DNA of 64,000 nucleotides, taken from assembly GCF_022846255.1 (NCBI RefSeq), contig NZ_AP025682.1. The stretch is one strand, 5' to 3'. A model generated the notes under the pieces. It made no database searches. It was given only the letters and a program-made list of their open reading frames with translations, and was not told the origin of the DNA. Shown here piece by piece: positions 1 to 64,000 of this stretch. Source of the DNA: Escherichia coli. Lineage in GTDB: Bacteria > Pseudomonadota > Gammaproteobacteria > Enterobacterales > Enterobacteriaceae. How positions within the stretch are numbered: position 1 is the stretch's first letter; every line of letters begins with the position of its first letter. Both the position numbers and the translations under genes were made by a program.

Positions 1-749
1 GGTTTTATTCCCAGTGCGCAAAATATGATTTTATTGGCTCACGGCGTGATGGTGGATTTGCCGAATATATTGTCGTTAAGCGAAACAATGTCTTTGCACT
101 ACCTGCGGATATGCCTATTGAGGATGGCGCTTTTATTGAACCGATTACTGTTGGCCTGCATGCGTTCCATTTAGCGCAAGGATGTGAGAATAAAAACGTT
201 ATTATTATTGGTGCCGGAACCATTGGCCTGCTGGCAATTCAGTGCGCTGTCGCGTTGGGAGCAAAGAGTGTGACGGCTATCGACATTAGCTCAGAAAAAC
301 TGGCACTGGCAAAATCTTTCGGTGCGATGCAAACATTTAACAGCCGTGAAATGAGCGCGCCGCAAATACAGGGCGTTTTACGCGATCTGCGCTTTAATCA
401 GCTTATCCTCGAGACGGCTGGCGTCCCGCAAACCGTCGAACTGGCGGTAGAGATTGCCGGTCCTCATGCCCAACTGGCGCTGGTAGGCACGTTGCATCAG
501 GATCTGCATTTAACATCGGCAACGTTTGGCAAAATATTGCGTAAAGAGCTGACGGTTATCGGCAGTTGGATGAACTACTCCAGCCCTTGGCCGGGGCAGG
601 AGTGGGAAACGGCGAGCCGGTTGCTGACAGAACGTAAGTTAAGCCTGGAGCCATTAATCGCTCACCGTGGAAGCTTTGAAAGCTTCGCCCAGGCGGTGCG
701 TGACATCGCTCGTAATGCCATGCCGGGCAAAGTGTTGCTCATTCCCTGA
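1..749 (+). CDS. gatD: galactitol-1-phosphate 5-dehydrogenase (Zn-dependent alcohol dehydrogenase family), 5'-truncated by the window start; frame begins at nt 3
   Basis: The open frame runs from nt 3 with no stop until 749. The translation (FYSQCAKYDFIGSRRDGGFAEYIVVK...GKVLLIP) matches the GatD C-terminal half, including the GAGTIG Rossmann motif. Confidence 0.9.
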   Translation, partial: FYSQCAKYDFIGSRRDGGFAEYIVVKRNNVFALPADMPIEDGAFIEPITVGLHAFHLAQGCENKNVIIIGAGTIGLLAIQCAVALGAKSVTAIDISSEKLALAKSFGAMQTFNSREMSAPQIQGVLRDLRFNQLILETAGVPQTVELAVEIAGPHAQLALVGTLHQDLHLTSATFGKILRKELTVIGSWMNYSSPWPGQEWETASRLLTERKLSLEPLIAHRGSFESFAQAVRDIARNAMPGKVLLIP

Positions 750-754
750 AACCG

Positions 755-785
755 CGGGCCAGCGTGATGCTGGCCCGGTATTGTG
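755..785 (+). terminator. putative intrinsic terminator after gatD (9-bp GC-rich stem cgggccagc/gctggcccg, loop gtgat, then T-containing tail)
   Basis: Perfect inverted repeat immediately 3' of the gatD stop codon, read directly from the sequence. Confidence 0.4.
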
Positions 786-848
786 CAAAACAGATCATTC
801 ACCAATGGTCCCCCTTCGTTTACACTAGCCACAATTGAATATGGGTAA

Positions 849-1628
849 ATGACGATGAATTCATTCGAGCGAAGGAATAAGATCATCCAATTAGTGAATG
901 AACAGGGAACCGTGCTTGTTCAGGATCTGGCGGGAGTATTTGCTGCCTCGGAAGCGACAATCCGTGCCGATTTGCGCTTTCTCGAACAAAAAGGCGTGGT
1001 TACGCGCTTTCATGGCGGTGCGGCGAAAATAATGTCCGGTAATAGTGAAACCGAGACCCAGGAAGTCGGGTTTAAAGAGCGATTTCAGCTCGCCAGCGCG
1101 CCAAAAAACAGAATAGCGCAGGCGGCAGTCAAAATGATCCACGAAGGGATGACCGTTATTCTCGACAGCGGAAGTACGACAATGCTTATCGCCGAAGGAT
1201 TAATGACCGCCAAAAATATCACGGTGATTACCAACAGTCTCCCGGCAGCATTTGCCCTTTCCGAAAATAAAGACATTACTCTGGTCGTCTGCGGTGGGAC
1301 CGTCCGCCATAAAACACGCTCGATGCATGGCTCCATTGCTGAGCGTTCATTGCAGGATATTAATGCCGATTTAATGTTTGTCGGTGCTGATGGTATTGAT
1401 GCGGTTAATGGTATTACGACCTTTAATGAAGGCTATTCGATTAGCGGGGCGATGGTCACAGCCGCAAATAAAGTGATTGCCGTTCTCGATTCATCGAAAT
1501 TTAATCGTCGCGGTTTTAATCAGGTACTGCCAATCGAAAAAATTGACATTATTATTACCGATGATGCTGTGTCTGAGGTGGATAAACTGGCATTGCAGAA
1601 GACACGGGTAAAGTTAATTACGGTGTAG
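849..1628 (+). CDS. gatR: DeoR-family transcriptional repressor of the galactitol operon; appears intact (259 aa)
   Basis: Uninterrupted ORF with an N-terminal DeoR HTH (QDLAGVFAASEATIRADLRFLEQKG) and a C-terminal sugar-phosphate-binding domain, directly downstream of gatD. The start could be 849 or 855. Confidence 0.85.
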   Translation: MTMNSFERRNKIIQLVNEQGTVLVQDLAGVFAASEATIRADLRFLEQKGVVTRFHGGAAKIMSGNSETETQEVGFKERFQLASAPKNRIAQAAVKMIHEGMTVILDSGSTTMLIAEGLMTAKNITVITNSLPAAFALSENKDITLVVCGGTVRHKTRSMHGSIAERSLQDINADLMFVGADGIDAVNGITTFNEGYSISGAMVTAANKVIAVLDSSKFNRRGFNQVLPIEKIDIIITDDAVSEVDKLALQKTRVKLITV

Positions 1629-1640
1629 TATTGTTCTGTA

Positions 1641-1672
1641 TGCCGGATAAGGTGTTTACACCGCATCCGGCA
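1641..1672. repeat. REP-like palindromic element (tgccggataagg...ccgcatccggca)
   Basis: GCCGGATAAGG / CCGCATCCGGC inverted repeat typical of enterobacterial REP sequences, between the convergent gatR and yegS. Confidence 0.5.
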
Positions 1673-1709
1673 TTACGGATTCTCCCTGGTTCAACAGAGA
1701 ATAGTTTGA

Positions 1710-2609
1710 TTAACGCAATAATGGACAATCTGGTGGTAATCGACAACGCAACGCCGCCGGAAGTATTTCAATATGGAAGTTTTGCCCACTCAACGGTTCG
1801 CCATCAAGATTAAAAGTGATTTCGTGTGGGGCTTGTATATCAAACCACGACGAAGCGCCTTCGATAATATTCGGGTTATCTTCGTCAGATTTTAATGTTG
1901 ATACGAGAGCCGGAAGAATTTCATCGCCGGTAAAAATGCGCAGTTGCAGCAAGCCATCGTTAATTAACGCGTTCGGGCACAATTGCTGACCGCCACCGGC
2001 CTGACGCCCGTTACCAATACCAATGACCAGGGCGTCACCTTGCCAGTGAAAGTTTTCACCGCGGATTTCACAACGGTCCGGTTGCAGAGTATCCATGCGC
2101 ATTAAGCCATGAATGATGTAAGAGACGCCACCCAGCGCGGCTTTTAATTTTTCCGGCGTTTCTGTGGTAATACGCGTCCCAAATCCGCCTGTCGCCATAT
2201 TAATAAAACAGGTTTGTTTGTTGACCTGCGCCATATCTATCGCAATGGCGTTACCGGCAATTGCCAGTTTCAGCGCCTTATCCAGTGCCTCAGGAATCCC
2301 TACACTGGTGGCAAAATCATTGGCGGTTCCTAATGGCAAAATTCCCAGCGCGGGTATGTCATCCCCCTCACACTGAATCAACGCCGTAGAAACTTCATTA
2401 ATGGTGCCATCGCCACCACCGGCAATCACCGTTGCGACGCCCAACTTCCGGGCCTCCTCTACATATCGTGCGGCATCGCCTTTCTCCCAGGTGACCCGCA
2501 CATGGATCGTCATTCCTTCCTCACGCAACAGCATAATTGCTTCGCGCAAGGGTAAATTGTCAGTACTTTTGCCATTAAGAATCAGTAAGCTGGCGGGAAA
2601 TTCTGCCAT
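1710..2609 (-). CDS. yegS: lipid kinase YegS (diacylglycerol-kinase-like catalytic domain)
   Basis: 299-aa ORF starting [15 protein letters not shown] with a GGDGT motif; matches my recollection of E. coli YegS. Confidence 0.92.
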
Positions 2610-3023
2610 GATCGTATGTGCCTTTATGATTGGTCTGTAGATAGTGTAGAGCAGAAAAGAAAAGGTAGAGTCAGAACAGGATGAAAGTCGGAGGATAAAA
2701 AGTCAGTTCAAGTATGGAAGATTCAGTGGTTACCACCAGGAGCTTGCAATGGGGACAGCGAATACTAACGGCAGCCACCGATAAATTTCAAAAAAGAGCA
2801 TATACCTAATATTCAACTAAACAGTGGCATCTTCAATATACTATTAAAAATATATTAACCCCCCCATGGGGTTACCCGGAAGGGCATCCGTGTATGTAAT
2901 TCCTACTTATGTAGGAAATGTTGTACAGAACATTTATTATAATCCTATTCAAATATAATAATCATGCCATTATTATATTTAAACACCAGAGCGTGTCGTT
3001 GGTATTTAATGGGGGAAGGTAAG

Positions 3024-3341
3024 ATGAAAAAGATAGCTGCTATATCATTAATTAGTGTTTTTCTTATGTCTGGTTGTGCTGTGCATAATGATGAGACAAG
3101 TATCGGTAAATTTGGCCTTGCATATAAAAGTAATATTCAGCGTAAACTCGATAACCAATACTACACCGAAGCCGAAGCTTCTTTAGCCAGGGGCAGAATT
3201 TCTGGTGCAGAAAATATAGTAAAAAATGATGCAGCTCATTTCTGTGTTACTCAGGGAAAAAAAATGCAGATAGTTGACCTGAAGACAGAAGGTGCAGGAT
3301 TACATGGCGTCGCTCGTCTGACATTCAAATGTGGAGAGTGA
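3024..3341 (+). CDS. yegR: small lipoprotein YegR
   Basis: Start ATG at 3024 preceded by a ggaagg RBS; signal peptide with lipobox (FLMSGC); 105 aa, consistent with YegR. The supplied ORF (2964) has a 20-aa N-terminal extension that I reject. Confidence 0.8.
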   Translation: MKKIAAISLISVFLMSGCAVHNDETSIGKFGLAYKSNIQRKLDNQYYTEAEASLARGRISGAENIVKNDAAHFCVTQGKKMQIVDLKTEGAGLHGVARLTFKCGE

Positions 3342-3498
3342 GAATATTTTTTGGTAAGCGTCAAACATGCGCGTTCTGGCTGTGCGTAACCGGAACCTGT
3401 GCGAGCACGATGCCAATAAGTGAAAGGCATCGTGCTATGAGGGGAGATTCTATCGATGTGGTCAATGGAAGACGGTTACCAGGATACGGCTTATGCAT

Positions 3499-3585
3499 AA
3501 AAAATAAGCCCGTGTAAGGGAGATTACACAGGCTAAGGAGGTGGTTCCTGGTACAGCTAGCATTTTATGGGTTATGTTTTTCAGC
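3499..3585 (-). ncRNA. cyaR: CyaR (RyeE) Hfq-dependent sRNA
   Basis: The reverse complement of 3499-3585 matches the 87-nt CyaR sequence as I recall it (GCTGAAAAACATAACCCATAAAATGCTAGCTGTACCAGGAACCACCTCCTTAGCC...CGGGCTTATTTTTT), including its intrinsic terminator, and lies immediately 3' of yegQ as expected. Confidence 0.85.
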
Positions 3586-3619
3586 GAAACGGATGATAAC
3601 CTTAATAAATGCAGCTGTA

Positions 3620-3635
3620 TGTGATCGGTTTCTAA
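3620..3635 (-). promoter_or_regulatory. putative class II CRP site of the cyaR promoter (TGTGA-N6-TCTAA on plus strand)
   Basis: A TGTGA half-site plus a degenerate partner, centred about 42 bp upstream of the CyaR 5' end; CyaR is known to be CRP-activated. Confidence 0.5.
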
Positions 3636-3669
3636 GAATTTTCCATCCGGGAAAAATAATCGAAATTAA

Positions 3670-5031
3670 TCACTTACCGTGGGGGTTACGCGTGGTTTCC
3701 CCGGAGAAATTACGCATCAGCAGCGCGTAATTTAGCTCAAGATCCTGCGGCACCGGGATCCACACAGTATAACCATCGCCCGGTGCGACCGGCATTGCTT
3801 CGCCTTTGGCGTTTTCCATATGCTCAAGGGTAAAGTTAATGTTCCCTTGCGGCGTCATCAGCTCAAGGCTGTCGCCAACGGAGAATTTATTTTTCACCGC
3901 TACCGCCGCGAGGTCGCCCTTGCGCTCACCGGTAAACTCACCAACAAACTGCTGGCGGTCAGAAACTGAATAACCGTATTCGTAGTTCTGATAATCGTCG
4001 TGAGTATGACGACGCAGGAAACCTTCGGTATAGCCACGATGCGCCAGACCTTCCAGAGTTTCCAGCAGGCTGGTATCGAACGGTTTGCCCGCAGCGGCAT
4101 CATCGATAGCTTTACGGTAAACCTGCGCGGTGCGTGCGCAATAGTAGAAAGATTTGGTACGACCTTCGATTTTCAGCGAATGCACGCCCATTTTGGTCAG
4201 GCGTTCTACATGGGCGATGGCGCGCAGATCTTTCGAGTTCATGATGTAAGTGCCGTGCTCATCTTCAAACGCGGTCATATACTCGCCCGGACGCTGGGCT
4301 TCTTCGATCATAAACACTTTGTCGGTTGGCGCGCCGATACCCAGCGTCGGCTCAACATTTTGCACCGGAATCGGCTCGTACTTGTGTACGATGTTGCCAA
4401 CGTCATCTTCTTTCCCTTCCTGGACGTTGTACTCCCAGCGGCAGGCGTTGGTGCAGGTACCCTGGTTCGGGTCGCGCTTGTTGATATAGCCAGAGAGCAG
4501 GCAGCGACCGGAGTAGGCCATGCACAGCGCGCCGTGAACGAAGATCTCGATCTCCATATCCGGCACCTGATTGCGGATCTCTTCAATCTCTTCCAGCGAC
4601 AGCTCGCGAGAGAGGATCACGCGGGTCAGTCCCATTTGCTGCCAGAATTTCACCGTCGCCCAGTTCACGGCGTTAGCCTGTACCGAGAGATGGATCGGCA
4701 TTTCAGGGAAGTGCTCGCGCACCAGCATAATCAGCCCCGGATCGGACATAATCAGCGCATCCGGCCCCATTTCCACCACCGGTTTCAGGTCACGGATAAA
4801 GGTTTTCAGCTTGGCGTTGTGCGGTGCAATGTTGACCACAACATAAAACTTTTTCCCCAGCGCGTGGGCTTCATTGATGCCGAGCTGAAGATTTTCGTGG
4901 TTGAATTCGTTGTTGCGCACACGCAGGGAGTAACGCGGCTGGCCCGCATAAACAGCATCTGCGCCATAAGCGAAAGCGTAACGCATATTTTTCAGCGTTC
5001 CCGCCGGGGAAAGGAGTTCCGGTTTAAACAT
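3670..5031 (-). CDS. yegQ: peptidase U32-family protein YegQ (TrhP, tRNA ho5U34 hydroxylation)
   Basis: 453-aa ORF with U32 family signatures (MFKPELLSPAG...collagenase-like); length and position as expected for yegQ. Confidence 0.92.
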   Translation of the reverse strand: MFKPELLSPAGTLKNMRYAFAYGADAVYAGQPRYSLRVRNNEFNHENLQLGINEAHALGKKFYVVVNIAPHNAKLKTFIRDLKPVVEMGPDALIMSDPGLIMLVREHFPEMPIHLSVQANAVNWATVKFWQQMGLTRVILSRELSLEEIEEIRNQVPDMEIEIFVHGALCMAYSGRCLLSGYINKRDPNQGTCTNACRWEYNVQEGKEDDVGNIVHKYEPIPVQNVEPTLGIGAPTDKVFMIEEAQRPGEYMTAFEDEHGTYIMNSKDLRAIAHVERLTKMGVHSLKIEGRTKSFYYCARTAQVYRKAIDDAAAGKPFDTSLLETLEGLAHRGYTEGFLRRHTHDDYQNYEYGYSVSDRQQFVGEFTGERKGDLAAVAVKNKFSVGDSLELMTPQGNINFTLEHMENAKGEAMPVAPGDGYTVWIPVPQDLELNYALLMRNFSGETTRNPHGK

Positions 5032-5133
5032 AATTCTCTCGTTCTGATGACAGGTCAGATCCGCTTCACCTGATGAAGCGGTTAGGGGAGTGCCCCCACT
5101 TTAAGGGCGGGCATTGTAGCGCAATCGGCGGGT

Positions 5134-5430
5134 TTAGCTCCAGTGTAAATGTCTGGAGGCGTCCTGGTTTTGGTTAAGGATACGAATGACGATAATTTCC
5201 TCTGGTGATTGCAGGAAATAAATTACGTGGCGTTCAAAAGGAAGAACAAAAATACCTTCGCCTAATTCAGGTCTGGGTGTACCTATATTATTGTTACTCA
5301 GAATCTGGAGAACGTCTGAAAGATGTTCCACATATCTGTCGGCTTGTGGTTCGCCGAAATGGTGATAGCTGTAATACCAGATGCCTTCTAAATCCTCATT
5401 GGCTTTTGGCATGAGTTTTATAGTACGCAC
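5134..5430 (-). CDS. RelE/ParE-superfamily type II toxin (ParE-like)
   Basis: About 92-98 aa; ParE-like segments (EDLEGIWYY..FGEPQADRYVEHL...HVIYFLQSPEEIIVIRIL); directly downstream of, and nearly abutting, an RHH antitoxin ORF. Start is either GTG at 5430 or ATG at 5412. Confidence 0.75.
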   Translation of the reverse strand: MRTIKLMPKANEDLEGIWYYSYHHFGEPQADRYVEHLSDVLQILSNNNIGTPRPELGEGIFVLPFERHVIYFLQSPEEIIVIRILNQNQDASRHLHWS

Positions 5431-5431
5431 A

Positions 5432-5683
5432 TTATTTCCTTATCCCTGCTTTCACCTTCCGTAAAAACGCGTCCTTTTCCCACGGCTGAGCTTCACCACT
5501 ACTCAACCCTTCAGCGAGCATGTCACGTAACGCTTGCAGGCGAGACTCTGCTTGCTTTTCTCGAAGTAAGCGCAGCGACTCACGGATCACTTCGCTTTGG
5601 GTGCGATAGTCGCCGGATTCAATTAAGGACTCGATAAATTCACGCAACTCATCGCCGAGATCAACCGTCATCGTTCTGGCCAT
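5432..5683 (-). CDS. ParD-like (RHH/COG3609) type II antitoxin
   Basis: 83-aa product from ATG at 5683 (MARTMTVDLGDELREFIESLIESGDYRTQSEVIRESLRLLREKQ...); ribbon-helix-helix ParD signature; stop 1 nt before the toxin start. The supplied ORF extends to 5728. Confidence 0.75.
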   Translation of the reverse strand: MARTMTVDLGDELREFIESLIESGDYRTQSEVIRESLRLLREKQAESRLQALRDMLAEGLSSGEAQPWEKDAFLRKVKAGIRK

Positions 5684-5890
5684 TTTACGCCCGCCTGTAA
5701 GTAAAAATCTTACATCAGTGTATTTCATAAACCGGATAGCGTCACGAAAGTATTAGAAGATATTTTGGCATATGAACATGTTCAGGAAGATAAGTATGGG
5801 ATGGTAAACAAAGAAAGCACAACGAGTGCTTGTCAGTGCCCACTATTTTAATGGCGGAGGTTAATCTTAATTATCAATAACTAAGAGTTG

Positions 5891-5929
5891 TTTTGATATA
5901 AAGCCGGACGCCAACAACCCACGCCCGGC
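5891..5929 (-). terminator. putative intrinsic terminator downstream of yegP
   Basis: On the minus strand a GC-rich hairpin (gccgggcg...cgtccggc) followed by TTTATATCAAAA lies immediately 3' of the yegP stop. Confidence 0.5.
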
Positions 5930-5936
5930 ATCGTAA

Positions 5937-6269
5937 TTACGTATTGTCTTTTACCGTCTGACTTGTGCCATTGGCTTTAACGGAGGCAATTCCGGTTTCA
6001 CGAGATTGCGCGGTGGCGTACATCTGGCTGGAGCCGATAATTTGATGATTGGCGGCTTTCAGATTGAAATAGAATTTGCCGTTGCTTGCCGTTTTTTTCT
6101 CATAGCGTTCTTCTTGCGGGCTGTTGCTACGTACCGACGCGATGCCCTTTTCCGCAGAGGCTTTTGAGGTATACAGCTCGCTGGTGAGGATAGTCTCACC
6201 ATTGCCCGCTTTTAGCACAAACCGGAACTGATTATCACTGCTCTTACTGAGTTCAAACCAACCAGCCAT
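5937..6269 (-). CDS. yegP: UPF0339/DUF1508 tandem-repeat small protein YegP
   Basis: 110 aa from ATG at 6269 with a strong RBS (aaggagtcATG); MAGWFELSKSSDNQFRFVLKAGNGE... followed by an internal repeat (KFYFNLKAANHQIIGSSQMY). Confidence 0.85.
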   Translation of the reverse strand: MAGWFELSKSSDNQFRFVLKAGNGETILTSELYTSKASAEKGIASVRSNSPQEERYEKKTASNGKFYFNLKAANHQIIGSSQMYATAQSRETGIASVKANGTSQTVKDNT

Positions 6270-6448
6270 AATGACTCCTTGATTGAAATTGCGTATCGAA
6301 AACAGCATCTAAAGGTACTGTTTGCCAATTAAAGTATGAGCGATTTTCTGGTGCCTGCCAGGGCGGAGAGATAATGTCAGTTTGCTGACCATGCGTGGGA
6401 TAATGTTGCCGGATCTGGTCTGAAGGCCATCTCCGGCAGGTAAAAATG

Positions 6449-7171
6449 TTAAACGATGCGGCAGGCATCGGCTTCCCAGCGGTAACCGACGCCGTAAACG
6501 GCGCGGATAAATGACTGTTCGGCGTCGAGAGATTCCAGCTTGCGGCGCAGGTTTTTAATGTGGCTGTCGATGGTACGGTCAGTTACCACGCGGTAGTCGT
6601 CATAAAGATGGTTCAGCAACTGCTCGCGGGAGAACACTTTTCCTGGTTCATGAGAGAGCGTTTTCAGCAGACGAAATTCTGCAGGCGTCAGGTCAAGCAT
6701 TTTACCGCGCCATGAAGCCTGAAAACGACCTTCGTCGATAATCAACGGGCTTTCAGCATCCTGTTGCTGCAACTCACGCTGCGGTTTGCAACGGCGCAAA
6801 ATGGTTTTGACGCGCGCTACCACTTCCCGTGGGCTGTACGGTTTGCAGATGTAGTCATCTGCGCCAATCTCCAGCCCGAGCAGGCGGTCGATCTCTTCGA
6901 TTTTTGCTGTCACCATCACGATCGGAATGTCAGAAAAACGACGAATCTCCCGACACAACGTCAGGCCATCGGTGCCAGGGAGCATCAGATCCAACAGGAT
7001 CAGATCCGGTGGTGTCTGGCGCACATATGGCAGTACCTGATCGCCGTGGCTGATAAGCGTCGGCGCATAGCTCGCAGCACGCAGATAATCAATGAGTAAC
7101 TGTCCCAGCTTCGGTTCATCTTCCACGATCAAAATACGCGGTGTGTTTTCGTCGATTGGTAACTCGGTCAT
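6449..7171 (-). CDS. baeR: OmpR-family response regulator BaeR
   Basis: 240 aa; receiver domain ([11 protein letters not shown]...[11 protein letters not shown]) plus winged-helix output domain; overlaps the baeS stop. Confidence 0.95.
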
Positions 7172-8571
7172 ACTTCTCTCTGTAAATCCCGTTCCAGCGG
7201 TAACTCTACTGTAATGCTTACCCCGCCAAAAGGCGAATGGGCAGCAATAATGCGACCATTATGTGCTTCAACAATGTTCAGGCAAATCGCCAGCCCCAGC
7301 CCGGAACCGCCGCTGGCTCGGTTGCGGGAGCCTTCGGTGCGATAAAAACGTTCAAACAATTTTTGTAGCTGATCGTCACTGACGCCCGGCGCGCTGTCGG
7401 CAAAGGTCAGGCGCACCGTTTTGTCGTGCTGCTCGGCAGAGATTATCAGGCTACCGCCGCTGTCAGTGTAGCGCAGGCTGTTTTCCAGTAAGTTATTGAA
7501 TAACTGCATTAAACGGTCGCGATCGCCAAATACGGTAATACTGTCTGGCAGGGAAAATTGCAGTTTCAGGCCACGGCTGGCGAATCGTTCGCGAAATGCG
7601 CCGCCCGCCACTTCCAGCAGTGGGATCAAATCTACCGGTGCTTTTTGATAGGCGAGAGCGCCTTCATCAGACATCGACAACTGATGGAGATCGTCAACCA
7701 GTTTGGTCAGTGTACCGACCTCCGCCTGTAAAGACGCCACCGTCTCCGGCGTGAATTTACGCACGCCATCCTGAATGGCTTCCAGTTCACCGCGCAGCAC
7801 CGCTAATGGCGTACGCAGTTCGTGAGAAATATCGGCCATAAAATCGCGCCGCATTTGCTGGTTTTTCTCCAGCGTGCTGGCAAGCTGGTTGAAGTCTTGC
7901 GCCAGTTTGCCCAATTCATCTTCACTGGTGGGCGTCACGCGAGTAGTGAAATCGCCCGCTGCCAGTTTGTGTGTACCGTCCACCAGTCGTTTGACCGGAG
8001 CCAGCAAACCGCGCGCCAGTGGGAATGTCGCCAGCGCCGCTAACAAGGTAGATAAAGCGACAATCAGCCAACTGGTTTGCCTCTGTTGTCTGTCAAAATT
8101 GATATCGGTATTGCGGGTCAGTCGTTCAACAGGGGAGGCGATCACCGCACCCACTTCCGCCCCATTGACCATAATGGGCCGCCGTGTGCCGTCTGGTGGA
8201 ATCGGTGCTCGCGGGCCAACCAGCACTTTGTTGTTTTGATCAACCACCCAGAATTGCGTGCGCCAACCGTGTGGCGGCATACCGGGGCCGGGCTTATCTT
8301 CGTTGTTATCATGCTCCAGCGAACGTAGGATCTGAAATACAAAGCGATCGTTATTACGCAGGAAGCGCCAGTTCCCGTGCTGGGCGTACTGCTCACCAAG
8401 CGCATCGCCGAGCATTTGCAGCCGTTGTTCATTACCATGCTTGATGTAATCAATAAAGCCACGCTCAAAACTGATACGCACCGCCCAGTGCATACTGATC
8501 AGCAAGACAATGCAGGTGGCGAAAATCGCCAGAAACAGTTTGCCGGTAATACCGGGTCGCCAGAACTTCAT
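7168..8571 (-). CDS. baeS: envelope-stress sensor histidine kinase BaeS
   Basis: 467 aa; two transmembrane segments, HAMP, H-box ([11 protein letters not shown]) and HATPase domain. Confidence 0.95.
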
Positions 8572-9983
8572 TGCGCGCTCCTTTTTCGCCGCGAAATAGC
8601 GACATTTTGATGCGTATCGTTCGGCACTCTGGCAAAGATGAACGCCGGAAGGGCGATGATAAACGCCATGCTAAGCCAGGTGTACATAAAGACGGTTTGT
8701 GTGGTGCCGCTGTCGACGCTGACATGCTGTGAACCAAAAAGTCCCAGCAACAGCCCGGCGATAGTGACGCCGATACTCATCGACAATTGCATAATCATCG
8801 ACAGCAGGCTGTTTCCGCTGCTCGCCAGATTGTCCGGGAGATCTTTCAGCGTCAGGGTGTTCATGGAGGAGAAACGCGTTGAGTTGACCATTCCTTGTAA
8901 AAACAGGACGAACGGTAAAACGTAGTACCAGCCCAGCAGCGCGGTGGTCATAAACAACATGGTGACCAGCGACAGACCCAGCGTGGTCGCTACCAGTACC
9001 CGACGATAACCAAAGCGATTCACCACCTGTACCACAATTCGCTTCATTCCCATGCTGCCAAGCACCATCGGGATCATCATCAGTCCGGCATGAAAAGGCG
9101 AGAAACCGAGGCCAATTTGCAGGAAAACCGGCGTCATAAAGGGCAACATGCCGCTACCGATACGTCCGGCAAAGCTCCCCGCCAGGCCCAGTGAAAAGGT
9201 ACGAGTGCGGAACAGTTTCAGACTGAAAAGAGCGCGGTTGTTATTTCTGGCGTGCAGCAGATAAAGCACCAGTGCCACCACACCAACTGTGACCAGGCCA
9301 GCAATCGCCAGCGGCGATAAACCTGTACCTTTACTGCCGTCCAGCGCCAGGGTTAATACCGCCATGCCAACCGCCAGCAATAAAAAGCCGGAGAGATCAA
9401 AGCACCGCGTCTGCATGGTGTAGTTCGGCATTAACATCAGTGTGGCGATCGCGCCAATAATCCCCACCGGAATGTTGATCAAAAAGATCCAGTGCCACGA
9501 TGCGTACTCCACCAGCAGACCGCCGAGCGCCGGGCCAAGCAGCGGCCCGACCTGACCGGGCAGCGTGACAAAGGTCATCGCCGCCATATATTGCTCGCGC
9601 GGTACGATTTTCATCACCGTCAACCTACCGACCGGCACCATCATCGCGCCGCCAACGCCCTGTAACGCGCGTGCCAGCAACAGTTCGTTCAGCGTGCCGG
9701 AAAGCGCGCAAAACAGTGAACCGAGAGTAAACAGCACGATGGCGGTAAAGAAAATATTGCGCACGCCGACTTTGTCCGCCAGCCAGCCGCTGGCGGGCAG
9801 CATCACCGCCACGGTCAGTACATAAGAGACAATGACCATGTGCATATGCAACGGACTTTCCCCGAGGCTTTGCGCCATTGAGGGAAGCGCGGTGTTAACG
9901 ATGGTGGTGTCCAGCGACTGCATAAAGAAGCCGAAAGCCACAATCCACAATTGCCAGCGGGTGCTGTCGGGAAGATCTGTCAT
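8568..9983 (-). CDS. mdtD: MFS transporter MdtD
   Basis: 471 aa, 14-TM major facilitator profile; overlaps the baeS start by 4 nt. Confidence 0.93.
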
Positions 9984-12900
9984 TTACTCGGTTACCGCTT
10001 GTTTAGGTTTACGCGAAAAACGCAGCCGCAGACGGTCGAAAAAGAGATACACCACCGGCGTGGTATACAGCGTCAGAAGCTGGCTCATGACCAGACCGCC
10101 GACAATGGTGATCCCCAATGGTTGGCGCAACTCCGAGCCGTCACCGCCCGACAATACCAGCGGTAGCGCACCAAACAGCGCCGCCAGGGTAGTCATCATA
10201 ATCGGGCGAAAACGCAGCAGACAGGCCTGGAAAATAGCTTCCTGCGGCGTCAGGTTACCGTGCCGTTGGGCTTCAAGCGCAAAATCGACCATCATAATGG
10301 CGTTTTTCTTCACGATGCCGATTAATAACATGATCCCTATCAGCGCAATTAGGCTGAACGGGGCATTGAACAGCTCCAGCGCCAACAGCGCTCCGACGCC
10401 CGCCGAGGGTAGGGTGGAGAGAATCGTCAGTGGATGCACATAACTCTCGTAAAGGATACCCAGTACGATATATACCGTGGCGATGGCGGCGATAATCAGG
10501 ATCACCTGTGAGTTCATCGTCTCCTGGAACACTTGCGCTGTTCCGGCAAAACTGCCGCGCACCGTCGAAGGCACACCAAGCTGGGTCATTGCGCGATCGA
10601 TCGCCGCACTGGCGTCCGAGAGCGATTTCCCGGTCGGCAGGTTGAACGAAATGGTCGAGGCCGCCGATAATCCCTGATGATTCACCGACAGTGGAGCGTT
10701 CGCCGGTTGCCATTTAGCGAAATACGACAGCGGGATCGCTTTTCCTTCGTTATTGATAACGAACATTTTTTCCAGTGCACTGATGTCCTGGGTATAGCGC
10801 GGATCCACTTCCATCACCACTTTGTACTGGTTCATCGGCTGGTAAATGGTCGAGATTTGCCGCTGACCGAAGGCGTTATTTAACAGGCTGTTGGCGGCTT
10901 GCACGTCAATTCCCAATCGCGCCATAGTGTCGCGATCGTAAATAAGGTTCATCTCCGCGCCATTATCTTCCTGATCGGAGTTAACATCAGCCAGCTCTGG
11001 CAATGTCGCCAGTTTTTTGCGGATTTTCGGCTCCCATTCGCGCAGTGCCGCCAGGTCGTCGGATAACAACGTGTACTGGTAACTGGCGTTAGCCTGACGT
11101 CCGCCAACGCGAATATCCTGTACCGCCATCAGGAACAGATTCGCTCCCGGTTCTTTCGCCAGTTTTTTACGCAAGCGATCGATAATCTGTTGGGCCGTTT
11201 CGCTCCGCTCGCCGCGTGGTTTAAGGGTGATAAACATCATTCCACTGTTCACCCGTGAACCGCCGGTAAAGCCGGTGACATTATCCACCGCCGGATCGTC
11301 ACGGATAATTTTCATGAAGTCCTGCAACTTACCGCGCATCGCCTGAAACGAAATACTCTGGTCAGCCTGTATCCCGCCCATCAGTACGCCGGTATCCTGC
11401 TCCGGGAAGAAGGTTTTCGGGATCGAGATATACAGCCAGATATTCAGCGCAATGGTGCCAAGCAGCACCACGCCCACCAGACGGGTATGATTGAGCACCC
11501 ATTTCAGCGACTTGCCATAGCCTTGTTGCAGGGCTACCAACATGCGACCAAAGCCACGCAGTCGCTTTTGCTCGCGCGGCTTGCTGGCTTTTAGCATCCA
11601 GCCGCACATCATCGGCGTTAACGTCAGGGAAACCAGCAGCGAAATACCAATGGCGACAGAAAGCGTCACGGCAAACTCGCGTAACAGGCGACCCGGCAAT
11701 CCGCCCATCAACAGCAGCGGCAGGAACACCGCCACCAGTGACAGACTCATCGACAGCACTGTAAAGCCGACTTCACGAGTACCTTGCAGCGCGGCCTGTA
11801 GCGGTTTCATCCCCGCCTCCAGATGACGGGCAATGTTTTCCAGCACCACGATGGCGTCATCCACCACAAAGCCAGTGGCGATGGTGAGCGCCATTAACGA
11901 AAGATTATTGAGACTGAAACCACACAGGTACATCGCCGCAAACGTACCAATCAGCGAAACCGGCACCGCAACGGCGGGAATAATGGTGGCGCGACCCGAA
12001 CGCAGGAACAAAAACACCACCAGAATCACCAGTGCAACTGAGATTACCAGCGTCTGCTCAACCTCTTCCAGCGACGCGCGGATAGTAGGGGAGCGATCCT
12101 GGGCAATTTGCAGATCAATTGCTGCCGGGATGGTGGATTGTAATTCCGGCAGACGGGCGCGGATGCTGTCTACCGTCTGGATAATATTGGCTTCCGGCAG
12201 CTTGCGGATCATCAGCAAAATAGCCGGTTTGGCGTTGGTCATCCCGGCGTTACGTACATCTTGTACAGAGTCGGTCACCGTCGCCACATCGCCCAGACGA
12301 ACCGCGCCGCCGTTGTTGTAATGAATAATCAGCGGCTGATATTCAGCGGCGGTTTTCAGTTCATCGTTAGTCTGGATCTGCCAGCGGTGAGTACCATCTT
12401 CCAGCGCCCCCTGCGGTTTACGCACGTTGGCATTGCTGATGGCGGTGCGTACGTCGTCCAGCGAGACGCCCTGATTAAACAGCGCCTGCGGATTCAGCCC
12501 GACGCGTACGGCGGGCAGCGAGCTGCCGCCAACATCGACATCACCGACACCGTCGATTTGCGAAATCGTCGGAGCCAGCTGTGTCGAGGCGAAATCGTAC
12601 AGTTCACCCTGCGAATAAGTATCGGATGTCAGCGTGAGGATCATAATTGGCGCATCCGACGGGTTCGCTTTGCGATAGGTCGGACGGCTGGGCATCCCGC
12701 TGGGTAGCAGACTTTGCGCGGCGTTGATCGCCGCCTGCACATCGCGCGCTGCGCCGTTGATATCCCGGTCAAAATCAAACTGCAAAATAATGCGCGTGCT
12801 GCCGAGCGAACTGCTGGAGGTCATTTCGCTGACTCCGGCAATGCGCCCAAGTGAGCGCTCCAGCGGCGTGGCAACGGAAGACGCCATTGTTTCTGGTGAC

Positions 12901-13061
12901 GCACCGGGCAGCGAGGCGCTGACCATGATCACCGGAAAATCGACCTGCGGCAGCGGGGCGACTGGCAGCATACGGAAACCCAGTATGCCGCACAGGGTAA
13001 TGGCGACCGACAGTAAAATCGTCGCCACCGGGCGGTAAATGAAGAGGGCAAAAAACTTCAC
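9984..13061 (-). CDS. mdtC: RND multidrug efflux pump subunit MdtC
   Basis: 1025 aa AcrB-like RND transporter ([25 protein letters not shown]). Confidence 0.95.
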
Positions 13062-16000
13062 TTACGCCTCCTCTTCATGACGGGCAAAGCGGCTTTTGGT
13101 CCACAATGCCAGACGGTCGAACAGCAGATAAATCACCGGCGTGGTAAACAGCGTCAGCACCTGGCTGACAATCAGACCGCCGACCATGCCGATACCTAAC
13201 GGACGACGCAGTTCCGCGCCGACCCCGGTACTCAACATCAGCGGCAGCGCACCAAGCAGAGCCGCCAGAGTGGTCATCAGGATCGGACGAAAACGCAACA
13301 GACAAGCCTGGTAAATAGCTTCGCGCGGCGACATGCCTTGCTCGCGCTCAGCAGCCAGCGCGAAGTCGATCATCATGATGGCGTTCTTCTTCACGATACC
13401 GATCAGCAAAATAATGCCGATAATGGCAATCACATCCAGTTCGCTACCGGCAATCATTAACGCCAGCAGCGCGCCGACCCCTGCGGTGGGTAGCGTCGAG
13501 AGAATGGTGATCGGGTGAATAAAGCTCTCGTACAGAATGCCGAGCACGATATACATCGCCACCACCGCCGCGACAATCAGCCAGACAGTGCTGCCCAGCG
13601 CTGACTGGAAGGCGAGGGTGCTGCCCTGGAACTGCGTGGTGATATCCACCGGCAGATTCAGCGTCTTCTCTGTGTCCATAATCGCTTGCACCGCATCGCC
13701 CAGCGAATAGTTATCCGGCACGTTAAAGGAGATAGTCGTTACCGGGAACTGATCCAGATGGTTGATGGAAAGCGGCGCAAAACGCTGCTCAATTTTGGCA
13801 ATTGAGCTTAACGGCACCACGCCACCGTCGCTGCTGGTCAGGCGAATGGTATCCAGCGCCGCGAGGCCTGGGGTATTTTCGGTGTTGTGTTCCAGTACCA
13901 CGCGATACTGGTTAGCCTGAGTATAAATAGTGGAAATCAGTCGCTGACCAAACGCGTTGTACAGGGCGTTATCGACATCCGCCATGCTGATCCCTAGGCG
14001 GCTGGCGCTGTCCCTGTCGACATTGACATACGCCACCAGCCCTTTGTCCTGCCAGTCGCTGGAGACATCAGAAAGCTGTGGCAGCTGCTGGAGTTTTTCC
14101 ATCAACTGTGGCACCCAGGTACTGAGCGCATCCAGTGACGTGGCCTGCAAGGTAAACTGGTACTGGGTGCGGCTGACCTGAGTATCAATAGTCAGGTCCT
14201 GCGTTGGTTGCAGGAAGAGATCGACGCCCGGCACTTTATCTACCGCCGTTTGCAGACGGGCGATGACTTTTTGCACCCGGTCATCTCGTTCATCCAGTGG
14301 TTTGAGATTGATCTGTAAACGCGCACTGTTCAGCGACGGGTTAGTGCCATCAACGCCAACAAATGAGGTCAAACTTTGCACTGCCGGATCCTGCAAAATC
14401 ACGTCCGCGACCTGGCGTTGCCGCTGGGCCATATTCGCAAAGGAGCTGGATTGCGGTGCCTGCAAAGTGCCCTGAATAATGCCGTTGTCCTGCACCGGGA
14501 AGAAACCTTTCGGAATGAACACCCACAGCAGCACGCTAAGCAGCAGCGTGCTGAGCGCCACGCTTAAGGTCAGCCACGGATGATTCAGCACTTTCGCCAG
14601 CCCACGACCATAGGCGGCGATTATCCTGTCGAACATTTTCTCCGAGGCACGGGAGAAGCGGTTCTGTTTACGCAGCGACTCCTGGCTGAGCATCCGCGCG
14701 CACATCATCGGTGTCAGGGTCAGCGACACCACCGCCGAGATCAAAATCGCGACTGCCAGGGTAATAGCAAATTCGCGGAACAGTCGCCCGACGATATCGC
14801 CCATAAACAGCAGGGGGATCAACACCGCAATCAGCGAGAAGGTCAGCGAGATAATGGTAAAGCCGATTTCACCCGCGCCTTTGAGCGCCGCCGCCAACGG
14901 TTTTTCGCCTTTTTCGATATAGCGGGAAATATTTTCGATCACCACGATGGCGTCATCGACCACGAATCCGGTGGCGATAGTTAACGCCATCAGCGTCAGG
15001 TTATTGATTGAAAAATCGAGAAACACCATGACCGCAAAGGTGCCAATTAACGACAGCGGTACAGCAACACCGGGAATGATGGTCGCCGGAATATTGCGCA
15101 AAAACAGGTAGATAATCATGACTACCAGCGCGATAGCCATCATCAGCTCAAACTGGGTATCGTCGACCGATGCGCGGATATTGGTGGTACGGTCAGAAAG
15201 TACCGTCACCTTCACCGATTTCGGCAGACTCTCGGTGAGCTGTGGTAGCATCTGCCGGATGCTGTCGGCGGTGGAGATAATGTTAGCACCGGGCTGGCGC
15301 TGGACATTCATCACAATGGCCTGTTCTTTGTTCGCCCATGCGCCGAGCCAGCTGTTTTCTGCTCCTTGCTCTACAGTAGCGACATCGCCCAGACGAATTG
15401 GTGCGCCGTTCTGGTAGGCGATGATTAGCTGGCGATACTCTTCGGCGGATTGCATCTGGTCGTTAGCGGAAAGCGTGACCGCGCGGGAAGGGCCGTCGAG
15501 GCTACCTTTTGCCGAGTTAACGTTAGCGCCGGTAATAGCGGTGCGTACGGTTTCGCTGGTCAGGCCGAGGGCGGCAATCGCCTGAGCGTTAAGTTTGACG
15601 CGAACAGCCGGACGCTGGCCGCCGGAAAGTGTGACCAGCCCTACGCCGGAAATCTGCGAGATTTTCTGCGCGACGCGGGTTTCCACCATATCTTCCACCT
15701 GGGTCATCGGCATGGCGGTTGAGGTGACGGCGAGCGTCATGATCGGTGGATCTGCCGGGTTCACTTTGCTGTAAACCGGCGGGTTAGGCAGATCGCTCGG
15801 TAGCAGGTTAGTGGCAGCGTTAATCGCGGCCTGCACTTCCTGCTCGGCGACATCCAGCGGCAATGTTAGCTGGAACTGTAAAGTGATAACTGACGCACCG
15901 CCGGAACTTTGCGACGACATCTGTTTCAGGCCAGACATCTGCCCGAACTGGCGTTCGAGCGGCGCGGTAACGGCAGAGGTCATGACATCCGGGCTTGCAC

Positions 16001-16184
16001 CTGGATAAAGCGTGACCACCTGAATGGTTGGATAGTCCACTTCCGGCAGCGCCGAAACGGGCAGGGCGCGATAACCGATAATCCCGGCGAGTAAGATCGC
16101 CACCATCAGCAGCGTGGTGGCGACAGGACGCATAATAAACAGGCGCGACGGGCCGCCTGTGCTGCTCGGGGGTAACACCTGCAT
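13062..16184 (-). CDS. mdtB: RND multidrug efflux pump subunit MdtB
   Basis: 1040 aa AcrB-like RND transporter, paralogous to the adjacent MdtC. Confidence 0.95.
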
Positions 16185-17431
16185 CAGGAGCGCGCTCCTT
16201 TTTTCGCGTATTCGCGGCTGGTGGCTTTATCTTCCGGGGTAGTGGCGCTCTGGGCTTCCACGACTTCCACTTTCGCCCCTTCGGTCAGGCGATCAATGCC
16301 GTCCGTCACTACGCGGTCGCCCGCAGAAATACCTGCACGGATCACCACTTTCTGACTGTCCTGAATGCCCGGTGTCACCAGATGTTTGCTGACTTTGTTT
16401 TCGCTATTCAGTACCCAGACAAAATGGCCTTCGTTGCCCATTTGCAGTGCGGCGGTGGGGATCACCACGGCGTTTTGTTCGGTATCGACTAACATGCGAG
16501 CGTTAACAAACTGATTAGGGAAAAGCGCATCATCCTGATTATTAAAGCGAGCTTTCACTTTAATCGTACCGGTAGTGGCATCGATTTGGTTATCGAGACT
16601 TAACAGCGTGCCTTCACTTAACTTCTTCGAGTTGGTGCGATCCCAGGCTTCTACCACCAGCGGTTTTCCGGCTTTTTGCGCCTGTACAACGGTGGCGATA
16701 TCGCTTTCCGGCAGAGTAAAGACCAGATCGATAGGATGCGTCTGGGTGATCACCACAATCCCGGTGGTGTCGCCACTGGAGATTTGGTTACCAACATCAA
16801 CCTGCTTGAGACCAACGCGACCATCAACTGGTGCGGTGATACGGCTCCAGTCGAGTTGCAGCTGTGCGCTGGCGACGCTTGCTTCATCAGCCTTAATGGT
16901 ACCTTCGGTTTCACTGACCAGCGCTTGTTGGGCATCCAGTTCCTGACGAGATACGAGATTGGTTTTTGCCAGTTGTTGATAACGCGCCAGGTCACGGCGG
17001 GCGTTGGCGAGCGTGGCTTTATCTTTTGCCAGTTGGCCCTGGGCTTGTGCTAATGCAACTTTGAACTGGCTTGGGTCAATTTCTGCCAGTAAATCGCCTG
17101 CTTTGACCTGCTGGCCTTCCTGGAAATGTAACGCCATCAGTTGACCGTCCACGCGGCTGCGCACCGTAACAGTATTAGCGGCGGTAATGGTGCCAAGCCC
17201 GGTGAGGTAACGCGGAACAGCCTGTTCTACTGCGGTCGCCGCCTGAACCGGAGCTAATGGGCCGGCACGCATACCACGGCGACCACCCGCTGGCGATTGC
17301 TGCGCTTGTTTCGTCGCCCCAGGGGCTGCACTCTGGGAGTCATTGCGGCCTTGCCAGAACCAGAATGCGGCGATGGCGGCGATAACCACCACGATTACGA
17401 TTACCCAACGGGATTTATAACTGCCTTTCAT
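16184..17431 (-). CDS. mdtA: RND efflux membrane fusion (periplasmic adaptor) protein MdtA
   Basis: 415 aa from ATG at 17431 ([16 protein letters not shown]...). The supplied ORF start at 17578 adds 49 residues upstream that I reject. Confidence 0.9.
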
Positions 17432-17484
17432 CGTTAAGAGTTTCTCTTCCTGAAACGTTTCGCGGAATGATACTAGTGTAGCCA

Positions 17485-17502
17485 GCCAATAAGGGAGAAA
17501 AA
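17485..17502 (-). promoter_or_regulatory. putative BaeR box upstream of mdtA (TTTTTCTCCCTTATTGGC on minus strand)
   Basis: Close match to the recalled BaeR consensus TTTTTCTCCATDATTGGC, about 55-70 bp upstream of the mdtA start. Confidence 0.45.
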
Positions 17503-17669
17503 TGGAGGAATTATGAAACACTGTCGGGAATCGTCTGAATGACGGGCACATTTGCGAGCACGCATCCAGTAATAACACATGAAACTATTTTATCTACGCG
17601 TTAGCGATAGACTGCTTGCATGGCGAAAGGAGATAAGCCGACGATTTCAGCGGGACGCTGAAACGGAAA

Positions 17670-17815
17670 AGCCCCTCCCGAGGAAGGGGCCTTAAATAAG
17701 GAAAGGGTCATGATGAAGTGGATCATCATCGTGGTGCTCTTAGTGATTAGCTACCCAGCATACTAAGACTACCAGGGCGGGGGAAACCCCGCTCTACCCT
17801 CACTCCTGAAAGTAT
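17670..17815 (-). ncRNA. sibA: SibA-like antisense sRNA (type I antitoxin); ends approximate
   Basis: The minus strand carries an intrinsic terminator (aaggcccc-ttcctcggga-ggggctt + TTTTCCGTTT) at about 17675-17704, antisense to and fully overlapping the ibs ORF. The 5' end is not determinable from sequence. Confidence 0.5.
17710..17766 (+). CDS. ibsA: Ibs-family hydrophobic toxic peptide, 18 aa (MMKWIIIVVLLVISYPAY)
   Basis: Translated directly from the sequence; RBS aaggaaagg upstream; characteristic Ibs peptide. Confidence 0.7.
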   Translation: MMKWIIIVVLLVISYPAY

Positions 17816-17994
17816 GCCTTCACGGTCCAATTGTCAATCCGCAGACTTTGCAGTCTGCGATCCTGCCAGCAAATATTCTTTGCGAGTCGTTACGCAATAA
17901 TCACACTTGAAACTATTTTATCCGCAAGTCAGCGATAGACTGCATACAGGGCGAAAGGAGGTAAGCCGAAGATTTCAGCGGGACGCTGAAACGG

Positions 17995-18140
17995 GAAAGC
18001 CCCTCCCGAGGAAGGGGCCTTAAATAAGGAAAGGGTCATGATGAAGCTACTCATCATCGTGGTGCTCTTAGTCATTAGCTGGCCAGCTTACTAAGACTAC
18101 CAGGGCGGGGGAAACCCCGCTCTACCCTCACTCCTGAAAT
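17995..18140 (-). ncRNA. sibB: SibB-like antisense sRNA (type I antitoxin); ends approximate
   Basis: Second copy of the same terminator hairpin on the minus strand at about 17997-18022, antisense to the second ibs ORF. Confidence 0.5.
18038..18094 (+). CDS. ibsB: Ibs-family hydrophobic toxic peptide, 18 aa (MMKLLIIVVLLVISWPAY)
   Basis: Translated directly from the sequence; second repeat unit. Confidence 0.7.
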   Translation: MMKLLIIVVLLVISWPAY

Positions 18141-18311
18141 TATGTCACTCCGCCCTTAGTGTCAATCGACGGCTCTCCGTTCTTGCGAGGCGAATAGCAA
18201 AATTTTCTGCGCCGCCGGGCCTAATTCTGAAAGTTTCTTCGTTTGCTCTTATTTCATTATTGCAATCGGTATGATACCGGACCTCAATAATTCTCTAAGA
18301 AAGGATTTCTT

Positions 18312-18971
18312 ATGAGCGAACAAATCACGTTTGCCACCAGCGATTTTGCCAGTAACCCGGAACCACGTTGCCCCTGCATTTTGCTGCTGGATGTTTCTGG
18401 CTCGATGAGCGGCAGACCCATTAATGAACTTAACGCCGGATTGGTTACCTTTCGCGATGAGCTGCTTGCCGACCCGCTGGCCTTAAAAAGAGTGGAACTC
18501 GGTATTGTGACGTTCGGCCCAGTGCATGTGGAACAACCCTTTACCAGCGCCGCTAATTTTTTCCCGCCCATCCTGTTTGCCCATGGGGATACACCAATGG
18601 GCGCCGCCATTACCAAAGCCCTGAATATGGTTGAGGAGCGCAAACGTGAGTATCGCGCCAATGGTATTTCCTATTATCGTCCGTGGATTTTCCTGATTAC
18701 CGATGGCGCACCAACCGATGAGTGGCAGGCTGCTGCCAACAAGGTGTTTCAGGGGGAAGAAGATAAGAAGTTTGCCTTCTTTTCCATCGGTGTTCAGGGG
18801 GCGGATATGAAGACGCTGGCCCAAATCAGCGTTCGTCAGCCTTTGCCATTGCAGGGATTACAATTCCGTGAACTGTTTAGCTGGTTATCCAGTTCGCTGC
18901 GTTCGGTTTCCCGCTCCACGCCGGGAACGGAAGTTGTGCTGGAAGCGCCAAAAGGCTGGACGTCAGTGTGA
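18312..18971 (+). CDS. yegL: von Willebrand factor A (TerY-like) domain protein YegL
   Basis: 219 aa; MIDAS motif DVSGSMSG in a VWA fold; first gene of a three-gene operon. Confidence 0.9.
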
Positions 18972-19729
18972 GCTGGCGTCTGGTCTATGCATCAACCGTT
19001 GGAACGTCGCACATCAGCGCGGACTTGCCTTGCCAGGATGCCTGCCAGATGCAGGTTGCCTGGTTAAATGACCAGCAGCCATTATTGTCGGTATTTGTCG
19101 CTGATGGCGCAGGCAGTGTCTCGCAGGGTGGCGAAGGTGCGATGCTCGCCGTCAATGAAGCGATGGCTTATATGTCGCAAAAAGTGCAGGGCGGGGAATT
19201 GGGGCTTAATGATGTCCTCGCAACGGACATTGTGCTGACCATTCGTCAGCGACTTTTTGCCGAGGCGGAAGCCAAAGAATTAGCGGTTCGCGATTTTGCC
19301 TGCACGTTTTTGGGATTGATTTCATCAGCTAATGGCACCTTGATTATGCAGATTGGCGATGGCGGCGTGGTGGTAGATTTGGGTCACGGTTTGCAACTGC
19401 CGCTCACGCCGATGGTGGGGGAATATGCCAATATGACGCACTTCATTACCGATGACGATGCTGTTTCCAGACTGGAAACTTACACCAGTACTGAGCGTGC
19501 GCATAAAGTTGCAGCATTTACGGATGGTATTCAGCGACTGGCGTTAAATATGCTGGATAATTCTCCGCATGTGCCTTTCTTTACCCCGTTTTTCAATGGA
19601 CTGGCGTCAGCAACGCAGGAACAACTCGATTTATTACCTGAATTGTTAAAGCAGTTTTTGTCCAGCCCGACGGTAAACGAGCGTACCGATGATGATAAAA
19701 CGTTGGCACTGGCGCTGTGGTTACCATGA
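18968..19729 (+). CDS. yegK: PP2C-family Ser/Thr protein phosphatase YegK (PphC)
   Basis: 253 aa; GTG start overlaps the yegL stop (GTGA); PP2C-like motifs (FVADGAGS..., IGDGG). Confidence 0.88.
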
Positions 19730-21666
19730 AACCCACTTTATATACTGCTACTGGTGAGTGCGTTACGCCTGGCCGTGAACTGGGCAAAGGCGGTGAAGGT
19801 GCGGTTTATGATATCGAGGAGTTTGCCGATAGCGTCGCCAAGATTTATCACACGCCGCCACCCGCCTTAAAACAGGACAAACTTGCCTTTATGGCTGCGA
19901 CAGCTGACGCGCAGTTGTTGAATTATGTCGCCTGGCCGCAGGCAACGCTTCACGGTGGACGAGGCGGAAAAGTTATCGGTTTTATGATGCCAAAAGTTTC
20001 TGGTAAAGAACCGATTCATATGATCTATAGCCCGGCACATCGTCGCCAGAGTTACCCTCATTGTGCGTGGGATTTTCTACTCTATGTTGCGCGCAATATT
20101 GCTTCATCTTTTGCTACTGTTCATGAGCACGGGCACGTCGTGGGTGACGTAAACCAGAACAGCTTTATGGTAGGTCGCGACAGCAAAGTGGTGTTGATTG
20201 ATAGCGACTCCTTTCAGATTAATGCCAATGGTACACTGCATTTATGCGAAGTCGGCGTGTCGCATTTTACGCCGCCAGAGCTGCAAACCATGCCATCATT
20301 TGTCGGCTTTGAACGCACAGAAAATCACGATAATTTTGGCCTTGCGTTGCTGATATTTCACATCTTGTTTGGTGGGCGGCATCCTTATTCCGGTGTACCG
20401 CTTATCTCTGATGCGGGTAATGCGCTGGAGACGGATATTGCCCATTTCCGTTATGCCTACGCGTCAGATAATCAGCGACGTGGTTTAAAACCGCCGCCAC
20501 GATCGATTCCGCTGTCGATGTTACCGGGCGATGTTGAAGCCATGTTTCAGCAGGCATTCACGGAAAGTGGCGTGGCAACCGGGCGTCCGACGGCAAAAGC
20601 GTGGGTAGCGGCACTTGATTTACTACGCCAACAGTTAAAGAAATGTACCGTTTCGGCAATGCATGTTTACCCCGCTCATTTGACTGACTGCCCGTGGTGT
20701 GCGCTGGATAATCAAGGCGTTATCTATTTTATTGATCTCGGCGAAGAGGTCATTACCACCGGCGGTGATTTTGTGCTGGCGAGAGTCTGGGCGATGGTGA
20801 TGGCGTCAGTAGCACCGCCAGCATTGCAATTACCATTACCCGATCATTTCCAACCGACTGGCAGGCCGCTTCCTTTAGGCCTGTTAAGGCGTGAATACAT
20901 CATTCTGATTGAGATCGCACTGTCAGCGTTATCGCTGCTGCTTTGCGGCCTTCAGACAGAACCACGTTATATTATTTTGGTTCCTGTGCTGTCGGCTATC
21001 TGGATTATTGGCAGCCTGACAAGCAAAGCGTACAAAGCAGAAATCCAGCAACGCCGTGAGGCGTTTAATCGTGCGAAAATGGACTATGACCATTTAGTCA
21101 GCCAGATCCAACAGTTGGGCGGGCTGGAAGGTTTTATCGCCAAACGGACGATGCTCGAAAAAATGAAGGACGAAATTCTTGGGTTACCGGAAGAAGAAAA
21201 GCGCGATCTGGCAGCACTTCAGGACACCGCAAGGGAACGGCAGAAGCAGAAGTTTCTGGAGGGATTTTTTATTGATGTTGCCTCTATTCCCGGCGTTGGC
21301 CCTGCGCGTAAAGCGGCGTTACGGTCCTTTGGTATTGAAACAGCAGCGGATGTTACCCGACGGAGCGTTAAGCAAGTGAAAGGTTTTGGTGATCATCTGA
21401 CCCAGGCGGTTATCGACTGGAAAGCGAGCTGTGAACGCCGTTTTTTGTTCAGGCCGAACGAAGCGGTAACGCCTGCAGACAGACAAGCGGTAATGGCAAA
21501 AATGGCCGCCAAACGACATCGGCTGGAATCGGCGCTGACTGTCGGTGCGACAGAGTTGCAGCGATTCCGCCTTCATGCTCCAGCACGGACCATGCCGTTG
21601 ATGGAACCGCTACGTCAGGCGGCAGAAAAACTGGCTCAGGCGCAGGCTGATTTAAGCCGTTGCTGA
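19726..21666 (+). CDS. yegI: eukaryotic-like Ser/Thr protein kinase YegI with C-terminal transmembrane, coiled-coil and helix-hairpin-helix regions
   Basis: ATG at 19726 overlaps the yegK stop (ATGA). Gly-rich loop LGKGGEGAVY, a VAIK-like lysine (VAKIY) and a catalytic-loop-like VGDVNQNS; predicted TM helices (IILIEIALSALSLLLCGL, ILVPVLSAIWIIGSL) and an HhH-like IPGVGPARKAALRSFGI. Confidence 0.88.
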   Translation: MKPTLYTATGECVTPGRELGKGGEGAVYDIEEFADSVAKIYHTPPPALKQDKLAFMAATADAQLLNYVAWPQATLHGGRGGKVIGFMMPKVSGKEPIHMIYSPAHRRQSYPHCAWDFLLYVARNIASSFATVHEHGHVVGDVNQNSFMVGRDSKVVLIDSDSFQINANGTLHLCEVGVSHFTPPELQTMPSFVGFERTENHDNFGLALLIFHILFGGRHPYSGVPLISDAGNALETDIAHFRYAYASDNQRRGLKPPPRSIPLSMLPGDVEAMFQQAFTESGVATGRPTAKAWVAALDLLRQQLKKCTVSAMHVYPAHLTDCPWCALDNQGVIYFIDLGEEVITTGGDFVLARVWAMVMASVAPPALQLPLPDHFQPTGRPLPLGLLRREYIILIEIALSALSLLLCGLQTEPRYIILVPVLSAIWIIGSLTSKAYKAEIQQRREAFNRAKMDYDHLVSQIQQLGGLEGFIAKRTMLEKMKDEILGLPEEEKRDLAALQDTARERQKQKFLEGFFIDVASIPGVGPARKAALRSFGIETAADVTRRSVKQVKGFGDHLTQAVIDWKASCERRFLFRPNEAVTPADRQAVMAKMAAKRHRLESALTVGATELQRFRLHAPARTMPLMEPLRQAAEKLAQAQADLSRC

Positions 21667-21678
21667 GCCAGTTTTCAA

Positions 21679-23031
21679 TTAACGAAACACCACTTCCGCC
21701 CAGCGTGCCAGCCCGGCGGTGACGGAGCCAAAGTCATCGCCACCTGCAATCGGAATGCCCGGCAACTGTTCTGTCAGCGCTTTTTTAATCAGCGGTGAAC
21801 GGGCGCTACCGCCGGTCAGATAGATAACATCCGGTTTTTCCTGGGCGTTATCCAGCGCCAGTTGCACCTGTTCCAGAATCCGCGCCAGTGGCTGGTTGAG
21901 GGCGCTTTCCAGCCCTTGCTGGCTAATCAGCGTAGCCAGTTCATCGCTGATAAACGGCAGTGAGGCGCGGGTTTCCGCTACGCTTGAAAGCGCAATTTTG
22001 CTCTCTTCTGCGCTACGTACCAGGCGATAGCTTAAACGCTGACGCCAGACTTTCTGTAACAGGGCCACTTTTTCCGGTTCGCGGGCATCGCGTACCAGAT
22101 CGTTAAGCAGACGACCGTTGGCACTACTGTAGAAATCACTTTGCGCAGGTACGTCGTTGATGGCAACCGCATTCCACCACGGCAGAATCGGCAGGGCGAT
22201 GCCTTTTTCGGTTTCGCCACCCATGCCCAGTAACGGCATCAGGTTCTTAAACGCCAGTGCGATATCCAGATCGTTACCACCAATACGGCAACCACTGTGA
22301 CCCAGCAGGCTGGCTTCACGATCGAGACGCGAACGCCACTGCGGCCCCATCAGCAGCAATGAACAGTCAGTCGTACCACCGCCGATATCCACCACCAGCA
22401 CCCGTTTTTCTTCCTGCAAGGTGGCTTCGTAATCCAGCCCAGCCGCCACCGGCTCGTACTGGAATACCACGTCCTTAAACCCGGCACGCTTCGCTGCGCG
22501 CTCCAGAATCCCTTGTGCCTGGGCGTTTGCTTCATCGCCGCCCAGCCCCTGGAAGTTGATCGGGCGACCAATCACCGCCTGGGTAATTGCCTCCGGCAAT
22601 TGCGCCTGCGCCTGCTGGCGAATGTGCAACATCATTGCGCAGACCAGATCCTCAAACAGCGCTACCTGCTGCGGTTTTAAGCCGCTGGCACCGAGGAACG
22701 ATTTTGGTGATTTCACAAACCACACTTCTTCTGGATCATCAATGTACTGTGCCAGTGAGGAAAGACCGAACTGCACGCTTTTCGCCGTAACATCGATATC
22801 TTCTTCGCGGTTATAACGAATCGCCCGACGCAGCAGCGCCTGCGTTTCATCGTCGTCTGCCGGAACATCATGATAGCGGTACAGCCATTCGCTTACCGCT
22901 TCACGCGTTGGCGCGCAAAGCATTGAAGGCAGCAGCGTGCTGTCGTTTTCCATTTTCAGTAATTGCGGCTTACCGTCGCGCATGACCGCCACTGAACAGT
23001 TTGCTGTACCGTAATCAAAACCAATAAACAC
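21679..23031 (-). CDS. yegD: Hsp70/actin-fold ATPase family protein YegD
   Basis: 450 aa from GTG at 23031 (MFIGFDYGTANCSVAVM...), DnaK-like phosphate-binding motifs; convergent with yegI. The supplied ORF adds 21 N-terminal residues that I reject. Confidence 0.88.
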   Translation of the reverse strand: MFIGFDYGTANCSVAVMRDGKPQLLKMENDSTLLPSMLCAPTREAVSEWLYRYHDVPADDDETQALLRRAIRYNREEDIDVTAKSVQFGLSSLAQYIDDPEEVWFVKSPKSFLGASGLKPQQVALFEDLVCAMMLHIRQQAQAQLPEAITQAVIGRPINFQGLGGDEANAQAQGILERAAKRAGFKDVVFQYEPVAAGLDYEATLQEEKRVLVVDIGGGTTDCSLLLMGPQWRSRLDREASLLGHSGCRIGGNDLDIALAFKNLMPLLGMGGETEKGIALPILPWWNAVAINDVPAQSDFYSSANGRLLNDLVRDAREPEKVALLQKVWRQRLSYRLVRSAEESKIALSSVAETRASLPFISDELATLISQQGLESALNQPLARILEQVQLALDNAQEKPDVIYLTGGSARSPLIKKALTEQLPGIPIAGGDDFGSVTAGLARWAEVVFR

Positions 23032-23104
23032 GAAATAATCCCCATGCCGGTGAAGAAGGGGCGAGACTTTAGCGAAATGTTGCCGTCGCGACAACCGGAA
23101 TATG

Positions 23105-23117
23105 AAAGCAAAGCGTA
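23105..23117 (+). promoter_or_regulatory. putative Ada box in the alkA promoter (AAAGCAAAGCGTA)
   Basis: Resembles the Ada recognition sequence (AAAGCGCA-type) about 50 bp upstream of the alkA start; alkA is a known Ada regulon member. Confidence 0.35.
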
Positions 23118-23164
23118 GCGTCTGAATAACGTTTATGCTGAAAGCGGATTAAAAAGGAGATGCG

Positions 23165-24013
23165 ATGTATACCCTGAACTGGCAGCCGCCATATGACTGG
23201 TCGTGGATGTTGGGATTTCTCGCCGCCCGTGCGGTGAGCGGTGTGGAAACGGTTGCGGACGATTATTATGCCCGTAGTCTGGCGATGGGCGAATATCGCG
23301 GCGTGGTGACTGCTATTCCGGATATAGCCAGCCATACTCTGCACATAAATTTAAGTGCAGGTTTAGAACCTGTTGCCGCTGAGTGTCTGGCGAAAATGAG
23401 CCGCCTGTTTGATTTGCAATGTAACCCGCAGATTGTTAACGGTGCGTTGGGCAAGTTAGGCGCGGCGCGGCCCGGATTGCGTTTACCCGGCAGTGTTGAT
23501 GCTTTTGAGCAGGGCGTGCGGGCGATTTTAGGCCAACTGGTGAGCGTGGCGATGGCGGCAAAATTGACCGCCAGAGTGGCACAGCTTTATGGCGAAAGGC
23601 TGGATGATTTTCCGGATTATGTCTGCTTCCCCACGCCTCAGCGGCTGGCAGCAGCAGATCCGCAGGCATTAAAAGCGTTAGGTATGCCGTTGAAACGGGC
23701 AGAGGCGCTGATTCATCTGGCAAATGCGGCGCTGGAGGGCACCTTACCAATGACAATACCGGGCGATGTGGAGCAGGCGATGAAAACGCTGCAAACTTTT
23801 CCGGGTATCGGGCGCTGGACGGCGAATTATTTCGCCTTGCGCGGCTGGCAGGCGAAAGATGTTTTCCTGCCGGATGATTATCTGATTAAACAGCGATTTC
23901 CGGGAATGACACCGGCACAAATCCGCCGTTATGCCGAACGCTGGAAGCCCTTGCGTTCTTATGCGCTGTTGCATATCTGGTATACGGAAGGCTGGCAACC
24001 AGACGAAGCATGA
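23165..24013 (+). CDS. alkA: 3-methyladenine DNA glycosylase II
   Basis: 282 aa, MYTLNWQPPYDWSWMLGFLAARAV...; HhH-GPD glycosylase; matches AlkA. Confidence 0.95.
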   Translation: MYTLNWQPPYDWSWMLGFLAARAVSGVETVADDYYARSLAMGEYRGVVTAIPDIASHTLHINLSAGLEPVAAECLAKMSRLFDLQCNPQIVNGALGKLGAARPGLRLPGSVDAFEQGVRAILGQLVSVAMAAKLTARVAQLYGERLDDFPDYVCFPTPQRLAAADPQALKALGMPLKRAEALIHLANAALEGTLPMTIPGDVEQAMKTLQTFPGIGRWTANYFALRGWQAKDVFLPDDYLIKQRFPGMTPAQIRRYAERWKPLRSYALLHIWYTEGWQPDEA

Positions 24014-24021
24014 CGTTGGTC

Positions 24022-24105
24022 GCCGGATGCGGTGCGAGCGCCTTATCCGGCCTGGGGAATGAGCGATTTGTAGGCATGATAAGACGCGTTAGCGTCGCAT
24101 CAGGC
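24022..24105. repeat. BIME: two REP palindromes in opposite orientation
   Basis: gccggatgcggtgcgagcgccttatccggc and gtaggcatgataagacgcgttagcgtcgcatcaggc between the convergent alkA and dgcE. Confidence 0.6.
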
Positions 24106-24121
24106 AATGGGCAACGCTCCC

Positions 24122-27100
24122 TCAGTTAATCGCGAAATAACTGCTATTCACCAGCAAATCCAGTGGTTGGGCATCGGCAATCATATCGCCATAAATCAGA
24201 TCGACGCCGATGCCAGAAAGCGTATCCATCACCAGGGGTAAAACTACTGGCCCGGCGATGGTCTTCATCCCGAGCCGCTGAGCGTGCCCCTGAATGATCG
24301 TAATCAGCATCTCATCCATCAAATTTCCCTGCACATTGGCGCATAACTCACCATCAAGTAGCAGGTAATCTGCCATATTCGCTTTCAGCGAGTTGAAGAT
24401 TTGCAGATCGCGGCCCACCTGACTGAATACGATCCGACATCCCGCCAGCCGCAGTTTTTGCACGCTTTCTGCGTGATCTAAAATCGCGTCTGCCGGAATA
24501 ATCAGATGTAATAACCGTGGGGGTAGAGGGCTATTTTCCAGCTGCTCAATTAGTTCATTCACCAGCGTGGCGCTACTCAAACCGGCAACGGAAAGGGGGA
24601 GGGCGATACTTAAGCCTTTACTGGCAATCGCTTTTGCGGCCTGCTGGAAAAAATCGTGGAATACCCGTCGGTCAAGAGCATGGCTAAGTGCCGGATCGCT
24701 GAAGCTACGACGAAATGTTTGTTCATCAATAATCTCGCCTTCGCAACTCCAGAGCTTAAGTGAAATCAGCCACAAATTACGTGCTTCCGGGATCCGCGGC
24801 GAAGCGACACCGTGGGCGATCATCATCAACTGATTTTCTTTAATCATCCGCCACTGTTCATCAAGCGATATCGCCGCCCGTTCGCTATGTGTGGCAGCTT
24901 GCTGCGGTTCGTAAATCGTCACCCGGCCCCGTCCACCATTTTTGGAGGCATAACAGGCGATATCAGCCTGCGACATCACTTCAGCTGCCTGATGATTGTT
25001 GTCATCAATCAAGGTAATCCCGGCACTGGCACCTACCCGATGTACTCGTCCTTCCCAGATAAAGTGATAGTCATTAACGGCGCTGATAATGCGTGTAGCG
25101 ATAAAACGCGCACTTTCGACATTACAGTCTGGCAGCAGCAGACCAAATTCATCGCCACCGAGTCGCGCCAGCACGTCGCTGGAGCGCAGCATACTCAGCA
25201 TCAATGACGCCAGTTCGCGCAACAAAGCGTCGCCAGCGGCGTGCCCGGCGCTGTCATTCACCGCTTTAAAGCGATCAAGATCGATAAACACCAGTGCATG
25301 TCGCTGATGTGTACTGTTTACCGTTTGCAGCAGGATGCGTAGTTGCTTCTCAAAACTGGCGCGATTGGCGAGATGCGTCAGTGCATCATGGGAGGCGCTG
25401 TAGCTCAGCTGGCGCAGCATTTTACGTGATTCGGTGACGTCCTGAATCACCAGAACCGAGCCTATATTGCTGCCGTCCAGAGTACTTAACGGCGTAATAC
25501 TGTAATGCACGTCGTAGCTGCCGCCGCTTCGGCAGTGCAACACCACATCTTGTTCAATCGCGGAACGTGAGGTGTCGGCACTGTAAATGTTCTCCATTAA
25601 TGGTCCGTTGTCGCCAAAAGTAATATGCAACACCGTCAGGAGCGGAACACCTAACGCTTCTTCCTGCGTCCAGCCGCTCATCTTCTCCGCCACCGGATTC
25701 ATAAAGGTAATTTTCATTGCCATATCAATACAGACCACGGCTTCGCCGATGGAATCAAGCGTAATGTGCAGGCGCTCTTTTTCCTGAAACAATGCCTCGT
25801 TAAGCTGTTTCACTTCGGTCATATCCATATTAATGCCGAGCAGGCGTTCGACTTCGCCTTCTTTATTCAGTACCCGGTTGGCGAGGGCGCGGATATGGCG
25901 AATGCCGTCTTTCACGGTAATGCGAAATTCCAGTTTAAAGGGAGAGCGTGATTGCAATGAATCGCGAATCACTTTTTCGGCGTGCTGGCGATCTTCCGGC
26001 AGTACGCACTCGTACCACACCTGCCAGTTCGGTTTGATATGCGGAGGAATTTCATACAGCTCGAACATCCGCTTATCCCAGCTAAAAATATTCGGCTTTA
26101 GCTCCCACTCCCAGATGCCAATCCCGCCCGCTTCGTTAGCCAGCGTGATGCGCTCCATCAGTTGCTGGTTCACCTGTTCGGTGCGTTTTAGCTCGTTAAT
26201 GTCTTCAATCTGAGCGATAAAATAGAGCGGCGTACCATCGGTGTGGCGCACCAGTGAGACGGCAAGCAACGCCCAGACAACATCGCCATTGCGGTTGTAG
26301 TAGCGTTTTTCCATTGAATAGGTGTTTATTTCACCGCTGATCAGCTTTTCAACCTGTTGCAGATCTTTATTGAGATCCTCCGGCCAGGTCAGTTGCTGAA
26401 AGGTGAGTCCGCGCAGCTCTTCCTGACTGTAACCGAGAAACTGGCAGAGTGCTTTGTTGGATTGCAGCCATTGTCCCTCGGTGCCCACTAATGCCATGCC
26501 GATGGCGGAATATTCCATGGCATTACGAAAACGGGTTTCGCTTTCGGAAATGTGTTTGCGTTCCGCACGAAAGGCATACATCACCATGGTCATGATGTTG
26601 GCGGGCAGCAGGATCAGCAAAAACGGTAGCCACGGCATATGGCTCATCAGGTATGTACGCGGCGTAGCAAGCAGGGAGGGATCCGCGGCCATCATCAGTG
26701 ACACCATCATCACCGTGGTAAGGAAGATCAAAAAGGCTTCCATTCGTGGCAGGCGCACGGCGCTCCACATCAACAGCACAATAATGAAAGTAAAAGGCCA
26801 CGGCAGATACAGCATCGAAAGCCAGCTTAACGTCAGTGTGATGGCTAACGTGAGCAGCGACTCAAAAAGCAACCGTGGGTTGCGATGGCGCAGCAGATAG
26901 TGTGGTTTAAATAACAATCCCAGCGGCACCAGTGCCAGTGCGCCGATGGATTCTGACAGTACCCATATCAAAAATGCCCTGAGAGGATCGTCTCCGGGCG
27001 TCAGCAGGACAACCAGAACACCCCCCAACAGAGGCGGAATAATGGCGCTGCCGAGTGCCAGACGCAGCCAGTCAGCCAGATTTTGCAAGGGGTTATACCA

Positions 27101-27439
27101 CGGCAGCAATTTACGTAGCAGCACTGCCCCGACCACGGCTTCAACAATATTGATGGTCGTCCAGGTCATGTTCAGCGAGCTGGTGGAAAAAAGCAGGATG
27201 GATGCGGCGATATTTCCCAGCGAGCAGCTCAGCGCAATTCCCGGCCACATGCGCCCGGCATGGCGATAAAACGCCACCATCATGATGGACGTCGGGAACC
27301 ACAGTGGGGCGAGTTGGGTGCCAAACTGCGAAAGCTCAAGTGAGAAAAGGGTGAAGATAAACGAGACTAAACCTAAACTGACCAGGTGAAGCAGCGGGTG
27401 GGGCAGGGCAATTAATACATGCTGTGATTGTTTGCTCAT
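24122..27439 (-). CDS. dgcE: membrane-anchored diguanylate cyclase DgcE (YegE): MASE1 - PAS - GGDEF - degenerate EAL
   Basis: 1105 aa; N-terminal multi-TM region, PAS segments, GGDEF motif (RLGGDEFGLLL), C-terminal EAL-like domain. Confidence 0.92.
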   Translation of the reverse strand: MSKQSQHVLIALPHPLLHLVSLGLVSFIFTLFSLELSQFGTQLAPLWFPTSIMMVAFYRHAGRMWPGIALSCSLGNIAASILLFSTSSLNMTWTTINIVEAVVGAVLLRKLLPWYNPLQNLADWLRLALGSAIIPPLLGGVLVVLLTPGDDPLRAFLIWVLSESIGALALVPLGLLFKPHYLLRHRNPRLLFESLLTLAITLTLSWLSMLYLPWPFTFIIVLLMWSAVRLPRMEAFLIFLTTVMMVSLMMAADPSLLATPRTYLMSHMPWLPFLLILLPANIMTMVMYAFRAERKHISESETRFRNAMEYSAIGMALVGTEGQWLQSNKALCQFLGYSQEELRGLTFQQLTWPEDLNKDLQQVEKLISGEINTYSMEKRYYNRNGDVVWALLAVSLVRHTDGTPLYFIAQIEDINELKRTEQVNQQLMERITLANEAGGIGIWEWELKPNIFSWDKRMFELYEIPPHIKPNWQVWYECVLPEDRQHAEKVIRDSLQSRSPFKLEFRITVKDGIRHIRALANRVLNKEGEVERLLGINMDMTEVKQLNEALFQEKERLHITLDSIGEAVVCIDMAMKITFMNPVAEKMSGWTQEEALGVPLLTVLHITFGDNGPLMENIYSADTSRSAIEQDVVLHCRSGGSYDVHYSITPLSTLDGSNIGSVLVIQDVTESRKMLRQLSYSASHDALTHLANRASFEKQLRILLQTVNSTHQRHALVFIDLDRFKAVNDSAGHAAGDALLRELASLMLSMLRSSDVLARLGGDEFGLLLPDCNVESARFIATRIISAVNDYHFIWEGRVHRVGASAGITLIDDNNHQAAEVMSQADIACYASKNGGRGRVTIYEPQQAATHSERAAISLDEQWRMIKENQLMMIAHGVASPRIPEARNLWLISLKLWSCEGEIIDEQTFRRSFSDPALSHALDRRVFHDFFQQAAKAIASKGLSIALPLSVAGLSSATLVNELIEQLENSPLPPRLLHLIIPADAILDHAESVQKLRLAGCRIVFSQVGRDLQIFNSLKANMADYLLLDGELCANVQGNLMDEMLITIIQGHAQRLGMKTIAGPVVLPLVMDTLSGIGVDLIYGDMIADAQPLDLLVNSSYFAIN

Positions 27440-27756
27440 TACCGCTTTATCCGCAAGGCCAGGTCGCCAGTATTCGTTTCTGTGTTTATGCTAGTACAAA
27501 AGTTTTACATTTTATATGCGAATTGCTCATAAAGTGACGTAAAGGCGGATAATTTGCGCAACTGCGTATAACATTTTTTACCTTGTATAAAACTGATCAA
27601 CGTAATTTGCCACCGGGAATTCTTCGTCAACAATTAACTCTGAGCGCGCGGCAACGCTATTCGACTGGTATCAGGCGGATGAAATCCCTATAATTGCCGC
27701 GTTTGGCGCTTCGTCGCCCCCTTCCTAACATCCAGGTTAATCAGGTCGCTAAATAT

Positions 27757-28398
27757 ATGACTGATCAGTCTCATCAGTGCGTCATTATCGGTATCGCTGG
27801 CGCATCGGCTTCCGGCAAGAGTCTTATTGCCAGTACCCTTTATCGTGAATTACGTGAGCAAGTCGGTGATGAACACATCGGCGTAATTCCCGAAGACTGC
27901 TATTACAAAGATCAAAGCCATCTGTCGATGGAAGAACGCGTTAAGACCAACTACGACCATCCCAGCGCGATGGATCACAGCCTGCTGCTTGAGCATTTAC
28001 AAGCGTTGAAACGCGGCTCGGCAATTGACCTGCCGGTTTACAGCTATGTTGAACATACGCGTATGAAAGAAACGGTGACGGTTGAGCCGAAGAAGGTCAT
28101 CATTCTCGAAGGCATTTTGTTGCTGACGGATGCGCGTTTGCGTGACGAACTTAACTTCTCCATTTTCGTTGATACCCCGCTGGATATCTGCCTGATGCGC
28201 CGCATCAAGCGTGACGTTAACGAGCGTGGGCGTTCAATGGATTCAGTGATGGCGCAATATCAAAAAACCGTGCGTCCGATGTTCCTGCAATTCATTGAGC
28301 CTTCTAAACAATATGCGGACATTATCGTGCCGCGCGGCGGGAAAAACCGCATCGCCATCGATATATTGAAAGCGAAAATAAGTCAGTTCTTTGAATAA
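27757..28398 (+). CDS. udk: uridine/cytidine kinase
   Basis: 213 aa from ATG at 27757 ([23 protein letters not shown]-loop). The supplied ORF start at 27694 is an upstream extension. Confidence 0.95.
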
Positions 28399-28489
28399 GC
28401 TTGATAAATTGTGTACCGTTCAGTGATAACCTGGTATGCCCTTGACGTAATTGGCGTTAAGGGAGTGATGCGCGAAAGGAGAAAATGCC

Positions 28490-29071
28490 ATGCGTCTGTG
28501 TGACCGAGATATTGAAGCCTGGCTTGATGAAGGCCGTTTGTCGATCAACCCACGTCCGCCAGTGGAGCGTATTAACGGCGCGACGGTGGATGTGCGCCTG
28601 GGCAATAAATTTCGTACCTTCCGTGGTCACACGGCTGCGTTTATCGATCTGAGCGGTCCCAAAGATGAAGTGAGCGCCGCGCTTGACCGCGTGATGAGCG
28701 ATGAGATCGTACTCGATGAAAGCGAGGCGTTTTATCTTCACCCAGGAGAGCTGGCGCTGGCGGTGACGCTGGAGTCGGTGACGCTGCCAGCCGATCTGGT
28801 GGGATGGCTGGACGGTCGTTCCTCACTGGCGCGTCTGGGGCTTATGGTGCACGTCACCGCGCACCGTATCGATCCGGGCTGGTCTGGCTGTATTGTGCTG
28901 GAGTTCTACAACTCCGGTAAGCTGCCGCTGGCGCTGCGTCCGGGCATGTTAATTGGTGCGCTGAGCTTTGAGCCGCTTTCCGGCCCGGCGGCGCGACCTT
29001 ACAACCGCCGTGAAGATGCGAAATATCGCAACCAGCAGGGCGCGGTAGCCAGTCGAATCGATAAAGACTAA
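28490..29071 (+). CDS. dcd: dCTP deaminase
   Basis: 193 aa, [23 protein letters not shown]...; dUTPase-like fold. Confidence 0.95.
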
Positions 29072-29092
29072 TTCAGGCCCATTGAGGATACC

Positions 29093-30946
29093 ATGAGACG
29101 ATTTCTGACGACGCTGATGATACTCCTGGTCGTGCTGGTGGCCGGGTTATCTGCGTTAGTGTTGCTGGTGAATCCGAATGATTTCCGCGACTATATGGTC
29201 AAGCAAGTTGCTGCACGTAGCGGTTATCAATTGCAGCTCGACGGGCCACTGCGTTGGCACGTCTGGCCGCAGCTTAGTATCCTCTCCGGGCGAATGTCTC
29301 TCACTGCCCAGGGCGCGAGCCAGCCACTGGTTCGCGCAGACAACATGCGTCTGGACGTGGCGCTTTTACCACTGCTGAGTCATCAACTGAGCGTTAAGCA
29401 GGTGATGCTAAAAGGGGCAGTGATCCAACTGACGCCGCAGACGGAAGCGGTGCGCAGTGAAGACGCTCCGGTTGCACCGCGCGACAATACCTTGCCGGAT
29501 CTGTCAGACGATCGCGGATGGTCGTTTGATATATCCAGTCTTAAGGTGGCGGACAGCGTGCTGGTGTTCCAGCATGAAGATGACGAGCAGGTGACAATCC
29601 GCAATATCCGCCTGCAAATGGAACAAGATCCCCAACATCGTGGCTCATTTGAGTTTTCCGGGCGGGTTAATCGCGATCAGCGCGATCTCACGATATCCCT
29701 TAACGGTACGGTGGATGCTTCTGATTATCCGCATGATTTAACGGCGGCTATTGAACAAATTAACTGGCAGTTGCAGGGTGCCGATTTACCAAAACAAGGT
29801 ATTCAGGGGCAGGGGAGTTTCCAGGTCCAGTGGCAGGAGTCACATAAACGCCTTTCATTTAACCAAATTAGTTTGACCGCCAATGACAGTACGCTGAGCG
29901 GGCAAGCACAGGTCACGTTGACAGAGAAACCGGAATGGCAGCTGAGACTGCAATTCCCGCAACTGAATCTTGACAACCTCATCCCCCTTAATGAAACAGC
30001 GAATGGTGAGAACGGTGCCGCGCAGCAAGGGCAGAGCCAATCAACGTTGCCGCGCCCGGTCATTTCTTCGCGTATTGATGAACCGGCCTATCAGGGACTG
30101 CAAGGCTTTACGGCTGATATTTTGTTGCAGGCCAGTAACGTGCGCTGGCGCGGAATGAATTTTACAGATGTTGCCACGCAAATGACCAACAAGTCGGGTT
30201 TGCTGGAAATTACTCAACTGCAGGGCAAACTTAACGGTGGACAGGTTTCACTGCCGGGCACGCTGGACGCGACATCAATAAATCCGCGGATAAACTTCCA
30301 GCCACGGCTGGAAAACGTTGAGATTGGCACCATTCTGAAGGCGTTTAACTATCCGATTTCGTTGACCGGAGAGATGTCACTGGCTGGTGATTTCTCCGGT
30401 GCTGACATAGATGCCGACGCATTCCGCCACAACTGGCAAGGACAGGCACATGTCGAAATGACCGACACACGCATGGAAGGGATGAACTTCCAGCAGATGA
30501 TTCAGCAAGCGGTAGAACGTAATGGTGGTGATGTGAAGGCCGCTGAAAACTTCGATAACGTGACGCGTCTTGACCGCTTTACCACCGATTTGACGTTGAA
30601 GGATGGCGTCGTGACGTTAAACGACATGCAAGGTCAATCGCCAGTGCTGGCGCTGACAGGGGAAGGCATGTTGAATCTGGCAGATCAAACCTGTGACACC
30701 CAGTTTGATATTCGGGTCGTGGGTGGCTGGAACGGGGAAAGCAAACTGATTGATTTCCTCAAAGAAACGCCAGTACCGCTGCGGGTTTATGGCAACTGGC
30801 AGCAACTTAATTACAGCCTGCAAGTGGATCAGTTACTGCGTAAACATCTACAGGATGAAGCAAAACGCCGTCTTAACGACTGGGCCGAGCGGAATAAAGA
30901 TTCCCGCAATGGCAAAGATGTGAAGAAGTTGCTGGAGAAGATGTAG
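29093..30946 (+). CDS. asmA: outer-membrane assembly protein AsmA (AsmA-like lipid-transport family)
   Basis: 617 aa with an N-terminal membrane anchor (LMILLVVLVAGLSALVLLV); downstream of dcd as in E. coli. Confidence 0.92.
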   Translation: MRRFLTTLMILLVVLVAGLSALVLLVNPNDFRDYMVKQVAARSGYQLQLDGPLRWHVWPQLSILSGRMSLTAQGASQPLVRADNMRLDVALLPLLSHQLSVKQVMLKGAVIQLTPQTEAVRSEDAPVAPRDNTLPDLSDDRGWSFDISSLKVADSVLVFQHEDDEQVTIRNIRLQMEQDPQHRGSFEFSGRVNRDQRDLTISLNGTVDASDYPHDLTAAIEQINWQLQGADLPKQGIQGQGSFQVQWQESHKRLSFNQISLTANDSTLSGQAQVTLTEKPEWQLRLQFPQLNLDNLIPLNETANGENGAAQQGQSQSTLPRPVISSRIDEPAYQGLQGFTADILLQASNVRWRGMNFTDVATQMTNKSGLLEITQLQGKLNGGQVSLPGTLDATSINPRINFQPRLENVEIGTILKAFNYPISLTGEMSLAGDFSGADIDADAFRHNWQGQAHVEMTDTRMEGMNFQQMIQQAVERNGGDVKAAENFDNVTRLDRFTTDLTLKDGVVTLNDMQGQSPVLALTGEGMLNLADQTCDTQFDIRVVGGWNGESKLIDFLKETPVPLRVYGNWQQLNYSLQVDQLLRKHLQDEAKRRLNDWAERNKDSRNGKDVKKLLEKM

Positions 30947-30966
30947 GTTACCAGGTGACCTGTCCT

Positions 30967-31007
30967 GTAGGCCTGATAAGACGCGTAAAGCGTCGCATCA
31001 GGCCTAC
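30967..31007. repeat. REP palindrome (gtaggcctgataagacgcg...cgtcgcatcaggcctac)
   Basis: Perfect REP-type inverted repeat between the convergent asmA and yegH. Confidence 0.6.
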
Positions 31008-31013
31008 ATGCCA

Positions 31014-32597
31014 TCACACCTCGTACTCCATCTCGCCATCCTTATGCAGCGGAATAATCTGTACCTTCTGCACGCGATGGCTTTCCACCTGCAACGTTTT
31101 AAGCAAATAATTCCCCACCTGAACTTCTTCGCCAGGTTTTGGAATACGTTGCAAATATTCCATCAATAGCCCGGCAATGGTGTGATATTCACGTTTTTCA
31201 TCCAGCGGCAACGGCACATATTGCACCAGATCTTCCAGCGGCATATGACCATTCGCCGTCCAGGAACCGTCCGCATTCTTCTGAATATCATGGCGGGCGT
31301 CGATCTCTTCCACTTCGTTCGGTAAGTTACCGGCAATGGTTTCAGTGACGTCACTTAATGTCACAATCCCTTCCACCGAGCCAAACTCATCCACCACAAA
31401 AGCAAAGTGTGTGCGGGCATTACGGAACTGCTCCAGGGCAGGTAACAACGGCAAGGTTTCCGGGAACACCAGCGGCTGACGAATCAACACCCGCAGGTTG
31501 AGCGGTTCGCCGCGCAGTGACTGTTGTAACAGGTCGATAACGTGAACAACACCGAGCAAATCTTCTGCGTCATCGCCATCAGTAACAACAAGCCGCGTAT
31601 GCTGATTTCGCTCCAGTAACTGGCGGATCTCGTCTTCCGGCGCGTTGAGATCGATATGCTCAATATCGTGGCGCGACGTCATAATGCTGCTGACGGTACG
31701 CTGGTTAAGATTAAGTACCCGCTCAATCATCCGCCGTTCCTGCGGATTAAAGATCTGCTGGTTACCATGATCCACCAGCATGGACGCGGTTTCGGCGTCC
31801 AGTTCCGCATCTTCTTTTTGCCCGCTAAGCAGGCGCATTACCGCTTCGGTAGTCCGCTGGCGCAGTGTCTGGTTAGCGGAAAGAAAACGTCGCCGGTTAA
31901 AGATAGCCAACTGATTGAGTGCCTCGATCATCACCGAGAAACCAATGGCAGCGTACAGGTAGCCTTTCGGAATGACGAAGCCGAAACCTTCCGCCACCAG
32001 GCTAAAGCCAATCATCAACAGGAAGCTTAAGCAGAGAATAACGATCGTCGGGTGACTGTTAACGAACTGGGTTAACGGCTTGCTGGCCATCAACATCAGG
32101 CTGATAGCGATAACCACGGCGGCCATCATGACCAGTAAATGGTCGACCATCCCGACGGCGGTAATCACCGAGTCGAGTGAGAAGATGGCGTCCAGTACCA
32201 CAATTTGTGTCACCACCCCCCAGAACTTCGCACCTTTGCGTTGGGTGGGGTTATTGCTGTCTTTCCCTTCCAGCCGTTCGTTCAGCTCCATCGTGGCTTT
32301 GAACAACAGGAAGAAACCACCAAACAGCATGATTAAGTCGCGGGCGCTAAAGGTAAACGAGCGGAAGCTGAACAGTGGTTGAGTCAGGGTGACCAGCCAG
32401 GAGATTGACGCCAGCAGTAACAGGCGCATTAACATCGCCAGCAGGAGCCCGGTAACCCGTGCGCGGTCGCGCTGCTTAGGCGGTAGTTTTTCGGCGAGGA
32501 TGGCAATAAAGACCAGGTTATCAATGCCGAGGACCAGTTCGATCACAATCAGCGTGATTAATCCAGCCCAGATAGACGGATCGGCAATCCATTCCAT
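31014..32597 (-). CDS. yegH: TerC-family membrane protein with CBS pair and CorC/HlyC-type transporter-associated domain (YegH)
   Basis: 527 aa from ATG at 32597 ([33 protein letters not shown]...). The supplied ORF start at 32663 is an extension. Confidence 0.88.
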
Positions 32598-33038
32598 AGT
32601 AAGTACAAAACCTATTCGTTGTATGACAAATGTCACAATTCGATCATGGATAAATCGGGGCAAAAATGCAATGTTGCAGCACTATTTATCTCATATTATT
32701 TGAGGGTTATAACTTCACATTATCCCCGAATTATAAGTGGTAATAATAAAGCGTTATTTAAGAAATATCGCATGTGGAGACGCCATATTAAATATTGTCA
32801 ACCTAAAGAAACTCCTAAAAACCATATTGAATGACACTTAATATAATTCTTAAAAATAGCCAATTGCCGAATTGTTACCTTGCCTGCTATTCCGTTAGCT
32901 GTAACACTTCCTCCTGCATTATTGGAGAGCCAATATTCAATTACCATAATGTCACCTTATATTCGGAAATTAATTTCCGCAATAACCCTTTCTCATCAAC
33001 GACTGTATGCAGAGAGGGTTTGAAAAATTAAACTAAAT

Positions 33039-33077
33039 CAGTGTGTTGGTAGCTAAAAAGCCAGGGGCGGTAGCGTG
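33039..33077 (+). promoter_or_regulatory. JUMPstart element with ops site (GGCGGTAGCGTG at 33066-33077) in the colanic acid operon leader
   Basis: Exact ops consensus GGCGGTAGnnTG preceded by GGTAGC, about 180 bp upstream of wza; the RfaH-dependent anti-termination signal known for cps operons. Confidence 0.75.
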
Positions 33078-33255
33078 TCTGGATGCCTGAAAGACCAGTC
33101 TGAATTATTCTGTCAATAGCCTGCGGATGAAATCAATTTTTTTAGGACTGATGCCAGTTAAATTTTTATTCAATTAACTGCAAGGTAAATGTGCATGGCG
33201 ACATTGCTATTAATAGTGCACAGGATAATTACTCTGCCAAAGTGATAAATAAACA

Positions 33256-34395
33256 ATGATGAAATCCAAAATGAAATTGATGCCATTATTGGTGTCAGTA
33301 ACCTTGATAAGCGGTTGCACAGTACTTCCGGGCAGCAATATGTCGACGATGGGGAAAGACGTCATCAAACAGCAGGACGCTGATTTCGACCTCGACAAAA
33401 TGGTGAATGTTTATCCGTTAACCCCGCGCCTGATTGATCAATTACGCCCACGACCCAACGTAGCGCGCCCCAATATGACGCTGGAAAGTGAGATCGCGAA
33501 TTACCAGTATCGCGTCGGGCCGGGGGACGTTCTTAATGTCACCGTCTGGGATCACCCGGAACTCACCACGCCAGCCGGTCAGTACCGCAGCTCCAGCGAC
33601 ACCGGCAACTGGGTACAGCCTGACGGCACCATGTTCTACCCGTATATCGGCAAGGTTCACGTCGTGGGGAAAACGCTCGCTGAAATCCGCAGTGATATTA
33701 CCGGGCGCTTAGCGACGTACATCTCTGACCCGCAGGTGGACGTTAATATCGCCGCCTTCCGCTCGCAAAAAGCCTATATCTCCGGTCAGGTGAATAAATC
33801 CGGTCAACAGGCGATTACCAACGTGCCTCTGACCATTCTCGACGCTATCAACGCCGCAGGTGGCCTGACCGACACCGCTGACTGGCGCAACGTGGTGCTA
33901 ACACACAATGGTCGTGAAGAGCGCATTTCTTTGCAGGCGCTGATGCAAAACGGCGACCTCAATCAGAACCGACTGCTTTACCCCGGCGATATTCTTTACG
34001 TGCCACGTAATGATGATCTGAAAGTGTTTGTGATGGGTGAAGTGAAGAAACAGAGCACCCTGAAAATGGACTTTAGCGGCATGACCCTGACTGAAGCCCT
34101 GGGCAATGCTGAAGGCATCGACATGACCACCTCCAACGCCAGCGGCATCTTTGTCATTCGTCCGCTGAAAGGCGAGAGCGGGCGTAACGGCAAGATTGCC
34201 AATATCTACCAGCTGGATATGTCCGATGCGACGTCGCTGGTAATGGCGACAGAATTCCGCCTGCAACCTTATGACGTGGTGTATGTCACCACCGCCCCGG
34301 TATCCCGCTGGAACCGTCTGATCAATCAGTTGCTGCCAACTATTAGCGGTGTCCGTTACATGACGGATACAGCCAGCGACATTCATAACTGGTAA
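33256..34395 (+). CDS. wza: outer-membrane polysaccharide export lipoprotein Wza
   Basis: 379 aa; lipoprotein signal (LISGC); first gene of the colanic acid cluster. Confidence 0.95.
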
Positions 34396-34400
34396 TCGTC

Positions 34401-34844
34401 ATGTTTAACAACATTTTAGTTGTCTGTGTCGGCAATATTTGCCGTTCCCCGACGGCGGAACGCTTACTGCAACGTTATCACCCGGAGCTGAAAGTGGAGT
34501 CCGCTGGACTCGGCGCGCTGGTCGGTAAGGGCGCTGACCCTACTGCTATCAGCGTCGCCGCAGAACATCAACTGTCTCTGGAAGGTCACTGTGCACGGCA
34601 AATCAGCCGTCGCCTGTGTCGCAACTACGACCTGATTTTGACCATGGAAAAGCGCCATATCGAACGCTTATGCGAGATGGCACCTGAGATGCGCGGCAAA
34701 GTGATGCTGTTTGGTCACTGGGATAACGAATGTGAAATCCCCGATCCGTATCGCAAAAGCCGGGAAACGTTTGCAGCGGTGTACACATTACTTGAACGGT
34801 CTGCCCGCCAGTGGGCGCAGGCATTGAACGCAGAGCAGGTATAA
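34401..34844 (+). CDS. wzb: low-molecular-weight protein-tyrosine phosphatase Wzb
   Basis: 147 aa; CX5R P-loop (VCVGNICRSP). Confidence 0.95.
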   Translation: MFNNILVVCVGNICRSPTAERLLQRYHPELKVESAGLGALVGKGADPTAISVAAEHQLSLEGHCARQISRRLCRNYDLILTMEKRHIERLCEMAPEMRGKVMLFGHWDNECEIPDPYRKSRETFAAVYTLLERSARQWAQALNAEQV

Positions 34845-34846
34845 GA

Positions 34847-37009
34847 ATGACAGAAAAAGTAAAACAACATGCCGCTCCGGTAACGGGCAGTGATGAAATC
34901 GATATTGGTCGCCTGGTCGGCACCGTCATTGAAGCGCGCTGGTGGGTGATTGGCATCACCGCTGTATTTGCCCTCTGTTCCGTGGTTTACACTTTCTTCG
35001 CCACGCCGATTTATAGTGCCGACGCACTGGTACAAATCGAGCAAAACAGTGGCAATTCGTTAGTGCAGGACATTGGTTCGGCATTAGCCAACAAACCGCC
35101 AGCATCGGACGCCGAGATCCAGTTGATTCGTTCGCGTCTGGTGCTTGGTAAAACGGTGGACGATCTCGACCTCGATATTGCGGTGAGCAAAAACACGTTC
35201 CCGATTTTCGGTGCGGGCTGGGATCGCCTGATGGGACGTCAGAACGAGACGGTGAAAGTGACCACCTTTAACCGCCCGAAAGAGATGGCGGATCGGGTGT
35301 TTACGCTTAATGTGCTTGATGACAAAAACTACACCCTGAGCAGTGATGGCGGCTTTAGCGCCCGTGGGCAAGCGGGCCAGATGCTGAAAAAAGAAGGCGT
35401 CACGCTGATGGTTGAAGCTATTCACGCCAGCCCGGGGAGTGAGTTTACCGTCACCAAATACTCCACGCTGGGGATGATCAACCAACTGCAAAACAGCCTG
35501 ACGGTAACGGAGAACGGCAAAGACGCAGGCGTACTGAGCTTGACTTATACCGGTGAAGATCGCGAACAGATCCGCGACATTCTTAACAGCATCGCCCGTA
35601 ACTATCAGGAGCAAAATATTGAGCGCAAATCGGCGGAAGCGTCGAAAAGCCTCGCCTTCCTCGCGCAACAGTTGCCGGAAGTACGTAGCCGCCTTGATGT
35701 TGCCGAAAACAAACTGAATGCCTTCCGTCAGGATAAAGATTCTGTTGATCTGCCGCTGGAAGCAAAAGCGGTGCTCGATTCGATGGTGAACATCGACGCG
35801 CAGTTGAACGAACTGACCTTTAAAGAGGCGGAAATCTCCAAGCTGTACACCAAAGTTCATCCGGCGTACCGCACGCTGCTGGAGAAACGGCAGGCGCTGG
35901 AAGACGAAAAAGCCAAACTTAATGGTCGCGTAACGGCGATGCCGAAAACCCAGCAGGAAATTGTCCGTCTGACCCGCGATGTCGAGTCTGGGCAGCAGGT
36001 CTATATGCAACTGCTGAATAAAGAGCAGGAGCTGAAAATCACCGAAGCCAGCACCGTCGGCGATGTGCGCATTGTTGACCCGGCAATCACCCAGCCAGGT
36101 GTACTGAAACCGAAGAAAGGGCTGATTATCCTTGGGGCGATTATCCTTGGCCTGATGCTCTCTATCGTGGGTGTGCTGCTGCGCTCGTTGTTTAATCGCG
36201 GTATCGAAAGCCCGCAGGTGCTGGAAGAACACGGTATCAGCGTCTATGCCAGCATCCCGCTGTCGGAGTGGCAGAAAGCGCGCGATAGCGTCAAAACCAT
36301 CAAAGGGATTAAACGCTATAAACAGAGCCAGCTACTGGCGGTGGGGAATCCAACCGATCTGGCGATTGAAGCCATCCGTAGTCTGCGTACCAGTCTGCAC
36401 TTCGCGATGATGCAGGCACAGAACAATGTGTTGATGATGACCGGGGTTAGCCCGTCAATCGGTAAAACCTTTGTCTGCGCCAACCTGGCGGCGGTGATTA
36501 GCCAGACCAATAAACGGGTGTTGTTGATCGACTGCGATATGCGCAAAGGCTACACCCACGAGCTGTTGGGCACTAATAACGTTAATGGCCTGTCGGAAAT
36601 TCTGATTGGTCAGGGCGATATTACTACCGCTGCTAAACCGACCTCTATTGCCAAATTTGATCTGATCCCGCGCGGTCAGGTTCCGCCAAATCCTTCTGAA
36701 CTGTTGATGAGCGAACGTTTTGCCGAACTGGTGAACTGGGCGAGTAAAAACTACGACCTGGTGTTGATTGATACGCCGCCGATTCTGGCAGTGACCGATG
36801 CGGCAATTGTTGGTCGTCATGTCGGAACCACGTTGATGGTGGCGCGTTATGCAGTCAACACATTGAAAGAAGTGGAAACCAGTCTGAGCCGCTTTGAGCA
36901 AAACGGTATTCCGGTGAAAGGGGTGATTCTGAACTCCATCTTCCGCCGCGCCAGCGCATATCAGGATTATGGCTATTACGAATACGAATATAAGTCGGAC
37001 GCGAAATAA
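34847..37009 (+). CDS. wzc: tyrosine autokinase / polysaccharide co-polymerase Wzc
   Basis: 720 aa from ATG at 34847 (MTEKVKQHAAP...); Walker A (SPSIGKT); C-terminal Tyr-rich tail (YQDYGYYEYEYKSDAK). Confidence 0.93.
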   Translation: MTEKVKQHAAPVTGSDEIDIGRLVGTVIEARWWVIGITAVFALCSVVYTFFATPIYSADALVQIEQNSGNSLVQDIGSALANKPPASDAEIQLIRSRLVLGKTVDDLDLDIAVSKNTFPIFGAGWDRLMGRQNETVKVTTFNRPKEMADRVFTLNVLDDKNYTLSSDGGFSARGQAGQMLKKEGVTLMVEAIHASPGSEFTVTKYSTLGMINQLQNSLTVTENGKDAGVLSLTYTGEDREQIRDILNSIARNYQEQNIERKSAEASKSLAFLAQQLPEVRSRLDVAENKLNAFRQDKDSVDLPLEAKAVLDSMVNIDAQLNELTFKEAEISKLYTKVHPAYRTLLEKRQALEDEKAKLNGRVTAMPKTQQEIVRLTRDVESGQQVYMQLLNKEQELKITEASTVGDVRIVDPAITQPGVLKPKKGLIILGAIILGLMLSIVGVLLRSLFNRGIESPQVLEEHGISVYASIPLSEWQKARDSVKTIKGIKRYKQSQLLAVGNPTDLAIEAIRSLRTSLHFAMMQAQNNVLMMTGVSPSIGKTFVCANLAAVISQTNKRVLLIDCDMRKGYTHELLGTNNVNGLSEILIGQGDITTAAKPTSIAKFDLIPRGQVPPNPSELLMSERFAELVNWASKNYDLVLIDTPPILAVTDAAIVGRHVGTTLMVARYAVNTLKEVETSLSRFEQNGIPVKGVILNSIFRRASAYQDYGYYEYEYKSDAK

Positions 37010-37047
37010 CGAGGCCGGTTGCCCGATACCTGCATTCGCACCGCCCC

Positions 37048-37084
37048 GTAGGCCGGATAAGGCGTTCACGCCGCATCCGGCAAG
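37048..37084. repeat. REP palindrome between wzc and wcaA
   Basis: gtaggccggataaggcgttcacgccgcatccggcaag. Confidence 0.55.
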
Positions 37085-37115
37085 CAAACCAGCTCATAAG
37101 CCGGGAGAACAACCT

Positions 37116-37955
37116 ATGAAAGACAATCCGCTGATTTCAATCTATATGCCGACCTGGAACCGCCAACAACTGGCGATTCGGGCGATAAAATCGGTCCTGC
37201 GCCAGGACTACAGTAACTGGGAGATGATCATCGTGGATGATTGCTCCACCTCCTGGGAACAACTCCAACAGTACGTCACCGCCCTCAACGATCCGCGTAT
37301 CACTTACATTCACAACGACATTAACAGCGGAGCGTGCGCGGTACGTAACCAGGCGATTATGCTGGCGCAAGGGGAATACATCACCGGGATCGATGATGAT
37401 GATGAATGGACACCCAACCGCCTGAGCGTCTTCCTCGCCCATAAACAGCAACTGGTCACAAACGCCTTTTTGTACGCTAACGACTACGTTTGCCAGGGCG
37501 AAGTCTATTCCCAACCGGCAAGTTTGCCGCTGTATCCCAAATCGCCGTATTCACGCCGCCTGTTTTACAAACGCAATATCATTGGCAATCAGGTCTTTAC
37601 CTGGGCGTGGCGTTTCAAAGAGTGCTTGTTCGATACCGAACTGAAAGCGGCACAGGATTACGACATCTTCCTGCGGATGGTGGTGGAGTACGGCGAACCG
37701 TGGAAAGTAGAAGAGGCGACGCAGATCCTGCATATCAATCACGGCGAAATGCAGATCACCTCGTCACCGAAAAAATTCTCCGGATACTTCCACTTTTACC
37801 GCAAGCACAAAGACAAATTCGACCGCGCCAGCAAAAAATATCAGCTGTTTACCCTCTACCAGATCCGCAATAAACGCATGACCTGGCGCACTTTGCTGAC
37901 GCTGCTGTCGGTGCGTAACGGCAAACGTCTGGCTGATGGTATTCGGGGGCGCTAA
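37116..37955 (+). CDS. wcaA: colanic acid glycosyltransferase WcaA (GT2 family)
   Basis: 279 aa from ATG at 37116 (MKDNPLISIYMPTWNRQQ...); GT-A DxD motif (DDDDEW). Confidence 0.9.
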   Translation: MKDNPLISIYMPTWNRQQLAIRAIKSVLRQDYSNWEMIIVDDCSTSWEQLQQYVTALNDPRITYIHNDINSGACAVRNQAIMLAQGEYITGIDDDDEWTPNRLSVFLAHKQQLVTNAFLYANDYVCQGEVYSQPASLPLYPKSPYSRRLFYKRNIIGNQVFTWAWRFKECLFDTELKAAQDYDIFLRMVVEYGEPWKVEEATQILHINHGEMQITSSPKKFSGYFHFYRKHKDKFDRASKKYQLFTLYQIRNKRMTWRTLLTLLSVRNGKRLADGIRGR

Positions 37956-37957
37956 AG

Positions 37958-38446
37958 ATGCTGGAAGATCTGCGCGCCAACAGCTGGAGTTTACGCCCGT
38001 GCTGCATGGTTCTCGCCTATCGCGCTGCTCATTTTTGTTCGGTGTGGCGCAAAAAGAACGTCCTCAACAATCTTTGGGCGGCCCCGCTGCTGGTGCTGTA
38101 TCGCATTATCACCGAATGCTTTTTCGGTTATGAAATCCAGGCCGCCGCGACCATTGGCCGACGCTTTACTATCCATCACGGTTACGCCGTAGTGATCAAT
38201 AAAAACGTGGTAGCGGGGGATGATTTCACCATTCGTCACGGCGTCACTATCGGCAATCGTGGTGCCGATAACATGGCATGTCCACACATTGGCAACGGCG
38301 TCGAACTCGGTGCCAACGTCATTATTCTTGGTGATATCACGATTGGTAACAACGTCACCGTGGGCGCGGGCAGCGTGGTGCTCGACTCTGTCCCGGACAA
38401 CGCGCTGGTGGTGGGAGAAAAAGCGCGAGTGAAGGTAATTAAATGA
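37958..38446 (+). CDS. wcaB: colanic acid acetyltransferase WcaB (hexapeptide-repeat family)
   Basis: 162 aa; left-handed beta-helix hexapeptide repeats. Confidence 0.9.
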   Translation: MLEDLRANSWSLRPCCMVLAYRAAHFCSVWRKKNVLNNLWAAPLLVLYRIITECFFGYEIQAAATIGRRFTIHHGYAVVINKNVVAGDDFTIRHGVTIGNRGADNMACPHIGNGVELGANVIILGDITIGNNVTVGAGSVVLDSVPDNALVVGEKARVKVIK

Positions 38447-39660
38447 ATATTCTGCAATTTAATGTGCGACTGGCGGAAGGCGGGGCAGCAGGTGTGGCGT
38501 TAGATCTCCACCAGCGCGCGCTGCAACAGGGGCTGGCGTCACATTTTGTCTACGGCTACGGCAAAGGCGGCAAAGAGAGCGTCAGCCATCAGAACTATCC
38601 GCAGGTCATCAAACATACGCCACGGATGACCGCGATGGCGAACATTGCGTTGTTTCGTCTGCTTAATCGCGATCTGTTCGGCAATTTCAATGAGTTATAT
38701 CGCACCATTACTCGCACACCGGGCCCGGTGGTTCTGCATTTTCATGTGCTGCACAGCTACTGGTTGAATCTTAAGAGCGTGGTGCGCTTTTGCGAAAAAG
38801 TGAAAAACCATAAACCGGATGTCACTCTGGTCTGGACGCTACACGACCATTGGAGCGTTACCGGACGCTGCGCCTTTACCGACGGTTGCGAAGGCTGGAA
38901 AACGGGCTGCCAGAAATGCCCGACCTTAAATAACTATCCACCGGTAAAGATTGATCGCGCGCACCAGCTGGTGGCGGGCAAACGGCAGTTATTTCGCGAG
39001 ATGCTGGCGCTGGGCTGTCAGTTTATTTCCCCCAGCCAGCATGTGGCTGATGCTTTCAATAGTCTGTACGGTCCAGGGCGTTGCCGGATTATCAATAATG
39101 GCATTGATATGGCAACCGAAGCGATTCTGGCGGACTTGCCTCCGGTGCGCGAAACTCAGGGCAAGCCGAAAATCGCGGTGGTAGCGCATGACCTGCGTTA
39201 CGACGGCAAGACTAACCAGCAACTGGTGCGTGAGATGATGGCGCTGGGCGACAAAATCGAACTACATACCTTCGGTAAGTTCTCGCCGTTCACCGCTGGC
39301 AACGTGGTTAATCACGGCTTTGAAACTGACAAGCGCAAGTTGATGAGCGCGCTCAATCAGATGGATGCGCTGGTATTCAGTTCTCGCGTCGATAACTACC
39401 CACTGATTTTGTGTGAGGCGCTATCGATTGGTGTGCCGGTGATTGCCACCCATAGCGATGCGGCGCGGGAAGTGCTGCAAAAATCCGGTGGTAAAACCGT
39501 CAGCGAAGAAGATGTGCTGCAACTGGTGCAGTTAAGCAAACCGGAAATCGCACAGGCGATATTTGGTACCACGCTGGCTGAGTTCAGCCAGCGCAGCCGC
39601 GCCGCCTACAGTGGACAACAGATGCTGGAGGAGTATGTCAACTTCTATCAGAATCTGTAG
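38443..39660 (+). CDS. wcaC: colanic acid glycosyltransferase WcaC (GT4 family)
   Basis: 405 aa; position and length match wcaC. Confidence 0.9.
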   Translation: MNILQFNVRLAEGGAAGVALDLHQRALQQGLASHFVYGYGKGGKESVSHQNYPQVIKHTPRMTAMANIALFRLLNRDLFGNFNELYRTITRTPGPVVLHFHVLHSYWLNLKSVVRFCEKVKNHKPDVTLVWTLHDHWSVTGRCAFTDGCEGWKTGCQKCPTLNNYPPVKIDRAHQLVAGKRQLFREMLALGCQFISPSQHVADAFNSLYGPGRCRIINNGIDMATEAILADLPPVRETQGKPKIAVVAHDLRYDGKTNQQLVREMMALGDKIELHTFGKFSPFTAGNVVNHGFETDKRKLMSALNQMDALVFSSRVDNYPLILCEALSIGVPVIATHSDAAREVLQKSGGKTVSEEDVLQLVQLSKPEIAQAIFGTTLAEFSQRSRAAYSGQQMLEEYVNFYQNL

Positions 39661-40855
39661 CTACCTGCTGCTGCCGCTGATCTACCTGCTGGTTAACGTT
39701 AAAATCGCCCAGCTTGGCGAAAGTTTCCCCATCACCATCGTCACTTTTTTACCTGTCTTGTTACTGCTGTTTTTAGAGCGCATCAGCGTTAAAAAATTGA
39801 TGATTGCCTTAGGGATTGGCGCGGGGCTCACGGCGTTTAACTACCTGTTTGGTCAGTCGTTGGATGCCAGTAAATATGTCACTTCAACCATGCTGTTTGT
39901 CTATATTGTGATCATTATTGGCATGGTGTGGAGTATTCGCTTTAAAACGATTTCTCCACACAACCATCGCAAGATATTACGTTTCTTTTATCTGGTGGTC
40001 GGGCTGGTGGTGGTGCTGGCGGCGGTGGAGATGGCGCAAATTATCCTCACCGGCGGTAGCAGTATTATGGAGTCGATTTCGAAATATCTGATTTACAGCA
40101 ACAGCTATGTGCTGAATTTCATTAAATTTGGCGGCAAGCGCACGACAGCACTTTATTTCGAACCGGCATTTTTCGCTCTGGCATTAATCTCAATTTGGCT
40201 CAGCATCAAACAGTTTGGTATCAAAACGCCTAAAACCGATGCTATGATTCTCGCAGGGATAATATTATCCGGATCGTTTTCAGGGGTTATGACCTTTATC
40301 CTGTTTTATTTGCTGGAGTGGGCATTTCAATATCTGAATAAAGAGGCGATTAAGAAAAAGTTACCGTTAGCATTGATTTCTCTGGCTGTATTCCTGGTTG
40401 GTGTGGTAATCGCGTTCCCTTATATTTCCACCCGTCTGGGCGATTTAGGTACAGAAGGATCGTCATCGTATTATCGTATTGTCGGTCCGCTGGTGATGGT
40501 CGGTTATTCTTTAACCCATATTGACGGTGTAGTCAGATTTGGCTCACTTTATGAATATGTCGCATCATTCGGAATATTTAACGGTGCGGATGTCGGAAAA
40601 ACCATAGACAATGGTTTGTATCTGCTGATTATTTATTTTTCCTGGTTCGCGGTGCTTTTATCACTGTGGTACATGGGGAAAGTGATAAAAATGATGATCA
40701 ACGCTTTTGGTGATAACCGCAATTTTCGCGTGCAATTATATCTTTTTACTCCGGTATCGCTGTTTTTTACCGGTTCGATATTTAGCCCGGAATATGCATT
40801 TTTAATCGTCTGTCCGTTTATTTTGCGAAAAGCGTTAAATATACACCCTAAATAA
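39635..40855 (+). CDS. wcaD: colanic acid polymerase WcaD (Wzy-like)
   Basis: About 406 aa, polytopic membrane protein, visibly AT-richer than its neighbours. Start chosen at ATG 39635 (MSTSIRICSYLLLP); uncertain by a few codons. Confidence 0.85.
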   Translation: MSTSIRICSYLLLPLIYLLVNVKIAQLGESFPITIVTFLPVLLLLFLERISVKKLMIALGIGAGLTAFNYLFGQSLDASKYVTSTMLFVYIVIIIGMVWSIRFKTISPHNHRKILRFFYLVVGLVVVLAAVEMAQIILTGGSSIMESISKYLIYSNSYVLNFIKFGGKRTTALYFEPAFFALALISIWLSIKQFGIKTPKTDAMILAGIILSGSFSGVMTFILFYLLEWAFQYLNKEAIKKKLPLALISLAVFLVGVVIAFPYISTRLGDLGTEGSSSYYRIVGPLVMVGYSLTHIDGVVRFGSLYEYVASFGIFNGADVGKTIDNGLYLLIIYFSWFAVLLSLWYMGKVIKMMINAFGDNRNFRVQLYLFTPVSLFFTGSIFSPEYAFLIVCPFILRKALNIHPK

Positions 40856-40890
40856 TTCGAGTTGCAGGAAGTGGGTGAGCGAGGAAAACC

Positions 40891-40922
<32 letters not shown>

Positions 40923-40935
40923 TACGAGGTAAAAC

Positions 40936-41682
40936 ATGTTGCTTAGCATAATCACTGTCGCGTTTCGTAACCTCGAAGGAATAGTCAAAACACACGCCTC
41001 GCTGGCGCATCTGGCGCAGGCGGACGATATCAGCTTCGAATGGATTGTTGTTGATGGCGGTTCCAACGACGGCACCCGTGAGTATCTGGAAAATCTCAAT
41101 GGTATCTATAACCTACGCTTTGTCAGCGAGCCAGATAACGGTATCTACGACGCCATGAACAAAGGTATTGAAATGGCGCAAGGCAAGTTCGCGCTGTTTC
41201 TCAATTCAGGCGATATTTTTCATCAGGATGCCGCAAATTTTGTCCGTAAGTTAAAAATGCAAAAAGATAACGTGATGATCACCGGCGATGCGCTGCTGGA
41301 TTTTGGCGACGGGCATAAAATTAAACGTAGCGCCAAACCGGGTTGGTATATTTATCACAGCCTGCCCGCCAGTCATCAGGCGATATTTTTCCCGGTATCC
41401 GGCTTGAAAAAATGGCGTTATGACCTGGAATATAAAGTTTCTTCCGATTACGCGCTGGCGGCCAAAATGTATAAAGCTGGTTATGCATTTAGAAAACTCA
41501 ATGGCCTGGTGTCTGAATTTTCTATGGGTGGGGTATCAACCACCAATAATATGGAATTGTGTGCTGACGCCAAAAAAGTCCAAAGGCAGATATTACATGT
41601 GCCTGGCTTCTGGGCTGAATTATCCTGGCATTTACGCCAACGTACTACCTCAAAGACGAAAGCCTTATATAACAAAAGCTGA
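40936..41682 (+). CDS. wcaE: colanic acid glycosyltransferase WcaE (GT2 family)
   Basis: 248 aa, [15 protein letters not shown]... Confidence 0.9.
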
Positions 41683-41697
41683 ATATAAGGGAAAACG

Positions 41698-42246
41698 ATG
41701 CAAGATTTAAGCGGTTTCTCGGTACCGAAAGGGTTCCGGGGCAGCAATGCTATTAAAGTGCAATTGTGGTGGGCGGTACAGGCAACAATATTTGCCTGGT
41801 CGCCACAAGTATTGTATCGCTGGCGGGCTTTTTTATTACGTTTATTCGGCGCAAAAATAGGAAAAAACGTAGTTATTCGTCCGTCAGTAAAAATTACCTA
41901 TCCGTGGAAATTAACTTTAGGTGATTACGCGTGGGTCGGCGATGAGGTCAATTTATATACCCTAGGTGAAATAACCATTGGCGCACATTCGGTGATATCG
42001 CAAAAAAGTTATTTATGCACCGGGAGCCACGACCATGCAAGTCAACATTTCACCATTAACGCCACGCCTATTGTGATAGGCGAGAAATGCTGGCTGGCGA
42101 CAGATGTTTTTGTTGCCCCTGGCGTCACGATCGGCAACGGCACCGTCGTGGGTGCGCGAAGCAGTGTTTTTAAATCGCTTCCGGCAAATGTGGTTTGCCG
42201 GGGGAACCCCGCAGTGGTGATACGCAAACGCGTTGAAACTGAATAA
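41698..42246 (+). CDS. wcaF: colanic acid acetyltransferase WcaF (hexapeptide-repeat family)
   Basis: 182 aa; hexapeptide repeats. Confidence 0.9.
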   Translation: MQDLSGFSVPKGFRGSNAIKVQLWWAVQATIFAWSPQVLYRWRAFLLRLFGAKIGKNVVIRPSVKITYPWKLTLGDYAWVGDEVNLYTLGEITIGAHSVISQKSYLCTGSHDHASQHFTINATPIVIGEKCWLATDVFVAPGVTIGNGTVVGARSSVFKSLPANVVCRGNPAVVIRKRVETE

Positions 42247-42272
42247 ATTCAAAAAATACAGAGGAATAAGAC

Positions 42273-43394
42273 ATGTCAAAAGTCGCTCTCATCACCGGTG
42301 TAACCGGACAAGACGGTTCTTACCTGGCAGAGTTTCTGCTGGAAAAAGGTTACGAGGTGCATGGTATTAAGCGTCGCGCATCGTCATTCAACACCGAGCG
42401 CGTGGATCACATTTATCAGGATCCGCACACCTGCAACCCGAAATTCCATCTGCATTATGGCGACCTGAGTGATACCTCCAACCTGACGCGCATTTTGCGT
42501 GAAGTACAGCCGGATGAAGTGTACAACCTGGGGGCAATGAGCCACGTTGCGGTTTCTTTTGAGTCACCGGAATATACCGCAGACGTTGATGCGATGGGTA
42601 CGCTGCGTCTGCTGGAGGCGATCCGCTTCCTCGGTCTGGAAAAGAAAACCCGTTTCTATCAGGCTTCCACCTCTGAACTGTATGGTCTGGTGCAGGAAAT
42701 TCCGCAGAAAGAAACCACGCCGTTCTATCCACGCTCTCCGTATGCGGTCGCCAAACTGTACGCCTACTGGATCACCGTTAACTACCGCGAATCCTACGGC
42801 ATGTACGCCTGTAACGGTATTCTCTTCAACCATGAATCCCCGCGCCGCGGCGAAACCTTCGTTACCCGCAAAATCACCCGCGCAATCGCCAACATCGCCC
42901 AGGGGCTGGAATCGTGCCTGTACCTCGGCAATATGGATTCCCTGCGTGACTGGGGCCATGCCAAAGACTACGTAAAAATGCAGTGGATGATGCTGCAACA
43001 GGAACAACCGGAAGATTTCGTTATTGCCACCGGCGTTCAGTACTCCGTACGTCAGTTCGTGGAAATGGCGGCAGCACAACTGGGCATCAAACTGCGCTTT
43101 GAAGGTACGGGCGTTGAAGAGAAGGGCATTGTGGTTTCCGTCACCGGGCATGACGCGCCGGGCGTTAAACCGGGCGATGTAATTATCGCCGTTGACCCGC
43201 GTTACTTCCGTCCGGCTGAAGTTGAAACGCTGCTCGGCGACCCGACCAAAGCACACGAAAAGCTGGGCTGGAAACCGGAAATCACCCTCAGAGAAATGGT
43301 ATCTGAAATGGTGGCTAATGACCTTGAAGCAGCGAAAAAACACTCTCTGCTGAAATCTCACGGCTACGACGTGGCGATCGCGCTGGAGTCATAA
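42273..43394 (+). CDS. gmd: GDP-mannose 4,6-dehydratase
   Basis: 373 aa, [31 protein letters not shown]... Confidence 0.95.
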
Positions 43395-43396
43395 GC

Positions 43397-44362
43397 ATGA
43401 GTAAACAACGCATTTTTATCGCTGGCCATCGCGGGATGGTCGGTTCTGCCATCAGGCGGCAGCTCGAACAGCGCGGTGATGTGGAACTGGTATTACGCAC
43501 CCGCGACGAACTGAACCTGCTGGACAGCCGCGCGGTGCATGATTTCTTTGCCAGCGAGCGCATTGACCAGGTCTATCTGGCGGCGGCGAAAGTAGGCGGC
43601 ATTGTTGCCAACAACACATATCCGGCAGATTTCATCTACCAGAACATGATGATTGAGAGCAACATCATTCACGCCGCGCATCAGAACGACGTCAACAAAC
43701 TGCTGTTTCTCGGATCGTCCTGTATCTACCCAAAACTGGCAAAACAGCCGATGGTAGAAAGCGAGCTGTTACAGGGCACGCTGGAGCCGACCAACGAGCC
43801 ATACGCCATTGCCAAAATCGCCGGGATCAAACTGTGCGAATCTTACAACCGCCAGTACGGACGCGATTACCGCTCTGTCATGCCGACCAACCTGTACGGG
43901 CCGCACGACAACTTCCATCCGAGTAATTCGCATGTGATCCCTGCATTGCTGCGTCGCTTCCACGAGGCGACGGCACAGAATGCACCGGACGTGGTGGTGT
44001 GGGGCAGCGGTACACCGATGCGCGAATTTCTGCACGTCGATGATATGGCGGCGGCGAGCATTCATGTGATGGAGCTGGCGCACGAAGTCTGGCTGGAGAA
44101 CACCCAACCGATGCTGTCGCACATTAACGTCGGCACGGGCGTTGACTGCACTATCCGCGAGCTGGCGCAAACCATCGCCAAAGTGGTGGGTTACAAAGGT
44201 CGGGTGGTTTTTGATGCCAGTAAACCGGATGGTACGCCGCGCAAACTGCTGGATGTGACGCGGTTGCATCAGCTTGGCTGGTATCACGAAATTTCACTGG
44301 AAGCGGGGCTTGCCAGCACTTACCAGTGGTTCCTTGAGAATCAAGACCGCTTTCGGGGGTAA
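43397..44362 (+). CDS. fcl: GDP-L-fucose synthase (GDP-4-keto-6-deoxymannose 3,5-epimerase/4-reductase)
   Basis: 321 aa, [19 protein letters not shown]... Confidence 0.95.
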
Positions 44363-44844
44363 TGATGTTTTTACGTCAGGAAGACTTTGCCACGGTAGTG
44401 CGCTCCACACCGCTTGTCTCTCTCGACTTTATTGTTGAGAACAGTCGCGGCGAGTTTCTGCTTGGCAAAAGAACCAACCGCCCGGCGCAGGGTTACTGGT
44501 TTGTGCCGGGAGGGCGCGTGCAGAAAGACGAAACGCTGGAAGCCGCATTTGAGCGGCTGACGATGGCGGAACTGGGGCTGCGTCTGCCGATAACAGCAGG
44601 CCAGTTTTACGGTGTCTGGCAGCACTTTTATGACGATAACTTCTCCGGCACGGATTTTACCACTCACTATGTGGTGCTCGGTTTTCGCTTCAGAGTAGCG
44701 GAAGAAGAGCTGTTACTGCCGGATGAGCAGCATGACGATTACCGCTGGCTGACGCCGGACGCGTTGCTCGCCAGTAACGATGTTCACGCTAACAGCCGCG
44801 CCTATTTTCTCGCTGAGAAGCGTGCCGGAGTACCCGGATTATGA
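44362..44844 (+). CDS. gmm: GDP-mannose mannosyl hydrolase (Nudix)
   Basis: About 160 aa with a Nudix fold; start overlaps the fcl stop. Confidence 0.9.
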
Positions 44845-46064
44845 AAATACTGGTCTACGGCATTAACTACTCGCCGGAGTTAACCGGCATCGGCAAATAC
44901 ACCGGAGAGATGGTTGAATGGCTGGCGGCGCAAGGTCATGAGGTGCGGGTTATTACCGCACCGCCTTACTACCCGCAGTGGCAGGTGGGCGAGAACTATT
45001 CCGCCTGGCGGTACAAACGGGAAGAGGGGGCCGCCACGGTGTGGCGCTGCCCGCTGTACGTGCCAAAACAGCCGAGCACCCTGAAACGCCTGTTGCATCT
45101 CGGCAGTTTTGCCGTCAGCAGTTTTTTCCCGTTGATGGCGCAACGTCGCTGGAAGCCGGATCGCATTATCGGCGTAGTGCCAACGCTGTTTTGCACGCCA
45201 GGAATGCGCCTGCTGGCGAAACTGTCTGGTGCGCGCACGGTGCTCCATATTCAGGATTACGAAGTGGACGCCATGCTGGGGCTGGGCCTTGCCGGAAAAG
45301 GTAAAGGCGGCAAAGTGGCACAGCTGGCAACGGCGTTCGAACGTAGCGGACTGCATAACGTCGATAACGTCTCCACGATTTCGCGTTCGATGATGAATAA
45401 AGCTATCGAAAAAGGCGTGGCGGCGGAAAACGTCATCTTCTTCCCCAATTGGTCGGAAATCGCCCGTTTTCAACATGTTGCAGACGCCGATGTTGACGCC
45501 CTTCGTAACCAGCTTGGCCTGCCGGATAACAAAAAAATCATTCTTTACTCCGGCAATATTGGTGAAAAGCAGGGACTGGAAAACGTTATTGAAGCTGCCG
45601 ATCGCCTGCGCGATGAACCGCTGATTTTTGCCATTGTCGGGCAGGGCGGCGGCAAAGCGCGGCTGGAAAAAATGGCGCAGCAGCGTGGACTGCGCAACAT
45701 GCAATTTTTTCCGCTGCAATCGTATGACGCTTTACCCGCACTGCTGAAGATGGGGGATTGCCATCTGGTGGTGCAAAAACGCGGCGCGGCAGATGCCGTA
45801 TTGCCGTCGAAACTGACCAATATTCTGGCGGTAGGCGGTAACGCGGTGATTACCGCAGAAGCCCACACAGAACTGGGGCAGCTTTGCGAAACCTTTCCGG
45901 GCATTGCGGTTTGCGTGGAACCGGAATCGGTCGAGGCGCTGGTGGCGGGGATTCGTCAGGCGTTCCTGCTGCCCAAACACAACACGGTGGCACGTGAATA
46001 TGCCGAACGCACGCTCGATAAAGAGAACGTGTTACGTCAATTTATAAATGATATTCGGGGATAA
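44841..46064 (+). CDS. wcaI: colanic acid glycosyltransferase WcaI (GT4 family)
   Basis: 407 aa, [24 protein letters not shown]... Confidence 0.9.
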
Positions 46065-46066
46065 TT

Positions 46067-47503
46067 ATGGCGCAGTCGAAACTCTATCCAGTTGTGATGG
46101 CAGGTGGCTCCGGTAGCCGCTTATGGCCGCTTTCCCGCGTACTTTACCCCAAGCAGTTTTTATGCCTGAAAGGCGATCTCACCATGCTGCAAACCACCAT
46201 CTGCCGCCTGAACGGCGTGGAGTGCGAAAGCCCGGTGGTGATTTGCAATGAGCAGCACCGCTTTATTGTCGCGGAACAGCTGCGTCAACTGAATAAACTC
46301 ACCGAGAACATTATTCTCGAACCGGCAGGGCGTAACACTGCACCGGCCATTGCGCTGGCGGCGCTGGCGGCAAAACGTCATAGCCCGGAGAGCGACCCGT
46401 TAATGCTGGTCTTGGCGGCGGATCATGTGATTGCCGACGAAGACGCGTTCCGTGCCGCCGTGCGTAATGCCATGCCGTATGCCGAAGCGGGTAAGCTGGT
46501 CACCTTCGGCATTGTGCCGGATCTACCTGAAACCGGATATGGCTATATTCGTCGCGGTGAAGTGTCGGCGGGCGAGCAGGATACGGTGGCCTTTGAAGTG
46601 GCGCAGTTTGTCGAAAAACCGAATCTGGAAACCGCTCAGGCCTATGTGGCAAGCGGCGAATATTACTGGAACAGCGGTATGTTCCTGTTCCGTGCCGGAC
46701 GCTATCTCGAAGAACTGAAAAAATATCGCCCGGATATTCTCGATGCCTGCGAAAAAGCGATGAGCGCCGTCGATCCGGATCTCGATTTTATTCGTGTGGA
46801 TGAAGAAGCGTTTCTGGCCTGCCCGGAAGAGTCGGTGGATTACGCGGTCATGGAACGCACGGCAGATGCCGTTGTGGTGCCGATGGATGCAGGCTGGAGC
46901 GATGTCGGCTCCTGGTCCTCTTTATGGGAGATCAGCGCCCACACCGCCGAGGGCAACGTTTGCCATGGCGATGTGATTAATCACAAAACTGAAAACAGCT
47001 ATGTGTATGCCGAATCTGGCCTGGTCACCACCGTCGGGGTGAAAGATTTGGTGGTAGTGCAGACCAAAGATGCGGTGCTGATTGCCGACCGTAATGCGGT
47101 GCAGGATGTGAAAAAAGTGGTCGAGCAGATCAAAGCTGATGGTCGCCATGAGCATCGGGTGCATCGCGAAGTGTATCGTCCGTGGGGCAAATATGACTCT
47201 ATCGACGCGGGCGACCGCTATCAGGTGAAACGCATCACCGTGAAACCGGGCGAAGGCTTGTCAGTACAGATGCACCATCACCGCGCGGAACACTGGGTAG
47301 TGGTCGCGGGAACGGCAAAAGTCACTATTGACGGTGATATCAAACTGCTTGGTGAAAACGAGTCCATTTATATTCCGCTGGGGGCGACGCACTGCCTGGA
47401 AAACCCGGGGAAAATTCCGCTCGATTTAATTGAAGTGCGCTCCGGCTCTTATCTCGAAGAGGATGATGTGGTGCGCTTCGCGGATCGCTACGGACGGGTG
47501 TAG
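46067..47503 (+). CDS. manC: mannose-1-phosphate guanylyltransferase (CpsB/ManC)
   Basis: 478 aa; nucleotidyltransferase ([11 protein letters not shown]) plus C-terminal cupin domain. Confidence 0.95.
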
Positions 47504-47603
47504 CCGTTGAATAATCAACCGGATTAATTCTCCGGTAAATAACGAAAAAACAAAATTGGCCGTTTCGGTCAGGGCCAACTATTGCCTGAAAAAGGGTAAC
47601 GAC

Positions 47604-48974
47604 ATGAAAAAATTAACCTGCTTTAAAGCCTATGATATTCGCGGGAAATTAGGCGAAGAACTGAATGAAGATATCGCCTGGCGCATTGGTCGCGCCTATG
47701 GCGAATTTCTCAAACCGAAAACCATTGTGTTAGGCTGTGATGTCCGCCTCACCAGCGAAACCTTAAAACTGGCGCTGGCGAAAGGTTTACAGGATGCGGG
47801 CGTCGATGTGCTGGATATTGGCATGTCCGGCACCGAAGAGATCTATTTCGCCACGTTCCATCTCGGCGTGGATGGTGGCATTGAAGTTACCGCCAGCCAT
47901 AACCCGATGGATTACAACGGCATGAAGCTGGTGCGCGAGGGGGCCCGCCCGATCAGCGGTGATACCGGACTGCGCGATGTCCAGCGTCTGGCAGAAGCCA
48001 ACGACTTCCCTCCCGTTGATGAAACCAAACGCGGTCGCTATCAGCAAATCAATCTGCGTGACGCTTACGTTGATCACCTGTTCGGTTATATCAACGTCAA
48101 AAACCTCACGCCGCTCAAGCTGGTGATCAACTCCGGGAACGGCGCAGCGGGTCCGGTGGTGGACGCCATCGAAGCCCGCTTTAACGCCCTCGGCGCACCT
48201 GTGGAATTGATCAAAGTGCACAACACGCCGGACGGCAATTTCCCCAACGGTATTCCTAACCCGCTGCTGCCAGAATGTCGCGACGACACTCGCAATGCGG
48301 TCATTAAACACGGCGCGGATATGGGCATTGCCTTTGATGGCGATTTTGACCGCTGTTTCCTGTTTGACGAAAAAGGGCAGTTTATCGAGGGTTACTACAT
48401 TGTCGGTTTGCTGGCAGAAGCGTTCCTCGAAAAAAATCCCGGCGCGAAGATCATCCACGATCCACGTCTCTCCTGGAACACCGTTGATGTGGTGACTGCC
48501 GCAGGTGGCACGCCGGTAATGTCGAAAACCGGACACGCCTTTATTAAAGAACGTATGCGCAAGGAAGACGCCATCTACGGTGGCGAAATGAGCGCCCACC
48601 ATTACTTCCGTGATTTCGCTTACTGCGACAGCGGCATGATCCCATGGCTGCTGGTGGCCGAACTGGTGTGCCTGAAAGGAAAAACGCTGGGCGAACTGGT
48701 GCGCGACCGGATGGCAGCGTTTCCGGCAAGCGGTGAGATCAACAGCAAACTGGCGCAACCCGTTGAGGCGATTAACCGCGTCGAACAGCATTTTAGCCGT
48801 GAGGCGCTGGCGGTGGATCGCACCGATGGCATCAGTATGACCTTTGCCGACTGGCGCTTTAATCTGCGCTCCTCCAACACCGAACCGGTGGTGCGGTTGA
48901 ATGTGGAATCGCGCGGTGACGTGCCGCTGATGGAAGCGCGAACGCGAACTCTGCTGACGTTGCTGAACGAGTAA
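47604..48974 (+). CDS. manB: phosphomannomutase (CpsG/ManB)
   Basis: 456 aa from ATG at 47604 ([14 protein letters not shown]...); active-site TASHNP motif. Confidence 0.95.
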
Positions 48975-48985
48975 TGTCGGATCTT

Positions 48986-49010
48986 CCCTTACCCCACTGC
49001 GGGTAAGGGG
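48986..49010 (+). terminator. stem-loop between manB and wcaJ (cccttacccc-actgc-gggtaagggg); possible intra-operon attenuator or RNA-processing hairpin
   Basis: Perfect 9-10 bp inverted repeat read from the sequence; no clear U-tract, so function is uncertain. Confidence 0.3.
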
Positions 49011-49028
49011 CTAATAACAGGAACAACG

Positions 49029-50423
49029 ATGACAAATCTAAAAAAGCGCGAGCGAGCGAAAACCAATGCATCGTTAATCTCTATGGTGCAACGCTTTTCA
49101 GATATCACCATCATGTTTGCCGGACTATGGCTGGTTTGCGAAGTGAGCGGACTGTCATTCCTCTACATGCACCTGTTGGTGGCGCTGATTACGCTGGTGG
49201 TGTTCCAGATGCTGGGCGGCATCACCGATTTTTATCGCTCATGGCGCGGTGTTCGGGCATCGACAGAATTTGCTCTGTTGCTACAAAACTGGACGTTAAG
49301 CGTGATTTTCAGCGCCGGACTGGTGGCGTTTAACAATGATTTCGACACGCAACTGAAAATCTGGCTGGCGTGGTATGGACTGACCAGCATCGGACTGGTG
49401 GTTTGCCGTTCGTGTATTCGCATTGGGGCGGGCTGGCTGCGTAATCATGGCTATAACAAACGCATGGTCGCCGTAGCGGGGGATTTAGCCGCCGGACAAA
49501 TGCTGATGGAAAGCTTCCGTAATCAGCCGTGGTTAGGGTTTGAAGTGGTGGGCGTTTACCACGACCCGAAACCGGGCGGCGTTTCTAACGACTGGGCGGG
49601 CAATCTGCAACAACTGGTCGAGGATGCGAAAGCGGGCAAGATTCATAACGTCTATATCGCGATGCAGATGTGCGACGGCGCGCGAGTGAAAAAACTGGTC
49701 CATCAACTGGCGGACACCACCTGTTCGGTGCTGCTGATCCCCGATGTCTTTACCTTCAACATTCTCCATTCCCGTCTCGAAGAGATGAACGGCGTACCGG
49801 TGGTGCCGCTGTATGACACGCCGCTTTCCGGGGTTAACCGCCTGCTAAAACGTGCGGAAGATATTGTGCTGGCGACGCTTATTCTGCTGCTGATCTCCCC
49901 GGTGCTGTGCTGTATTGCGCTGGCGGTAAAACTCAGTTCACCAGGACCGGTTATTTTCCGCCAGACTCGCTATGGCATGGATGGCAAGCCGATCAAAGTG
50001 TGGAAGTTCCGTTCGATGAAAGTGATGGAGAACGACAAAGTGGTGACCCAGGCGACGCAGAACGATCCGCGCGTCACCAAAGTGGGGAACTTTCTGCGCC
50101 GCACCTCGCTGGATGAATTGCCGCAGTTTATCAATGTGCTGACCGGGGGGATGTCGATTGTCGGTCCACGTCCGCACGCGGTGGCGCATAACGAACAGTA
50201 TCGCCAGCTCATTGAAGGCTACATGCTGCGCCATAAAGTGAAACCGGGCATTACCGGTTGGGCGCAGATTAACGGCTGGCGCGGCGAAACCGACACGCTG
50301 GAGAAAATGGAAAAACGCGTCGAGTTCGACCTTGAGTACATCCGCGAATGGAGCGTCTGGTTCGATATCAAAATCGTTTTCCTGACGGTATTCAAGGGCT
50401 TCGTTAACAAAGCGGCATATTGA
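49029..50423 (+). CDS. wcaJ: undecaprenyl-phosphate glucose phosphotransferase WcaJ (initiating transferase)
   Basis: 464 aa; polyisoprenyl-phosphate hexose-1-phosphate transferase C-terminal domain (PGITGWAQINGWRGETD). Confidence 0.93.
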   Translation: MTNLKKRERAKTNASLISMVQRFSDITIMFAGLWLVCEVSGLSFLYMHLLVALITLVVFQMLGGITDFYRSWRGVRASTEFALLLQNWTLSVIFSAGLVAFNNDFDTQLKIWLAWYGLTSIGLVVCRSCIRIGAGWLRNHGYNKRMVAVAGDLAAGQMLMESFRNQPWLGFEVVGVYHDPKPGGVSNDWAGNLQQLVEDAKAGKIHNVYIAMQMCDGARVKKLVHQLADTTCSVLLIPDVFTFNILHSRLEEMNGVPVVPLYDTPLSGVNRLLKRAEDIVLATLILLLISPVLCCIALAVKLSSPGPVIFRQTRYGMDGKPIKVWKFRSMKVMENDKVVTQATQNDPRVTKVGNFLRRTSLDELPQFINVLTGGMSIVGPRPHAVAHNEQYRQLIEGYMLRHKVKPGITGWAQINGWRGETDTLEKMEKRVEFDLEYIREWSVWFDIKIVFLTVFKGFVNKAAY

Positions 50424-50424
50424 T

Positions 50425-51903
50425 ATGAGCTTACGTGAAAAAACCATCAGCGGCGCGAAGTGGTCGGCGATTGCCACGGTGATCATCATCGGCCTCGGGC
50501 TGGTGCAAATGACCGTGCTGGCGCGGATTATCGACAACCACCAGTTCGGTTTGCTGACTGTGTCGCTGGTGATTATCGCGTTGGCAGATACACTTTCTGA
50601 CTTCGGTATCGCTAACTCGATTATTCAGCGAAAAGAAATCAGCCACCTTGAACTCACCACGCTGTACTGGCTGAACGTTGGGCTGGGGCTTGTGGTGTGC
50701 GTGGCGGTGTTTTTGTTGAGTGATCTCATCGGTGACGTGCTGAATAACCCGGACCTGGCACCGTTGATTAAAACATTGTCGCTGGCGTTTGTGGTGATCC
50801 CCCACGGGCAGCAGTTCCGCGCGTTGATGCAAAAAGAGCTGGAGTTCAACAAAATCGGCATGATCGAAACCAGCGCGGTGCTGGCGGGCTTCACTTTTAC
50901 GGTGGTTAGCGCCCATTTCTGGCCACTGGCGATGACCGCGATCCTCGGTTATCTGGTCAATAGTGCGGTAAGAACGCTGCTGTTTGGCTACTTTGGTCGC
51001 AAAATTTATCGCCCCGGTCTGCATTTCTCGCTGGCGTCGGTGGCACCGAACTTACGCTTTGGTGCCTGGCTGACGGCGGACAGCATCATCAACTATCTCA
51101 ATACCAACCTTTCAACGCTGGTGCTGGCGCGTATTCTCGGCGCGGGCGTGGCAGGGGGATACAACCTGGCGTACAACGTGGCCGTTGTGCCGCCGATGAA
51201 GCTGAACCCAATCATCACCCGCGTGTTGTTTCCGGCATTTGCCAAAATTCAGGACGACACCGAAAAGCTGCGCGTTAACTTCTACAAGCTGCTGTCGGTA
51301 GTGGGGATTATCAACTTTCCGGCGCTGCTGGGGCTGATGGTGGTGTCGAATAACTTTGTACCGCTGGTCTTTGGTGAGAAGTGGAACAGCATTATTCCGG
51401 TGCTGCAATTGCTGTGTGTGGTGGGGCTGCTGCGCTCAGTGGGGAACCCGATTGGTTCGCTGCTGATGGCGAAAGCGCGGGTCGATATCAGCTTTAAATT
51501 CAACGTATTCAAAACCTTTCTGTTTATTCCGGCGATTGTTATTGGTGGGCAGATGGCGGGCGCAATCGGCGTCACGCTTGGCTTCCTGCTGGTGCAGATT
51601 ATCAACACCATTCTGAGCTATTTCGTGATGATTAAACCGGTTCTTGGTTCCAGTTATCGCCAGTACATCCTGAGTTTGTGGCTGCCGTTTTACCTCTCGC
51701 TGCCGACGCTGGTGGTTAGTTCTGCGCTGGGCATTGTGCTGAAAGGGCAACTGGCGCTGGGGATGCTGCTGGCGGTGCAAATAACCGCGGGCGTGCTGGC
51801 GTTTGTGGTGATGATTGTGCTGTCACGCCATCCGCTGGTAGTGGAAGTGAAGCGTCAGTTTTGTCGCAGCGAAAAAATGAAAATGCTTTTACGGGCGGGG
51901 TGA
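50425..51903 (+). CDS. wzxC: colanic acid repeat-unit flippase WzxC
   Basis: 492 aa polytopic membrane protein of the Wzx/MOP family. Confidence 0.92.
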   Translation: MSLREKTISGAKWSAIATVIIIGLGLVQMTVLARIIDNHQFGLLTVSLVIIALADTLSDFGIANSIIQRKEISHLELTTLYWLNVGLGLVVCVAVFLLSDLIGDVLNNPDLAPLIKTLSLAFVVIPHGQQFRALMQKELEFNKIGMIETSAVLAGFTFTVVSAHFWPLAMTAILGYLVNSAVRTLLFGYFGRKIYRPGLHFSLASVAPNLRFGAWLTADSIINYLNTNLSTLVLARILGAGVAGGYNLAYNVAVVPPMKLNPIITRVLFPAFAKIQDDTEKLRVNFYKLLSVVGIINFPALLGLMVVSNNFVPLVFGEKWNSIIPVLQLLCVVGLLRSVGNPIGSLLMAKARVDISFKFNVFKTFLFIPAIVIGGQMAGAIGVTLGFLLVQIINTILSYFVMIKPVLGSSYRQYILSLWLPFYLSLPTLVVSSALGIVLKGQLALGMLLAVQITAGVLAFVVMIVLSRHPLVVEVKRQFCRSEKMKMLLRAG

Positions 51904-51975
51904 ATGGCTGTTTTCGGTTCCGGCAACGAACACAACAAACATAGCCTCACCTGGCATCAAATTTATGAGGAAAAA

Positions 51976-53256
51976 ATGAAATTACTTATTCTGGGCAACC
52001 ACACTTGCGGCAATCGCGGCGACAGCGCCATCTTGCGCGGCTTACTTGATGCCATCAACATCCTCAATCCACACGCCGAAGTGGACGTGATGAGTCGCTA
52101 TCCGGTCAGTTCTTCCTGGCTGCTCAACCGTCCGGTAATGGGCGATCCGCTGTTCCTGCAAATGAAACAACACAACAGCGCGGCGGGCGTGGTTGGGCGC
52201 GTTAAAAAAGTTCTCCGTCGCCGCTACCAGCACCAGGTATTGCTCTCACGCGTCACCGACACTGGCAAGCTGCGTAATATCGCCATCGCCCAGGGATTCA
52301 CCGACTTCGTGCGCCTGCTGTCAGGTTACGACGCCATTATTCAGGTCGGCGGATCGTTTTTTGTCGATCTCTACGGCGTTCCGCAGTTTGAACATGCGCT
52401 TTGCACGTTTATGGCGAAAAAGCCGCTGTTTATGATTGGTCACAGCGTCGGCCCGTTCCAGGATGAGCAATTTAACCAACTGGCGAACTACGTATTCGGT
52501 CACTGCGACGCGCTGATCCTGCGCGAATCGGTCAGCCTTGAACTGATGAAACGCAGCAATATCACCACCGCAAAAGTCGAACATGGCGTCGATACCGCGT
52601 GGCTGGTCGATCACCACACCGAAGACTTCACCGCCAGCTATGCCGTTCAACACTGGCTGGACGTTGCCGCACAACAGAAAACGGTGGCCATTACCCTGCG
52701 CGAACTGGCACCGTTTGACAAACGTCTCGGCACCACCCAACAAGCGTATGAAAAAGCCTTTGCCGGGGTGGTCAATCGCATTCTCGATGAAGGGTATCAG
52801 GTGATTGCGCTCTCCACCTGTACGGGCATCGACAGCTATAACAAAGACGACCGCATGGTGGCGCTCAATCTGCGCCAGCACATCAGCGATCCTGCCCGTT
52901 ACCACGTAGTGATGGATGAACTCAACGATCTGGAAATGGGCAAAATTCTCGGTGCCTGTGAACTCACCGTTGGTACGCGCCTGCACTCTGCCATTATCTC
53001 GATGAACTTTGCCACTCCGGCGATTGCCATCAACTACGAACATAAATCCGCCGGGATCATGCAACAACTGGGGCTACCAGAGATGGCAATTGATATCCGT
53101 CATTTATTAGACGGCAGCCTGCAAGCGATGGTTGCGGATACCTTAGGTCAGCTTCCGGCGCTGAACGCACGACTTAACGAAGCTGTCAGTCGCGAACGTC
53201 AGACGGGAATGCAGATGGTGAAATCTGTGCTTGAACGCATCGGGGAGGCAAAATGA
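51976..53256 (+). CDS. wcaK: colanic acid pyruvyl transferase WcaK
   Basis: 426 aa from ATG at 51976 (MKLLILGNHTCGNRGD...). The supplied ORF start at 51904 is an extension. Confidence 0.9.
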   Translation: MKLLILGNHTCGNRGDSAILRGLLDAINILNPHAEVDVMSRYPVSSSWLLNRPVMGDPLFLQMKQHNSAAGVVGRVKKVLRRRYQHQVLLSRVTDTGKLRNIAIAQGFTDFVRLLSGYDAIIQVGGSFFVDLYGVPQFEHALCTFMAKKPLFMIGHSVGPFQDEQFNQLANYVFGHCDALILRESVSLELMKRSNITTAKVEHGVDTAWLVDHHTEDFTASYAVQHWLDVAAQQKTVAITLRELAPFDKRLGTTQQAYEKAFAGVVNRILDEGYQVIALSTCTGIDSYNKDDRMVALNLRQHISDPARYHVVMDELNDLEMGKILGACELTVGTRLHSAIISMNFATPAIAINYEHKSAGIMQQLGLPEMAIDIRHLLDGSLQAMVADTLGQLPALNARLNEAVSRERQTGMQMVKSVLERIGEAK

Positions 53257-54473
53257 AGGTCGGCTTCTTTTTACTGAAATTTCCGTTGTCGTCGGAAACC
53301 TTCGTCCTCAATCAAATTACCGCGTTTATTGATATGGGCTTTGAAGTGGAGATTGTCGCGCTGCAAAAAGGCGACACACAAAACACCCACGCGGCATGGA
53401 CGAAATACAACCTTGCCGCCAGAACCCGCTGGTTACAGGACGAACCTGCGGGCAAAGTGGCGAAACTGCGCCACCGCGCCAGCCAGACCTTACGCGGCAT
53501 TCATCGTAAAAATACCTGGCAGGCGCTCAACCTCAAACGCTATGGTGCTGAGTCGCGGAACCTGATTTTGTCTGCCATTTGCGGTAAGGTCGCAACACCG
53601 TTTCATGCCGATGTCTTTATCGCTCATTTTGGCCCTGCGGGGGTAACCGCAGCAAAACTACGCGAACTGGGTGTCATTCGCGGCAAAATTGCCACTATCT
53701 TCCACGGTATTGATATCTCCAGTCGGGAGGTGCTCAACCACTACACTCCCGAATATCAGCAACTGTTCCGCCGTGGCGACCTGATGCTACCGATCAGCGA
53801 TCTGTGGGCCGGAAGGCTGCAAAAAATGGGATGCCCGAGGGAAAAAATCGCCGTATCGCGCATGGGCGTGGACATGACGCGCTTTAGCCCGCGTCCGGTG
53901 AAAGCGCCCGCAACACCGCTGGAAATCATTTCCGTCGCACGCTTAACCGAGAAAAAAGGCCTGCATGTGGCGATTGAAGCCTGCCGTCAGTTGAAAGAGC
54001 AGGGCGTGGCATTTCGCTATCGCATCCTCGGCATTGGTCCGTGGGAACGACGCCTGCGCACCCTCATCGAACAATATCAACTGGAAGATGTGGTGGAGAT
54101 GCCGGGCTTTAAACCGAGCCACGAAGTGAAAGCGATGCTAGACGACGCGGATGTCTTCCTGTTGCCATCGGTTACAGGTGCGGATGGCGATATGGAAGGT
54201 ATTCCGGTGGCGCTGATGGAAGCGATGGCGGTCGGTATTCCGGTGGTTTCTACTCTGCATAGCGGAATTCCTGAACTGGTGGAGGCCGATAAATCCGGCT
54301 GGTTGGTGCCTGAGAACGATGCTCGCGCACTGGCGCAACGACTGGCGGCGTTTAGCCAACTGGACACCGACGAACTGGCTCCGGTCGTCAAACGTGCTCG
54401 CGAAAAAGTCGAACACGATTTTAACCAGCAGGTGATCAATCGAGAACTCGCCAGCTTGCTGCAGGCTTTATAG
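53253..54473 (+). CDS. wcaL: colanic acid glycosyltransferase WcaL (GT4 family)
   Basis: 406 aa, [22 protein letters not shown]... Confidence 0.9.
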
Positions 54474-54483
54474 AGGAGAACGC

Positions 54484-55878
54484 ATGCCATTTAAAAAACT
54501 CTCCCGACGCACGTTCCTGACGGCAAGCTCGGTGCTTGCCTTCCTCCATACGCCTTTCGCCCGTGCAATTCCCGCTCAACAAAGCGTTAACATTAACGAC
54601 TACAACCCTCACGACTGGATCGCCTCATTTAAACAAGCCTTCAGCGAAGGGCAAACGGTCGTCGTGCCTGCCGGATTGGTTTGTGACAATATCAACACTG
54701 GCATCTTCATTCCTTCTGGCAAAACGTTACACATCCTCGGAAGCCTGCGCGGCAACGGTAGAGGGCGATTTGTCTTACAGGACGGCAGCCAGGTGACAGG
54801 GGAGGAGGGCGGCAGTATGCATAACATCACCCTGGATGTGCGTGGTTCTGACTGCACCATCAAAGGGCTGGTGATGAGCGGCTTTGGCCCGGTGACGCAG
54901 ATCTATATCGGCGGCAAAAACAAACGGGTCATGCACAACCTGACCATCGATAACCTGACCGTTAGCCACGCTAATTACGCCATCTTACGCCAGGGATTTC
55001 ATAACCAGATAATCGGTGCCAACATCACCAACTGTAAGTTCAGCGACTTACAGGGCGACGCTATTGAATGGAACGTGGCGATTAACGACAGTGATATTTT
55101 GATATCCGACCATCTCATTGAGCGCATTAACTGTACCAACGGCAAAATCAACTGGGGCATCGGCATAGGTCTTGCGGGAAGCACTTATGATAACAACTAC
55201 CCGGAAGACCAGGCAGTGAAAAACTTTGTCGTGGCGAATATCACGGGATCGGATTGTCGGCAACTGATCCATGTTGAAAATGGTAAACATTTTGTTATTC
55301 GTAATATCAAAGCCCGTAATATCACGCCGGATTTCAGTAAGAAAGCAGGTATTGATAACGCCACAGTTGCTATTTATGGTTGTGACAACTTTGTGATTGA
55401 TAATATTGAAATGATTAATAGTGCCGGGATGTTAATCGGCTATGGGGTAATTAAAGGCAAATATCTCTCGATACCGCAGAATTTCCGAGTGAATGATATT
55501 CAACTGGATAATACTCATCTTGCTTATAAATTGCGCGGCATTCAAATCTCCGCCGGGAATGCTGTCTCCTTTGTGGCGCTGACTAACATTGAGATGAAGC
55601 GTGCGTCGCTTGAGCTACACAACAAACCGCAACATCTTTTTATGCGCAATATCAATGTGATGCAGGAATCCTCAGTTGGACCCGCATTGAGCATGAACTT
55701 TGACATGCGCAAAGACGTTCGAGGCGTTTTTATGGCGAAAAAAGAAACACTGCTGTCTCTTGCAAATGTTCATGCGGTGAATGAAAAAGGACAAAGCTCC
55801 GTCGATATCGACAGGATTAATCACCATATTGTTAATGTGGCAAAGATTAACTTTAGATTGCCGGAACGGAGAGAGTAG
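54484..55878 (+). CDS. wcaM: colanic acid biosynthesis protein WcaM (secreted beta-helix-like protein)
   Basis: 464 aa with an N-terminal signal peptide; last gene of the cluster. Confidence 0.88.
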
Positions 55879-56052
55879 ATTTGCGACCATTCCTGGAAAA
55901 ATGGAGCCATACTTAGGAACAATGCTACTGCAATCCACAACGAAGCGGCGTAACATCACAAGTAATTCAGTAATCAATTCAGGGTAATTGATGCTGGCGA
56001 AAAAAATCGAACAAGCTATAATTCAGCAACCATTTTACAGGTGGATGAAATA

Positions 56053-56946
56053 ATGACGAATTTAAAAGCAGTTATTCCTGTAGCGGGTCTTGGGATGCAT
56101 ATGTTGCCTGCCACTAAGGCGATTCCCAAAGAGATGCTACCGATCGTCGACAAGCCAATGATTCAGTACATCGTTGACGAGATTGTGGCTGCAGGGATCA
56201 AAGAAATCCTCCTGGTAACTCACGCTTCCAAGAACGCGGTCGAAAACCACTTCGACACCTCTTATGAATTAGAATCTCTCCTTGAACAGCGCGTGAAGCG
56301 TCAACTGCTGGCGGAAGTACAGTCCATTTGCCCGCCGGGCGTGACAATTATGAACGTGCGTCAGGGCGAACCTTTAGGTTTGGGCCACTCCATTTTATGT
56401 GCACGACCTGCCATTGGTGACAATCCATTTGTCGTGGTGCTGCCAGACGTTGTGATCGACGACGCCAGCGCCGACCCGCTGCGCTACAACCTTGCTGCCA
56501 TGATTGCGCGCTTCAACGAAACGGGCCGCAGCCAGGTGCTGGCAAAACGTATGCCGGGTGACCTCTCTGAATACTCTGTCATCCAGACCAAAGAGCCGCT
56601 GGACCGCGAAGGTAAAGTCAGCCGCATTGTTGAATTCATCGAAAAACCGGATCAGCCGCAGACGCTGGACTCAGACATCATGGCCGTTGGTCGCTATGTG
56701 CTTTCTGCCGATATTTGGCCGGAACTTGAACGCACTCAGCCTGGTGCATGGGGGCGTATTCAGCTGACTGATGCCATTGCCGAACTGGCGAAAAAACAGT
56801 CCGTTGATGCCATGCTGATGACCGGCGACAGCTACGACTGCGGTAAAAAAATGGGTTATATGCAAGCGTTCGTGAAGTATGGACTACGCAACCTCAAAGA
56901 AGGGGCGAAGTTCCGTAAAGGGATTGAGAAGCTGTTAAGCGAATAA
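56053..56946 (+). CDS. galF: UTP-glucose-1-phosphate uridylyltransferase regulatory subunit GalF
   Basis: 297 aa from ATG at 56053 ([32 protein letters not shown]...). Confidence 0.93.
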
Positions 56947-57204
56947 TGAAAATCTGACCGGATGTAACGGTTGATAAGAAAATTATAACGGCAGTGAAGA
57001 TTAGCGGCGAAAGTAATTTGTTGCGAATTTTCCTGCCGTTGTTTTATATAAACAATCAGAATAACAACGACTTAGCAATAGGATTTTAGTCAAAGTTTTC
57101 CAGGATTTTCCTTGTTTCCAGAGCGGATTGGTAAGACAATTAGCGCTTGAATTTTTCGAGTTAAGCGCGAGTGGGTAACGCTCGTCACATCGTAGGAATG
57201 CATG

Positions 57205-57243
57205 CAGTGCTCTGGTAGCTGTAAAGCCAGGGGCGGTAGCGTG
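57205..57243 (+). promoter_or_regulatory. JUMPstart element with ops site (GGCGGTAGCGTG at 57232-57243) in the O-antigen operon leader
   Basis: Exact ops consensus preceded by GGTAGC, about 75 bp upstream of rmlB; the same 30-nt core (agccaggggcggtagcgtg) as the cps leader copy. Confidence 0.75.
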
Positions 57244-57318
57244 CATTAATACCTCTATTAATCAAACTGAGAGCCGCTTATTTCACAGCATGCTCTGAAG
57301 TAATATGGAATAAATTAA

Positions 57319-58404
57319 GTGAAGATACTTGTTACTGGGGGCGCAGGATTTATTGGTTCTGCTGTAGTTCGTCACATTATAAATAATACGCAGGATAGTG
57401 TTGTTAATGTCGATAAATTAACGTACGCCGGAAACCTGGAATCACTTGCTGATGTTTCTGACTCTGAACGCTATGTTTTTGAACATGCGGATATTTGCGA
57501 TGCTGCTGCAATGGCGCGGATTTTTGCTCAGCATCAGCCGGATGCAGTGATGCACCTGGCTGCTGAAAGCCATGTGGATCGTTCAATTACAGGCCCTGCG
57601 GCATTTATTGAAACCAATATTGTTGGTACTTATGTCCTTTTGGAAGCGGCTCGCAATTACTGGTCTGCTCTTGATGGCGACAAGAAAAATAGCTTCCGTT
57701 TTCATCATATTTCTACTGACGAAGTCTATGGTGATTTGCCTCATCCTGACGAAGTAAATAATAAAGAACAATTACCCCTCTTTACTGAGACGACAGCTTA
57801 CGCGCCTAGTAGTCCTTATTCCGCATCAAAAGCATCCAGCGATCATTTAGTCCGCGCGTGGAAACGTACCTATGGTTTACCGACTATTGTGACTAACTGT
57901 TCGAATAACTACGGTCCTTATCACTTTCCGGAAAAATTGATTCCACTAGTAATTCTTAATGCTCTGGAAGGTAAGGCATTACCTATTTATGGCAAAGGGG
58001 ATCAAATTCGTGACTGGCTGTATGTTGAAGATCATGCGCGTGCGTTATATACCGTAGTTACTGAAGGTCAAGCGGGTGAAACCTATAACATTGGCGGACA
58101 CAACGAAAAGAAAAACATCGATGTTGTGCTGACTATTTGTGATTTGTTGGACGAGATAGTCCCGAAAGAGAAATCTTATCGTGAGCAAATTACTTATGTT
58201 GCTGATCGCCCAGGGCATGATCGCCGTTATGCGATTGATGCTGAGAAGATTGGTCGCGAATTGGGATGGAAACCACAGGAAACGTTTGAGAGTGGGATTC
58301 GTAAAACGGTGGAATGGTATTTGGCTAATGCAAAATGGGTTGATAATGTGAAAAGTGGTGCCTATCAATCGTGGATTGAACAGAACTATGAGGGCCGCCA
58401 GTAA
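57319..58404 (+). CDS. rmlB: dTDP-glucose 4,6-dehydratase
   Basis: 361 aa, GTG start, (M)[20 protein letters not shown]...; SDR family. Confidence 0.93.
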
Positions 58405-59303
58405 TGAATATCCTCCTTTTTGGCAAAACAGGGCAGGTAGGTTGGGAACTACAGCGTGCTCTGGCACCTCTGGGTAATTTGATTGCTCTTGATGTTCACT
58501 CCACTGATTACTGTGGTGATTTTAGTAACCCTGAAGGTGTGGCTGAAACAGTCAAAAGAATTCGACCTGATGTTATTGTTAATGCTGCGGCTCACACCGC
58601 AGTAGATAAGGCTGAGTCAGAACCCGAATTTGCACAATTACTCAATGCGACTAGCGTTGAATCAATTGCAAAAGCGGCAAATGAAGTTGGGGCTTGGGTA
58701 ATTCATTACTCAACTGACTACGTATTCCCTGGAAATGGCGACACGCCATGGCTGGAGATGGATGCAACCGCACCGCTAAATGTTTACGGTGAAACCAAGT
58801 TAGCTGGAGAAAAAGCATTACAAGAGCATTGTGCGAAGCACCTAATTTTCCGTACCAGCTGGGTCTATGCAGGTAAAGGAAATAATTTCGCCAAAACGAT
58901 GTTGCGTCTGGCAAAAGAGCGTGAAGAACTAGCCGTTATTAATGATCAGTTTGGTGCGCCAACAGGTGCTGAACTGCTGGCTGATTGTACGGCACATGCC
59001 ATTCGTGTCGCACTGAATAAACCGGATGTCGCAGGCTTGTACCATTTGGTAGCCAGTGGTACCACAACCTGGTACGATTATGCTGCGCTGGTTTTTGAAG
59101 AGGCGCGCAATGCAGGCATTCCTCTTGCACTCAACAAGCTCAACGCAGTACCAACAACTGCCTATCCTACACCAGCTCGTCGTCCACATAACTCTCGCCT
59201 TAATACAGAAAAATTTCAGCAGAATTTTGCGCTTGTATTGCCTGACTGGCAGGTTGGTGTGAAACGCATGCTCAACGAATTATTTACGACTACAGCAATT
59301 TAA
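58404..59303 (+). CDS. rmlD: dTDP-4-dehydrorhamnose reductase
   Basis: 299 aa, [20 protein letters not shown]... Confidence 0.93.
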   Translation: MNILLFGKTGQVGWELQRALAPLGNLIALDVHSTDYCGDFSNPEGVAETVKRIRPDVIVNAAAHTAVDKAESEPEFAQLLNATSVESIAKAANEVGAWVIHYSTDYVFPGNGDTPWLEMDATAPLNVYGETKLAGEKALQEHCAKHLIFRTSWVYAGKGNNFAKTMLRLAKEREELAVINDQFGAPTGAELLADCTAHAIRVALNKPDVAGLYHLVASGTTTWYDYAALVFEEARNAGIPLALNKLNAVPTTAYPTPARRPHNSRLNTEKFQQNFALVLPDWQVGVKRMLNELFTTTAI

Positions 59304-59360
59304 TAGTTTTTGCATCTTGTTCGTGATGGTGGAGCAAGATGAATTAAAAGGAATGATGAA

Positions 59361-60239
59361 ATGAAAACGCGTAAAGGTATTATTTTAGCGGGTGGTTCTG
59401 GTACTCGTCTTTATCCTGTGACTATGGTCGTCAGTAAACAGCTATTACCTATATATGATAAACCGATGATCTATTATCCGCTTTCTACACTGATGTTAGC
59501 GGGTATTCGCGATATTCTGATTATTAGTACGCCACAGGATACTCCTCGTTTTCAACAACTGCTGGGTGACGGTAGCCAGTGGGGCCTGAATCTTCAGTAC
59601 AAAGTGCAACCGAGTCCGGATGGTCTTGCGCAGGCATTTATTATCGGTGAAGAGTTTATTGGTGGTGATGATTGTGCTTTGGTACTTGGTGATAATATCT
59701 TCTACGGTCACGACCTGCCTAAGTTAATGGATGCCGCTGTTAACAAAGAAAGTGGTGCAACGGTATTTGCCTATCACGTTAATGATCCTGAACGCTATGG
59801 TGTCGTTGAGTTTGATAAAAACGGTACGGCGATCAGCCTGGAAGAAAAACCGCTACAACCAAAAAGTAATTATGCGGTAACCGGGCTTTATTTTTATGAT
59901 AACGACGTTGTCGAAATGGCGAAAAATCTTAAGCCTTCTGCCCGCGGTGAACTGGAAATTACCGATATTAACCGTATCTATATGGAACAAGGGCGTTTAT
60001 CTGTTGCCATGATGGGGCGTGGTTATGCGTGGTTAGACACGGGGACACATCAGAGCCTGATTGAGGCAAGCAACTTTATTGCAACAATTGAAGAGCGTCA
60101 GGGGCTGAAAGTTTCCTGCCCGGAAGAAATTGCTTACCGTAAAGGGTTTGTTGATGCTGAGCAGGTGAAAGTATTAGCTGAACCTCTGAAAAAAAATGCT
60201 TATGGTCAGTATCTGCTGAAAATGATTAAAGGTTATTAA
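59361..60239 (+). CDS. rmlA: glucose-1-phosphate thymidylyltransferase
   Basis: 292 aa, [21 protein letters not shown]... Confidence 0.95.
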
Positions 60240-60243
60240 TAAA

Positions 60244-60792
60244 ATGAACGTAATTAAAACAGAAATTCCTGATGTACTGATTTTTGAACCGAAAGTTTTT
60301 GGTGATGAGCGTGGTTTCTTTTTTGAGAGCTTTAACCAGAAGGTTTTTGAGGAAGCTGTAGGCCGCAAAGTTGAATTTGTTCAGGATAACCATTCGAAGT
60401 CTAGTAAAGGTGTTTTACGCGGGCTGCATTATCAGTTGGAACCTTATGCACAAGGAAAATTGGTGCGTTGCGTTGTCGGTGAAGTTTTTGACGTAGCTGT
60501 TGATATTCGTAAATCGTCATCGACTTTTGGCAAATGGGTTGGGGTGAATTTATCTGCTGAGAATAAGCGGCAATTGTGGATTCCTGAGGGATTTGCACAT
60601 GGTTTTTTAGTGCTGAGTGAGACGGCGGAGTTTTTGTATAAGACGACAAATTATTATCATCCTCAGAGTGATAGAGGAATAAAATGGGATGATCCAAGTA
60701 TCAATATTTCATGGCCAGTCGATTCACAAGTGCTGCTATCAGCTAAAGATAATAAGCATCCTCCATTAACAAAGATTGAAATGTATAGTTAA
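60244..60792 (+). CDS. rmlC: dTDP-4-dehydrorhamnose 3,5-epimerase
   Basis: 182 aa cupin-fold RmlC (…GLHYQLEPYAQGKLVRCVVGEVFDVAVDIRK…). Confidence 0.93.
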   Translation: MNVIKTEIPDVLIFEPKVFGDERGFFFESFNQKVFEEAVGRKVEFVQDNHSKSSKGVLRGLHYQLEPYAQGKLVRCVVGEVFDVAVDIRKSSSTFGKWVGVNLSAENKRQLWIPEGFAHGFLVLSETAEFLYKTTNYYHPQSDRGIKWDDPSINISWPVDSQVLLSAKDNKHPPLTKIEMYS

Positions 60793-60823
60793 GATCACGA
60801 TAAATCTTGGAAGGGTTGCAAAA

Positions 60824-62062
60824 TTGAATAAAATAGTGAGCAAAAGTGAAATAAGGAACGTAATCCACAATGCTGGCTATATGATGATTACTCAGATAGC
60901 TTTATATGTTGCACCATTATTTATACTGAGTTATCTGTTAAAAACACTGGGGGTTGCACAGTTTGGTAATTATGCCTTAATACTATCAATCGTTGCATAT
61001 TTACAGATTATAACGGATTATGGTTTTTCTTTTAGTGCAAGTCGTGCGATCTCACAGAATAGAGAGGACAAAGAATATATATCAAAAATTTATCTGTCAA
61101 CTATGACTATCAAGTTGGCGATATGCGCTTTCTTATTCTTATTGCTCATGCTATTTTTAAATCTTTTGCCTGTGCAAGCTGAATTAAAACAAGGAATATT
61201 ATATGGATATCTTCTTGTAATAGGAAATACTTTCCAACCACAATGGTTTTTCCAAGGTATCGAAAAATTAAAAATCATAGCCCTTTCTAATGTTATATCA
61301 AGATGCGCCGCGTGTTTACTTGTATTTATCTATGTGAGGAATAGCGAGGATTTACAAAAAGCACTTTTAGTACAGTCACTTCCATTAGTAATTTCTGCGA
61401 TTGGATTAAATATATTTATATTGAAATATATCAATATTATTTTTCCGGAAAAAAAATTATTTAAGGTAATTTTAAAAGAAGGTAAGGATTTTTTTCTTGC
61501 ATCACTTTATTCTGTTATTCTCAATAATAGTGGCATTTTTCTATTAGGGATTTTTACTAATCCTGTTATTGTTGGTGTATATGCCGCCGCTGAAAAGATA
61601 GTCAAGGCCGTATTGTCGCTATTTACACCACTGACGCAAGCTATATATCCTTATAATTGTCGTAAGTTTTCACTATCCGTATTTGACGGCATTGAGGCAG
61701 CAAAAAAAACTGGTATACCAATTATAATTTTAGCATTTATAGCTGCTGTTATCGTTGCAATTACCTTACCTGTTGCAATCGACTATCTTAATTTTCCAAA
61801 AGAAACAATTTTTGTAGGTCAAATATTAAGTGCATGGATCTTTTTTGGTGTTCTTAATAATGTATTCGGCATTCAGATATTGAGTGCATCAGGAAGAAGT
61901 AAAATATATAGTAGGATGGTATTCGTATCAGCGCTTATAACATTACTTTTGATTACTCTATTATTGCAGTTTTGTAACGCCACTGGAGTGGCATGTGCAA
62001 TATTATTGGGTGAAATGTTCTTATCAATATTGTTACTTAAGCGATATAAAAAAATAATTTAA
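60824..62062 (+). CDS. wzx: O-antigen flippase Wzx (start codon uncertain: TTG at 60824 or ATG at 60881)
   Basis: Very AT-rich, polytopic membrane protein of about 395-410 aa directly after rmlC. The supplied ORF begins at 60776, overlapping rmlC. A ggaagg RBS precedes TTG 60824. Confidence 0.75.
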   Translation: MNKIVSKSEIRNVIHNAGYMMITQIALYVAPLFILSYLLKTLGVAQFGNYALILSIVAYLQIITDYGFSFSASRAISQNREDKEYISKIYLSTMTIKLAICAFLFLLLMLFLNLLPVQAELKQGILYGYLLVIGNTFQPQWFFQGIEKLKIIALSNVISRCAACLLVFIYVRNSEDLQKALLVQSLPLVISAIGLNIFILKYINIIFPEKKLFKVILKEGKDFFLASLYSVILNNSGIFLLGIFTNPVIVGVYAAAEKIVKAVLSLFTPLTQAIYPYNCRKFSLSVFDGIEAAKKTGIPIIILAFIAAVIVAITLPVAIDYLNFPKETIFVGQILSAWIFFGVLNNVFGIQILSASGRSKIYSRMVFVSALITLLLITLLLQFCNATGVACAILLGEMFLSILLLKRYKKII

Positions 62063-62071
62063 GGAATAGTT

Positions 62072-63199
62072 ATGAAGAAGTTATTATTAGTGTTCGGTAC
62101 TAGGCCTGAAGCAATAAAGATGGCCTCTATCATTGAATTATTAAAAAAAGATTGTAGATTCGAATATAAAATATGTGTGACAGGCCAACATAAAGAGATG
62201 CTTGATCAAGTTATGCAAGTATTTGATGTTAAACCTGATTATAATTTACGGATTATGCAGCCTGGGCAAACATTAGTATCTGTAGCAACAAATATACTCT
62301 CACGGTTAAGTGAAGTTTTAATTATAGAAAAGCCAGATATTATACTTGTGCATGGGGATACAACGACTACCCTTGCTGCTACTTTAGCTGGGTATTACCA
62401 CCAAATAAAAGTTTGTCATGTGGAAGCAGGATTAAGAACAGGGGATATTTACTCTCCTTGGCCTGAAGAGGGCAATCGTAAAGTTACAGGGGCATTAGCA
62501 TGTATTCATTTCGCCCCAACAGAGAGATCAAAAGATAATCTCCTGAGGGAGGGGGTCAAAGTAAATAATATATTTGTAACGGGTAATACCGTCATCGACT
62601 CTTTATTTATTGCAAAAGATATCATAGATAATGACCCTAATATAAAGAACGCTTTACATAATAAATTTAATTTTCTTGATAAAAGCCGACGAGTAGTACT
62701 TATAACAGGTCATCGAAGAGAAAATTTCGGGAAAGGTTTTGAAGATATATGCTTTGCAATAAAGGAATTAGCTTTCATTTATCCTAATGTAGATTTTATT
62801 TATCCGGTGCATCTTAATCCCAATGTAATGGAACCAGTACATCGTATATTAGATAATATATGTAATATTTACCTTATTGAGCCCTTGGATTATTTGCCTT
62901 TTGTTTATTTAATGAATGAGTCATATTTAATATTGACTGATTCAGGGGGGATACAAGAAGAAGCGCCTTCGTTAGGTAAACCGGTTTTGGTTATGCGTGA
63001 TACTACTGAACGCCCTGAGGCGGTTGAGGCTGGTACTGTTGTATTAGTGGGGACTTCTAAGATAAAAATAGTAAATAAAGTAACGGAGCTATTAAACAAT
63101 GCTGATATCTACAATGCTATGTCTCTGTTACATAATCCATATGGCGATGGAACAGCTGCTCAAAAAATTCTTAATGTGCTCGCCCAAGAGCTAATTTAA
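62072..63199 (+). CDS. UDP-N-acetylglucosamine 2-epimerase (non-hydrolysing, WecB/MnaA-like)
   Basis: 375 aa, MKKLLLVFGTRPEAIKMASII... and the HVEAGLRT and DSGGIQEEAPSLGKPVLVMRDTTERPE motifs typical of the WecB family. Confidence 0.85.
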   Translation: MKKLLLVFGTRPEAIKMASIIELLKKDCRFEYKICVTGQHKEMLDQVMQVFDVKPDYNLRIMQPGQTLVSVATNILSRLSEVLIIEKPDIILVHGDTTTTLAATLAGYYHQIKVCHVEAGLRTGDIYSPWPEEGNRKVTGALACIHFAPTERSKDNLLREGVKVNNIFVTGNTVIDSLFIAKDIIDNDPNIKNALHNKFNFLDKSRRVVLITGHRRENFGKGFEDICFAIKELAFIYPNVDFIYPVHLNPNVMEPVHRILDNICNIYLIEPLDYLPFVYLMNESYLILTDSGGIQEEAPSLGKPVLVMRDTTERPEAVEAGTVVLVGTSKIKIVNKVTELLNNADIYNAMSLLHNPYGDGTAAQKILNVLAQELI

Positions 63200-63213
63200 T
63201 TTAAGCTAAAAAT

Positions 63214-64000
63214 ATGTTATTAATTATTGCTGATTATCCAAACGAAATGAATATGCGCGAGGGAGCTATGCAACGAATAGATGCGATAGACTCTCTCATT
63301 CGAGATCGCAAGCGAGTGTATTTGAATATTTCATTCAAAAAGCATCTAGTTCGCTCAAATAGTTCCTTTAATAATGTTATAGTTGAAAATCTAAATGCAA
63401 TTATTCACAGAAACATCATAAAACAGTACATGCAAAAATCAACAACTATATATGTTCATTCTGTTTATAATTTATTAAAGGTTATAACGCTCATTGATCT
63501 AAAAAAAACAATTCTTGATATACATGGTGTTGTACCGGAAGAACTTTTGGCAGATAATAAAAAATTACTTAGTAAAGTATATAACATGGTGGAAAAAAAA
63601 GGTGTCCTTGGATGCAAAAAATTAATACACGTCAGTACAGAAATGCAAAAACACTATGAAGCAAAATATGGAGTAAACTTGGCTGAAAGGTCAATAGTGC
63701 TCCCGATTTTTGAATATAAAAATATAACCCAATCGCAAAACAAATGGACAGAAAATAAAATACGAAGTATCTATCTTGGAGGATTACAAACATGGCAAAA
63801 TATTGATAAAATGATTCAAATTTGTGATGACACAGTGATAAACAATGAAGCAGGTAAGTATGAATTCAACTTTTTCATCCCACAGAGTAACTTGGAAGGG
63901 TTTATAGATAAATATTCGTTAAAATTACATAATATCAATGCTAATGCATCTACGCTATCACGTGATGAAGTAATTCCCTTTCTAAAAGAATGTCATATTG
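63214..64000 (+). CDS. putative O-antigen glycosyltransferase-like protein, 3'-truncated by the window end
   Basis: Open frame from ATG 63214 to the window end (262 codons, no stop; translated by hand: MLLIIADYPNEMNMREGAMQRIDAIDS...). AT-rich, in the O-antigen cluster; family not assignable without a search. Confidence 0.5.
   Translation, partial: MLLIIADYPNEMNMREGAMQRIDAIDSLIRDRKRVYLNISFKKHLVRSNSSFNNVIVENLNAIIHRNIIKQYMQKSTTIYVHSVYNLLKVITLIDLKKTILDIHGVVPEELLADNKKLLSKVYNMVEKKGVLGCKKLIHVSTEMQKHYEAKYGVNLAERSIVLPIFEYKNITQSQNKWTENKIRSIYLGGLQTWQNIDKMIQICDDTVINNEAGKYEFNFFIPQSNLEGFIDKYSLKLHNINANASTLSRDEVIPFLKECHI

Follow-up and report, generated by a model that had tools for sequence, protein, structure and literature searches.

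The perfect inverted repeat TTCCTAC-TTAT-GTAGGAA at 2900-2917 of the window (the whole stretch of 64,000 nucleotides of Escherichia coli DNA that was analysed) is very probably the EvgA box of the yegR promoter, a reading derived from the sequence and joined by published K-12 induction data and a review statement. The 18-bp repeat, a putative activator site, consists of the arms TTCCTAC (2900-2906) and GTAGGAA (2911-2917), which are perfect reverse complements of each other, and of a 4-nt centre, TTAT (2907-2910), which is not symmetric. The box acts as an activator site for yegR rather than as a repressor operator. Both the site and its regulator have been described before, as has the way yegR responds, yegR being a member of the EvgA acid-resistance regulon.

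The palindrome lies in the 414-bp spacer between the divergent genes yegS and yegR (2610-3023), as read from the sequence and from the list of open reading frames. The lipid kinase gene yegS occupies 1710..2609 on the - strand, and its start codon (CAT on the + strand) ends at 2609. The regulated gene, yegR, occupies 3024..3341 on the + strand, encodes 105 aa, and has its ATG at 3024-3026. Both names were taken from the RefSeq annotation of a record with 100% identity, with yegR described as 'protein YegR' or 'lipoprotein YegR'. The signal peptide of YegR ends in LMSGC and is lipoprotein-like in translation, and a Pfam search of YegR matched no family. Three alleles, those of Nissle, DLL7555 and USMARC-51408, have GTG in place of ATG as the yegR start codon.

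The G+C content was 37.6% in the spacer and 35-39% across 2551-3300, compared with 49-56% in the flanking genes. The sequence-only reading had described a 414-bp AT-rich divergent yegS/yegR interval with a perfect 7-4-7 palindrome, and both the boundaries of the interval and the exact position of the palindrome agreed with the sequence. The 521 bases around the palindrome were 100% identical to strain 2014C-3075 (NZ_CP027447.1), and similar sequence, annotated yegS and yegR, was present in 5,423 of 5,426 complete E. coli genomes. An Rfam search of the spacer found no RNA family.

Generic 7-4-7 palindromy was not above chance, whereas the particular arm sequence was far from it. Perfect 7-4-7 palindromes numbered 8 in the window versus 4.9 +/- 2.5 expected from first-order Markov random windows, and about 27% of random spacers of the same composition held a perfect palindrome with 7-nt arms and a loop of 0-10 nt. 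The pattern TTCYTAC-N4-GTARGAA with <=1 mismatch was expected 0.01 times per window and was found once, at 2900-2917, with 0 mismatches. Occurrence at chance frequency, which had been named earlier as telling against the palindrome, thus applied to palindromes of this form in general and not to the specific arm sequence.

The EvgA consensus given by Masuda and Church in 2003 is reportedly TTCPyTACA. The palindrome arms resemble this inverted repeat, and the likeness served as the lead for a motif scan. With the 14 arm positions of the window palindrome itself as the query and <=3 mismatches allowed, 34 kb of K-12 around evgAS and ydeO-ydeP (the emrKY-evgAS-yfdEVUWX and ydeO-safA-ydeP regions) gave exactly five matches, which lay in the upstream intergenic regions of emrK/evgA, frc, yfdX, safA and ydeP. 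By arithmetic from the coordinates, the chance of five random matches falling one per region was about 1e-8. The arm consensus TTCYTAC...GTARGAA was derived from these five K-12 target promoters, and the yegR box matched it at 14/14 positions. Over 161 kb, made up of the window, the K-12 loci, 49 kb from strain 2014C-3075 and three loci from outside Escherichia, TTCYTAC-N4-GTARGAA with <=2 mismatches matched at those five promoters and at yegR only. The comparison with known operator motifs that had been proposed from the sequence therefore gave a positive answer, with the arms matching the EvgA inverted repeat of the other direct targets. The K-12 yegR box was identical to that of the window.

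Like the yegR box, the other K-12 EvgA boxes (ydeP, safA-ydeO, yfdX, frc (yfdWUVE) and emrKY/evgAS) are 18-bp inverted repeats with TTCYTAC/GTARGAA arms. All of them, yegR included, precede the start codon of an EvgS/EvgA-induced gene by 106-251 bp, the distance from the box end to the ATG being 106 bp at yegR versus 111-251 bp at the other targets. The arms of the yegR box are perfect over 7 + 7 positions, and those of the other five boxes carry 0-2 mismatches. The boxes differ at the centre, which is T-TA-T at yegR (A-AA-C in lineage L006), whereas in the other five position 8 is A or G and position 11 is T (TACA-NN-TGTA).

When a symmetrised weight matrix was trained on the five other sites alone, the yegR box scored 13.97, the highest value in the window. 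On random 64-kb sequences the same five-site matrix gave maxima of 11.3 +/- 2.9 (largest 18.1), and 13.97 was within this range because the T-TA-T centre of the yegR box departs from the A-NN-T of the other sites. Five sites are too few to train the centre without over-fitting, so that the matrix is not decisive, and weight was placed on the arm-only pattern instead. The matrix scan gave no second EvgA-box-like site at yegR. Upstream of yfdX in K-12, a second and weaker EvgA-box-like site (ATCTTACAGTTGTAGTTA, score 15.8) was observed 38 bp from the main box, at 16501-16518 of the K-12 region scanned.

The full spacer was aligned across 11 alleles: those of the window, K-12, EDL933, Nissle, six further E. 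coli strains picked across the identity range, and the divergent lineage L006, with a spacer identity of only 76-79% whichever complete E. coli genome is compared. The arms were invariant at 14/14 positions in 11/11 alleles, and at the centre of the box the E. coli alleles had TTAT and L006 had AAAC. Invariant columns made up 30% of 2801-2896, upstream of the box, and 58% of the 103 bases downstream of it. The proportion was 85% in 2610-2700 versus 30-33% in 2701-2896. The block at 2610-2700, the most conserved of the spacer, adjoins the yegS start and probably holds the leader (presumably the 5' UTR) and the core promoter of yegS, on the - strand.

A homologue scan of genome contigs returned 6 loci. 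Three non-Escherichia yegR homologues, with 82-84% protein identity, sit in a different gene context, and the box was absent upstream of these three. With the homologues in another upstream context, footprinting of the spacer was not extendable beyond Escherichia. Phylogenetic footprinting, which the sequence-only reading had envisaged across Enterobacteriaceae, thus succeeded among the 11 alleles, L006 included, and not across the wider family; the palindrome was kept in the orthologous spacers, where its loss had been named as telling against it.

Among the individual alleles, that of M160133 was about 78 bases longer in the variable central part of the spacer, and a 9-bp deletion at window positions 2840-2848 was present in K-12, CV261 and EDL933. 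A 'Citrobacter sp.' MAG contig had yegR and a spacer 100% identical to E. coli, and a 385-bp 'Xanthobacter autotrophicus' contig (coverage 1.03) had yegR at 95% identity; these probably reflect mis-binning and contamination.

It is extremely improbable that the palindrome is a functionless chance product of AT-rich DNA. The near-chance rate of generic 7-4-7 palindromes (8 versus 4.9 +/- 2.5), the presence of several other AT-rich palindromes in the spacer, and a weight-matrix score that by itself was not beyond the random maxima would all fit such an origin. The arms, however, were invariant in the 11 alleles despite variable flanks, and in the 161 kb scanned the arm sequence, expected 0.01 times per window, recurred at EvgA-target promoters only. 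The downstream gene, yegR, is in addition strongly EvgS/EvgA-dependent (PMC4283999).

The sequence-only reading knew of no described regulator site in the spacer, which did not agree with the literature: yegR is a published direct target of EvgA (PMC8147483; PMC4283999), and EvgA is reported in a review statement to bind the yegR promoter (PMC8147483). The direct EvgA targets named with yegR are emrK/evgA, frc, yfdX, safA and ydeP (PMC8147483; PMC3720670; PMC4283999). The inverted repeats upstream of yfdX and yfdWUVE are bound by EvgA (PMC3720670), and all directly regulated genes have an EvgA binding site (PMC4283999). The earlier expectation of a dimeric-regulator site was correct, with the palindrome as the EvgA inverted repeat, but the word operator, in the sense of a repressor site, did not suit an activator site for yegR.

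With the evgS-constitutive S600I allele in a K-12 array, yegR ranked third among the induced genes (log2 7.75); its neighbours on either side in the ranking were hdeA and hdeB, and yfdX, ydeP and emrK came lower (PMC4283999 Table S4). In glutathione-induced acid stress yegR was increased 11.9-fold together with ydeO, yfdX and emrK (PMC5811628), and it is co-expressed with yfdE (PMC8265036). The divergent yegS was absent from the S600I >4-fold list (PMC4283999 Table S4), and because of this absence the box was not assigned to yegS. These expression data are from K-12 and not from the window strain, the box and the 60 bp downstream of it being nearly identical between the two. The evgAS locus lies outside the window. 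Of the 5,426 complete E. coli genomes, 5,398 carried evgA, and in NZ_CP027447.1, whose spacer is 100% identical to that of the window, evgA and evgS were intact and the emrK box was present. The box serves yegR, and nothing points to control of yegS.

NarL/LuxR-family proteins recognise related inverted repeats. This speaks for reading the palindrome as the operator of a different dimeric regulator, either another one of LuxR/NarL type or a repressor common to yegS and yegR, in which case its resemblance to EvgA sites would be incidental or would reflect shared use. A single box between divergent genes also has a precedent in emrK/evgA. Such a regulator is very unlikely, as the arm pattern was specific to EvgA-target promoters in all sequence scanned, yegR behaves as an EvgS/EvgA-dependent gene and yegS does not (PMC4283999), and EvgA is the protein named as binder in the literature (PMC8147483).

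Genomic SELEX with K-12 W3110 placed an H-NS site, bound in vitro, in the AT-rich spacer (2610..3023), in the row 'yegRZ < HNS > yegS' (PMC3946193). Binding of the RpoD holoenzyme in the yegRZ/yegS spacer of K-12 was obtained by the same approach (PMC3946193). The earlier proposal that the A/T tracts could be the target of a nucleoid protein was supported by the H-NS site.

A candidate -10 hexamer of yegR, TATAAT, is located at 2938..2943 on the + strand, 20 bp downstream of the box, and would place the box centre near -41.5 and make the box overlap a poor -35. This hexamer was perfect in 10/11 alleles and was TGTAAT in L006. An alternative -10, also TATAAT, at 2954..2959 on the + strand and 36 bp downstream of the box, would place the box centre near -57.5; it was perfect in 9/11 alleles, the exceptions being L006 (TATAAC) and M160133, which has lost it. 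A consensus promoter scan instead paired TTCAAA (2948-2953) with TATTAT (2971-2976). When the six EvgA promoters were anchored on the box, consensus matching gave no common spacing between the box and the -10.

An RNA hairpin (terminator, attenuator or processing site) in a transcript crossing the spacer on either strand, for example one starting at the upstream promoter that has been predicted in K-12, or an extended yegS leader, is scarcely credible as the function of the palindrome. A 38-nt segment did fold at -11.6 kcal/mol on the + strand and at -9.7 kcal/mol on the - strand (z-scores -3.9 and -4.2), and consensus promoters which would read through the palindrome exist (promoter scan; PMC3946193). 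The folding says little, however, as any palindrome folds. The 7-bp stem has only 3 G-C pairs, is followed by ATGTTGTA and has no T run, and 2900-2917 was not listed by a terminator scan of both strands. Lineage L006 kept the arms base for base, without compensatory changes, and the five unrelated promoters share the sequence and not merely the structure. The upstream promoter predicted in K-12 is furthermore broken by a 9-bp indel in the window strain.

In the mechanism proposed for the palindrome as an EvgA box, the hybrid sensor kinase EvgS phosphorylates the NarL/FixJ-type EvgA at mildly acidic pH, a step which is established (reviews including PMC8147483 and PMC8174306). An EvgA dimer would then bind the 18-bp inverted repeat with one helix-turn-helix per TTCCTAC arm, as its symmetry suggests. 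Bound EvgA would activate a sigma-70 promoter of yegR located 20-40 bp downstream, whose putative -10 is good and whose -35 is poor. Without phosphorylated EvgA, H-NS would occupy the AT-rich spacer and yegR would be essentially silent. EvgA probably both recruits RNA polymerase and overcomes H-NS, the latter as putative counter-silencing.

The yegR promoter resembles the H-NS-silenced, activator-dependent promoters of the gad/hde acid island in having an AT-rich spacer with an H-NS site and in belonging to the same acid-response circuit, and yegR would, like the genes of the island, be silent without its specific activator. Unlike at gad/hde-type promoters, counter-silencing by EvgA at yegR is something that we infer.

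The closest homologue of EvgAS is BvgAS of Bordetella. The BvgA heptads of Bordetella virulence promoters are TTTCCTA-type inverted repeats, with a half-site, TTCCTA, similar to that of the EvgA box, and BvgA and EvgA are alike NarL/FixJ-family response regulators fed by an unorthodox hybrid kinase. The systems differ in organism and regulon, and BvgA acts on arrays of sites with cooperative spreading, whereas a single box was seen at yegR. The homology between BvgAS and EvgAS has been noted (PMC8174306).

Two other palindromes with N6 centres are found near the EvgA box. The first, AAATGTT-GTACAG-AACATTT at 2916-2935, overlaps the box by 2 nt, and the second, ATAATAAT-CATGCC-ATTATTAT at 2955-2976, is downstream of it; both were broken in several alleles. 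An invariant direct repeat, TGTAGA-TAG-TGTAGA, at 2636-2650, precedes the yegS start codon by 27-41 nt, inside the most conserved spacer block, and may be part of the yegS promoter or leader, or an unrecognised binding site. Two further readings are unlikely: that any of these three elements (2916-2935, 2955-2976 and 2636-2650) binds another regulator, so far undescribed, through which a further signal would reach yegR or yegS, and, separately, that the box lies at -41.5 as a class II, LuxR-like activator site, an architecture unlike that of other EvgA promoters.

A terminator-like hairpin with a T run was found by the terminator scan on the - strand at 2874..2856. It depends on a poly-C tract (2859-2865) of strain-variable length, which was C7 in the window, C10 in FDAARGOS_1268, C5 in K-12 and interrupted in others, and the hairpin was present in some alleles only. 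The idea that this hairpin terminates a divergent small RNA was rejected: its stem was disrupted in K-12 and in most other alleles, it was absent in L006, and its fold was not better than that of shuffled sequences (z = -0.65).

Other features were observed near the spacer, several of them differences from K-12. The gene gatR (849-1628, + strand), which encodes the DeoR-family repressor of the galactitol operon, is intact in the window and split by IS3E in K-12. Between gatR and the 3' end of yegS, at 1641-1676 on the + strand, Rfam gave a match to naRNA4 below threshold (36.1 bits, gathering score 59.5), in all likelihood a REP-type repeat. Between yegR and yegQ/trhP the window lacks the P2 prophage remnant of K-12 (ogrK and yegZ; 'cryptic prophage PR-X'), and the interval at 3342-3669 holds only the CyaR sRNA (3587..3502, - strand; Rfam 100.7 bits), with a terminator at 3534..3507. 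A parDE-type toxin-antitoxin pair (ParD antitoxin 5728..5432 and ParE toxin 5430..5134, both on the - strand) lies between yegQ/trhP and yegP, a position at which K-12 has a 146-bp gap only.

As a discovery the site counts for little, since papers and E. coli regulatory databases already describe it, together with its regulator and how yegR responds. The site is of use as a calibration point, in that a genuine transcription-factor site was picked out from the raw sequence alone. The functional mark of the box is the recurrence of its motif at co-regulated promoters and its conservation against variable flanks, and not its palindromy, which is at chance level. Although without a Pfam family, YegR is among the most strongly EvgA-induced proteins.

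Follow-up and report, generated by a model that had tools for sequence, protein, structure and literature searches.

The preferred attachment site of phage P2 in E. coli C is locI (Barreiro and Haggård-Ljungquist, 1992, as cited in PMC3931495). The core quoted for locI is AAAAAATAAGCCCGTGTAAGGGAGATT, and in E. coli K-12 the site holds what is left of a P2 prophage (PMC3931495). The 3' ends of RNA genes are used as integration sites by other phages, as is the case of ssrA for Fels-2 and SopEΦ and of tRNA-Ile for phage 186, and the phage rebuilds the end of the gene (PMC3448106). A second described peculiarity of MG1655 is an IS insertion in gatR that renders the gat operon constitutive; the intact gatR of E. 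coli HS restored regulation in K-12 (PMC5850726). Regarding the small RNA CyaR, its activation by Crp-cAMP has been reported (PMC9002310). Here we describe the corresponding region in a 64,000-nucleotide stretch of E. coli chromosome (the window, by which we mean this whole stretch) that begins in gatD, reaches the O-antigen cluster and is oriented opposite to K-12. We conclude, with high confidence, that the interval 3342-3669, which is exactly the intergenic region between yegR and yegQ, is the E. coli yegR-cyaR-yegQ region in its ordinary, unoccupied state and that the window strain lacks both K-12 lesions; none of our results speaks against this. This finding is already known and common, and it re-derives two well-documented peculiarities of K-12. 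The only part that might be new is a putative fossil P arm of a P2-like phage on the yegR side of the attachment core.

The GF131 genome is collinear with the window and has the same coordinates across the yegR-yegQ region. The window start cuts gatD, leaving its 3' part (1-749, plus strand), an ORF open to the stop at 749 and annotated in GF131 at the same coordinates. Beyond gatR come yegS, a lipid kinase gene (1710-2609, minus strand; a 299-aa ORF annotated in the collinear GF131), and yegR, which encodes a predicted lipoprotein of 105 aa (3024-3341, plus strand; PF27694), assigned by comparing its translation with K-12 YegR, by annotation and by the Pfam family of its homologues. On the other side of the interval lies yegQ/trhP, for a tRNA U34 hydroxylation protein of 453 aa (3670-5031, minus strand; ORF and annotation). 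Between both genes we found cyaR (ryeE), 87 nt at 3499-3585 on the minus strand, which in the alignment to K-12 b4438 is identical at 87/87 positions. It starts 84 bp past the yegQ/trhP stop on the same strand, a gap of the same length in K-12, and its 3' end is separated from the yegR stop by 157 bp. The initial annotation had placed an 87-nt CyaR just downstream of yegQ, and yegR about 160 bp beyond it; both placements are borne out by these distances.

CyaR is the same throughout as the described CyaR/RyeE RNA (RF00112). The Rfam match at 3502-3587 (minus strand) covers the full model, 1-85, and scores 100.7 bits, above the gathering threshold of 47 (E 6e-19), and no other family matched in a search of 2900-3800 at E ≤ 1. 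The fold has the expected elements, an anti-SD-like loop hairpin (CCACCUCCUU) and the intrinsic terminator, whose hairpin with a stem of 11 bp was located at 3507-3534 (minus strand) by terminator scan and fold and is followed by the U tail UUAUUUUUU. Reading upstream of the 5' end defined in K-12, a putative -10 hexamer, TATCAT, stands 7 nt from the start (3593-3598, minus strand). Pattern scoring also yielded a CRP-like candidate site, TTAGAAACCGATCACA, with 2 mismatches to TGTGA-N6-TCACA and centred near -42 (3620-3635, minus strand). Both the hexamer and the candidate site are identical to K-12. The DNA just 3' of the U-run reads ATGCAT in the window and ACGCGT in K-12, while the RNA itself has no differences. 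Judging from its sequence, CyaR would be expressed and functional in the window strain. A CyaR gene with the same 100.7 bits as in E. coli, together with the exact attachment core, is also present in a 9,688-bp contig of a MAG labelled Collinsella sp., which almost certainly comes from an enterobacterium and was misbinned under an actinobacterium.

The end of cyaR is at the same time the core of the P2 attachment site. The attB core of locI, AAAAAATAAGCCCGTGTAAGGGAGATT, occupies 3499-3525 (read on the plus strand) as an exact match to the annotated attP core of P2, so that the last 27 nt of cyaR are 27/27 identical to it; when phage genomes were searched with the junction sequence, P2 itself matched perfectly over 28 nt at the feature 'attP core'. 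The terminator loop, the 3' arm and the U-run of CyaR are all contained in this core. By the standard mechanism, recombination within an identical core duplicates it. Since the attP core is identical to the end of cyaR, integration rebuilds the 3' end and terminator of the gene, and int lands next to yegR and ogr next to cyaR. Full P2-like prophages with int beside yegR do exist (strain KK19-02, record ON470606), and prophage contigs of IMG/VR include 73 junctions of flank, core and P' arm and 38 junctions of P arm, core and cyaR. The locI of the window would be competent for recombination and open to P2-like phages, and P2 should be able to lysogenise the strain at the site it prefers. Our literature search found no paper explicitly tying cyaR to the P2 attachment site.

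Long matches of two phage-database records, vB_EcoM-720R8 and 'Phage TP', to the host flank were considered as possible phage-borne, host-like DNA and discarded, as host DNA is part of both records: one contains gatR, yegS and yegR, and the other the 3' end of yegR. In E. coli E69 (~2480-2536 of its locus) the core beside cyaR is bordered by a different flank (…GGCGGTGTCAGAACAGGATGAAAGTCGTGGTACA), which in one contig of IMG/VR joins the core beside a P' arm of P2. This flank differs from the usual host flank and also from the P arm of P2, and it may belong to another element that uses the same core.

In the comparison with K-12 the BLAST match breaks exactly at this core. In MG1655 the gap between cyaR and yegR measures 788 bp and holds an annotated 629-bp 'cryptic prophage PR-X' with ogrK and the pseudogene yegZ, the latter a fragment of gpD. 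BLAST of window 1-9000 against K-12 gave four collinear segments, of which 1151-3516 and 3491-5122 overlap by 26 nt (3491-3516); the overlap is the duplicated att core, and K-12 positions 4210-4812 (locus L001) have no counterpart in the window. PR-X is inserted in MG1655 exactly at the core equivalent to that of the window. It is 96.8% identical over all 629 bp to P2 23745-24373, and in terms of P2 it starts within gene D, takes in ogr and the P arm, and reaches the core. The cyaR side of K-12 keeps the full core, the P arm, ogr and the D fragment, and the yegR side keeps a partial core of 19 nt. K-12 descends from a P2-type lysogen at locI. A deletion with one end in gene D and the other in the core on the int side removed the rest of its prophage and left the 629-bp PR-X. 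Within the 64-kb window we found no PR-X or IS3E sequence and, of the P2 D-ogr-att-int-C stretch, only the 28-nt core match, and tblastn of Ogr and gpD against 2600-3700 returned nothing below E 0.8. In the alignment with K-12 that the initial annotation had proposed as a check, K-12 has neither the compact interval nor an intact gatR, and its statement that K-12 carries a P2-like remnant with ogrK and yegZ in this gap is correct.

The spacer of 157 bp from the yegR stop to the cyaR 3' end (3342-3498), delimited by the K-12 comparison and the Rfam scan, constitutes the yegR-side flank of attB and shares 94.3% identity with the K-12 sequence beyond PR-X. A repeat search found in it an inverted repeat with perfect 11-bp arms (AGCACGATGCC / GGCATCGTGCT) around an 11-nt loop (3404-3436, plus strand). 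This hairpin has no U-run and dominates the fold of the spacer on the plus strand, which is unusually stable (-49.3 kcal/mol, z -3.4). By eye, some substitutions of other strains in 3342-3480 look compatible with G·U pairing on the plus strand. Possibly the hairpin forms a structured 3' end of yegR. In some E. coli, 171 AT-rich bp that are absent from the window come directly after the yegR stop (in R2 at 2243-2420 of its locus), and the same stretch is found at ~440-500 of the locus in a cryptic-clade Escherichia genome, corresponding to window 3341/3342. We rejected this longer gap of R2 and others as a second type of phage remnant, given that in the alignment it is an AT-rich indel that directly follows the yegR stop, lies well away from the core and has nothing to do with att. 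In other genera a co-directional ORF of ~110 aa follows the YegR homologues, and the extra 171 bp might be a remnant of such an ORF. Distant proteins of the YegR family (PF27694, 44-88% identity) are encoded at unrelated loci, for example with nitroreductase, Ivy and acs genes as neighbours or among IS elements in an Enterobacter genome; the position of yegR beside cyaR appears to be specific to Escherichia. That YegR is a phage moron was ruled out, as no phage-borne copies were found.

The part of the spacer closest to the core resembles the phage itself. Local alignment and the P2 annotation define a P-arm-like segment at 3439-3482 (plus strand), collinear in P2 with the ogr terminator (its 3' half) and with the Int P-arm site. 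In an alignment of the window, the cryptic-clade Escherichia genome, K-12 and P2, it corresponds to P2 24279-24322 and includes a 15-nt exact run, TCGATGTGGTCAATG. Within this run, TGTGGTCA fits the consensus of the arm-type repeats, tgTGGaCa in P2-type phages (PMC3448106). The second arm repeat is degenerate in the flank, and the IHF segment is deleted, with 16 nt in its place. The yegR-side flank is polymorphic in Escherichia, and longer alleles keep part of the IHF segment. A 28-nt block round the retained repeat is invariant among 24 flank haplotypes, with variation on both sides of it, an invariance that is only suggestive because the selection of flanks required 18/28 nt of the block. 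We tend to believe that the ~60 nt at about 3439-3498 are not naive host DNA and that they derive by decay from the P arm of P2, as the fossil attR which an earlier P2-like prophage left behind. The preserved parts would be half of the ogr terminator and one intact arm-type repeat.

An unlikely alternative is that the resemblance of 3439-3482 to the P arm arose by chance, or that an ancestor of P2 captured host DNA through an aberrant excision. The aligned stretch spans only ~45 nt and is patchy outside the 15-nt exact run, and the local alignment score of 36 has to be read beside one shuffle that reached 32; the shuffles average 15.4 ± 2.2 and 0/2000 reach the observed score. Against this alternative, the match keeps the side of the core and the orientation that it has in P2, its distance from the core is similar, and it covers the annotated Int P-arm site. 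Furthermore, TGTGGTCA fits a consensus common to P2-type phages with other core specificities (PMC3448106) and recurs in the P' arm, and it is therefore argued that the arms are intrinsic to the phage. The cryptic-clade Escherichia genome and a few E. coli alleles, which keep more of the IHF segment, form a decay series, and Kluyvera has the same cyaR core beside an unrelated flank; both observations also speak against this alternative. Searching genome contigs for the exact core, we found it only in E. coli, one cryptic-clade Escherichia, several Kluyvera, one Citrobacter MAG and the one likely misbinned MAG. Other Escherichia did not polarise the ancestral state: beside E. coli, a single cryptic-clade genome of the genus matched, and the YegR homologues of other genera, at unrelated loci, were of no help. 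If the decayed P arm is indeed the correct reading, arm-type sequence flanks the core on both sides in the attL of all present-day lysogens at locI, and the retained repeat might influence the preference for locI, the control of excision or the loss of prophages by short-homology deletion. We consider it improbable that the retained repeat has a functional role. The fossil, if unreported, would add a little to what is known of how P2 chooses its sites, and it illustrates that 'empty' attachment sites can be palimpsests.

How common each state of the site is was surveyed in 5,426 complete E. coli genomes, with class counts that rest on BLAST coverage thresholds and not on alignments looked at individually. 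The empty junction, in which a 141-nt query spanning it matched in one piece, is found in ~4,206/5,426 genomes (~78%). A junction of yegR flank, core, P' arm and int is present in 788 of the 5,426 (~15%), and the K-12-type junction, in which the D fragment meets the partial core, in 357 (~7%); about 72 genomes, by difference, belong to none of these three classes. A first survey, in which the region was joined within 1,250 bp in 4,566 genomes, agrees with 4,206 plus 357. Full-length gatR in one place occurs in at most 4,756/5,426 genomes (~88%), an upper bound, as IS1 insertions are short enough for the search to bridge, and at least one gatR interrupted by IS1 was joined into a single match and counted as full-length. 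The window is the majority state and K-12 is the exception. As a figure for locI in E. coli, the proportions of about 78% empty, 15% occupied and 7% scarred should be useful.

A rival history of the window site is that of a cured lysogen, in which a P2-like prophage once occupied the site in this lineage and left by precise Int/Cox excision. Int/Cox excision regenerates the exact attB; because of this, 'never invaded' and 'precisely excised' are not separable by sequence. The site is in active use, with 788 int-bearing junctions and 357 remnants among the 5,426 genomes, and a precise excision leaves no mark. Yet, empty being the majority state, parsimony needs no gain and loss in the lineage of the window, and we regard this history as quite improbable. 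The initial annotation had called the window the un-invaded state of the locus. This description holds for the recent past, with neither PR-X nor IS3E present, and would probably fail for the deeper one, since the flank is homologous to the P arm of P2 and probably bears an older scar. That the assembly collapsed a prophage or remnant between two 27-bp cores can be practically dismissed: nothing specific speaks for it, normal assemblies do not lose 30 kb through a 27-bp repeat, the same compact junction recurs in thousands of complete genomes, and the window is collinear with GF131 with the same coordinates here.

The second K-12 lesion is equally absent. In the window gatR, encoding the DeoR-family repressor of the galactitol operon, is intact (855-1628, plus strand; 257 aa), as established from the ORF, the domains and the K-12 comparison. 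The ORF is continuous across the point of the K-12 IS3E insertion, its product carries the HTH_DeoR and DeoRC domains, and it is the same gene as in K-12, with a protein identical to the rejoined K-12 halves. The target of IS3E, the triplet GTC at 1151-1153, is present in a single, unoccupied copy; it is duplicated in K-12, where the BLAST segments 1-1153 and 1151-3516 overlap by these 3 nt, and the 1258-bp IS3E of K-12 gatR has no counterpart in the window. The interruption of gatR by an IS in K-12, as claimed by the initial annotation, is confirmed by this element in MG1655, and its claim that the window has neither the remnant nor a broken gatR is upheld by the BLAST breakpoints and the 257-aa ORF. 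K-12 acquired IS3E independently of PR-X. The GatR repressor of the window is predicted to be functional, like that encoded by gatR of E. coli HS. It would be expressed in the window strain, whose gat operon should be repressible, and the catabolism of galactitol should be regulated normally. We also noted that one passage of PMC5850726 names the MG1655 insertion 'IS1' and the RefSeq record names it IS3E, an inconsistency of the literature and not of the sequence.

Other features of the window were noted. Between yegQ and yegP, 1.5 kb from the gap, there is a parE/parD type II toxin-antitoxin cassette (5123-5902, 780 bp) with ORFs at 5134-5430 and 5432-5728, both on the minus strand, where K-12 has ~20 bp. 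The cassette is single-copy and chromosomal in 1,843/5,426 complete E. coli genomes. Since it is present here and K-12 lacks it, the neighbourhood is a mosaic and not uniformly ancestral to K-12. The interval between mdtA and yegL holds two Sib antitoxin RNAs (17695-17837 and 18023-18165, minus strand; 137 and 141 bits), a pair of the same kind as sibA/sibB of K-12; an Ibs toxin ORF is annotated at the Sib region in GF131, and the arrangement of the window and that of GF131 differ there. Between asmA and yegH, GF131 has a 746-bp pair of RelE/ParE-family toxin and HTH antitoxin, where the window has only 68 bp (30945-31013). Ahead of the colanic-acid cluster (wza) and of the O-antigen cluster there are JUMPstart elements, and cpsG is preceded by an algC RNA motif; an RNA-family scan gave these elements at 33039-33077, 47550-47599 and 57205-57243. 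The rfb region (57.6-64 kb) is 98.8% identical to that of GF131, where wzx and wzy carry an O1-family annotation.

Compared with the described systems, the window shares with K-12 PR-X the locus and the core, with homologous flanks on both sides (94-98% identity), and differs in the absence of all 629 bp of the remnant and in having one core instead of the full plus partial core of K-12. With respect to locI of E. coli C, the core is the same as attP and the site is unoccupied, at the chromosomal position of the P2 remnant of K-12; no difference was detected, judged from the core as quoted in PMC3931495. Finally, as in sites of the ssrA and tRNA-Ile type, the core overlaps the 3' terminator of a small-RNA gene, and the phage duplicates the core and leaves the gene intact. 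The target at the cyaR site is an Hfq-type sRNA, in contrast to the tRNA-like RNA of those cases.

Follow-up and report, generated by a model that had tools for sequence, protein, structure and literature searches.

A ParD/ParE-type toxin-antitoxin cassette at the yegP-yegQ/trhP locus of Escherichia coli

The parDE gene pair and its control region

The window analysed here is a 64,000-nucleotide stretch of Escherichia coli DNA, in which two small, adjacent and co-directional genes lie on the minus strand between yegP (5937-6269) and the tRNA-modification gene yegQ/trhP (3670-5031), both also on the minus strand. The first, parD (5432-5683), encodes a predicted antitoxin of 83 aa (MARTMTVDLG...), in which an N-terminal ribbon-helix-helix (RHH) part would contact DNA and a C-terminal one the toxin, and the second, parE (5134-5430), encodes a predicted toxin of 98 aa that starts at a GTG (5430-5428). 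The arrangement, parD before parE, is that of a type II toxin-antitoxin (TA) operon. A first-pass annotation of this DNA, made from its letters, had described a ParD/ParE-like pair between yegP and yegQ in antitoxin-first order and separated by one nucleotide; the two minus-strand ORFs are indeed found there, and parD ends with its stop codon at 5434-5432, after which base 5431 alone precedes the parE GTG. An AAGGA Shine-Dalgarno sequence can be read about 7-8 nt 5' of this GTG and, given the 1-nt gap, parE is probably translationally coupled to parD. RefSeq already annotates the pair as ParD and RelE/ParE. The plus strand of the region shows one promoter-like site against 2.3 expected from shuffled sequences, that is, nothing above chance, and it also holds an antisense ORF of 69 aa.

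The family assignments proposed at first pass are borne out by profile searches, with the toxin matching ParE_toxin (PF05016, 7.7e-14; see below) and the antitoxin matching ParD_antitoxin (PF03693, 8.6e-19) as well as TIGR02606 (4e-25, 87.6 bits for a curated cut-off of 46.2). Among solved structures ParD is closest to PrpA (7ycs_D, 1.9e-27), and it also matches the ParD chains 7b22, 3kxe_C and 8c24_C. Its N-terminal part is recognised as RHH_1 (0.0049), aligns residue by residue to the RHH domain of PrpA (7ycv, 8e-18) and weakly matches NikR in the N-terminal region with which the latter binds DNA. Homology to the toxin-bound ParD chains of 7ycs, 3kxe, 8c24 and 7r5a suggests that ParD would bind and neutralise its cognate ParE.

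Concerning the start of parD, the listed ORF (5432-5728) is 98 aa long, as is the RefSeq/PGAP model, and the PF03693 match begins at residue 16 of this long ORF; counted from Met16 (ATG 5683-5681), the family-matching part has 83 aa, the length expected from the first-pass description of an RHH ParD-like antitoxin. The additional 15 codons (5684-5728, minus strand) hold the predicted -10 element and operator described below, and the upstream ATG is out of frame with Met16 through indels in E. whittamii, in strain 88COLEC and in Pseudocitrobacter. In 88COLEC such an indel, which breaks the frame between the upstream ATG and Met16, accounts for the 'frameshifted' flag that PGAP gives to parD, even though its 83-aa ParD is 100% identical, while the Pseudocitrobacter gene was independently called at 83 aa. 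Hence, the antitoxin as annotated, with 98 aa, probably begins 15 codons too early; these codons are presumably not translated, and the annotated start is flagged here as a likely error.

Upstream of parD, the predicted parDE promoter (5717-5745, minus strand) consists of a -35 GTGACG (5745-5740), a 17-nt spacer and a -10 TACACT (5722-5717). It scores under the 9-of-12 threshold of the consensus scan, and a -10 of the form TAnACT together with a -35-like hexamer is conserved in an alignment of five cassettes. An inverted repeat, TGTAAG-N7-CTTACA (5697-5715, minus strand), overlaps the predicted transcription start and is kept in E. coli, E. whittamii, Pseudocitrobacter and the IncF copies of E. 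coli and Salmonella, while the neighbouring sequence diverges. This conservation across all cassette types points to the repeat as the likely ParD operator. A perfect 12-bp palindrome, TGAACATGTTCA (5773-5784), also lies in the upstream region of the cassette; it is kept between E. coli and E. whittamii but not in Pseudocitrobacter and the plasmid copies, and was ranked lower as an operator candidate because it is not conserved outside Escherichia. Still further 5' in the cassette, upstream of the parDE promoter, the consensus scan finds a terminator-like hairpin followed by a T-run (5815-5831, minus strand).

Boundaries, distribution and history of the cassette

Alignment against K-12 BW25113 and the empty sites of outgroups delimits a cassette of 780 bp (5123-5902, minus strand), located where K-12 has about 15-21 bp of intergenic spacer (BLAST and alignment, BW25113). 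The first-pass annotation considered K-12 to have no ParDE module at this position, and this is the case: BW25113 and DH5alpha both lack the pair and have a yegP-yegQ intergenic region of 146 bp. On the yegP side, the cassette starts directly after the stem of the intrinsic terminator hairpin of yegP (5903-5929, minus strand), identified by the terminator scan and a multi-genus alignment. A repeat search revealed neither terminal inverted repeats nor flanking direct repeats or a target-site duplication at the cassette; its junctions show only the microhomologies TTTA and GCGC, and it contains no mobility genes. The possibility that the K-12 empty site is a deletion scar was rejected, since its junction, GCTTTACC ... 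CACAGCGCTACAAT, also occurs in E. albertii, Kluyvera and Lelliottia. In the empty site of Citrobacter the T-run differs slightly, and the TTTACC and CACAGCGCTACAAT elements are retained behind it. Since E. albertii, Citrobacter, Kluyvera and Lelliottia have it as well, we take the K-12-type empty site as ancestral.

The cassette is present in 1845 of 5426 complete E. coli genomes, with one copy each, always chromosomal and always at this locus. It is thus a strain-variable insertion in a conserved backbone, as had been suggested, and not a core component of K-12 and essentially all E. coli. A 5.1-kb island has been written over the cassette in 298 genomes. Three states, namely empty, ParDE and island, occur at this hotspot. 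ATCC 8739, a carrier, and K-12, a non-carrier, have nearly identical flanks (pS 0.003-0.028). An apparent fourth allele in HS-01 was discarded as the product of a homopolymer-ridden, low-quality assembly. Beyond E. coli, the pair is intact in E. whittamii, two cryptic Escherichia lineages retain remnants with internal deletions, and Pseudocitrobacter has a diverged copy with the same yegQ-side junction. It should be noted that the contig scan with YegP had its best match in E. albertii (94%) and nothing at 95-100%, and the absence of E. coli sensu stricto and E. fergusonii from that scan is uninformative.

The hotspot character of the locus, with another island in 298 genomes, is compatible with a role as an anti-phage abortive-infection module or as a stabiliser of the neighbouring variable region, roles of a sort suggested for TA systems on chromosomes (review PMC7167474). 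ParE and ParD, however, match no PADLOC defence model, and the cassette sits alone between core genes with no adjoining mobile element to stabilise; we consider these roles quite unlikely. As for the island, PADLOC returned no match for three of its four proteins analysed and a marginal one for the fourth (4.8e-4).

Comparison with E. whittamii yields 1 non-synonymous and 10 synonymous differences for parD (pN/pS about 0.03) and 7 and 11, respectively, for parE (pN/pS about 0.17), values that reveal purifying selection on the two genes alike. The two cryptic-lineage remnants, like the island allele, have lost parD jointly with the 5' portion of parE, and no allele missing the antitoxin alone occurs among the alleles seen. 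Chromosomal TA loci frequently decay, and one may ask if the present pair is itself a decaying or attenuated remnant, with a non-toxic ParE and a ParD that acts as a DNA-binding regulator or is passive baggage. Decay at this very site in the two cryptic lineages and in a B2-type island allele, an IncF plasmid homologue whose parE has two stop codons and whose parD is frameshifted, and the larger amount of amino-acid change in ParE than in ParD (pN 0.030 vs 0.005) all speak in its favour. Against it, both ORFs are intact in every listed sampled carrier, where the sole 'frameshift' is the annotation artefact of 88COLEC, the low pN/pS ratios reveal continuing constraint on both genes, and the start codon, the Shine-Dalgarno sequence and the operator are all conserved. 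On balance such a remnant is unlikely.

The cassette is old and not a recent strain-specific insertion, as evidenced by the E. whittamii copy, the cryptic-lineage remnants and the diverged Pseudocitrobacter copy. Its synonymous divergence, however, does not track that of the flanks, being lower against E. whittamii (pS 0.18 vs 0.30-0.52 in the flanks) and higher against Pseudocitrobacter (0.76-0.79 vs 0.43-0.57), and its history is therefore not one of simple vertical descent. In particular, vertical inheritance since before the split of the Escherichia species finds no clean support in the E. whittamii comparison. Within Escherichia the cassette appears to persist and spread as its conserved flanks, yegP and yegQ, undergo homologous recombination, which would result in the presence/absence polymorphism seen at the three-state hotspot.

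Functional interpretation and relation to known systems

The ParE-like toxin of about 92-98 aa proposed at first pass corresponds to the 98-aa ORF, whose residues 4-90 align to model positions 1-88 of 89 in PF05016 and whose nearest solved structures are ParE toxins. Full-length alignments are obtained with PrpT (7ycs_A, 6.2e-13), 8c24_A, 3kxe_A and 7r5a_A, and the PDB matches at E <= 0.05 amount to five chains, all of ParE type (7ycs, 8c24, 3kxe, 7r5a and 6x0a), four of them at E <= 0.001; the sole further match is an unrelated chain at E = 0.91. Characterised ParE toxins are matched at modest identity (E about 1e-7 to 1e-13), and the NCBIfam search of the toxin gave no family at E <= 0.01. 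Both PF05016 and the RefSeq name span the entire RelE/ParE superfamily, which leaves room for a RelE-like toxin, i.e. a ribosome-dependent mRNA endonuclease that would inhibit translation rather than gyrase, and the papers on PrpT do not mention gyrase, its target not being established there (PMC7848731, PMC9731233). We judge this very unlikely: besides the purely ParE-type set of structural matches, with no RelE, YoeB, HigB or YafQ chain up to E = 1, the partner is a ParD (PF03693) and not a RelB or YefM, and PrpT, which is toxic in E. coli and neutralised by PrpA (PMC7848731), causes filamentation there, a DNA-damage-type phenotype.

The explanation that best accounts for the locus, and which we hold with good confidence, is a chromosomal type II TA operon of the ParE (PF05016)/ParD (PF03693) kind, presumably working by the mechanism typical of the family. 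ParD dimers would bind the TGTAAG-N7-CTTACA repeat through their N-terminal RHH domain and, with this repeat lying across the predicted start of transcription from a weak promoter (GTGACG-17 nt-TACACT), such binding would repress the operon. The C-terminal half of ParD would wrap around ParE and neutralise it. Should Lon/Clp-type proteases degrade ParD faster than it is replenished, the ParE set free would poison DNA gyrase, and the cell would suffer DNA damage, form filaments and stop growing. It is by homology that toxicity, an action on gyrase, autoregulation and a dependence on proteases are all attributed to this pair.

Gyrase inhibition has been reported for some ParE family members besides Vibrio cholerae ParE2. 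For VcParE2 it has been shown, with Trp25 contacting gyrase and being fully replaceable only by Tyr (bioRxiv 10.1101/2025.07.24.666505); Phe25 of the present ParE aligns with this aromatic position, which counts as the one indirect sign of gyrase targeting and, Phe not being Tyr, also as a point against it. The same architecture is found in Caulobacter ParD1-ParE1 and Pseudoalteromonas PrpA-PrpT. The chromosomal pairs of Caulobacter crescentus (ParD1-ParE1, 3KXE), 8C24 (ParD1-ParE1) and V. cholerae (ParD2-ParE2, 7R5A/7B22) belong to the same fold class and give full-length toxin alignments at E about 2e-7, though with low sequence identity to the pair described here.

The best solved-structure match for both proteins is PrpT/PrpA, from plasmid pMBL6842 of Pseudoalteromonas rubra (PDB 7YCS/7YCU), which shares the PF05016 and PF03693 pairing and the antitoxin-first order, and in which the RHH β-strand segment (RTMTVD) is nearly identical. 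There, however, the genes are plasmid-borne and overlap by 8 bases, and PrpA binds the iterons of the origin to control copy number (PMC7848731, PMC9731233), whereas the pair at yegP-yegQ is chromosomal, has a 1-nt gap and adjoins no replicon; it does not fit a copy-number controller of the PrpT/PrpA type. The published PrpA motif, TTTG(T/A)AAT, has no exact match upstream of parD, only matches with one mismatch. Among the homologues, only those on plasmids adjoin RepB, and the IncF ones also lie beside a tyrosine recombinase. More distantly, RK2 ParDE and the plasmid ParDE-I (YacAB, IncI/IncF; PMC6614396) have in common with the present pair the toxin superfamily and the addiction/stress-tolerance logic, but RK2 ParD belongs to another antitoxin family, PF09386 (PMC7848731), ParE-I shares only about 15% identity with the classical ParE of RK2 and Caulobacter (PMC6614396), and YacAB-type ParDE-I is distinct from the IncF homologues of the cassette.

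These IncF homologues raise the question of whether the main benefit of the operon could be anti-addiction, with chromosomal ParD neutralising an IncF-type plasmid ParE so that the host can shed plasmids without post-segregational killing. In tblastn comparisons chromosomal ParD is about 90-92% identical to Klebsiella/IncF ParD, its toxin-binding half included, whereas ParE is only 62-67% identical; the operator repeat is common to the plasmid copies, and a degenerate copy is carried by the E. coli IncF plasmid pJJ1887-5. Nevertheless, the divergence of ParE may have broken cross-recognition, and constraint on DNA binding and folding explains the conservation of ParD equally well, and anti-addiction is unlikely to be the main benefit.

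As a TA operon, the gene pair is already known, with both proteins named by RefSeq in >1,800 complete genomes, and the biology of ParDE systems is amply documented. No study of parDE at this locus came up in literature searches by RefSeq accession or by yegP/yegQ together with ParE, and ParDE goes unmentioned in a paper on the chromosomal TA systems of a hybrid E. coli strain. The closest parallels in terms of genomic setting are ccdO157 in folA-apaH and Salmonella parDE in relA-mazG (PMC7167474), which are likewise small, strain-variable, core-intergenic and free of mobility genes, at sites open to other elements; the integration route of such cassettes is called unknown in the same review (PMC7167474). 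Different from these, the yegP-yegQ cassette abuts the putative -10 of the downstream gene and has the same junction in another genus. It offers a clean natural example of a mobility-gene-free TA cassette occupying a core intergenic site, and its value for comparison lies in the exact boundaries, ancestral empty sites in several genera, decayed remnants, an overwritten allele and near-identical flanks.

The cassette and the putative yegQ/trhP promoter

What is new here, although small, is that the cassette lies inside the likely promoter of yegQ/trhP. K-12, E. albertii, Citrobacter, Kluyvera and Lelliottia all keep a TTTACC-17/18 nt-TACAAT arrangement around spacers of variable sequence, and on the basis of this conservation it is assigned as the putative yegQ promoter; in K-12, 200 bp upstream of trhP are enough for complementation (PMC6599085). 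In the carrier the -10 TACAAT (5113-5118, minus strand) is retained 4 nt from the cassette end, and the TTTACC -35 is lost, its position being now occupied by GGAGCT/TGGAGC from the 3' end of parE. As the cassette ends 4 nt from the -10, which five genera conserve, and has removed the conserved -35, it appears to sit within the ancestral yegQ promoter. The first-pass annotation had placed the pair just upstream of the yegQ promoter region; the cassette seems to do more than precede the putative promoter, in that it splits the conserved -35 from the -10.

Downstream of this junction, the yegQ/trhP leader (5032-5112, minus strand) contains three conserved hairpins according to RNAalifold, with three pairs showing compensatory changes in 10 sequences from 5 genera. 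The terminator scan detected no minus-strand intrinsic terminator between the parE stop and the yegQ start (5032-5133). Because the -35 has been replaced and the cassette has no terminator of its own, yegQ is probably read, at least partly, through from the parDE promoter in carriers. A stronger version, to which we give little credence, is that TrhP, a tRNA wobble-uridine hydroxylase, is now under the ParD-repressed, stress-derepressible parDE promoter, which would make the cassette more than a selfish passenger and couple the ho5U/cmo5U modification of tRNA to the state of the TA system in a third of E. coli. If so, the shared junction in Pseudocitrobacter would represent an old, maintained arrangement. 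A possibility that lends itself to testing is that yegQ/trhP expression is unequal between carrier and non-carrier strains.

The ParD/ParE pair and its relatives

On the minus strand of this E. coli chromosome the gene order is baeS, baeR (6449-7171), yegP (5937-6269), two small ORFs, yegQ/trhP (3670-5031) and the sRNA cyaR (3502-3587). The first small ORF (5432-5728) encodes the antitoxin and the second (5134-5430) the toxin, with a single base, 5431, between the antitoxin stop (5434-5432) and the toxin GTG start (5430-5428), which is preceded by an AAGGA Shine-Dalgarno sequence. The antitoxin-first pair with a one-base gap described by the first-pass annotation is therefore read directly from the sequence, and the ParE/ParD assignment proposed there is confirmed by profile searches: the parE product (98 aa) matches Pfam ParE_toxin (PF05016, 7.7e-14) over nearly the entire model, and the antitoxin matches ParD_antitoxin (PF03693, 8.6e-19) and NCBIfam TIGR02606 (87.6 bits, the curated cut-off being 46.2).

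In a comparison with solved structures the toxin gives full-length alignments with PrpT (7ycs_A, 6.2e-13), ParE1 (8c24_A), Caulobacter ParE1 (3kxe_A) and Vibrio cholerae ParE2 (7r5a_A), and no RelE, YoeB, HigB or YafQ chain appears among its matches even to E ≤ 1. For the antitoxin, the hits are PrpA (1.9e-27) and, from the same complexes, the ParD partners of these toxins. The study of PrpTA from Pseudoalteromonas rubra is the source of PDB entries 7YCU, 7YCV and 7YCW (PMC9731233); PrpT is toxic in E. coli, with filamentation, and is neutralised by PrpA, in work that also sets ParE/PF03693 pairs, the kind found here, apart from the ParE/PF09386 pair of RK2 (PMC7848731). ParDE-I of IncI/IncF plasmids (PMC6614396) belongs to a different, far more distant family. 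The pair is an uncharacterised but already annotated ParE/ParD(PF03693) type II toxin-antitoxin member, named 'ParD family antitoxin' and 'RelE/ParE family toxin' in RefSeq. The initial reading as a whole is correct and its finding real, though ordinary.

Literature searches found no experimental work on this pair. Compared with E. whittamii, parD shows a single non-synonymous difference and 10 synonymous ones (pN/pS ~0.03), parE 7 and 11 respectively (pN/pS ~0.17), and hence both genes are under purifying selection, which speaks indirectly for their being functional. We infer that parE is toxic and that its target is gyrase. Phe25 of the toxin aligns with Trp25 of VcParE2, reported as a key gyrase-contact residue located on the α-hairpin (bioRxiv 10.1101/2025.07.24.666505).

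As many as 880 plasmids, the majority of them conjugative, carry distant DNA matches of 68-71% identity. Intact pairs are found on a Klebsiella virulence plasmid and on a Salmonella plasmid, while the unannotated pair of pJJ1887-5 from E. coli JJ1887 (L089:2501-3098) consists of pseudogenes, parE having two stops and parD a frameshift. These IncF-type pairs adjoin RepB and a tyrosine recombinase in both pJJ1887-5 and the Salmonella plasmid, the neighbours in the latter being a Rep3-family replication gene, the recombinase and a TraX-family gene. Comparison of the chromosomal pair with these plasmid pairs gives ~90-92% identity for ParD but only 62-67% for ParE; the ParD identity leaves room for chromosomal/plasmid antitoxin cross-talk, which is a speculative possibility.

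Predicted parDE promoter and antitoxin start

When the sequences preceding parD in E. coli, E. whittamii, Pseudocitrobacter and the IncF plasmid copies of E. coli and Salmonella are aligned, three features prove to be kept in all five cassettes amid diverging surroundings: a −35-like hexamer GTGACG (5745-5740), a −10 element TAnACT, here TACACT (5722-5717), and an inverted repeat TGTAAG-N7-CTTACA (5697-5715). A consensus promoter scan did not call the GTGACG/TACACT promoter. The repeat would lie over the transcription start and is a putative ParD operator, at which parDE may be autoregulated.

The RefSeq/PGAP antitoxin model has 98 aa and starts at 5728. The PF03693 match starts at residue 16 of this ORF, indels between the two ATGs put the upstream one out of frame in E. 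whittamii, strain 88COLEC and Pseudocitrobacter, and for Pseudocitrobacter an 83-aa protein was called independently, all of which backs the earlier estimate of about 83 aa. A further argument is that the ATG at 5728 falls between the predicted −35 and −10. Translation of the antitoxin most probably begins at 5683, yielding 83 aa, and the RefSeq model (WP_001305156 / WP_001307279) is probably 15 codons too long at its N-terminus (5684-5728). As a consequence, PGAP calls intact genes 'frameshifted' in strains such as 88COLEC, whose 83-aa product is identical to the one described here.

The cassette site in E. coli and other genera

Alignment to K-12 BW25113 places the insertion boundaries, left open by the first-pass annotation, at 5123-5902, where a 780-bp cassette stands in place of ~15-21 bp of the 146-bp intergenic region. 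A repeat search found no direct or inverted repeats flanking it, and the junctions share only the short strings TTTA and GCGC. The pair is accessory and absent from K-12, as had been supposed: 1,845 of 5,426 complete E. coli genomes carry the cassette, always as a single chromosomal copy and in no case on a plasmid (the two plasmid-collection records containing it are chromosome-sized, 1.4 and 4.8 Mb), and at the yegP-yegQ locus in all carriers examined. This conforms to the known pattern of toxin-antitoxin cassettes in core intergenic regions (PMC7167474). The allele studied here is in the minority (188 genomes match it at ≥99% identity); the majority of carriers differ from it by ~2.6%. ATCC 8739 has the cassette and K-12 lacks it, yet their flanking genes are near-identical at synonymous sites (pS of 0.003 for yegQ, 0.012 for baeR and 0.028 for yegP), which points to alleles being exchanged by homologous recombination through the flanks, and the cassette may have spread in this way. 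In E. coli HS-01 (L006:1874-2755) the cassette region is rich in long homopolymer runs and aligns partially, which suggests that assembly or base calling failed locally and that this is not a real allele.

In 298 of the 5,426 genomes, for example the B2-type A0 34/86 (L088:1407-6733, equivalent to 5153-5840 here), a 5.1-kb island replaces the middle of the cassette, so that the parE 3' end survives as 30 nt and the cassette 5' end as ~62 nt. Its four genes encode one PcfJ-domain, one DUF1266, one DUF4034 and one hypothetical protein; a PADLOC search gave no convincing match for them. Together with the empty and ParDE sites, this allele makes the locus a hotspot with three states.

Species-representative genomes were scanned with YegP and the resulting loci compared. 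E. whittamii has an intact pair with the same junctions as E. coli. The divergent lineages Escherichia sp. E1V33 and SCPM-O-B-8794 (labelled E. coli) carry different internally deleted remnants, in both of which the cassette 5' end and the 3' portion of parE survive. All degraded alleles have jointly lost parD and the 5' part of parE, as expected if loss of the antitoxin only is not tolerated. Empty sites structured like that of K-12 in E. albertii, Citrobacter, Kluyvera and Lelliottia indicate that the empty state is ancestral and the cassette an insertion. Pseudocitrobacter (L093:3627-4400, and also L092) has a diverged pair (ParD 92%, ParE 79% identical) directly after baeR, with yegP absent, at the same yegQ-side junction, hence one site is occupied across genera. 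Synonymous divergence of the cassette is below that of the flanks against E. whittamii (0.18 versus 0.30-0.52) and above it against Pseudocitrobacter (0.76-0.79 versus 0.43-0.57), which implies a history of more than vertical descent.

The putative yegQ/trhP promoter and neighbouring features

Right after the yegP terminator, the five genera whose sites are empty share TTTACC and TACAAT, separated by 17-18 nt of variable sequence; in K-12, 200 bp upstream of trhP are enough for complementation (PMC6599085). Here TACAAT, the putative yegQ −10 (5118-5113), is retained 4 nt from the cassette end, and the last codons of parE (GGAGCT or TGGAGC) now occupy the −35 position in place of TTTACC. The cassette had been located just upstream of the yegQ promoter region, which is an understatement, since it appears, on the basis of conservation rather than a mapped transcription start, to split the promoter. 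A scan found no intrinsic terminator between the parE stop and the yegQ start; read-through from parDE into yegQ is plausible, and the cassette may affect yegQ transcription.

Three hairpins of the yegQ/trhP leader (5032-5112, minus strand) are conserved across five enterobacterial genera, the middle one with three compensatory base-pair changes, and the leader matches no Rfam family. A transcriptional pause sequence in yegQ was reported in a paper measuring Rho-dependent terminators.

At 2600-3600, cyaR (3502-3587) is followed by a yegR-like ORF and yegS, without the P2-like remnant of K-12 (ogrK, late control D fragment), and this spot in strain Z142-7 holds genes of a P2-type prophage (tail protein, late control D and ogrK), which makes it a second variable site, one gene from the ParDE site. 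Two SIB RNA copies of the sibA/sibB type (17695-18165), antitoxins of Ibs type I toxins, adjoin the mdtABCD-baeSR region and form a further toxin-antitoxin locus. Two JUMPstart elements and one algC RNA motif (33039-33077, 57205-57243 and 47550-47599) fit the colanic-acid and O-antigen clusters that lie further along the window.

Follow-up and report, generated by a model that had tools for sequence, protein, structure and literature searches.

The closest described counterpart of the locus analysed here is the promoter of the mdtABCD-baeSR operon in Escherichia coli K-12, whose BaeR site is said to go back to Baranova and Nikaido in 2002; a BaeR motif reportedly put forward by Yamamoto in 2008 reads TCTNCANAA. 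Dimers of the OmpR family normally require two half-sites. The pho boxes of PhoB, like OmpR-family class II sites, consist of direct repeats in tandem, spaced with a period of about 10-11 bp, and the repeat proximal to the promoter takes the place of the -35 hexamer; the mdtA control region appears to be built alike. The recognition sequences differ (CTGTCAT in the pho box, TTCTCCA-like at mdtA), and the mechanism that we propose for mdtA is deduced from the geometry.

The published BaeR consensus is TTTTTCTCCATDATTGGC (Nishino et al. 2005), as given in the passages of PMC3799227 and PMC3915751 that quote it, and the core common to the published sites is CTNCA (PMC3799227). The mdt-bae operon is among four reported BaeR binding sites (PMC2731931), and the mdtA site has been termed ‘well characterised’ (PMC3160322). 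In MG1655, two BaeR ChIP-exo peaks lie upstream of mdtA, at 2153931-2153967 (S/N 10.96) and 2153972-2153998 (S/N 14.99), and these are the strongest BaeR peaks genome-wide (PMC7657598, Data Set S2). When a baeR mutant of the same strain is exposed to ethanol, the genes from mdtA to baeS are down by log2 -3.4 to -4.6, with mdtA itself at log2 -4.0, or about 16-fold (PMC7657598). The BaeR switch at mdtA is thus already known, from literature of 2002-2005 with confirmation by ChIP-exo in 2020.

Two further K-12 sites are available for comparison. The boxes taken from the fetched promoters of spy (TTTTTCTCCATAATTGGC) and acrD (TTTTTCTCCACGATTGGC) have TTTTTCTCC..ATTGGC in common with the mdtA box, and the consensus of the three sites is exactly the published motif. 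A second CTCC core is found 11 bp upstream at acrD (CTCCT-N6-CTCCA); at spy, TCTCCA occurs twice, at a distance of 22 bp. The mdtA box differs from both in having C rather than A at position 10 (CTCCC instead of CTCCA); its perfect CTCCA is the upstream copy, 10 bp away. The K-12 spy 18-mer (MG1655 1825764-1825781) is flanked, not covered, by ChIP-exo peaks at 1825677-1825711 and 1825823-1825843, and so the peak coordinates in the PMC7657598 dataset are not base-accurate footprints.

The stretch of DNA under analysis, referred to below as the window, is 64,000 nucleotides long. A 1 kb query around the box matches 5,419 of 5,426 complete E. coli genomes, and the best genome matches are 99.5% identical and annotated with mdtA, two Ibs-family toxins and yegL. 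The window comes from the chromosome of a B2-like E. coli strain that is 99.5% identical to ATCC 11775 and is not K-12. The gene for the 415-residue MdtA occupies 16184..17431 on the minus strand (NCBIfam MdtA/MuxA equivalog, 724 bits), in agreement with the annotation of K-12 and of the 99.5% identical strain. By ORF layout and synteny it is the first gene of mdtABCD-baeSR and is followed by mdtB, mdtC, mdtD, baeS and baeR. The end of the operon, inside the window at 6449..8571, thus encodes the cognate BaeS/BaeR two-component system: baeS at 7168-8571 (minus strand; NCBIfam equivalog BaeS, 931 bits against a cut-off of 603) and baeR at 6449-7171 (minus strand; NCBIfam equivalog BaeR, 450 bits against a cut-off of 380). 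The closest BaeR paralogues by NCBIfam are CreB and PhoB. A program-listed ORF reaching up to a GTG at 17578 was rejected as the start of the mdtA gene. The upstream span of mdtA, which the initial annotation ran from 17432, holds except for a trivial off-by-one: the start codon is the ATG at 17431..17429.

The BaeR box upstream of mdtA

The feature of interest is an 18-nt BaeR box, TTTTTCTCCCTTATTGGC, on the minus strand at 17485..17502 (-71..-54 from the mdtA ATG at 17431). The initial annotation had quoted this 18-mer as close to the BaeR recognition sequence and had assigned it to mdtA; read from 17502 to 17485, the minus strand gives exactly the quoted letters. Compared with the K-12 mdtABCD-baeSR site, the 18-mer, its position (-71..-54) and the operon are all the same, and the site itself shows no difference. 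The BaeR motif scores well at this position: TTTTTCTCCCTTATTGGC and TTTTTCTCCATDATTGGC agree at 17 of 18 positions, the sole difference being C for A at position 10. When the window was scanned with TTTTTCTCCATDATTGGC at up to three mismatches, the box was the only match in 64 kb (shuffled sequences lead to an expectation of 0.21). To guard against circularity, a leave-one-out pattern made from spy and acrD, TTTTTCTCCAYRATTGGC, was also used with up to two mismatches; again the mdtA box was the only match in the 64 kb window, this time with an expectation of 0.01.

The identical 18-mer is found at MG1655 2153945-2153962, with identical flanks, and over the whole distance from -130 to the mdtA ATG the window and K-12 differ by one base, at -96. 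K-12 and the window align without indels in this region, so that the two ChIP-exo peaks can be mapped directly to window 17480-17516 (peak_5) and 17449-17475 (peak_6). The first spans the 18-mer plus 8 bases on its upstream side, and the second spans the inferred -10 and start region. In other words, existing K-12 binding data, which had been suggested as a check, do cover a sequence identical to the flagged site. BaeR occupancy and BaeR-dependent expression of mdtA, shown in the K-12 literature, would carry over to this strain by identity. Of 5,426 complete E. coli genomes, 5,416 have one copy of the 80-nt control region (17466-17545) with at least 95% identity, and in at least 1,680 the region is identical.

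The assignment to mdtA is therefore borne out by a site that matches that of K-12 base for base, lies inside an MG1655 BaeR ChIP-exo peak and belongs to an operon that includes baeSR. Given the motif match and the published K-12 data, the identification as a BaeR box is both correct and already known. The explanation that we favor with high confidence, taken as a whole, is that the 18-mer is the operator where phosphorylated BaeR activates mdtABCD-baeSR, and that the Sib/Ibs unit next to it merely abuts. As a control switch, the site governs a clinically relevant operon for multidrug and metal efflux, together with the two-component regulator that this operon encodes.

Promoter geometry and conservation of the control region

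Directly upstream of the 18-mer the sequence is TTCCTCCA, so that the region as a whole reads TTC-CTCCA-TTTTT-CTCCC-TTATTGGC. The two half-site cores, CTCCA at 17507..17503 and CTCCC at 17497..17493, are 10 bp apart, and the putative full BaeR tandem site, TTCCTCCATTTTTCTCCCTTAT, occupies 17489..17510 on the minus strand. This pair has the form expected of a tandem direct repeat for an OmpR/PhoB-family dimer (core CTNCA), and CTCCA-N5-CTCC (17507..17493) occurs once in the window. A candidate -10 hexamer for the BaeR-dependent mdtA promoter, TAGTAT, is at 17470..17475 on the minus strand, with a 17-bp spacer from TCTCCC at the -35 position. It sits in a block, CTA(A/C)ACTAGTATCATT, that is kept in essentially all of the 79 species compared below. 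Transcription of mdtA is predicted to start near 17463. We infer both the assignment of the half-sites to BaeR monomers and the -10 and -35 assignments.

Put together, these elements suggest how the switch may work. Indole, copper, zinc, ethanol and tungstate would act on BaeS, leading to phosphorylation of BaeR, and BaeR~P, an OmpR/PhoB-family regulator, would bind the two half-sites 10 bp apart as a head-to-tail dimer. The promoter-proximal and more degenerate half (CTCCC) would then occupy the -35 position, 17 bp upstream of TAGTAT. With the downstream half in that position, BaeR could replace the missing -35 contact and recruit RNA polymerase in the manner of the pho box; and because baeSR is within the operon, the same site could also provide positive autoregulation. 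A simple promoter scan does not call the TAGTAT promoter, as expected for an activator-dependent promoter that has no -35.

The sole sigma-70-like match in the region is TTCAGA-18-CATAAT (17539..17510, minus strand), inside the conserved far-upstream block described below, and its spacing is preserved in other genera. It was not taken for the mdtA promoter, since transcription from it would start upstream of where BaeR binds. The match may be coincidental or may mark a second (basal) promoter of mdtA; if active, it would place BaeR at or just downstream of its start.

For a comparison across Enterobacteriaceae, 80 mdtA loci were collected, one genome per species, and the 79 with enough upstream sequence were aligned. 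Conserved zones in the alignment are -108..-66, which includes TTCCTCCATTTTT; -49..-34, which includes TAGTAT; and the ribosome-binding region. For both TTCCTCCATTTTT (17509..17497) and the -10 block, conservation reaches at least 80%, and mostly at least 95%, in species with and without Sib. The same levels apply, in both groups of the 79 species, to the upstream half-site together with the first 6 nt of the 18-mer. The remaining 12 nt, the 3' two-thirds of the 18-mer at -65..-54, are kept only in Escherichia and Citrobacter. This would mean either that the half-site is degenerate in other genera or that the minimal recognition element is something other than the published 18-mer. Conservation appears to run deepest in the half-site TTCCTCCATTTTT 10 bp upstream, a minor refinement of the textbook 18-mer. 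This upstream location of the deepest-conserved BaeR element is one of two points added by the comparison, and it is useful for motif scans outside Escherichia.

Two alternative readings of the 18-mer have to be weighed against this background. One is that it resembles the consensus by chance, in a T- and C-rich intergenic stretch, and has no regulatory role. Nothing beyond the general AT-richness of promoters speaks for this, and it is contradicted by the low expectation in the scans, the identity with K-12, the K-12 ChIP-exo and RNA-seq data and the conservation. In fact it is already refuted by what has been published for the identical K-12 sequence, namely binding in vivo and expression that depends on BaeR, and we give it practically no weight. 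The other takes the critical BaeR element to be the upstream half-site TTCCTCCATTTTT (17509..17497), possibly with the -110..-85 block, and regards most of the 18-mer as a lineage-specific -35 or spacer sequence that aligns with spy and acrD by chance. Several observations lean this way: conservation is near-total over -78..-66 and weak over -65..-54 outside Escherichia and Citrobacter, and the perfect CTCCA, a match to the CTNCA core of the published sites (PMC3799227), lies upstream of the 18-mer, while the 18-mer itself has CTCCC. However, 14 of 18 positions, ATTGGC among them, are common to the three K-12 sites, far above chance; peak_5 spans both halves; and a dimer of the OmpR family would normally need two half-sites. 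This second reading is a possibility to keep in mind, though we consider it rather doubtful, and the tandem site that includes the 18-mer remains the preferred interpretation.

Further upstream, at 17516..17541 on the minus strand (-110..-85 from mdtA), is another block, CATTCAGACGATTCCCGACAGTGTTT, that is conserved in species with and without Sib. It holds a direct repeat, TTCAGAC / TCCCGAC (tandem TYC-N-GAC), whose 10-bp period is typical for dimers of response regulators. The block is outside the BaeR ChIP-exo peak and is not a CpxR consensus at up to two mismatches. CpxR has been reported to enhance BaeR-dependent expression or to co-activate mdtA, according to the statements cited in PMC4846824 and PMC9600279. 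A search for the CpxR box GTAAA-N5-GTAAA at up to two mismatches gave no match in 17432-17580, the nearest being at 17879-17893 in Sib unit 2. The CpxR ChIP-exo data obtained under ethanol show no peak at mdtA (PMC7657598), and mdtA is not among the entries in the supplements of the CpxR PSSM paper. With neither a motif match nor a ChIP-exo peak, a CpxR co-regulator site in 17432-17580 was rejected.

The Sib/Ibs units beside the mdtA control region

In K-12, the QUAD/Sib pairs sibA/ibsA and sibB/ibsB lie between yegL and mdtA. The window likewise has two units, with like neighbours in like order. Unit 1, the one nearest mdtA and the equivalent of K-12 sibB/ibsB, spans 17551..17839; unit 2, the sibA/ibsA equivalent, spans 17879..18167, with its Sib RNA on the minus strand and its ibs ORF on the plus strand. 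The two form a direct repeat with 86% identity and a spacing of 328. Each contains a full-length minus-strand match to the Rfam SIB_RNA family, at 17837..17695 in unit 1 (137 bits) and 18165..18023 in unit 2 (141 bits), where the gathering score is 56. The Sib antitoxin RNA of unit 1 is placed at 17666..17801 (minus strand), its ends having been transferred from the K-12 sibB annotation. A strong terminator hairpin at approximately 17672-17688 is followed by an interrupted U tract, UUUUCCGUUUC. The ibs toxin ORF of unit 1 is at 17710..17766 on the plus strand and translates to MMKWIIIVVLLVISYPAY; that of unit 2 is on the plus strand at 18038-18094 (coordinates read by hand), with the translation MMKLLIIVVLLVISWPAY. 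An Ibs toxin is annotated at both places in ATCC 11775. Each unit therefore combines a SIB_RNA with an 18-residue Ibs ORF antisense within Sib, as expected of a Sib/Ibs type I toxin-antitoxin pair.

The adjacency of sibB/ibsB and mdtA is real and is already standard K-12 annotation. The toxin locus is divergent from mdtA, as the initial annotation had it, since ibs is on the plus strand and mdtA on the minus strand; the Sib RNA, itself on the minus strand, is co-directional with mdtA and upstream of it. The statement that the box lies within about 100 bp of the first unit is right for the edge of the repeat unit, which is 48 nt away, and wrong for the 3' end of the Sib RNA (163 nt) and for the ibs ORF (207 nt to its ATG at 17710). 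For the ibs promoter, a -10 element, TAGACT at 17608-17613, is proposed by eye, by analogy with the published length of ibsC mRNA (about 160 nt), and would put the ibs start at an estimated 17620 or so. Inspection by eye upstream of TAGACT gave no convincing -35 candidate.

How sharply the repeat is separated from the mdtA control region can be judged from other Sib loci and from other species. The alignment of seven Sib/Ibs units from four loci comprises the two window units and K-12 sibA to sibE. All seven units end in C[TA]CGCAAA, beyond which the sequence is locus-specific; in unit 1 the end on the mdtA side is this shared motif, CTCGCAAA, at 17559..17552 (minus strand). In the species that have Sib by mdtA, CGCAAA is followed by some 10 non-conserved bases before the first conserved block of the mdtA region begins. 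The presence of Sib was scored in the 79 species with nhmmer, using the unit as query against the 2.5 kb upstream of mdtA. Sib was found beside mdtA in 33 of them (Escherichia, Citrobacter, Pseudocitrobacter, Kluyvera and a few others). In the other 46 (Enterobacter, Klebsiella, Raoultella, Lelliottia, Cedecea, Buttiauxella, Atlantibacter and others), the search detected no Sib within 2.5 kb. Conservation of the mdtA control region (-108 to -34) is equal in the 33 Sib-bearing and the 46 Sib-free species. At the K-12 sibC and sibD/E loci, and within the window's own units, no BaeR-like box was found, the best matches having 6-7 mismatches.

Regulatory space shared by the toxin locus and the efflux promoter, as had been proposed, finds no support in these results: Sib units have one and the same boundary at all loci, the linker is not conserved, conservation upstream of mdtA is the same with and without Sib, and other Sib loci have no BaeR-like box. 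The stronger form of the proposal is that the BaeR site, or mdtA transcription driven by BaeR, also controls Sib/Ibs, either by divergent-promoter or supercoiling coupling to ibs or by read-through from Sib into mdtA. The short distance between the box and the edge of the unit (48 nt) would suit it, as would the divergence of ibs and mdtA, the direction of the Sib RNA towards mdtA, the interrupted U tract after the Sib hairpin, which makes some read-through conceivable, and the constant position of the unit relative to mdtA in Escherichia, Citrobacter, Pseudocitrobacter and Kluyvera. Against this, each unit has its own promoters within boundaries that are the same at every Sib locus, and the box is about 115 bp upstream of the estimated ibs start, too far for ordinary class I or II activation. 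Nor is there an entry for sib or ibs, by gene name or b-number, in the BaeR ChIP-exo and differential-expression tables of PMC7657598, in which small RNAs were possibly not scored. No paper linking sibB/ibsB with BaeR or with the regulation of mdtA was found in the literature searched, the sole co-mention being in a source-tracking paper, where the ibsB-mdtA intergenic region serves to mark the host source. Shared control of this kind is improbable in our view. In its concrete forms, there is a slim chance that read-through of the imperfect terminator by the abundant Sib RNA, or supercoiling that couples the ibs promoter to BaeR-driven mdtA transcription, lets envelope stress shift the Ibs/Sib balance or lets Sib transcription set the basal or occluded activity of the mdtA promoter. 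If true, this would tie a type I toxin-antitoxin repeat functionally to an operon for efflux and stress response, in a position fixed since before the split of Escherichia, Citrobacter and Kluyvera.

The comparison instead points to the Sib repeat and the mdtA control region being adjacent, separable modules that are independent of each other, and this separable behaviour is the other point that the comparison adds. In the mechanism proposed above, the Sib/Ibs unit 48 nt upstream is self-contained, brings its promoters and terminator with it, and simply abuts the mdtA control region.

Where Escherichia, Citrobacter, Pseudocitrobacter and Kluyvera have the Sib unit, its distance from mdtA is constant, with CGCAAA about 10 nt before ATTCAGAC, which suggests a single old insertion. 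Two Sib units are present in Escherichia sp. E1V33, E. coli E69 and Pseudocitrobacter faecalis, and one in the other Sib-bearing species. The Ibs peptides of the window differ from those of K-12 in a few residues: unit 1 encodes MMKWIIIVVLLVISYPAY here, MMKILIIVVLLVISYPAY in ATCC 11775 (99.5% identical) and MMKLLIIVVLLVISFPAY in K-12 IbsB. Residues 4-5 at the N-terminus of Ibs differ between close strains.

Between the two units, at 17841-17860, is a perfect 8-bp inverted repeat, CGCAGACT-TTGC-AGTCTGCG, with no adjacent T run; it is immediately upstream of the unit-1 Sib promoter (TTGACA at approximately 17832-17837). By reading, three copies of TTGCGAG (CTCGCAA on the Sib strand) bracket the two units, at 17552-17559, approximately 17885-17892 and approximately 18183-18190. 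In K-12 sibC, sibD and sibE, this motif is present only at the ibs-promoter end. The three copies in the window look like a junction direct repeat, as would result from, or promote, tandem duplication and deletion of units.

Follow-up and report, generated by a model that had tools for sequence, protein, structure and literature searches.

The intergenic region between mdtA and yegL in a 64,000-nt stretch of Escherichia coli DNA (hereafter the window) almost certainly contains two complete tandem Ibs/Sib type I toxin–antitoxin modules, set at a conserved chromosomal site. The original prediction of tandem Ibs/Sib repeats between these genes was confirmed by a repeat search, by matches to the Rfam family RF00113, by ORFs identical to toxins annotated in RefSeq and by colinear flanking genes. 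This is the site of ibsA/sibA and ibsB/sibB in the annotation of K-12 MG1655, and an mdtA–yegL Ibs/Sib locus is present in 5419/5426 complete E. coli genomes, where it is annotated as Ibs toxins. The modules are thus already known, and what the window holds is an uncommon combination of catalogued alleles.

A single direct-repeat family was found by the repeat search, with one copy at 17551–17839 (unit 1, the reference copy) and the other at 17879–18167 (unit 2). The two copies share 86% ungapped identity and align over 328 columns with no gaps. Two units of about 325 bp each had been predicted; their number stands, and the computed start-to-start spacing is 328 bp. The tandem repeat and its paired ORFs are real and far beyond chance. 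Both flanking genes lie outside the modules: mdtA on the left (16184–17431, minus strand), placed by colinear alignment with the annotated mdtA of A37 and other genomes, and yegL on the right (18312–18971, plus strand), which encodes a vWA-domain protein and was placed by colinear alignment to annotated genomes. A longer ORF on the mdtA side (16184–17578) is an upstream GTG extension of mdtA.

Each unit encodes one short peptide of the Ibs type on the plus strand. The translated ORFs, ibs-1 (17710–17766) and ibs-2 (18038–18094), give the 18-aa peptides MMKWIIIVVLLVISYPAY and MMKLLIIVVLLVISWPAY, and a purine-rich Shine–Dalgarno region precedes ibs-1 at 17698–17707. Both peptides are strongly hydrophobic (GRAVY 1.89 and 2.13, respectively), as had been claimed for them, and they differ at exactly the three predicted positions (W4/L4, I5/L5 and Y15/W15). 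Compared with the K-12 Ibs peptides, both follow the family pattern of 18–19 aa, an MMK or MMR start, a hydrophobic core and an aromatic C-terminus (..S[FYW]xAY). At the DNA level, ibs-1 has 100% identity over 75 nt to annotated Ibs family coding sequences in about 129 E. coli records (for example WP_100249716.1 in IMT5155), and ibs-2 has 100% identity over 75 nt to such sequences in about 393 records, among them UTI89, S88 and ATCC 11775 (WP_100249772.1). RefSeq labels both WP_100249716.1 (unit 1) and WP_100249772.1 (unit 2) as "type I toxin-antitoxin system Ibs family toxin". Overproduced Ibs peptides have been reported to insert into the inner membrane and to cause depolarisation or lower ATP, as published for IbsC and for Salmonella IbsA. 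By analogy with these two, both 18-aa peptides of the window, when overproduced, would be expected to insert into the inner membrane and to bring about depolarisation or a drop in ATP.

Opposite each ORF, the minus strand carries a full-length match to the Sib antisense RNA family. The Rfam search that had been proposed as a check found SIB_RNA (RF00113, model positions 1–147) twice, at 17695–17837 in unit 1 (137 bits) and at 18023–18165 in unit 2 (141 bits), where the gathering score is 56 bits (E of about 1e-29 for these two minus-strand matches). They are the sole Sib matches in the 64-kb window; a plus-strand match of 25 bits falls under the gathering score. Each extends over the full ibs ORF as well as its ribosome-binding site. 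This arrangement is that of the Sib family, in which an RNA of about 140 nt lies opposite the ibs ORF over its full length and opposite its translation initiation region (PMC2943612). From RF00113, alignment to the K-12 Sib RNAs (sibA–E) and folding, we place Sib-1 at 17666–17801 and Sib-2 at 17994–18129, both as predicted 136-nt minus-strand RNAs with a +1 G, the ends of Sib-1 being transferred from annotated K-12 sibB. So placed, the two RNAs cover the ORFs at 17710–17766 and 18038–18094 together with their Shine–Dalgarno regions. Predicted folds are stable (−60.1 kcal/mol, z −4.28 for Sib-1; −60.5 kcal/mol, z −4.40 for Sib-2) and have the architecture of K-12 SibB.

Putative promoters and terminators bound both antisense RNAs. 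The candidate sib-1 promoter (17809–17837, minus strand) consists of a −35 TTGACA (17837–17832), a 17-nt spacer and a −10 TACTTT (17814–17809), followed after 7 nt by the +1 G at 17801; its hexamers are those found upstream of K-12 sibB. The candidate sib-2 promoter (18137–18165, minus strand) has a −35 TTGACA (18165–18160), a 17-nt spacer and a −10 TAATTT (18142–18137), with the +1 G at 18129 again 7 nt away, and is identical to the K-12 sibA promoter flank. By their sequence and by the Rfam alignment, both are predicted to be sigma-70-type promoters. The sib-1 promoter is absent from the list of a consensus promoter scan because its −10 hexamer falls under the match threshold of the scan. 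K-12 sibA and sibB RNAs have been detected experimentally with a +1 G (PMC12956327), and the promoter hexamers shared with K-12 sibB and sibA support transcription of sib-1 and sib-2, which are probably expressed from these promoters. A terminator hairpin on the opposite strand of each unit had also been predicted, and 11-bp terminal hairpins are indeed folded in both Sib RNAs. In Sib-1 the hairpin (17669–17693, minus strand) is followed by CUUUUCCGUUU, and the terminator scan reports a terminator-like site there at 17688–17672 on the minus strand with the tail CTTTTCCGTT. In Sib-2 the hairpin (17997–18021, minus strand) is followed by CUUUCCCGUUU; its tail CUUUCC has too few U for the terminator-scan threshold and equals the annotated 3′ end of K-12 SibB.

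The ibs mRNA 5′ ends can be estimated by homology to the K-12 ibs genes. A plus-strand hairpin at 17645–17663, TTTCAGCG-gga-CGCTGAAA, would mark the 5′ end of the ibs-1 mRNA, and on the same basis a hairpin at 17973–17991 would mark that of the ibs-2 mRNA. The core of this 5′ hairpin (CAGC..GCTG) is conserved upstream of 5/5 K-12 ibs genes. The ibsC mRNA begins 18 nt past the 3′ end of SibC (PMC2943612), and by analogy the ibs-1 start site is estimated to lie at about 17648–17653 and that of ibs-2 at about 17976–17981. The search for an ibs promoter found no good −35/−10 pair, and the plus-strand consensus scan was empty; the candidate −10 hexamers TAGACT (17608–17613) and GACGAT (17640–17645) lack a convincing −35. 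Several other short ORFs were also set aside. Two 38-codon upstream ORFs (17579–17695 and 17907–18023, plus strand) were rejected as leader peptides: one unit has ATG as its start codon and the other TTG, K-12 and O157 have AGG there, the copies disagree at 8/38 residues, and the mRNA 5′ end probably falls downstream of this codon. ORFs within the Sib RNAs (17601–17729 and 17929–18075, minus strand) lack a Shine–Dalgarno sequence and extend through the terminator. A mini-ORF with a strong Shine–Dalgarno sequence upstream of K-12 ibsA (ATGATTTCAGCGGGACGCTGA) has its ATG replaced by ACG or AAG in the window and so is not conserved.

Differences between the two antisense RNAs are confined to a few positions, most of them in two loops. 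The relative that has been dissected by experiment, K-12 ibsC/sibC (Han et al. 2010, PMC2943612), belongs to the same family and shares the P1–P7 architecture, with its TRD1 (P5 loop) and TRD2 (J1/7) at aligning positions, but unlike the window modules it is a single-copy system between fau and serA, encodes a 19-aa peptide, has a +1 A and differs at many positions in both TRDs. The published SibC numbering (G49CU51, C107–C113) maps exactly onto our Sib alignment, although the TRD map so transferred derives from a different Sib subgroup from that of the window units. In unit 1 the TRD1 equivalent is the P5-loop region at 17745–17760 (Sib positions 42–57, ibs codons 12–17), and the TRD2 equivalent is the predicted single-stranded J1/7 at 17689–17710, which contains the anti-Shine–Dalgarno and anti-AUG sequences and is identical in unit 2 (both TRDs as defined in PMC2943612). 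The only differences between Sib-1 and Sib-2 are at positions 42, 48, 49 and 57 in the P5 loop region (TRD1), at positions 80–83, which are four P6-loop bases opposite ibs codons 4–5, and at position 135, one tail base. The P6-loop patch of unit 1 is TGGA (17719–17722; codons 4–5, W-I). Elsewhere the two RNAs share an identical 51-nt run over the AUG, the Shine–Dalgarno region and the terminator, and they have 0 mismatches in the TRD2 window, where no K-12 Sib pair has fewer than 4.

Repression would be expected to follow the scheme established in K-12, where repression by base-pairing has been demonstrated for Sib/ibs pairs. Each Sib RNA, as a cis-antisense transcript, would have complete complementarity to its ibs ORF, including the start codon, and to the Shine–Dalgarno region. 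By analogy with the SibC/ibsC experiments, Sib would silence ibs through base-pairing initiated at loops, with the P5 loop (TRD1) touching the 3′ half of the ibs ORF and the single-stranded J1/7 (TRD2) touching the ribosome-binding site, and pairing would then spread, block translation and lead to mRNA decay. Because TRD2 is identical and the differences are limited to the P5-loop region, the P6 loop and a tail base, any discrimination between the two units would have to rest on TRD1 and the P6 loop. The 51-nt identity through TRD2, unlike any K-12 pair, makes cross-repression between the units via TRD2 plausible.

An alternative is that the modules are fully orthogonal, each Sib repressing its own ibs alone and the TRD1 and P6-loop differences preventing productive non-cognate pairing. 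Orthogonality is reported for most K-12 pairs, in some cases in the face of extensive shared sequence: SibA and SibE are identical over TRD2 and the P6 loop (+90 to +113), yet ibsE escapes repression by SibA (Han et al. 2010, PMC2943612), and SibD and SibE are reported to be specific (PMC2943612) despite a 36-nt identical run that reaches into the TRD2 core. Furthermore, all eight internal differences between the window RNAs fall in the two loops that start RNA–RNA contact, and in each of the sampled strains with more than one unit, neither loop is shared between co-resident 18-aa units. In SibC, moreover, TRD2 worked only with a further contact in the P6 loop, an element whose first base is not the same here (ACUU vs GCUU). 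Against this, either TRD alone was enough in SibC, a contiguous 22–25-bp match through one TRD sufficed to retarget SibC to ibsD, and the non-cognate TRD2 match in the window is 51 nt long with 0 mismatches, a situation seen in no K-12 pair. Weighing both sides, we regard full orthogonality as slightly improbable, with cross-repression between the two units via TRD2 a plausible outcome.

Comparison with K-12 places the array at the same locus but with a different gene content. K-12 ibsB/sibB (MG1655, b4668/b4437), the mdtA-proximal module, matches the window in site, 18-aa peptide, 136-nt Sib with +1 G and fold, and its mdtA-side flank, like its sib promoter hexamers, is that of unit 1. K-12 IbsB is MMKLLIIVVLLVISFPAY; unit 1 instead has W4, I5 and Y15, and unit 2 has W15. 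K-12 sibB further differs from the window in its TRD1 loop sequence and at Sib position 110 just 5′ of the terminator (A versus T). K-12 ibsA/sibA (b4667/b4436), the yegL-proximal module, resembles unit 2 in position and flanks, including the sibA −35/−10 and the stretch up to yegL. Its core, in contrast, encodes a 19-aa peptide, MMKHVIILVILLVISFQAY, and a SibA of 144 nt that carries insertions within P2 and ahead of P6; unit 2 has instead an 18-aa IbsB-type peptide and a 136-nt Sib. The window thus lacks a K-12-type ibsA + ibsB pair: its yegL-proximal unit is an IbsB-type core in ibsA-type flanks, so that the array is orthologous to the locus and not to the K-12 gene pair. The K-12 names ibsA and ibsB should not be assigned to it by position. 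In both window units the core is of the 18-aa IbsB type, and no 19-aa IbsA unit is present.

The closest relatives of the array suggest how its allele combination arose. UTI89/A37-type arrays (WP_012767742.1 + WP_100249772.1) likewise consist of two 18-aa units without ibsA, with a perfect hairpin at the junction (described below); their unit 2 is identical to that of the window. Over 17326–18435 (1.1 kb) the sole difference between A37 and the window is the four bases at 17719–17722, while the flanking genes differ by about 1.7%. These bases change unit 1 codons 4–5 from ATA CTC (I-L) in the UTI89/A37 type to TGG ATC (W-I) in the window, and increase the P6-loop difference between co-resident Sib RNAs from 1 nt to 4 nt. 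The exact allele pair of the window was found in no complete genome. We infer that the array is of the UTI89/A37 type and that its unit 1 probably gained the P6-loop allele TGGA of other lineages through a short recombination or gene-conversion tract, a scenario built on a single cluster of 4 nt and on few sampled arrays. Origin of the P6-loop alleles by hairpin-loop inversion (template switching) was rejected, as the loop variants are not mutual reverse complements.

A broader version of this scenario would make TRD1 and the 4-nt P6 loop interchangeable specificity cassettes, shuffled by short conversion tracts and kept different in co-resident units by selection against cross-talk, with the window as a rare recombinant. 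We put this forward tentatively and consider it more doubtful than not. Across fifteen 18-aa-type units from nine strains, all polymorphism falls in the P5 apical region, the P6 loop, position 110 or the tail, with the loop alleles joined in several different combinations.

The junction between the units carries a perfect palindrome with an 8-bp stem and a 4-nt loop (cgcagact-ttgc-agtctgcg, 17840–17859), which adjoins the sib-1 −35 box on its upstream side. A hairpin after unit 1 that is missing after unit 2 had been predicted at 17830–17849. The hairpin is perfect, and unit 2 indeed lacks it, the corresponding sequence there having a z-score of about 0, but the true position of the hairpin is 10 bases to the right. 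Folding is stable on both strands (plus, −12.7 kcal/mol, z −3.4; minus, −15.5 kcal/mol, z −4.0). The palindrome might be functional, either as an insulator or terminator between the units or as the site of a dimeric regulator, with its centre some 48 bp upstream of where sib-1 starts. Its perfect GC-rich stem, its occurrence at every inter-unit junction sampled with absence after the last unit, and its place between the divergent sib-1 and ibs-2 promoter regions would all fit such a role. Conversely, the palindrome is perfect in A37, UTI89 and RIVM_C029670 but imperfect in K-12, O157, IMT5155 and 7/2, where a G in one arm yields one G–T pair (C–A on the other strand) with no compensatory change. 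In addition, each repeat starts with the unit-boundary motif TTTGCGAG(T/C), to which the 3′ half of the palindrome is similar, and the palindrome may be a by-product of unit joining. As an intrinsic terminator it was rejected, since there is no U-tract on either strand and the terminator scan did not list it. Overall, a function for the palindrome seems unlikely.

That the units are decayed or silent relics, DNA of the "QUAD/SIB repeat" type with no working toxin–antitoxin pairs in this strain, is highly improbable: the consensus search did not identify an ibs promoter and K-12 IbsB itself is annotated only as a "putative toxic peptide", but both ORFs are intact with Shine–Dalgarno regions, both sib promoters match K-12 hexamers, both terminators are intact, identical copies of the two alleles are found in about 129 and about 393 genomes, and variation restricted to loops, with stems, AUG, Shine–Dalgarno region and terminator invariant in 15 units, is a pattern of constraint and not of decay.

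Similar genomic arrangements occur in unrelated type I systems. The chromosomal ldr/rdl and zorO-orzO/zorP-orzP loci also encode small hydrophobic toxins repressed by small RNAs and are tandem duplications within a single intergenic region, their copy number varying with the strain (PMC2887945). They differ from Ibs/Sib in sequence, to which they are unrelated, and in their antitoxins, which overlap the 5′ UTR only or are divergently encoded; Sib, unlike these, extends across the entire ORF together with the translation initiation region.

The Ibs/Sib family, its tandem layout at mdtA–yegL and its copy-number variation between strains have all been published, and the peptides are annotated by RefSeq, so that the significance of the window beyond correct annotation is small and its added value descriptive. 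What the array illustrates is that natural Ibs/Sib variation is concentrated in the two loops that start antisense contact, and a pair with identical TRD2 offers a convenient natural test of target discrimination by Sib RNAs. If the two loops are indeed exchangeable cassettes, such arrays would amount to a natural experiment in which TRD2 is no discriminator within the IbsB-type subgroup, and either loop–loop contacts alone would set specificity or both units would be cross-regulated as one module.

The 880-bp intergenic region between mdtA (16184-17431, - strand) and yegL (18312-18971, + strand) carries a single direct-repeat family of two copies at 17551-18167 (17551-17839 and 17879-18167), with a start-to-start spacing of 328 bp and 86% ungapped identity. 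Both flanking genes are colinear with annotated genomes, which places the array where the original prediction put it. The two units align over 328 columns without gaps, and the central ~210 columns are nearly identical. Each carries an ibs ORF on the + strand, ibs-1 (17710-17766) encoding MMKWIIIVVLLVISYPAY and ibs-2 (18038-18094) encoding MMKLLIIVVLLVISWPAY. As predicted, the translated peptides differ at positions 4, 5, and 15, where the substitutions retain hydrophobic or aromatic character. For both genes, a 75-nt ORF stretch is 100% identical to annotated CDSs: ~129 records for ibs-1, for example APEC IMT5155 (RefSeq WP_100249716.1), and ~393 for ibs-2, for example UTI89, S88, and ATCC 11775 (WP_100249772.1). 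The intergenic region is matched in 5419/5426 complete E. coli genomes, where its ORFs carry the label "type I toxin-antitoxin system Ibs family toxin", and K-12 MG1655 has sibA/ibsA and sibB/ibsB annotated at the same site.

The antisense strand agrees. In the proposed Rfam search, the - strand matched SIB_RNA (RF00113) twice at full length, scoring 137 and 141 bits where the gathering score is 56 bits, and the 64-kb window gave no further Sib match. Ends transferred by aligning the - strand to five annotated K-12 sib genes predict Sib-1 at 17801-17666 and Sib-2 at 18129-17994, each 136 nt with a +1 G, a length and starting base common to K-12 SibB. Their predicted fold also has the SibB architecture (z-scores -4.3 and -4.4), with a closing stem P1, three internal hairpins, a single-stranded anti-Shine-Dalgarno stretch, and a terminator hairpin. 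The expected opposite-strand terminator is present as a GC-rich hairpin with a U-rich tail just upstream of each ibs ORF. Predicted - strand promoters have canonical geometry, with TTGACA, 17 nt, TACTTT (sib-1) or TAATTT (sib-2), and 7 nt to the +1 G. All sequence-level defining features of a Sib RNA and an Ibs toxin were tested, and all are present. These matches, together with the identical RefSeq CDSs and the K-12 genes at the site, support the Ibs/Sib type I identity originally proposed. The array is not the K-12 ibsA plus ibsB pair because it lacks an IbsA-type unit, neither peptide matching the 19-aa K-12 IbsA.

The finding is already known, since the family, its tandem layout within one intergenic region, and its copy-number variation have been published, including seven ibs genes in O157:H7 Sakai (PMC2887945; PMC2943612), and RefSeq already lists both peptide alleles. 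New here are only the allele combination, not seen among 5426 complete genomes, and a TRD2 that does not differ between the units. Separately, 8 of the 18264 places matching the intergenic region in the ecoli_genomes collection lie on plasmids, though the family is regarded as chromosomal.

Sib RNAs are constitutively expressed and ~140 nt long; each covers the whole ibs ORF with its translation initiation region and represses its own toxin (PMC2943612). SibC recognizes its target through two independent domains, TRD1 (the P5 loop, targeting the ORF) and TRD2 (single-stranded J1/7, targeting the ribosome-binding region). Pairing begins at these domains and extends from there, and the ibs mRNA is degraded; 22-25 contiguous matching bp through either one sufficed to retarget SibC to ibsD (PMC2943612). 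Ibs toxins are alpha-helical membrane peptides; IbsC overproduction depolarizes the membrane within minutes (PMC8309996), and according to a preprint, IbsA of Salmonella lowers ATP and binds the a and b subunits of Fo. The modules here most likely work as the published family does.

Among 19 units from nine genomes, flanks track array position while cores are mosaic. Three flank types occur: mdtA-side, inter-unit junction, and yegL-side with a sibA-type promoter. Coding units by Ibs residues 4, 5, and 15, the window reads [WI-Y] [LL-W] from mdtA to yegL, compared with [LL-F = IbsB] [IbsA] in K-12-like JME64, [IL-Y] [WI-F] [IbsA] in O157:H7, [WI-Y] [LL-F] [IbsA] in 7/2, [WI-Y] [IbsA] in IMT5155, [IL-Y] [LL-W] in UTI89 and A37, [IL-Y] [RL-W] in RIVM_C029670, and a single unit in E200086. 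Unit 2 of the window has an IbsB-type core within K-12 ibsA flanks. Sampling 30 of the 5422 matching records at even spacing gives rough frequencies only: two 18-aa units without ibsA in ~1/4, the K-12 arrangement in ~1/3, three units in ~1/3, and a single unit in a few. Strain A37 is identical to the window over 17326-18435 save four contiguous bases at 17719-17722 (TGGA here, ATAC in A37), and its flanking genes differ by ~1.7%. The 403 nt spanning both ibs ORFs have no 100% match in complete genomes, the best (99.0%) differing by this same patch. We infer that the patch is a short recombination or conversion tract importing a loop allele that other lineages commonly carry.

The predicted perfect palindrome after unit 1 (cgcagact-ttgc-agtctgcg) exists, but at 17840-17859 rather than 17830-17849, a 10-base slip. 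Its fold has significant stability on either strand, unlike that of the corresponding stretch downstream of unit 2, which lacks the palindrome as claimed. The palindrome adjoins the sib-1 -35 box directly upstream, separates the diverging promoter regions of sib-1 and ibs-2, and occurs at every sampled inter-unit junction. Only the A37/UTI89/RIVM lineage has the perfect form; at the other junctions one arm carries an uncompensated G-T. It lacks a following U-tract and is missing from the terminator scan's list. The TTTGCGAG motif opening each unit is similar to its 3′ half, so the palindrome may be a mere by-product of repeat-unit joining.

Several other features were observed. A Shine-Dalgarno-like AAGGAG(A/G) and an 8-bp hairpin (TTTCAGCG-gga-CGCTGAAA) are conserved ahead of every ibsA/B-type ORF (+ strand; 17626-17663 and 17954-17991, and upstream of K-12 ibsA); only the K-12 ibsA unit has ATG plus six codons after AAGGAGG, where the window has ACG or AAG. 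The 38-codon ORFs found ahead of the two ibs ORFs (17579-17695 and 17907-18023, +) were judged non-coding because their start is not conserved (ATG/TTG, AGG in K-12/O157) and 8/38 residues differ between copies. The intergenic region has a sole sigma-70 consensus match (TTCAGA, 18 nt, CATAAT; 17510-17539, -), oriented toward mdtA and perhaps the promoter of that gene, in a scan whose number of matches equals chance expectation. Downstream, yegJ is absent from 18968-21666, and pphC/yegK (18968-19729, +) directly overlaps yegI (19717-21666, +), as in A37 and O157:H7; JME64 and E200086 carry yegJ between them on the opposite strand, making this an insertion/deletion polymorphism adjoining the array. 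Rfam also matched full-length CyaR/RyeE (3502-3587, -; RF00112, 100.7 bits), an algC RNA motif (47550-47599, +; RF02929, 78.2 bits versus a gathering score of 33.8), and two JUMPstart elements (RF01707; 33039-33077, +, 53.8 bits; 57205-57243, +, 60 bits), which are expected upstream of polysaccharide gene clusters.

Published SibC numbering fits our alignment exactly, with G49CU51 and C107-C113 where the paper puts them (PMC2943612). Sib-1 and Sib-2 differ only at positions 42, 48, 49, and 57 (P5 apical, TRD1), 80-83 (the P6 loop, corresponding to ibs codons 4-5), and 135 (tail). The three Ibs residue differences therefore reflect, on the coding strand, the variation in the two antisense loops. 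Across fifteen 18-aa-type units, real polymorphism is likewise limited to positions 42-57, 80-83, 110, and 135, apparent variation at 1-18 and 131-132 reflecting single-base indels in one unit each. RIVM_C029670 unit 2 (1607-1663 of that locus) encodes MMKRLIIVVLLVISWPAY (WP_100273070.1), in which P6-loop allele GTCG gives residue 4 as a charged R, another sign of free loop-sequence variation at codons 4-5. In the modeled ibs mRNA, loops mirror those of Sib and the Shine-Dalgarno region is unpaired.

Sib-1 and Sib-2 share an uninterrupted 51-nt run over the anti-AUG, TRD2, and terminator. With no mismatches in the TRD2 window, versus at least 4 in every K-12 Sib pair, cross-repression between the units through TRD2 is plausible. 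However, SibC TRD2 required an extra P6-loop contact (Han et al. 2010, PMC2943612), whose first base differs here; ibsE is not repressed by SibA despite local identity; and SibD and SibE, which are reported to be specific, have a common 36-nt run extending into TRD2. We consider it possible, and on balance rather doubtful, that the two loops serve as specificity cassettes that are shuffled, with TRD2 mediating cross-regulation in arrays of this type; if true, this would be of modest interest.
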